A DNA stretch of 7,528 nucleotides, taken from the IMG/VR virus record IMGVR_UViG_2663762886_000006. The stretch is one strand, 5' to 3'. Below are positions 1 to 7,528 of the stretch, piece after piece. Positions within the stretch are counted from its first letter, which is position 1, and each line of letters opens with the position of its first letter. The notes below the pieces were generated by a model. It had not been told where the DNA came from, did no database searches, and saw nothing but the letters and a program-made list of their open reading frames with translations. Source of the stretch: a virus (Duplodnaviria > Heunggongvirae > Uroviricota > Caudoviricetes). The position numbers were made by a program, and so were the translations under genes.

Positions 1-6
1 TGAGGA

Positions 7-1276
7 ATGGGTAAAGGCAGCAGTAAGGGGCATACCCCGCGCGAAGCGAAGGACAACCTGAAGTCCACGCAGCTGCTGAGTGTGATCGATGCCATCAGCG
101 AAGGGCCGGTTGAAGGTCCGGTGGATGGATTAAAAAGCGTGCTGCTGAACAGTACGCCGGTGCTGGACAGTGAGGGGAATACCAACATCTCCGGCGTCAC
201 GGTGGTGTTCCGGGCAGGTGAGCAGGAGCAGTCACCGCCGGAGGGATTTGAATCCTCCGGCTCCGAGACGGTGCTGGGTACGGAAGTGAAATATGACACG
301 CCGATCACCCGGACCATCACGTCGGCAAACATTGACCGACTGCGTTTTACCTTCGGTGTACAGGCACTGGTGGAAACCACCTCAAAGGGAGACAGGAATC
401 CGTCTGAAGTTCGCCTGCTGGTTCAGATACAGCGTAACGGTGGCTGGGTGACGGAAAAAGACATCACCATTAAGGGCAAAACCACCTCGCAGTATCTGGC
501 CTCGGTGGTGGTGGATAACCTGCCGCCGCGCCCGTTTAATATCCGGATGCGCAGAATGACGCCGGACAGCACCACAGACCAGCTGCAGAACAAAACGCTC
601 TGGTCGTCATACACCGAAATCATCGATGTGAAACAGTGCTACCCGAACACTGCACTGGTCGGCGTACAGGTGGACTCGGAGCAGTTCGGCAGCCAGCAGG
701 TGAGTCGTAATTATCATCTTCGCGGGCGCATTCTGCAGGTGCCGTCGAACTATAATCCGCAGACGCGGCAATACAGCGGTATCTGGGACGGAACGTTAAA
801 ACCGGCATACAGCAACAACATGGCCTGGTGTCTGTGGGATATGCTGACCCACCCGCGCTACGGCATGGGGAAACGTCTTGGTGCGGCGGATGTGGACAAA
901 TGGGCGCTGTATGTCATCGGCCAGTACTGCGACCAGTCAGTGCCGGACGGCTTTGGCGGCACGGAGCCGCGCATCACCTGTAATGCGTACCTGACCACAC
1001 AGCGCAAGGCGTGGGATGTGCTCAGTGATTTCTGCTCGGCGATGCGCTGTATGCCGGTATGGAACGGGCAGACGCTGACGTTCGTGCAGGACCGACCGTC
1101 GGATAAGGTGTGGACCTATAACCGCAGTAATGTGGTGATGCCGGATGATGGCGCGCCGTTCCGCTACAGCTTCAGCGCCCTGAAAGACCGCCATAATGCC
1201 GTTGAGGTGAACTGGATTGACCCGGATAACGGCTGGGAGACGGCGACAGAGCTTGTGGAGGATACGCAGGCCATTG
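7..1276 (+). CDS. J: Host specificity / tail tip protein J, N-terminal fragment (codons 1-423), 3'-truncated at the n junction at 1277
   Basis: ATG at 7 directly after a TGA at 1-3. The translation MGKGSSKGHTPREAKDNLKSTQLLSVIDAISEGP... matches the lambda gpJ N-terminus as I recall it, with only a few substitutions. The frame is open to 1276 (...EDTQAI). The listed ORF 7..1407 is an artefact that crosses the n at 1277 into fragment B out of frame. Confidence 0.9.
160..1276 (+). repeat. About 1.1-kb direct repeat of J codons 52-423 (copy 1; copy 2 is 1278-2394), ~98-99% identity
   Basis: By-eye alignment at a constant offset of +1118. About 15 substitutions spotted, several non-synonymous (GGC->AGC Gly->Ser, TAC->TGG Tyr->Trp, CCG->CAG Pro->Gln, ACC->GCC Thr->Ala). 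Confidence 0.9.
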
Positions 1277-1277
1277 N

Positions 1278-4200
1278 GTGCTGGACAGTGAGGGGAATAC
1301 CAACATCTCCGGCGTCACGGTGGTGTTCCGGGCAGGTGAGCAGGAGCAGTCACCGCCGGAGGGATTTGAATCCTCCGGCTCCGAGACGGTGCTGGGTACG
1401 GAAGTGAAATATGACACGCCGATCACCCGGACCATCACGTCGGCAAACATTGACCGACTGCGTTTTACCTTCGGTGTACAGGCACTGGTGGAAACCACCT
1501 CAAAGGGAGACAGGAATCCGTCTGAAGTTCGCCTGCTGGTTCAGATACAGCGTAACGGTGGCTGGGTGACGGAAAAAGACATCACCATTAAGGGCAAAAC
1601 CACCTCGCAGTATCTGGCCTCGGTGGTGGTGGATAACCTGCCGCCGCGCCCGTTTAATATCCGGATGCGCAGAATGACGCCGGACAGCACCACAGACCAG
1701 CTGCAGAACAAAACGCTCTGGTCGTCATACACCGAAATCATCGATGTGAAACAGTGCTACCCGAACACGGCACTGGTCGGCGTACAGGTGGATTCGGAGC
1801 AGTTCGGCAGCCAGCAGGTGAGCCGTAATTATCATCTTCGCGGGCGCATTCTGCAGGTGCCGTCGAACTATAATCCGCAGACGCGGCAATACAGCGGTAT
1901 CTGGGACGGAACGTTAAAACCGGCATACAGCAACAACATGGCCTGGTGTCTGTGGGATATGCTGACCCATCCGCGCTATGGCATGGGGAAACGTCTTGGT
2001 GCGGCAGATGTGGATAAATGGGCGCTGTATGTCATCGGCCAGTACTGTGACCAGTCGGTGCCGGACGGCTTTGGCAGCACGGAGCCGCGCATCACCTGTA
2101 ATGCCTGGCTGACCACACAGCGCAAGGCGTGGGATGTGCTCAGTGATTTCTGCTCGGCGATGCGCTGTATGCCGGTATGGAACGGGCAGACGCTGACGTT
2201 CGTGCAGGACCGACAGTCGGATAAGGTGTGGGCCTATAACCGCAGTAATGTGGTGATGCCGGATGATGGCGCGCCGTTCCGCTACAGTTTCAGCGCCCTG
2301 AAAGACCGCCATAATGCCGTTGAGGTGAACTGGATTGACCCGGATAACGGCTGGGAGACGGCGACAGAGCTTGTGGAGGATACGCAGGCCATTGTCCGTT
2401 ACGGTCGTAACGTCACGAAGATGGATGCTTTTGGCTGTACCAGCCGGGGGCAGGCACACCGCGCCGGGCTGTGGCTGATTAAAACAGAACTGCTGGAAAC
2501 GCAGACCGTGGACTTCAGCGTGGGCGCAGAAGGGCTTCGCCATGTGCCGGGCGATGTCATTGAAATCTGTGATGATGACTATGCGGGTATCAGCATCGGC
2601 GGGCGCGTGCTGGCGGTAAACAGCCAGACCCGGACGCTGACGCTCGACCGTGAAATCACGCTGCCATCCTCCGGCACCACGCTGATAAGCCTGGTTGACG
2701 GGCAGGGGAATCCGGTCAGCGTGGAGGTCCAGTCCGTCACCGACGGCGTGAAGGTAAAAGTGAGCCGTGTTCCTGACGGTGTTGCTGAATACAGCGTGTG
2801 GGGGCTGAAGCTGCCGACGTTGCGCCAGCGCCTGTTCCGCTGTGTGAGTATCCGTGAGAACGATGACGGCACGTATGCCATCACTGCCGTGCAGCATGTA
2901 CCGGAAAAAGAAGCCATCGTGGATAACGGGGCGCACTTTGACGGCGACCAGAGCGGCACGGTGAATGGTGTCACGCCGCCAGCGGTGCAGCACCTGACTG
3001 CCGAAGTCACCGCAGACAGCGGGGAATATCAGGTGCTGGCGCGCTGGGACACGCCGAAGGTGGTGAAGGGCGTGAGCTTTATGCTTCGCCTGACCGTGGC
3101 AGCGGATGACGGCAGTGAGCGGCTGGTCAGCACGGCCCGGACGACGGAAACCACTTACCGCTTCACACAACTGGCGCTGGGGAACTACAGGCTGACAGTC
3201 CGGGCAGTAAATGCGTGGGGGCAGCAGGGCGATCCGGCGTCGGTATCGTTCCGGATTGCCGCACCGGCAGCGCTGTCGCGGATTGAGCTGACGCCGGGCT
3301 ATTTTCAGATAACCGCCACGCCGCATCTTGCGGTTTATGATCCGACGGTACAGTTTGAGTTCTGGTTCTCGGAAAAGCGGATTGCGGATATCAGGCAGGT
3401 TGAAACCACAGCACGCTATCTTGGCACGGCGCTGTACTGGATAGCCGCCAGTATCAATATCAAACCGGGCCATGATTATTACTTTTATATCCGCAGTGTG
3501 AACACCGTTGGCAAATCGGCATTCGTGGAGGCTGTTGGTCAGCCGAGTGATGATGCATCCGGTTATCTGGATTTTTTCAAAGGCGAGATAGGGAAAACCC
3601 ATCTGGCTCAGGAGCTGTGGACGCAGATTGATAACGGTCAGCTTGCGCCTGACCTGGCTGAAATCAGGACGTCCATTACGGATGTCAGCAATGAAATCAC
3701 GCAGACCGTCAATAAGAAACTGGAAGACCAGAGTGCGGCAATTCAGCAGATACAGAAGGTTCAGGTTGATACAAATAATAACCTGAACAGCATGTGGGCT
3801 GTGAAGCTGCAGCAGATGCAGGACGGACGCCTTTATATCGCGGGTATTGGTGCCGGTATTGAGAACACCCCTGACGGCATGCAGAGTCAGGTGCTGCTGG
3901 CGGCGGACAGGATTGCGATGGTTAATCCTGCGAATGGCAACACAAAACCGATGTTTGTTGGTCAGGGCGATCAGATATTCATGAACGACGTGTTCCTGAA
4001 ACGCCTGACGGCCCCCACCATTACCAGCGGTGGAAATCCATCGGCATTTTCCCTGACTCCGGACGGAAAGCTGACCGCTAAAAATGCGGATATCAGTGGC
4101 AGTGTGAATGCGAACGCCGGGACGCTCAACAATGTCACGGTAAATGAAAACTGTACGATTAAGGGCATGCTGGAGGCGACTCAGGTCAGAGGTGACTTCG

Positions 4201-4622
4201 TTAAAGCTGTATCCAAATCATTTCCGAAACAGGCTGGTACGTGGGGTAACACGGAAACACCAAACGGGACGGTTACAGTCACCATAAGCGATGATCATAA
4301 CTTTGACCGCCAGATTATTATTCCGCCCATTATTTTTAACGGTATAGCGTATGACGATCCGGGGAGCGGAAATAACCCAGGAGGCACGCGATACACGGGT
4401 TATGGTTTTGAAGTTCGCAAAAACGGCGTATTAATCGCATCCAGAGAAACTAAAGGTGCCATTCCCGGTAGTTACAGTGCAGTTATTGATATGCCTAGTG
4501 GTGGTGGTAGCGTCACTCTGGAGTTTAAGATTTTCCAGAAAGGCAATCAGGGGGCAGGCAATATCACCGACTGTACGGTGATTGTGACCAAAAAAGCGGC
4601 TTCCGGCATCAGTATTCGTTGA
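1278..4622 (+). CDS. J: Host specificity / tail tip protein J, 5'-truncated (begins at the equivalent of codon 52), complete to the TGA stop; conserved N-terminal and FN3-like middle regions, non-lambda C-terminal receptor-binding region
   Basis: The 1114-codon open frame starts immediately after the n at 1277. Its first ~1.1 kb repeats 160-1276 at ~98-99% identity. The middle region matches lambda J from memory (e.g. [67 protein letters not shown]). The C-terminus (...GISIR) differs from lambda (...GISVV). The GTG at 1278 is not a real start; it aligns to Val52 of fragment A. Confidence 0.9.
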
Positions 4623-4644
4623 AATATTTATAACCCCAATAAAT

Positions 4645-4668
4645 GGCGTCAGGAATGACGCCTTTTTT
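4645..4668 (+). terminator. Rho-independent terminator downstream of J
   Basis: Perfect 7-bp stem GGCGTCA (4645-4651) / TGACGCC (4656-4662) with a GGAA loop, followed by TTTTTT (4663-4668), 23 nt after the J stop codon. Confidence 0.75.
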
Positions 4669-4681
4669 ATTGCAGAAAAGC

Positions 4682-4687
4682 GAGAGG
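4682..4687 (+). promoter_or_regulatory. Shine-Dalgarno-like GAGAGG, 5 nt upstream of the ATG at 4693
   Basis: Purine-rich GAGAGG with 5-nt spacing to the ATG; position is appropriate for the downstream gene start. Confidence 0.5.
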
Positions 4688-4692
4688 TAATT

Positions 4693-4699
4693 ATGCGTA
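4693..4699 (+). CDS. First 7 nt (ATG CGT A) of the gene downstream of J, truncated by nn at 4700-4701; possibly lom-like (outer membrane protein) by position and first two codons only
   Basis: ATG preceded by an SD and a terminator. In lambda the gene after J is lom, which I recall beginning ATGCGTAAT (Met-Arg-Asn). Only two codons are visible, so the identity is weak inference. Confidence 0.3.
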
Positions 4700-4701
4700 N
4701 N

Positions 4702-6295
4702 TCAGGTGCTGGCGCGCTGGGACACGCCGAAGGTGGTGAAGGGGGTGAGCTTTATGCTTCGCCTGACCGTGGCAGCGGATGACGGCAGTGAGCGGCTGGT
4801 CAGCACGGCCCGGACGACGGAAACCACATACCGCTTCACGCAACTGGCGCTGGGACGGTACACGCTGACAGTCCGGGCGGTAAATGCCTGGGGACAGCAG
4901 GGCGATCCGGCGTCGGTATCGTTCAGGATTGCCGCACCGGTAGCACCGTCGCGGATTGAGCTGACGCCGGGCTATTTTCAGATAACTGCCACGCCGCATC
5001 TTGCGGTTTATGATCCGACGGTACAGTTTGAGTTCTGGTTCTCGGAAAAGCGGATTGCGGATATCAGGCAGGTTGAAACCACAGCACGCTATCTTGGCAC
5101 GGCGCTGTACTGGATAGCCGCCAGTATCAATATCAAACCGGGCCATGATTATTACTTTTATATCCGCAGTGTGAACACCGTTGGCAAATCGGCATTCGTG
5201 GAGGCTGTTGGTCAGCCGAGTGATGATGCATCCGGTTATCTGGATTTTTTCAAAGGCGAGATAGGGAAAACCCATCTGGCTCAGGAGCTGTGGACGCAGA
5301 TTGATAACGGTCAGCTTGCGCCTGACCTGGCTGAAATCAGGACGTCCATTACGGATGTCAGCAATGAAATCACGCAGACCGTCAATAAGAAACTGGAAGA
5401 CCAGAGTGCGGCAATTCAGCAGATACAGAAGGTTCAGGTTGATACAAATAATAACCTGAACAGCATGTGGGCTGTGAAGCTGCAGCAGATGCAGGACGGA
5501 CGCCTTTATATCGCGGGTATTGGTGCCGGTATTGAGAACACCCCTGACGGCATGCAGAGTCAGGTGCTGCTGGCGGCGGACAGGATTGCGATGGTTAATC
5601 CTGCGAATGGCAACACAAAACCGATGTTTGTTGGTCAGGGCGATCAGATATTCATGAACGACGTGTTCCTGAAACGCCTGACGGCCCCCACCATTACCAG
5701 CGGTGGAAATCCATCGGCATTTTCCCTGACTCCGGACGGAAAGCTGACCGCTAAAAATGCGGATATCAGTGGCAGTGTGAATGCGAACGCCGGGACGCTC
5801 AACAATGTCACGGTAAATGAAAACTGTACGATTAAGGGCATGCTGGAGGCGACTCAGGTCAGAGGTGACTTCGTTAAAGCTGTATCCAAATCATTTCCGA
5901 AACAGGCTGGTACGTGGGGTAACACGGAAACACCAAACGGGACGGTTACAGTCACCATAAGCGATGATCATAACTTTGACCGCCAGATTATTATTCCGCC
6001 CATTATTTTTAACGGTATAGCGTATGACGATCCGGGGAGCGGAAATAACCCAGGAGGCACGCGATACACGGGTTATGGTTTTGAAGTTCGCAAAAACGGC
6101 GTATTAATCGCATCCAGAGAAACTAAAGGTGCCATTCCCGGTAGTTACAGTGCAGTTATTGATATGCCTAGTGGTGGTGGTAGCGTCACTCTGGAGTTTA
6201 AGATTTTCCAGAAAGGCAATCAGGGGGCAGGCAATATCACCGACTGTACGGTGATTGTGACCAAAAAAGCGGCTTCCGGCATCAGTATTCGTTGA
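4702..6295 (+). CDS. J: Host specificity protein J, C-terminal fragment (about 531 codons, codon phase starts at 4703), second copy of the J 3' end with stop
   Basis: By eye, identical to 3029-4622 from about 5000 onward; the 5' ~300 nt carries about ten substitutions relative to fragment B and instead matches fragment D. Same TGA stop context (...[10 protein letters not shown]). Confidence 0.88.
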
Positions 6296-6317
6296 AATAT
6301 TTATAACCCCAATAAAT

Positions 6318-6341
6318 GGCGTCAGGAATGACGCCTTTTTT
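6318..6341 (+). terminator. Rho-independent terminator, second copy
   Basis: Identical hairpin GGCGTCA-GGAA-TGACGCC plus TTTTTT; same offset (+1673) as the rest of the B/C repeat. Confidence 0.75.
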
Positions 6342-6354
6342 ATTGCAGAAAAGC

Positions 6355-6360
6355 GAGAGG
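6355..6360 (+). promoter_or_regulatory. Shine-Dalgarno-like GAGAGG, second copy, 5 nt upstream of the ATG at 6366
   Basis: Same sequence and spacing as 4682-4687. Confidence 0.5.
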
Positions 6361-6365
6361 TAATT

Positions 6366-6372
6366 ATGCGTA
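6366..6372 (+). CDS. First 7 nt (ATGCGTA) of the downstream gene, second copy, truncated by the N run
   Basis: Identical to 4693-4699 and cut at the same nucleotide. Confidence 0.3.
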
Positions 6373-6390
6373 NNNNNNNNNNNNNNNNNN
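6373..6390. other. Assembly gap (18 N); two further ambiguous junctions lie at 1277 (n) and 4700-4701 (nn)
   Basis: Runs of n in the sequence; the flanking sequence is non-collinear (J restarts upstream on the right-hand side of each junction). Confidence 0.95.
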
Positions 6391-7528
6391 CAGCACGGCC
6401 CGGACGACGGAAACCACATACCGCTTCACGCAACTGGCGCTGGGACGGTACACGCTGACAGTCCGGGCGGTAAATGCCTGGGGACAGCAGGGCGATCCGG
6501 CGTCGGTATCGTTCAGGATTGCCGCACCGGTAGCACCGTCGCGGATTGAGCTGACGCCGGGCTATTTTCAGATAACTGCCACGCCGCATCTTGCGGTTTA
6601 TGATCCGACGGTACAGTTTGAGTTCTGGTTCTCGGAAACGCGGATTACCGATATCAGGCAGGTTGAAACCACAGCCCGCTACCTTGGCGCGGGGCTGTAC
6701 TGGATAGCCGCCAGTATCAATATCAAACCGGGCCATGATTATTACTTTTATATCCGCAGTGTGAACACCGTTGGCAAATCGGCATTCGTGGAGGCCGTCG
6801 GTCGGGCGAGCGATGATGCGGAAGGTTACCTGGATTTTTTCAAAGGCAAGATAACCGAATCCCATCTCGGTAAAGAGCTGCTGGAAAAAGTTGATCTGAC
6901 GGAGGATAACGCCAGCAGACTGGATGAGTTTTCGAAAGAGTGGAAGGACGCTAACGATAAATGGAATGCGATGTGGGGCGTCAAAATTGAGCAGACCAAA
7001 GACGGCAAACATTATGTCGCGGGTATTGGCCTCAGCATGGAGGACACGGAGGAAGGCAAGCTGAGCCAGTTTCTGGTTGCCGCCAATCGTATCGCGTTTA
7101 TTGACCCGGCAAACGGGAATGAAACGCCGATGTTTGTGGCGCAGGGCAACCAGATATTCATGAACGACGTGTTCCTGAAGCGCCTGACAGCCCCCGCCAT
7201 TACCAGCGGTGGCAGTCCTCCGGTATTTTCCCTGACATCAGACGGAAAGCTGACCGCTAAAAATGCGGATATCAGTGGTAGTGTGAATGCGAACTCAGGA
7301 ACGCTCAACAATGTCACGATTAACCAGAACTGTACGATTAAGGGCATGCTGGAGGCGACCCAGGTCAGAGGGGATTTCGTTAAAGCTGTATCAAAAGCCT
7401 TCCCGAAAAAAGTCGGTACGTGGGGTAACACGGAAACACCAGACGGTACGGTTACAGTCACCATCAGCGATGATCATAACTTTGACCGCCAGATTATTAT
7501 TCCGCCCATTATTTTTAACGGTATAGCG
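6391..7528 (+). CDS. J: Host specificity protein J, internal/C-terminal fragment of a third, mosaic allele (codon phase starts at 6392; truncated at both ends by the N run and the window edge)
   Basis: My own translation from 6392 is open to 7528: [46 protein letters not shown]...[117 protein letters not shown]...[53 protein letters not shown]. The central part matches lambda J from memory. This frame is not in the supplied ORF track. Confidence 0.85.

Follow-up and report, generated by a model that had tools for sequence, protein, structure and literature searches.

Lambda-type J gene fragments joined at runs of N in a viral sequence record: a probable scaffold-join artefact

The window, the whole 7,528-nt stretch of viral DNA analysed here, is very probably a scaffold-join artefact; judged from its sequence and from comparison with related loci, it would be a chain of contigs carrying related lambdoid J alleles rather than a biological array. 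A preliminary description had proposed that J fragments of related lambdoid alleles were concatenated at N junctions and did not form a tandem array, and every test that we ran agrees with it. Each break in collinearity falls at a gap character, and each piece between the breaks is collinear with a single-copy reference. Pieces that overlap are not exact duplicates of one another but separate alleles or paralogues, and the occurrence of the pattern appears to follow assembly pipeline or batch, not phylogeny. The marks of a true array were not found: all the junctions are N runs, and the arrangement was recovered neither in finished genomes nor in 84 N-free contigs.

Segments, junctions and reading frames

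The window holds Ns at three places only, in runs of 1, 2 and 18, which divide it into four segments (Table 1). The preliminary description had J restarting at 1278, 4702 and 6391, at places equivalent to positions 160, 3029 and 4801, and self-BLAST reproduced all of these coordinates exactly. Each restart lies directly 3' of an N run, again as had been claimed, and the discontinuities coincide with the only Ns in the window. J 1271-1904 is the sole part of the gene that is present once in the scaffold.

Table 1. Coordinates of the segments, junctions and allele switch in the window
Feature	Position	Strand	Description
Segment A	1..1276	+	6 nt upstream and J nt 1-1270, ATG at 7
Junction 1, single N	1277..1277		J nt 1270, then back to nt 154, with a frame shift
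Segment B	1278..4699	+	J nt 154 to stop, terminator, lom ribosome-binding site, 7 nt of lom
Junction 2, NN	4700..4701		lom nt 7, then back to J nt 1905
Segment C	4702..6372	+	J nt 1905 to stop (6293-6295), terminator (6318-6335), same lom start as B
C allele make-up	D-type head 4702-4987, B-type tail 5049-6372	+	informative-site comparison
Switch stretch, 61 nt	4988..5048	+	identical in B, C and D; C goes from D-type to B-type inside it
Junction 3, 18 N	6373..6390		lom nt 7, then back to J nt 2004
Segment D	6391..7528	+	internal J fragment, J nt 2004-3225 in B numbering, more divergent allele

Taken singly, the segments are ordinary. All six gpJ domains (FNIII-A_GpJ, Phage-tail_3, Ig_J, Ig_J_second, Phage_Tail_Tip and Ig_GpJ_C) are present in B above the Pfam cut-offs, followed by the J stop codon (4620-4622), the J terminator hairpin (4645-4662) and the lom ATG (4693). 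A, C and D contain those domains that their positions predict, cut short where the segments end inside Pfam gpJ domains: A has FNIII-A_GpJ and the first 93 of the 164 profile positions of Phage-tail_3, and D, which carries an open frame as well as Pfam domains, stops at the window end within Ig_GpJ_C. The full domain series of B, its terminator and the start of an Ail/Lom-family gene downstream are all as in the lambda gpJ and lom locus and in lambdoid phages and prophages; the window differs in having four overlapping pieces instead of one gene, and we see no biological difference. Of the lambdoid tail-module order (I upstream of J, lom and stf downstream), the window covers on the downstream side the terminator and first 7 nt of lom, which appear twice; it begins 6 nt before the J ATG, leaving gene I outside.

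No reading frame is carried across any of the junctions. The change of frame reported at the A/B junction is borne out, with the J ATG at 7 in frame 1 and the codon phase of B, counted from 1278, in frame 0; the associated claim that no continuous protein spans this junction also holds, as the open reading frame 7..1407 enters B out of frame and meets a stop after 130 nt. No microhomology was found at the three window junctions. Both B and C have GTGCTGG close to their starts; we treat this as chance, because the motif occurs seven times on the plus strand of the window.

The last base of B and that of C are the same, 7 nt into lom (ATGCGTA), and the two segments do not differ in the J stop codon, the terminator hairpin or the ribosome-binding site of lom that precede it. 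This shared end lies 3 nt before the point at which the lom alleles diverge.

Related alleles and the hybrid segment C

The copies had been described as similar but not identical, and the comparisons between segments bear this out. A160-1276 matches B1-1117 at 98.6% identity, with the differences confined to 16 mismatched sites between 651 and 1170. C1-1671 matches B1752-3422 (window 3029-4699) at 99.0%, also with 16 mismatches. D stands further off, with 83-94% identity to B and C: D1-495 aligns with C100-593 (from window 4801) at 94.3% and, past an unrelated 85-nt stretch (6886-6970) that takes the place of 170 nt in the B/C allele, D581-1138 aligns with C764-1321 at 82.8%. The E-values of these self-BLAST matches are all effectively 0, far beyond chance.

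In phages and in closed E. coli genomes, each of the four segments is collinear with one J-plus-lom-start locus of about 3.58 kb (~3,580 bp); at the DNA level, annotated J genes are matched at 95-97%. A aligns without gaps to positions 3001-4276 of the reference L001 at 96.9%. B matches the intact J genes of three N-free contigs (L068, L018 and L017) at 99.2% over all 3,422 nt, again without gaps. D is 99.9% identical over its full length to the N-free contig L074 and matches closed-genome J genes in one collinear piece at no more than 99.3%.

In its composition, C is an exact hybrid of the D-type and B-type alleles. Between 4828 and 4987, C agrees with D and differs from B at every informative site (15 of 15); beyond the switch stretch all informative sites agree with B and differ from D, and the last 1,386 nt of C are identical to B. 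In the region overlapped by D, C has no private variants (0), and the combination of a D-type head with a B-type tail was found in no natural J among those examined. This bears on the earlier proposal that several lambdoid prophages with related alleles had contributed. Related alleles are indeed present, but "several" prophages may be unnecessary: as C is a hybrid of D and B, two real J genes and one hybrid path could be enough to explain the whole scaffold.

It is very unlikely, in our judgement, that C is a real recombinant of this kind, or that the array is real, with co-resident prophages having recombined within J to give partial tandem copies of the sort seen in the closed genome SCU-104 (see below). 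If it were so, C would be a fresh recombinant host-range gene, and the window would have caught ongoing J shuffling inside one cell.

Related contigs and closed genomes

We compared the window with 96 other IMG/VR loci, giving 97 sequences in all. Together these contain 24 backward restarts, and 24 of 24 are at an N; no restart was found in the N-free loci (0/84). The restart-bearing contigs are confined to a narrow range of IMG genome identifiers, accounting for 9 of 16 inside 2690316105-2700989368 and 0 of 78 outside it (Fisher p = 1e-8). This clustering points to a pipeline or batch effect, on our reading that close identifiers belong to one batch. The same false-chain pattern recurs in at least nine further IMG/VR contigs of one identifier range.

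The same scaffold joining could have drawn its alleles from more than one strain or phage, had the sample been mixed (a metagenome, or a culture with contamination). Divergence among the alleles is 1-17%, which J alleles of separate strains also show, and the window has no feature that places them on one chromosome. However, all the other restart-bearing contigs have IMG identifiers in the style of isolate genomes, the one contig from a metagenome that contains Ns (L083) shows no restart, and more than one J copy in a single genome is the norm, with closed E. coli genomes having a median of 3 J-like places and a maximum of 14. We regard a mixed sample as very unlikely.

We searched 5,426 closed E. 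coli genomes with queries of 150+150 bp from either side of each junction, the Ns having been removed. Junctions 2 and 3 were found in none of them (0/5,426). Eight apparent hits to these two proved to be J genes in normal order that lack an internal part (reference J 2301-3084). None of the closed genomes contains all the window alleles exactly; the best matches are only 98.7-99.3% identical, implying that this collection holds no near-identical finished relative. Look-ups of the exact products of the B and C open reading frames gave no match, and neither did a pattern spanning a junction in collections of viral and genome contigs, although an N in a stored sequence may escape such a pattern.

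Near junction 1, the search returned one closed genome, SCU-104 (NZ_CP053284.1), with a different restart. Like junction 1, it has a J that restarts within one prophage, running from J 1-1667 and then from J 137 onward. It differs in having no N, another breakpoint and TGCTGAA microhomology. The flanks are normal, from the tape-measure gene through the tail fibre gene; the J copies match exactly in some parts and differ by 3% in others, and RefSeq annotates them as two pseudogenes. This apparent N-free partial tandem duplication of J implies that such structures are not impossible. It speaks for a reading in which unequal recombination between J copies multiplied part of J in tandem within a single prophage, with the Ns of the window as a few uncalled bases, and the clean D/B crossover in C could likewise be a true recombinant. 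Nevertheless, we consider such a multiplication extremely improbable. All three junctions are unsequenced and have neither microhomology nor frame continuity, restarts are absent from the 84 N-free contigs and junctions 2 and 3 from the 5,426 closed genomes, and the pattern follows one batch of genome identifiers. Duplication would also have to hit the same lom base, at the ends of B and C, twice.

Origin of the scaffold and its consequences

Our preferred reading remains a scaffold-join artefact, and the data suggest how it might have arisen. The window would be a scaffold, probably an entire short one, built only from lambda-type J contigs. The source assembly would have held at least two related J genes, or three if C is real, and their likeliest carriers are lambdoid prophages residing together in one E. 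coli isolate; we infer that the alleles belong to prophages of a single isolate. The long identical stretches among J copies would have led the assembler to output overlapping, partly redundant contigs, A, B and D, with C as an apparent D-to-B hybrid path. The scaffolder would then have linked these contigs through their shared sequence and, their ends being unmergeable, placed one after another, separated by N runs of 1, 2 and 18, producing a false tandem triplication. The N lengths would accordingly be gap estimates, not counts of unread bases, although a lone N might, in principle, mark an ambiguous base in genuine sequence.

Both steps have parallels in published work. Short-read assembly of E. 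coli breaks down on homologous prophage content (PMC10925052), and scaffolders may place contigs one after another when these overlap but cannot be merged (PMC4177539). On the single-N convention of particular scaffolders, the literature yielded general statements only.

The preliminary description had also spoken of a collapsed repeat. That is half right: what can be seen is a spurious expansion, made by setting overlapping contigs of paralogous genes one behind another. We also considered a single-k de Bruijn unitig model, with an inference of k-mer size, and rejected it on the grounds that the distances from segment ends to the nearest difference are inconsistent: the last site at which A differs from B lies 106 nt before the end of A, the first difference in C comes 42 nt after its start, and near the start of B there is no difference between segments.

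Deliberate concatenation is a further possibility, in which a database or binning step placed contigs or amplicons one after another with N spacers and no evidence of linkage. The segments do stand in ascending order of J start (-6, 154, 1905, 2004), as sorting by position would give, and reference-guided tools set contigs end to end when these overlap but cannot be merged (PMC4177539). Yet fixed spacers would share one length, whereas these are 1, 2 and 18, and ascending order is not universal in related scaffolds (for example L038 and L037). Such a step strikes us as highly improbable.

False duplications at scaffold gaps are a known class of misassembly in draft genomes. The window resembles them in that near-identical sequence flanks an N gap, the copies are unmerged alleles or paralogues, and the arrangement is absent from finished genomes. 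It differs in arising from multi-copy bacterial prophage genes rather than heterozygous haplotypes, and in having three joins in a row in a scaffold made of nothing else.

The biological weight of the arrangement is nil, as these are ordinary lambda-type J genes; what it concerns is data quality. Scaffolds of this kind raise gene counts and yield fake truncated or frameshifted J "pseudogenes" and "tandem arrays". A simple filter for this artefact class is to flag any backward restart, relative to a reference or to the sequence itself, that occurs exactly at an N. Chimeric host-range alleles, of which C may be one, can enter viral collections and whatever is trained on or mines them.

Overlapping pieces of J in the window

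A megablast search of the whole window covered 5,426 closed E. coli genomes as well as 50,697 phage records. The window contains 21 Ns in only three runs, and all four of the segments that these delimit fall on a single region some 3,580 bp long, whose annotation is J (tail-tip attachment or host-specificity protein) and the start of an Ail/Lom-family gene (lom). In Pfam, segment B carries one series of gpJ domains (FNIII-A_GpJ, Phage-tail_3, Ig_J, Ig_J_second, Phage_Tail_Tip and Ig_GpJ_C). The segments are not modular duplications, their boundaries falling within domains: A ends inside Phage-tail_3 (profile position 93/164), C starts inside Ig_J (27/104), and D starts inside Ig_J (60/104) and ends inside Ig_GpJ_C (46/135). 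B and C share the stop codon of J, an identical terminator hairpin, the ribosome-binding site of lom and ATGCGTA, and terminate at the same base, the end of that motif. Because the lom alleles of four reference loci share ...ATGCGTAAA and diverge from the next base on, B and C end 3 nt short of a natural allele branch point.

Segments, N runs and other features of the window, with positions on the reference locus L001
Feature	Window	L001
J		3007-6504
lom		from 6574
Segment A	1-1276	3001-4276
J start codon (ATG)	7	
Junction 1 (N run, A/B)	1277	
Segment B	1278-4699	3160-6580
Junction 2 (N run, B/C)	4700-4701	
Segment C	4702-6372	4911-6580
Junction 3 (N run, C/D)	6373-6390	
Segment D	6391-7528	5010-6231
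D-type 85-nt stretch	6886-6970	
170-nt counterpart in B	3622-3791	
170-nt counterpart in C	5297-5466	
Antisense ORF, 562 aa (minus strand)	1914-3602	
Antisense ORF, 194 aa (minus strand)	4691-5275	
Antisense ORF, 302 aa (minus strand)	6104-7012	

Self-BLAST showed that A160-1276 corresponds to B1-1117 (98.6% identity), C to B1752-3422 (window 3029-4699; 99.0%) and D1-495 to C100-593 (from window 4801; 94.3%); past nt 495, D has an unrelated 85-nt stretch and then 82.8% identity to C across 558 nt. Each J correspondence in the preliminary description was exact. So was its frame change at the A/B junction: the codon phase of B begins at 1278, and the ORF read in the A frame (7..1407) enters B out of frame and then stops. 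Where segments overlap, their differences cluster: A and B differ only within 651-1170, B and C only in the initial 285 nt of overlap, after which the two are identical for 1,386 nt. B matches intact J genes from IMG/VR contigs free of Ns at 99.2% with zero gaps over its full 3,422 nt; D matches the N-free IMG/VR contig L074 at 99.9% over its full length, and J genes of closed genomes at up to 99.3% in a single collinear piece. Judged by these alignments, each segment is an ordinary J allele.

The D-type allele has its unrelated 85 nt in place of 170 nt of B or C, at a site flanked by the second Ig domain and the tail-tip fibre domain. The net difference of 84 nt keeps the reading frame, and the replacement is also present in the natural contig L074; mosaic J genes typically show cassette-like replacements of this kind. 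Three long antisense ORFs inside J are most likely by-products of its codon composition.

Restarts in closed genomes and related contigs

We searched the closed E. coli genomes with junction queries of 150 bp from either side, Ns removed. In nearly all genomes, just one half of each query matched. For junctions 2 and 3, both halves lay near each other in eight closed genomes. In L003 (2096-4808; E. coli SCEC020001, NZ_CP032426.1) we rejected a restart, because J keeps its normal order and lacks an internal part (reference J 2301-3084); among the matches listed for these junctions the geometry is the same as in L003, the one inspected in detail, and seven further closed genomes share it. The allele with this deletion is recurrent, and its annotation is either frameshifted J or 'phage tail tip domain-containing protein'; the prophage carrying it also has truncated terminase and L genes.

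For junction 1, one closed genome, E. coli SCU-104, does have a restart, J 1-1667 being directly joined to J 137 onward, but with no N and at another breakpoint than in the window. This N-free partial tandem duplication (L004 2881-7788; NZ_CP053284.1, about 2,540,971-2,545,878) comprises J 1-1667, J 137-633, a 100-nt deletion and J 733 onward. Between its copies there are 0 mismatches in the 497 nt of J 137-633 and 30 differing sites among the 935 of J 733-1667; TGCTGAA forms a microhomology at the junction. RefSeq annotates two J pseudogenes there and flags a neighbouring tail gene of the same prophage 'internal stop'. The duplication could stem from genuine unequal recombination or from an error of long-read assembly.

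A scan of IMG/VR with B-type and C-type 46-mers gave 96 loci, several holding multiple J fragments. When these and the window were mapped onto the reference tail region, all 24 backward restarts fell at an N, and none was found in the 84 N-free loci. Most restart junctions are tight, with unaligned sequence beside the N in a few. Restart-bearing contigs all have genome IDs within 2690316210-2700989368 (9 of 16 contigs inside this range, 0 of 78 outside; Fisher p = 1e-8), which we read as a batch or pipeline effect, taking close IDs to mark one import batch. The stored records of two restart-bearing contigs are split by holes of 6 and 11 bases, each with a further J restart, so gaps of variable length, like those of the window, may typify the pipeline.

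A 39-kb 'viral genome' contig, IMGVR_UViG_2700989365_000006 (L079 7727-14410 and L012 1-5021; contig positions about 27,000-39,001), is a more extreme example of the same artefact, with at least seven restarts from the minor tail genes through J, at single Ns and one 11-base storage hole. Other contigs with it are L038, L037, L053/L084, L056, L064 and L066.

Overall, the N-coincident restarts, the junction searches and the recurrence support the earlier reading of a scaffold-join artefact rather than a real tandem array: at each restart, overlapping pieces of different J alleles meet in a join that is unsequenced.

Segment C and the origin of the scaffold

Where B, C and D overlap, C agrees with D against B at 15 of 15 informative sites in 4828-4987 and with B against D at every informative site beyond; the switch lies within 61 nt (4988-5048) over which B, C and D are identical. 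Private differences of C are absent from its overlap with D, and the first 99 nt of C are 100% identical to the natural D-type contig L074, just upstream of the D match. A C-type head with a C/B-type tail occurred in none of 100 loci; loci matching the C/B tail at 100% have a B-type head. C is therefore either a chimeric assembly path, running from D-type into B-type where the sequence is shared, or the product of very recent recombination. That the J tandem array is real, or that C is a real recombinant, is highly improbable; the two points in favor of this reading are the SCU-104 precedent and the clean crossover in C.

Homologous prophage content is well documented to defeat short-read E. 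coli assembly (PMC10925052). Related J genes probably gave rise to overlapping contigs that resisted merging and that a scaffolder would have chained with short N runs. Read pairs running through shared sequence might have linked them, or they might have been placed by mapped position, with which the ascending starts (-6, 154, 1905, 2004) would agree; Scaffold_builder, for example, has as its default the end-to-end joining of contigs that overlap but cannot be merged (PMC4177539). How far each segment end lies from the nearest difference does not fit one k-mer size.

From these sequence comparisons we conclude that J is falsely duplicated here, that the arrangement is no real feature and that it belongs to the known misassembly class of false duplications at scaffold gaps. 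If C is chimeric, two real J genes would be enough, one B-type and one made of A, a middle represented only in B, and D. With or without a chimeric C, the number of J genes would be unremarkable, since closed E. coli genomes hold a median of 3 and a maximum of 14 J-like places. As members of the lambda gpJ family, the genes in the window are standard.

Follow-up and report, generated by a model that had tools for sequence, protein, structure and literature searches.

The locus analysed here raises the question of which outer-membrane receptor is recognised by a lambdoid J allele whose C-terminal part departs from that of lambda, and whether the additional codons carried by this allele contribute to the choice. 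The window, i.e., the whole stretch of 7,528 nucleotides of phage DNA under analysis, is composed of four J fragments (A to D) linked by N runs, and all features described below lie on its plus strand. Fragment B contains a frame at positions 1278-4622 that corresponds to the 3' part of J. This frame has 1114 uninterrupted codons (J residues 52-1165, with the stop codon at 4620-4622), its 5' end is cut by an N at position 1277, and the deduced complete J product comprises 1165 amino acids.

The identity of the gene was established by profile and pairwise searches. Using phmmer, the frame matches the solved gpJ chain 8iyk_J over residues 53-1131 with 2016 bits, and the NCBIfam model lambda_TipJ gives 2204.8 bits (cut-off 1950). 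Six Pfam gpJ domains, including FNIII-A_GpJ, Phage-tail_3, Ig_J, Ig_J_second and Ig_GpJ_C, exceed their cut-offs. By this full-length collinear homology, in which all domains are represented, the gene is a lambda-type tip attachment (central tail fibre) gene J (TipJ). Its conserved body (positions 1278-3532, residues 52 to ~803) covers the hub domains, the FNIII/Ig domains and the first part of the shaft, and shares 97-98% protein identity with lambda, 434 and 21, and about 97% with the chains 8iyk_J and 9e7m.

We further made a global alignment of the translated frame 1278-4619 with the lambda reference gpJ from NC_001416. The identity is 96-97% up to lambda residue ~820, falls to 36-40% over residues 821-880, where the window J has 28 extra residues, recovers to 76-77% over residues 871-985, and drops again to 38-40%, with several indels, over residues 986-1132. 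The first-pass annotation had J tracking lambda closely up to about residue 850; the close tracking is confirmed but its limit is not, as the divergence begins at residue ~806. At the nucleotide level, the proposed start of divergence near 3540 agrees with the dense mismatches to lambda that begin at 3533-3541. The nucleotide mismatch maps have abrupt boundaries at ~3533, ~3971 and ~4116. What had been taken for a single variable region does contain non-lambda stretches, but it consists of two modules split by ~144 nt with seven mismatches. The base composition follows the same layout, as had been noticed from the AT-rich 3' stretches: G+C content is 0.587 in the body (1278-3500), 0.51 at 3501-3980 and 0.479 at 4161-4619, while lambda's own receptor-binding domain has a value of 0.548.

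Module 1 (positions 3533-3971, residues ~804-950) encodes a variant of the alpha-helical shaft and the upper part of the central straight fibre. Compared with its counterparts in lambda, 434 and fragment D, it has 84 additional nt (28 codons), and the extra residues are located at ~3630-3722. The earlier estimate of about 28 codons relative to fragment D proved exact, since the GQPS-to-NSMW interval measures 83 residues in fragment B versus 55 residues for GRAS-to-NAMW in fragment D. Over the stretch equivalent to lambda residues 816-925, module 1 demonstrates 51-52% identity and 28 gap columns in comparison with lambda and 434, 97% identity to phage 21 J (134/138, 0 gaps) and 100% to phi458 J. 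It is therefore a long shaft module of the phage 21 type, with the same sequence and length as in phage 21. At a nucleotide identity of at least 95%, the long shaft is present in 65 phage records. Its carriers at 95-100% include phage 21, VT1-Sakai, Lambda_4B5, ev017, PhiR70_1 and 640R1, whose receptor-binding domains share only 45-50% identity with that of the window, so that the same shaft is paired with at least three receptor-binding domain types.

Several observations bear on the structure and origin of the extension. The lambda shaft spans roughly residues 809-861 (PMC11101478). In the window J, large hydrophobic residues recur every three to four positions between ~840 and ~880, the heptad-register score of the shaft obtained with a simple scoring scheme is weak, and a single-sequence AlphaFold2 monomer model of residues ~789-1165 places a helix at about 844-878, albeit in a poor, low-confidence model (mean pLDDT 43, pTM 0.33). 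The fold itself is settled by the sequence matches to solved gpJ. Tandem duplication was considered as a source of the extra 84 nt and rejected, as Tandem Repeats Finder returned no repeat over positions 3480-4000.

The 28-codon insertion had been assigned to the receptor-binding region; this assignment is not upheld, as the extra codons sit in the alpha-helical shaft. We find it extremely unlikely that the extension belongs to the receptor-determining region and helps to steer the phage away from LamB, although it lies inside the C-terminal ~330 residues that are loosely termed the host-range region and occurs together with the 434-type domain described below in 25 phage records. Phage 21, which possesses the extension at 97% identity, natively uses LamB (PMC11336670), whereas 434 and lambda h434 use OmpC without it, which makes the extension uninformative on receptor choice. 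Moreover, it maps to a part of the fibre that is distant from the receptor in the lambda structure (PMC11101478), and the domains with which it is combined belong to at least three types. The extension is thus not a receptor determinant, and the longer shaft most likely alters only the length of the tip, with specificity unchanged.

Module 2 (positions 4116-4619, residues ~998-1165) encodes an Ig-like receptor-binding domain of the 434 type together with the last strands of the fibre. Its Ig-like character is supported by a match to Ig_GpJ_C (E = 3e-25) and by the solved lambda domain 8xcj, which is homologous at E = 2e-38. Over the stretch equivalent to lambda residues 986-1132, the identity reaches 95% for 434 J (145/152, 0 gaps) and for lambda h434 J (144/152, 0 gaps), versus 42% with 11 gap columns for phage 21 and 40% (56/141) with 17 gap columns for lambda; nucleotide identity to lambda is ~50% from position 4160 on. 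Consistent with these values, a tblastn search with the 186-residue query encoded at 4062-4619 gave 94.1% identity to lambda h434 imm21. The earlier statement that the last ~150 residues are unlike the LamB-binding C-terminus of lambda is thus borne out: comparison with characterised J proteins gave 40%, rather than high, identity to gpJ 986-1132, and the domain is a 434-type (h434) receptor-binding domain, near-identical to that of 434 J and free of indels. In a scan with one genome per species, the 434-type domain turned up in E. coli, in Escherichia sp. E1V33 and on one 1350-bp contig binned into a Collinsella MAG, and nowhere else. The copy of the PDB that was searched contains neither a solved 434-type domain nor a complex with OmpC.

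The domain is not invariant, and nine substitutions separate it from 434 within the last ~160 residues, including those at 434 positions 1108, 1110 and 1115; at the last of these, 434 has R, lambda h434 has W and the window J has G (G1143). Such differences could mean that the 434-type domain has drifted towards another receptor, a particular OmpC allele or a wider range (OmpC plus OmpF or LamB), and in phage 21 single J mutations are known to widen the range of receptors (PMC11336670), as has also been discussed for lambda (PMC11101478). We regard this drift as unlikely, given 95% identity to 434 with no indels, while other receptor-binding domain types differ by 50-60% and with indels. In addition, six of the nine substitutions are common to phi458, suggesting ordinary polymorphism within one domain type.

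The two modules are separated by a conserved central-fibre segment (positions 3972-4115, residues ~950-997) that differs from lambda at only seven of its 144 nt and includes the C-terminal portion of the region equivalent to lambda residues 902-933. The equivalents of Q922 and F924, in connection with which a HepS trigger has been described (PMC13043305), are kept in the window J, the latter as F952. The segment is probably a joint for homologous recombination. The suspected horizontal exchange is supported by the sharp module boundaries and by near-identical counterparts in phage 21 for 3533-3971 and in 434 for 4116-4619, and the region represents a clear case of modular exchange within one tail-fibre gene, the modules being joined at a conserved segment of the fibre. 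The combination of a short shaft with a 434-type domain occurs in 434, lambda h434 and fragment D, and, judged from these sequence pairings, shaft and receptor-binding modules assort independently.

With respect to the receptor, 434 and lambda h434 use OmpC and not LamB, and replacement of lambda J by 434 J moves binding from LamB to OmpC (PMC3509688, PMC11101478). With a receptor-binding domain that shares 95% identity with those of 434 and lambda h434, the window allele is likely to have OmpC rather than LamB as its receptor. The previously suggested use of a receptor other than LamB fits this homology with reported OmpC users. The J gene of lambda h434 imm21 narrows the relevant part further: it matches lambda near-perfectly as far as the equivalent of window positions ~3971-4028 and is of the 434 type only from ~4116, and therefore its 434-derived J part is essentially module 2. 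It should be noted that the lambda h434 hybrid also has 434-derived lom and stf genes 3' of J, so this hybrid alone does not isolate the receptor-binding domain as the sole determinant.

In phage 21, a single mutation in J is enough to gain use of OmpC (PMC11336670), so specificity can be shifted by a small number of changes. We see a slim chance that the substitutions relative to 434, above all those at and near position 1115, adapt the domain to a different porin or to certain OmpC variants, or that the long shaft combined with an OmpC tip alters the reach or the trigger threshold, resulting in a host range that is not predicted by 434. No experimentally determined receptor was found in the literature for phages with exactly this allele (phi458, Ayreon, cdtI, mEp332 and the PhiR phages). 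Two further phages were considered as points of reference and set aside. The first, phi330, with WGPS6 as the closest overall, needs OmpC, as shown by knockout and complementation (PMC12502783), but its domain is only 35-40% identical to that of 434. The second, Gifsy-1, has a distant J, whose C-terminal identity to lambda its authors give as 18%, and is uninformative for this purpose.

Taken together, we consider it highly probable that the C-terminal third of this presumably intact J is a recombinant that combines a long shaft of the phage 21 type with a receptor-binding domain of the 434 type, with OmpC as the most likely porin and with the shaft affecting length only. Under this reading, module 1 would supply, in the long form known from phage 21, a trimeric alpha-helical shaft and the uppermost part of the beta-prism fibre, module 2 would supply the Ig-like receptor-binding domain in its 434 form, and homologous crossover would take place in the conserved fibre stretch of ~144 nt. 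By homology to lambda gpJ, three copies of the receptor-binding domain at the tail tip would dock onto a trimeric outer-membrane porin, after which the docking signal would pass up the fibre, the shaft would flip and the tail tube would open for DNA ejection. The homotrimeric tip mechanism is taken from the lambda structures (PMC11101478), and OmpC binding, trimer formation and triggering are all extended to the window allele by homology.

The arrangement of the window itself calls for caution. Fragment C carries both modules and the conserved segment between them a second time (positions 5206-6292, offset +1673 from fragment B); positions 4988-6372 are an exact base copy of 3315-4699, and fragments B and C share their end base. 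Fragment D (positions 6391-7528, residues ~670-1047 in lambda/434 numbering) is another J allele that runs off the end of the window. It has a short lambda/434-type shaft at ~6800-6985, followed by the start of a 434-type receptor-binding domain from ~7295, and every 60-nt block of it demonstrates 92-100% nucleotide identity to lambda h434 J. The first-pass annotation had called the shorter module in fragment D lambda-type, which is correct for the shaft, but the fragment also has the start of the same non-lambda receptor-binding domain as the window allele.

The four-fragment arrangement is most likely an assembly artefact. Accordingly, one may ask whether the allele is a decaying, functionless remnant of a cryptic prophage and the mosaic a by-product of mis-assembly, as the four J fragments joined by N runs and the common end base of B and C indicate that the local arrangement is not real. 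We judge this very unlikely, since the 1114-codon frame in fragment B is unbroken and the same junction between modules 1 and 2 is present at 97-100% identity in complete plaque-forming phages such as phi458, Ayreon and mEp332. Its presence in single, completely sequenced phages means that the mosaic is not an assembly chimera. A complete expressed gene cannot be claimed from the window because of its fragmentary nature.

Downstream of the stop codon, fragment B extends for only 77 nt, which contain a terminator and the sequence ATGCGTA; the fragments are cut upstream as well. The terminator scan placed a terminator-like hairpin, GGCGTCAGGAATGACGCC, followed by TTTTTT, at positions 4645-4668 in the gap between J and the next gene, and a terminator is annotated at the equivalent site in the records of phages 434 and 21. 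The next gene starts with the seven nucleotides ATGCGTA at 4693-4699, preceded by GAGAGG, and fragment B ends there. This gene is probably lom: in E. coli genomes, matches that also cover these nucleotides bear the annotation Ail/Lom family outer-membrane protein, and a Lom-family gene lies 3' of the matching J in phi458, 434 and E. coli genomes.

Of 5426 complete E. coli genomes, 1164 contain a match with at least 80% coverage of the region, as do 25 phage records. The allele is a common gpJ variant that has been sequenced and annotated before; its mosaic anatomy, the identities of its modules and its prevalence are directly observed. The practical use lies in annotation: the last ~165 codons of J tell the receptor class of a lambdoid prophage, whichever shaft lies upstream, and on this basis the window allele, carried by roughly one in five complete E. 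coli genomes, would be assigned to the 434 (OmpC) class and not to the LamB class. Both modules, the way they are combined and the likely receptor had been documented before, and the result, although genuine, is unremarkable and opens no new question.

Among the known systems, the Stx phage phi330 resembles the window J in being a long-tailed lambdoid phage with a lambda-J-like central fibre, but its receptor-binding domain is of another type, and the domains of phi330, 434 and lambda are reported to be only 35-40% identical to each other (PMC12502783). Lambda gpJ (NP_040600; 8iyk, 8xcg, 8xci, 8xcj and 8xck) has the same order of hub, two FNIII domains, shaft, beta-prism fibre and Ig-like domain, with 97% identity to residue ~805 and a conserved F924 fibre segment, whereas its shaft is 28 residues shorter and its LamB-binding domain is 40% identical with indels. 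Phage 21 J (OL657228) shares the body (98%) and the 97% identical shaft and upper fibre with the 28 additional residues, but has a domain that is 42% identical and uses LamB (PMC11336670) versus the inferred OmpC. The J of 434 and lambda h434 (OL657226, OM418627), to which fragment D is essentially equal, agrees with the window J in the domain (95%, no indels), the body (98%) and, probably, the order J-terminator-lom, and differs in its short lambda-type shaft with 28 fewer residues and in nine domain substitutions including R1115G. The same mosaic is found at 94-96% nucleotide identity in cdtI, Ayreon, mEp332, ev243 and Stx2a_WGPS6. Finally, phi458 J (OP434518) has the same full mosaic and the same length of 1165 amino acids, with 97.3% nucleotide identity over 3540-4622 and 97-100% protein identity per segment, the scattered point differences being located mostly in the last 340 nt.

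Runs of N at 1277, 4700-4701 and 6373-6390 divide the 7528-nt window into four pieces, all of which are parts of lambda-type J genes (encoding the tail-tip attachment protein gpJ), so the window does not represent a single continuous locus. Fragment A (1-1276) encodes J residues 1-423, fragment B (1278-4699) residues 52-1165 followed by 77 nt 3' of the gene, fragment C (4702-6372) the final 530 residues with the same 77 nt, and fragment D (6391-7528) 379 residues from the interior of another J allele. Since positions 3315-4699 of fragment B are base-for-base identical to positions 4988-6372 of fragment C, with the end base common to both, the window has the appearance of a draft-assembly scaffold in which prophage repeats were collapsed, rather than of a true tandem array; contigs that end at a repeat boundary in draft assemblies typically give such a pattern. 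The overlap between fragments A (160-1276) and B (1278-2394) is identical over the first ~490 nt and then contains 16 differing positions, beginning at 651/1769, that lead to four amino-acid changes; these fragments are different J copies or the consensus of several. A 562-codon open frame antisense to J (minus strand, 1914-3602), with shorter versions recurring in other fragments, most likely reflects the G+C-rich codon usage of J and not a gene of its own.

The frame 1278-4622 of fragment B, which holds the region in question (3540-4619), aligns end to end with the solved lambda gpJ (8iyk_J, residues 53-1131). Aligned globally with lambda J (NC_001416), the frame shows identities of 96-97% over lambda residues 53-820, 36% with 28 extra residues over 821-870, and 76% over 871-985. 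The first-pass annotation had placed the onset of a variable C-terminal region at residue ~850; the region is real, whereas the alignment and the mismatch map move its onset to residue ~806. Its claim that the last ~150 residues are unlike lambda agrees with 40% identity and 17 gap columns over lambda 986-1132, and the ~28-codon insertion relative to fragment D proved to be exactly 28 codons. The variable stretches are also more AT-rich than the J body, as had been proposed (G+C content of 0.51 and then 0.479 versus 0.587; lambda's own receptor-binding domain has 0.548). Nucleotide mismatches to lambda become dense from 3533-3541, cease at 3971 and resume at ~4116. The variable region of this 1165-aa protein consists of two modules, module 1 (3533-3971, shaft and upper fibre) and module 2 (4116-4619, receptor-binding domain), with a conserved stretch of ~144 nt between them (3972-4115).

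The C-terminal part of lambda gpJ comprises two FNIII domains, an alpha-helical shaft, a beta-prism central straight fibre and an Ig-like receptor-binding domain, which reaches into LamB with the four loops at its bottom; within the shaft, the upper helix spans residues 809-840 and the segment 841-861 turns to beta-sheet upon opening (PMC11101478). The 28 extra residues align at approximately lambda 835-839, a position inside the shaft and distant from the receptor. In the extended stretch, large hydrophobic residues recur every 3-4 positions, as a helical bundle would predict; a single-sequence structure model was of too poor quality to corroborate this. Pfam assigns the fibre to Phage_Tail_Tip and the last 136 residues to Ig_GpJ_C (E = 3e-25), and the receptor-binding domain alone matches the solved lambda domain (E = 2e-38), so its fold is common to lambda while the sequence differs, above all around indels. 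Another solved J C-terminal fragment, 'A8 gpJ 713' (PDB 9wca/9wcb), matches the window with E = 2.6e-47, better than lambda's 2.1e-38; its receptor-binding domain resembles that of phage 21 (e.g., NNQQSYWYSTC...).

When the last 186 residues were used for a translated search of the phage collection, the matches fell into two groups, at 94-99% and at most 51% identity, with a single record between them; lambda h434 imm21 (OM418627), a lambda hybrid with the phage 434 host range, belongs to the former. We aligned J proteins from this hybrid, wild-type 434 (OL657226), phage 21 (OL657228) and phi458 (OP434518). In the body (lambda 53-815), fragment B J is 97% identical to lambda and 98% to each of 434, 21 and phi458. 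In the shaft and upper fibre (lambda 816-925), the identity is 51% to lambda and 52% to 434 (28 gaps each), 97% to phage 21 (no gaps) and 100% to phi458, and in the receptor-binding domain (lambda 986-1132) it is 40% to lambda, 95% to 434 (no gaps), 42% to phage 21 and 97% to phi458. By these segment identities, the fragment B allele carries a phage-21-type shaft and a phage-434-type receptor-binding domain, joined on a J body common to these phages. Fragment D, 92-100% identical to lambda h434 at the nucleotide level in each 60-nt block, has a short shaft with a 434-type receptor-binding domain, like J of 434 and lambda h434, and is essentially the 434 allele. Given this second allele, at least two J genes of one receptor-binding type with different shaft modules appear to be present in the source genome.

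Replacement of lambda J by the phage 434 gene is reported to move binding to OmpC, the receptor of 434 (PMC3509688; PMC11101478). The J of lambda h434 matches lambda nearly perfectly as far as the equivalent of ~3971-4028 and is 434-type only from ~4116, so its 434-derived part is essentially module 2; as a caveat, the hybrid also has 434 lom and stf 3' of J. Module 1 is matched at 95-100% nucleotide identity in VT1-Sakai, Lambda_4B5, ev017, PhiR70_1 and 640R1, whose receptor-binding domains share only 45-50% identity with that of this allele, and the long shaft is found with several other domain types. Phage 21 likewise has a long shaft, yet its native receptor is LamB (PMC11336670). From such pairings, modules 1 and 2 assort independently, and receptor choice goes with module 2. 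Binding to OmpC is the best explanation for this allele, judging from the 95% identity of its receptor-binding domain to 434; ejection would then be triggered in the manner of lambda gpJ, and the longer shaft would change tip geometry alone. The literature yielded no receptor determination for phages carrying exactly this allele. The OmpC-dependent phage phi330 was discarded as support, its receptor-binding domain being of a different type. A specificity shifted or broadened relative to 434 appears quite unlikely, even with nine differences from 434 in the receptor-binding region and although phage 21 can gain a receptor through single J mutations (PMC11336670). Residue 1143 (codon 4551-4553), the counterpart of 434 residue 1115, may be a host-range hot spot: this allele has G, 434 and phi458 have R, and the laboratory hybrid lambda h434 has W. 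Close to it are two more differences from 434, at residues 1136 and 1138.

The lambda J 902-933 peptide has been reported to trigger HepS, an abortive-infection nuclease of Gifsy-1 (PMC13043305). Its equivalent is conserved in fragment B (residues ~930-961; listed as 3828-3923 under lambda numbering 902-933), including the counterparts of Q922 and F924 (the latter being F952, 3978-3980), and on this basis the protein is predicted to trigger HepS. Downstream, J is separated from the start codon of the next gene, probably lom (4693-4699; copy at 6366-6372), by a strong hairpin that resembles a terminator and has a T run (4645-4668; copy at 6318-6341). The phage 434 and 21 records have a terminator annotated likewise between J and the next gene.

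At least 80% of the region is covered in 25 phage records and in 1164 of the 5426 complete E. coli genomes, where the matched gene is annotated as gpJ and followed by an Ail/Lom family gene. The NCBI lambda_TipJ model has 1163 positions and therefore stands for the long form of J. In a scan of a single genome for each species, the 434-type domain was found only in Escherichia and on one short contig of a Collinsella MAG (JAGZNZ010000056.1, 1350 nt), which encodes a receptor-binding domain 99% identical to that of the window and is probably a wrongly binned Escherichia prophage fragment. The allele is already known and assembled from known modules, a correct but ordinary finding; the full mosaic has 97.3% nucleotide identity to phi458 over 3540-4622 and 94-96% to cdtI, Ayreon, mEp332, ev243, Stx2a_WGPS6 and others.

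Follow-up and report, generated by a model that had tools for sequence, protein, structure and literature searches.

The window, by which we mean the whole 7528 nt stretch of DNA analysed here, consists of four stretches of one type of gene, designated pieces A to D, with runs of N between them. The pieces overlap one another and are out of register, and every discontinuity in the window sits on an N run. J, the lambda gpJ-like tail-tip gene represented by all four pieces, is single per prophage in every finished genome and phage examined; hence, the window is a scaffold in which different versions of the same gene have been strung together. The coordinates of the pieces, the joins between them and the features discussed below are listed in Table 1.

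Table 1. Features of the window. J, gpJ-like gene; sibB and sibD, the two alleles of the sister loci described in the text; left and right refer to the two sides of the switch interval.
Feature	Position	Strand	Description
Piece A	1..1276	+	5′ part of lambda gpJ-like tail-tip gene; ATG at 7; J nt 1-1270
Join A/B	1277..1277	.	Single N; equivalent position B 2395
Piece B	1278..4699	+	J from nt 154 through stop codon 4620-4622, J-lom spacer, 7 nt of lom-like gene
sibD-type patches in B	2486-2618, 2820-2900, 3080-3099	+	Comparison with sister alleles
sibB-type parts of B	2675-2780, 3071, 3155 onward	+	Comparison with sister alleles; sibB elsewhere outside the three patches
B counterpart of variable patch 4744-4987	3071..3314	+	GNYRL lambda-like; PAALS with private L
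Terminator-like hairpin in B	4645..4662	+	Followed by T run; between J and lom
Join B/C	4700..4701	.	NN
Piece C	4702..6372	+	Restart at equivalent of B 3029; last base same as B
C-left	4702..4987	+	D-type haplotype; all 16 differences from B
B/C difference sites	4744, 4828, 4840, 4855-4858, 4863, 4879, 4888, 4894, 4925, 4941, 4945, 4947, 4987	+	Comparison of B and C
Switch interval	4988..5048	+	61 nt identical in B, C and D; J residues about 731-751
C-right	5049..6372	+	Identical to B 3376-4699 and to sister B-type allele
Terminator-like hairpin in C	6318..6335		Identical copy of that in B
Join C/D	6373..6390	.	N18
Piece D	6391..7528	+	Second J allele, 434/mEp460 type; restart at equivalent of C 4801

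Piece B contains the Pfam domains of gpJ (PF24801, PF13550, PF24421, PF24489, PF09327 and PF12421), complete, in order and above the cut-offs. The domain order is FNIII-A, Phage-tail_3, two Ig-like domains, the tail-tip fibre and the C-terminal receptor-binding domain. All four gpJ domains within the span of piece D are present there. Several structures of lambda gpJ have been solved (PDB 8iyk, 8k35 and 8xcg), and the comparison of the protein encoded by piece B with chain 8iyk_J gave E = 0, with query residues 2–1113 aligned to chain residues 53–1131, collinear to the C-terminus. Within the lambda gpJ family, the gene is unremarkable.

In close relatives, the tail assembly genes are followed by J, lom and the side tail fibre gene; of this order, the window holds the start of J, the spacer and the first bases of lom. 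A hairpin that resembles a terminator, GGCGTCAGGAATGACGCC, lies between J and lom and leads into a T run. The record of phage Ayreon has a terminator feature between the same two genes, within the span matched by piece B. The allele shared by B and C resembles the J genes of phages cdtI, ev099 and Ayreon, and that of D resembles those of mEp460 and 434. The two differ most in the tail-tip fibre (5206–5600 versus 6796–7106), where B and C carry an extra 84 nt (28 residues), and they reconverge to 88–100% identity at the start of the receptor-binding domain. Thus, D is set apart from B and C chiefly by its fibre, and its choice of receptor may be the same.

The ends of the pieces were inspected separately. 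The position of B equivalent to the single N at 1277 is T or C among natural alleles, which gives V or A in the protein, and this N may represent an unresolved polymorphic base rather than a true gap. Pieces B and C share the end ATGCGTA (4693–4699 and 6366–6372), which is the start of the lom-like gene. This common end falls 2 nt short of the point where natural lom alleles begin to diverge, with G, C or T at that site, and looks like a graph branch point. The abutment of piece ends on natural polymorphic sites was considered as evidence in general; it holds, but chance alone would produce it about 52% of the time, and it was not retained as evidence, except for the shared end of B and C. An attempt to derive the assembler word length from the distances between piece ends and the nearest variant was also abandoned, as the values, counted by hand, were 106, 42, 27 and 63 nt and mutually inconsistent.

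Pieces B, C and D were compared position by position, with alignment offsets of 1673 for B versus C and 1590 for C versus D. B and C differ at 16 nucleotides, rather than at the ten or so first estimated, and all of these lie inside 4744–4987. Four of the 16 differences change the amino acid from B to C, namely N687R and R689T (GNYRL to GRYTL), and A715V and L717P (PAALS to PVAPS), so that both contrasts noted earlier were confirmed at the protein level. Because the differences are mostly synonymous, both haplotypes are considered to be genuine alleles and not sequencing noise. C is exactly equal to B over 4988–6372 (1385 nt) and exactly equal to D over 4801–5048 (248 nt), with the first mismatch at 5049. 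The D-type patch in C at 4851–4869 reads GGGACGGTACACGCTGACA. At all of the B/C sites that lie within D (15/15), D sides with C, as the original prediction had it, and the remaining site, 4744, is outside D. The predicted limits required small corrections: the identity of B and C up to 6372 stands but begins at 4988, slightly earlier than the proposed position of about 5000, and the match of C to D, proposed for 4801–5056, stands as far as 5048, the last 8 nt containing one mismatch. Past 5048, the mean identity of C and D is 74%, with a trough in the fibre region, where the 84 nt are missing from D.

The distribution of these sites is far from random. The B/C differences are confined to the first 286 of 1671 nt (Fisher P = 4e-13; maximum chi-square permutation, 0/2000). 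The three-way informative sites comprise 15 sites with C = D ≠ B, followed by 254 sites with B = C ≠ D and zero sites with B = D ≠ C; the P value for this sorting is 7e-25. The term “chimeric” is a relative label, since, among three sequences alone, any could be called the recombinant. C-left codes for all but the N-terminal third of the first Ig-like domain (PF24421) and extends into the beginning of the second (PF24489). The patch of SNPs is mostly in the first of these domains, and the switch interval encodes 21 residues at the start of the second. Chi sites were sought in the window as a reason for the position of the exchange point, and none are present. For the comparison with other loci, the bases at 4987 and 5049 served as a junction code, in which T..A denotes the C type, T..C the D type and C..A the B type. 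Site 4744 was rejected as a discriminator, because natural carriers of both junction types have either base, which makes it uninformative.

A scan of IMG/VR with two stretches carrying the private variants of piece B found 21 sister loci. They are taken to be prophage regions of isolate genomes, the basis for this being the contig naming only. The sister loci clearly belong to the same lineage as the window and carry two alleles, named sibB and sibD. The sibB allele is identical on N-free L020, L021 and L029, and L022 departs from it at 6 positions; L022 agrees with sibB at every discriminating site, its 6 other differences being unmapped. The sibD allele is consistent in L019, L025, L032 and L033, and piece D matches it at 100% over up to 984 nt. 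The part before 2618 of one haplotype display was set aside, as an indel in L032 shifts the register, and the sites located there were taken from separate comparisons.

The segment 4702–5048 (347 nt) is found verbatim in the D-type allele of L019, L025 and L032, where it runs into D-right. The segment 4988–6372 is found verbatim in six sister B-type contigs, where it is preceded by B-left. C is an exact two-parent composite with no private sequence. The composition originally proposed for it, a D-type 5′ end joined to a B-identical 3′ part, is thereby exact, and both parents are also found as separate sister alleles. The C-type T..A junction occurs in 0/21 sister loci, and the loci that span the site show B-type or D-type junctions only. 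L019 and L025 hold both parental alleles, yet they contain parental junctions only. The window has all three junction types, B, C and D, in one small scaffold. In L033, the contig carrying C-left stops at the equivalent of 5022, within the 61-nt stretch, and is followed by a single N and a jump back of about 1.1 kb in J. This contig end suggests that the stretch is a branch node for assemblers in this lineage.

Single-N runs are present in 11 of the 21 sister loci. The loci that were dissected (L019, L024, L025, L033 and L038) are chains of overlapping J fragments, some with 3–4 J pieces in 5 kb, and the chaining looks like a systematic artefact of that assembly batch. Other B/D mosaics were found in the N-joined L019, L024, L028 and L032; their breakpoints differ per isolate, and one has the B-left/D-right form. 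The N-free contigs that carry this allele and span the mosaic sites (L020, L021, L027, L029 and L030) are pure sibB, and the N-free L036 has another allele that is more diverged. The sister scaffolds L023, L028, L036 and L038 also contain additional J copies of greater divergence, and so the lineage probably possesses more than two lambdoid tail modules.

Pieces A and B have irregularities of their own. A 160–1276 overlaps B 1278–2394 over 1117 nt, with 16 SNPs that are all located in 651–1170 and 491 identical nt ahead of them. At 13 of the 16 SNPs, A is equal to a third sister allele (L033), and, at the other 3, A has the common natural base and B a rare one. When set against the sister alleles, piece B alternates between sibB and sibD, switching six times, and has one private base (T at 2429); no better match to it than this patchwork was found among the other fetched alleles. 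The switch of B from 3071 to 3080 occurs over a shared stretch of only 8 bases; at all other switches, at least 39 nt are shared. Piece B is as suspect as C.

Taken together, C is probably an in silico chimera generated by an assembly path switch, with a rough probability of 0.6; we infer that the join was made by software. The source genome would contain at least two lambdoid prophages, the gpJ-like genes of which, sibB and sibD, would share long identical stretches. In the assembly graph, the alleles would merge wherever identity exceeds the word or overlap length, and the 61-nt stretch at 4988–5048 would be a merge point with B-left and D-left as entries and B-right and D-right as exits. 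C would then be a path that comes in via D-left and goes out via B-right, the correct paths being B and D. The scaffolder would have chained A, B, C and D with short N runs, since read pairs from the shared stretches would link them all. Paralogous prophage sequence is known to defeat short reads (PMC5359411).

The path switch is favoured because the record chains overlapping fragments of a single gene, because about half of the sister loci show single-N chains of a similar kind and because the sister loci spanning the site carry parental junctions only. It is further favoured by the sister contig that breaks within the same 61-nt stretch, by piece B, which is also a patchwork of the same two alleles, by the exact composition of C, which shows no private differences from the sister-lineage alleles, and by the end of B and C at the same base.

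Several points leave the path switch less than proven. The 61-nt stretch is short, and words of more than 62 nt, or well-handled reads of at least 100 nt, would need real support to cross it. The switch in B with 8 shared bases is one that a word graph cannot produce, and the sharing of at least 39 nt at the other switches is predicted by homologous recombination and a word graph alike. The co-occurrence of mosaics with N-joined scaffolds is confounded: a genome with two alleles is hard to assemble and is also able to undergo genuine recombination. Finally, finished genomes hold co-resident B-type and D-type J genes, as in strain 127, as well as near-identical duplicates, as in E. coli 377323_2f.

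The foremost alternative is that C is a real third J allele, which arose by recent recombination or gene conversion between co-resident B-type and D-type genes within the 61 nt, only the chaining being artefactual. We regard this as possible, at clearly less than even odds. Support for it comes from other genomes. In 5426 finished E. coli genomes, the 157-nt junction segment was found at an identity of at least 99% in the B version in 430 records, in the D version in 264 and in the C version in 23. Among the listed matches to the C version, four have full coverage, namely the complete genome of E. coli JX2, at 100%, and M45, MLI121 and MLI114. Site-by-site typing on gapped alignments distinguished two left haplogroups among natural loci. 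A D-type left part is joined to a B-type right part in JX2, M45 and LD93-1 and to a D-type right part in X14-3, 14EC007 and 13P460A. The exact 120-nt C junction is present on N-free contigs of one IMG/VR prophage and two metagenome assemblies (L010–L012), and, in all of IMG/VR, the C junction occurs on one unrelated contig only. The minimal T...A junction is also found in Escherichia albertii NBRC 107761 (L003). The presence of the same join on N-free sequence of unrelated origin indicates that exchange in this interval is a recurrent natural event, and its occurrence in unrelated finished genomes keeps the option of a natural recombinant alive.

The opportunity for such an exchange exists as well. 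E. coli genomes have a median of 3 J-homologous places, with a maximum of 16, and the finished genome of 377323_2f shows that near-identical J genes can be co-resident. Short tracts are readily exchanged among lambdoid phages, the median mosaic measuring 400–500 bp (De Paepe et al. 2014, PMC3945230), and short mosaics are common in temperate and defective E. coli phages (PMC3945230). The mostly synonymous nature of the 16 differences, which argues that both haplotypes are real, is in line with a real third allele too, and ordinary reads easily phase 61 nt, so that the assembler had the information needed. However, C lacks any private change and is 100% identical to both parents, and no sister locus spanning the site has its junction, not even the two with both parents. 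L019, L024, L028 and L032 each show a different mosaic, which looks stochastic rather than inherited. Moreover, non-reciprocal conversion would replace a parent, and, as the B, C and D junctions are all present, a third locus would be required.

Some features of the finished genomes are recorded here in their own right. The two J-lom regions of E. coli 377323_2f (NZ_CP039404.1; L013 and L014) are 1.4 Mb apart and differ at just 8 columns of a 4.2-kb alignment. The annotation marks both J genes as frameshifted, and the pair could represent a duplicated prophage or long-read indel errors. In E. coli 14EC007 (NZ_CP024131.1; L015), the D-type J is truncated near the 3′ end by an IS1A insertion. 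The closest finished E. coli sequences are 97–98% identical to B and C. No finished E. coli genome near-identical to B or C was found, and the phage records were no closer.

If the mosaics are real, they would form a standing generator of tail-tip diversity inside one genome. That co-resident lambdoid prophages swap tail-tip tracts so often that nearly every isolate has its own B/D patchwork is, in our estimation, unlikely. Less probable again, and in our estimation very unlikely, is a heterogeneous sample (a culture with a recombinant subpopulation, a mixed culture or induced phage DNA) from which the assembler emitted all variants. The three junction types within one small scaffold agree with such a sample, and prophage–prophage recombination on induction has reportedly been documented for E. 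coli O157, but the sequence bears no sign of a mixture, and the related records are taken, by their naming, as isolate-genome prophages. The idea that the window is a true tandem array, its four pieces being partial J cassettes that serve programmed tail-tip switching, for which the raw piece order in the record and nothing else speaks, is effectively refuted, given that each discontinuity is an N run, that finished genomes and phages examined contain no such array, J always being followed by lom and the side tail fibre gene, and that sister records chain the pieces in different orders; the window is not a real tandem array of J but chains versions of one gene.

No column of the window has more than two alleles (A/B; B versus C = D; B = C versus D). 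If C is an artefact, two J loci are therefore enough to account for the window, whereas a real C requires three. The location of the switch, which had been expected to inform on the number of J loci, does so only weakly for this reason. Under the path switch, C is no real biological object; the main rival would make it an event of a kind already known. If C is real, it adds one more case of the well-known mosaicism of lambdoid tail genes, a useful detail but an unsurprising one, with the Ig-like domains on one side of the exchange point and the fibre and receptor-binding part on the other. In practical terms, the gene order and the allele combinations of the record, those of both C and B, are not to be taken at face value. 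Counts of J loci, host-range allele typing and the inference of recombination from this assembly batch would mislead, surveys of prophages or tail genes based on these assemblies would be affected too, and the allele combinations in this record and in the sister records need read-level confirmation.

The gene itself compares closely with lambda gpJ, sharing the same domain order and collinearity; B and C differ from it by a fibre segment that is 28 residues longer and by another receptor-binding domain. Piece D is lambda/434-like in the fibre and B-like where the receptor-binding domain starts. The prophage misassembly described in E. coli O157 (Shaaban et al. 2016, PMC5359411) resembles the present case in that the tail genes of several lambdoid prophages are almost the same, contigs end where alleles branch and repeat fragments are chained into scaffolds. 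A difference is that the lineage of the window is not one of those well studied in that collection, finished E. coli being no higher than 97.2% identical to B. The likeness to the natural mosaicism that arises in lambdoid phage genes by relaxed homologous recombination (PMC3945230) lies in the 244-nt tract of D-type SNPs bounded by identical sequence, the size of which fits the reported median of 400–500 bp, and in the recurrence of the same junction in unrelated genomes. The difference is that both flanks of C are 100% identical to co-resident alleles and that the composite is present in a gap-ridden scaffold and not in the sister loci. Both mosaic J genes and misassembled prophage repeats are well known (PMC3945230, PMC5359411).

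Follow-up and report, generated by a model that had tools for sequence, protein, structure and literature searches.

Fragment D, the last piece of this stretch (6391-7528), is very probably a contig-sized piece of gene J, in the classical h434 form known from phage 434, from a lambdoid prophage, and its product is predicted to bind OmpC rather than LamB. The allele is ordinary, widespread and already known, and D is not a new recombinant. A first-pass annotation of the same DNA had described D as a mosaic allele. It is true that D joins a lambda-type module to a non-lambda tail, but there is nothing peculiar to D in that combination: it is the canonical h434 arrangement, and D is collinear with the J gene of phage 434 and with closed genomes at 96-99%.

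When analyzing the similarities among the fragments, it is important to consider how the window (by which we mean the whole stretch of 7,528 nt) is put together. It consists of pieces of the lambdoid tail-tip gene J, all on the plus strand: fragment A (1-1276), fragment B (1278-4699), fragment C (4702-6372), and fragment D, an internal piece of J that corresponds to residues 669-1045 of lambda gpJ. D is a single open frame of 379 codons, and both peptides quoted for it in the first-pass annotation are present. Runs of N at 1277, 4700-4701 and 6373-6390 separate the fragments, and the last of them, the 18 Ns between C and D, is a scaffold gap and no biological junction. B breaks off 7 nt into lom, C does so at the same base, and D is cut by the N run on its left and by the end of the window on its right. 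Each fragment end overlaps some other fragment exactly: the last 106 nt of A match B, the first 491 nt of B match A, the last 1,385 nt are identical between B and C, the first 248 nt of D match C, and the last 63 nt of D match B and C. The window is a series of J repeat contigs joined by Ns, and it looks like an artifact of scaffolding in a strain that has several lambdoid prophages rather than like a tandem array. Because the ends of these repeat contigs overlap exactly, no biological meaning attaches to the fragment order, and terminal stretches that match exactly weigh little; neither the placement of D nor its identity with C amounts to independent biological evidence. Fragments A and B overlap over 1,117 nt (160-1276 and 1278-2394) with 98.6% identity, and all 16 mismatches are found within 651-1170; therefore the source genome has at least two distinct J 5′ halves.

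The same kind of scaffold is found elsewhere. Similar J strings joined by single Ns occur in the IMG/VR records IMGVR_UViG_2700989365_000006 (L010/L012) and IMGVR_UViG_2693429679_000007 (L013/L014), both derived from isolates, and in those two contig sets 100%-identical pieces of D run to 7081 and to 7374. The exact 200-nt pattern shared by D and C was matched in 7 IMG/VR stretches, none of which extends D past 7528 at 100%. The C-N18-D junction itself had no match in IMG/VR. One D-like IMG/VR copy ends within a base of its contig end, at the same position at which the window stops.

Two other features of the window concern its gene content. The 77-nt J-lom intergenic stretches of B (4623-4699) and C (6296-6372) are identical, each with a GC-rich, terminator-like hairpin and the T run behind it (ggcgtcaggaatgacgcctttttt), then GAGAGG as the ribosome-binding site, and finally the start codon (ATG) of lom. 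On the minus strand, two ORFs over D (6104-7012, 302 aa; 7012-7464, 150 aa) were considered as genes and rejected, as the opposite strand holds a coding frame with strong support and the first ORF spans the N gap. There is also a long antisense ORF at 1914-3602 (minus strand, 562 aa); most likely none of the three is coding, each being a by-product of the J frame.

The domain content of D was assigned from profiles and from the solved structure of the lambda protein. Four Pfam families are found in the order Ig_J (PF24421), Ig_J_second (PF24489), Phage_Tail_Tip (PF09327) and Ig_GpJ_C (PF12421), all above the gathering score, and phmmer matches D to residues 669-1043 of gpJ in PDB 8iyk in one stretch (E=2.2e-218), with the first residue of D aligned to lambda residue 669. 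By domain order and by collinearity with the solved gpJ alike, the sequence assigns D to the lambda-like tip attachment protein J (gpJ) family. Using the domain names and ranges of the lambda gpJ structure paper (PMC11101478), which places the shaft at residues 809-840 and 841-861, D includes the tail of FNIII-1 (6395-6529, from Pfam), FNIII-2 (6533-6841, the Pfam Ig_J_second match, lambda 716-818), the alpha-helical shaft (6812-6970, lambda 809-861), and, from 7308 to 7528, the start of a 434-type specificity region. The Pfam Ig_GpJ_C match begins at 7388. The specificity region is represented in the window by no more than its first ~73 codons; the other ~92 codons of the receptor-binding domain fall past the window end.

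The comparison of D with B, C and lambda has a clear block structure, and it is here that most of the coordinates of the first-pass annotation can be revised. D is exactly identical to C over 6391-6638 (248 nt; C 4801-5048), a stretch that covers a variable FNIII-1/FNIII-2 patch, with differences of 4-16% per 50-nt window in B, lambda and 434. The annotation had extended this identity to 6646, but the first mismatch is at 6639. The substitutions that it had spread over 6645-6795 are present, but they amount to 7 mismatches with C confined to 6639-6693, and there are none over 6694-6795. This last segment is a conserved linker of 102 nt, identical in D, C, B, lambda, 434 and X14-3, that encodes the end of FNIII-2 and constitutes the left crossover zone. 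The next block, 6796-7150 (355 nt), is the short, lambda/434-type central module (lambda aa ~803-921): it is only 64% identical to B and C, with an 84-nt gap by which D is shorter, but 96% identical to lambda J and to 434, and 99% to X14-3. Thus, a lambda-type module shorter by 84 nt had been correctly recognized, although its right edge is at 7150 and not at 7126. The identity to B/C from 7127, proposed to be about 92%, is 90.3% when counted from that position; the divergence runs to 7150, and over 7152-7528 the identity is 91.0%. The change in the D-to-B/C repeat offset from +1590 before the block to +1506 after it was confirmed by alignment. So was the presence of a non-lambda C-terminal region: from about 7308 the identity of D to lambda falls to 39-70%, while D there is 100% identical to phage 434 and 86-100% per 50-nt window (~90% overall) to B and C.

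A maximum chi-square analysis on informative sites gives values of 126.9 for D versus C and lambda and 116.4 for D versus C and 434, neither of which was reached in any of 2000 permutations, with breaks between 6688 and 6796 and at 7295-7308. Of the two motifs near which breakpoints had been proposed, the conserved 15-residue linker (codons at 7151-7195) does mark the right crossover zone, but YLDFFKG (codons at 6827-6847) is a conserved patch that lies within the diverged block, ~30 nt from its left edge, and the left zone is the 6694-6795 linker at the end of FNIII-2. Moreover, the diverged module 6796-7150 corresponds to the shaft and the upper beta-prism central straight fiber, which are outside the receptor-binding region. 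The swap of receptor specificity is a separate junction at 7296-7308 (lambda aa ~970-974), and this lambda-to-434 switch comes shortly after the start of what Maddamsetti et al. (PMC6646904) call the "specificity region" (960-1132).

Within the conserved 15-residue linker, the F codon at D 7157-7159, C 5651-5653 and B 3978-3980 corresponds to F924 of lambda J, which a 2026 paper (PMC13043305) identifies as the core of the peptide from J that activates HepS, an abortive-infection (Abi) nuclease encoded by a prophage. B, C and D all keep F, the HepS-triggering state, where Gifsy phages have I (PMC13043305).

When compared with phage 434 instead of with its neighbors in the window, D looks unremarkable. 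Over all of its 1,138 nt it is collinear, with no indel, with phage 434 J (96.4%), Lambda h434 imm21 (96.6%), mEp460_ev081 (98.5%) and the gpJ of E. coli X14-3 (99.3%). From 6691 on, D is 96-100% identical to 434 per 50-nt window with no gaps, with the exception of dips to 90-92% at 6957-7006 and 7057-7106 and of one 5-nt window at a gap edge, and over 7307-7528 the identity is 100%. D therefore shows a hallmark of the h434 allele, a short lambda-type shaft and fiber module joined to a 434-type specificity region, indel-free with respect to 434 J. Of 5,426 complete E. coli genomes, 1,236 cover at least 80% of the 733 nt that include module and tail (6796-7528), and the top matches listed reach 99.5% over the full length. 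The closed-genome matches of D lie in an I-J-lom-stf gene context, and the nearest full-length relatives (X14-3, mEp460_ev081 and 434) share one 11-residue C-terminal ending. Replacing lambda J with the 434 fiber gene redirects binding from LamB to OmpC (PMC3509688; PMC11101478). Since D follows 434 and not lambda from lambda codon ~972, we predict by homology to 434 J that it would use OmpC instead of LamB.

How much of D could have a different origin? The explanation that fares best after the h434 reading restricts the anomaly to the 5′ 248 nt (6391-6638), which would be non-ancestral, due either to gene conversion with a C-type copy, between co-resident prophages, or to a collapse in the assembly graph, the rest being plain 434-type. 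There D equals C exactly, while 3 sites separate it from X14-3, and its divergence from 434 is 4-12% in 50-nt windows. On the other hand, the same 5′ patch is joined at 100% to the unique interior of D in two other drafts (L010 and L014), so that it may be an allele of the lineage, although those two drafts may also share the same assembler behavior. We regard this explanation as possible but doubtful.

Another possibility is that D is a recent, strain-specific recombinant, in which a lambda-like phage contributed the central module to a resident B/C-type J. The identity with C over the 5′ patch, a 434-type tail common to D and B/C, and the several J copies in the same assembly would all fit such an event. 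But the same architecture, with the same junctions, is found in phage 434 and in about 1,200 closed E. coli genomes, and identical D segments are present in other draft genomes. Phage 434 was isolated in the 1950s. In addition, the tail of D is 100% identical to 434 and only ~91% identical to B and C, hence it did not come from B/C. A recent origin in this strain is very improbable.

We give just as little credit to the possibility that D is an assembly chimera, in which reads from two prophage J genes were stitched together across short identical stretches. The state of the scaffold invites the suspicion, with its N-joined repeat contigs whose ends all overlap another fragment exactly (for D, the 248 nt shared with C and the 63 nt shared with B/C) and the similar strings in other IMG/VR scaffolds. 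Fragment C adds to it: C is exactly D on its 5′ side and exactly B on its 3′ side, at 15 and then 170 informative sites with no exceptions, and switches from one to the other within 4988-5048, a shared stretch of 61 nt. C is either a real third allele or a chimeric assembly path through those 61 nt; compared with its best closed-genome match, LD93-1 (97.8%), its mismatches are spread along its whole length. However, closed genomes (99.3-99.5%) and phage 434 are collinear with D throughout its interior, across both module junctions, and a chimera would not be expected to match a widespread natural allele so closely. Finally, we give no credence at all to an absence of block structure with D diverging uniformly from B/C, which is refuted by a per-50-nt identity that spans from 100% down to 43%, by the 84-nt gap, and by the 0 of 2000 permutations, so that the block structure and the length difference proposed by the first-pass annotation are upheld.

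Thus D is best taken as an h434-type J fragment, and it can be placed in the larger population of J alleles. In an alignment of nine full-length J alleles, from which the segment identities were tabulated (the J of the Stx2c phage was left out), the short shaft is found in lambda, 434, X14-3, mEp460, mEp460_ev081 and D, and the long shaft in phage 21, phi458, Lambda_ev087, B and C. The lambda-type tail is found in lambda, the 434-type tail in 434, X14-3, mEp460, mEp460_ev081, phi458, B, C and D, and the 21-type tail in phage 21 and Lambda_ev087. We then counted the combinations using junction-spanning queries, two of which are artificial chimeras, against the 5,426 complete E. coli genomes, with a cutoff of at least 80% coverage. 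The short shaft occurs with the 434-type tail in 1,236 genomes and with the 21-type tail in 1,391, and the long shaft occurs with the 434-type tail in 1,179 genomes and with the 21-type tail in 1,601. The type of the tail is distributed independently of the type of the shaft, and the modules re-assort freely. The combination of a long shaft with a lambda-type tail was found in 0 of these 5,426 genomes. The lambda-type receptor-binding tail was matched best in laboratory strains, namely DE3 lysogens and a K-12 derivative.

All four of these shaft and tail combinations being common, the modular recombination that the first-pass annotation had proposed holds for J in general; the module that differs between D and B/C is, however, the shaft with the upper beta-prism and not part of the receptor-binding region where the annotation had placed it. 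Recombination between the J body and the specificity region has already been published: the J body and residues 960-1132 give trees that conflict with each other, which was read as frequent recombination (Maddamsetti 2018, PMC6646904).

By the same standard, B and C are as mosaic as D, with a phage-21-type long shaft on a 434-type tail. The long shaft module, the counterpart of the short module of D, is at 3533-3971 in B and is identical in C at 5206-5644 (both on the plus strand). Its insertion of 28 aa (B 3633-3716; C 5306-5389) falls within the upper helix of the shaft and follows lambda residue ~835. No solved PDB structure covers the insertion, and PDB matches to the long shaft only flank it. 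A single-chain AlphaFold2 model of the B-type region has a mean pLDDT of 44.8 and is unusable as a fold; pLDDT 70-85 is reached in it only by one long helix that runs across the insertion. Hydrophobic residues recur in the insertion at a spacing of 3-4 residues. Its length of 28 residues is that of four heptads. One could speculate that the shaft dimorphism has a function of its own, either tuning the upward relay of receptor binding or preventing mixed trimers between the J proteins of co-resident prophages whose J bodies are near-identical; we consider this unlikely. The window does hold short-shaft and long-shaft alleles with the same type of tail. A limited literature search found no relevant paper on variation of shaft length in J, which is no evidence of novelty.

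We propose the following explanation for these observations. D encodes the distal part of the trimeric central tail fiber, including the end of FNIII-1, all of FNIII-2, a short lambda-type three-helix shaft, the beta-prism straight fiber, and the first part of the C-terminal Ig-like receptor-binding domain. The J family is built from segments: FNIII patches, a shaft in two forms (short as in lambda and 434, or long as in phage 21, with 28 residues more), and a specificity region for which three or more types exist (lambda, 434 and 21 among them). These segments would be exchanged by homologous recombination at the conserved linkers, between lambdoid phages that are co-resident or superinfecting, and D would appear as a patchwork with respect to B/C and to lambda because of that re-assortment. 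The tail segment would set the choice of receptor, and the shaft segment would form a structural unit of its own within the trimeric fiber, with the difference in shaft length expected to affect the structure of that fiber. The block structure, the collinearity with 434 and with closed genomes, the assignment of domains, the conserved linkers and the coexistence of the different combinations are observations, while the mechanism of recombination, the use of OmpC and the structural effect of shaft length are inferred.

As a discovery, D matters little, as the allele, the receptor switch, and the recombination between J body and specificity region were already on record. For annotation, D can be labeled as a 434-type J fragment with a predicted OmpC-binding tail. 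Readers of this record should be cautious, since in a scaffold of paralogous J contigs neither adjacency nor exact identity between fragments is reliable. The population counts, for their part, give a compact picture of the free re-assortment of shaft and tail of J in E. coli prophages.

Amongst known systems, the closest to D is the J of phage 434 (CPT_434_21, OL657226), the h434 host-range determinant that is also present in Lambda h434 imm21 (OM418627), which agrees with D in its short shaft module and in the type of its specificity region. D differs from it by ~4% substitutions, which cluster in the FNIII patch 6391-6540, where the sequence of D is that of C, and by being incomplete at both ends. 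Lambda gpJ (NP_040600; 8IYK, 8XCI, 8XCJ, 8XCK) has the same domain order, and is 91-96% identical per segment from FNIII-2 through the alpha-helical shaft and the beta-prism fiber to about 7300; from lambda codon ~972, D falls to 39-70% with indels, and lambda binds LamB where the 434 type binds OmpC. The J proteins of phage 21 and phi458 belong to the same gene family, with the same domain order, and are the alleles that B and C resemble. Like B and C, phi458 has the 434-type tail in common with D, but the J of phage 21 and that of phi458 carry the long shaft module, 64% identical to that of D and with 28 extra residues, and the specificity region of phage 21 J is of a third type, with 59% identity to that of 434.
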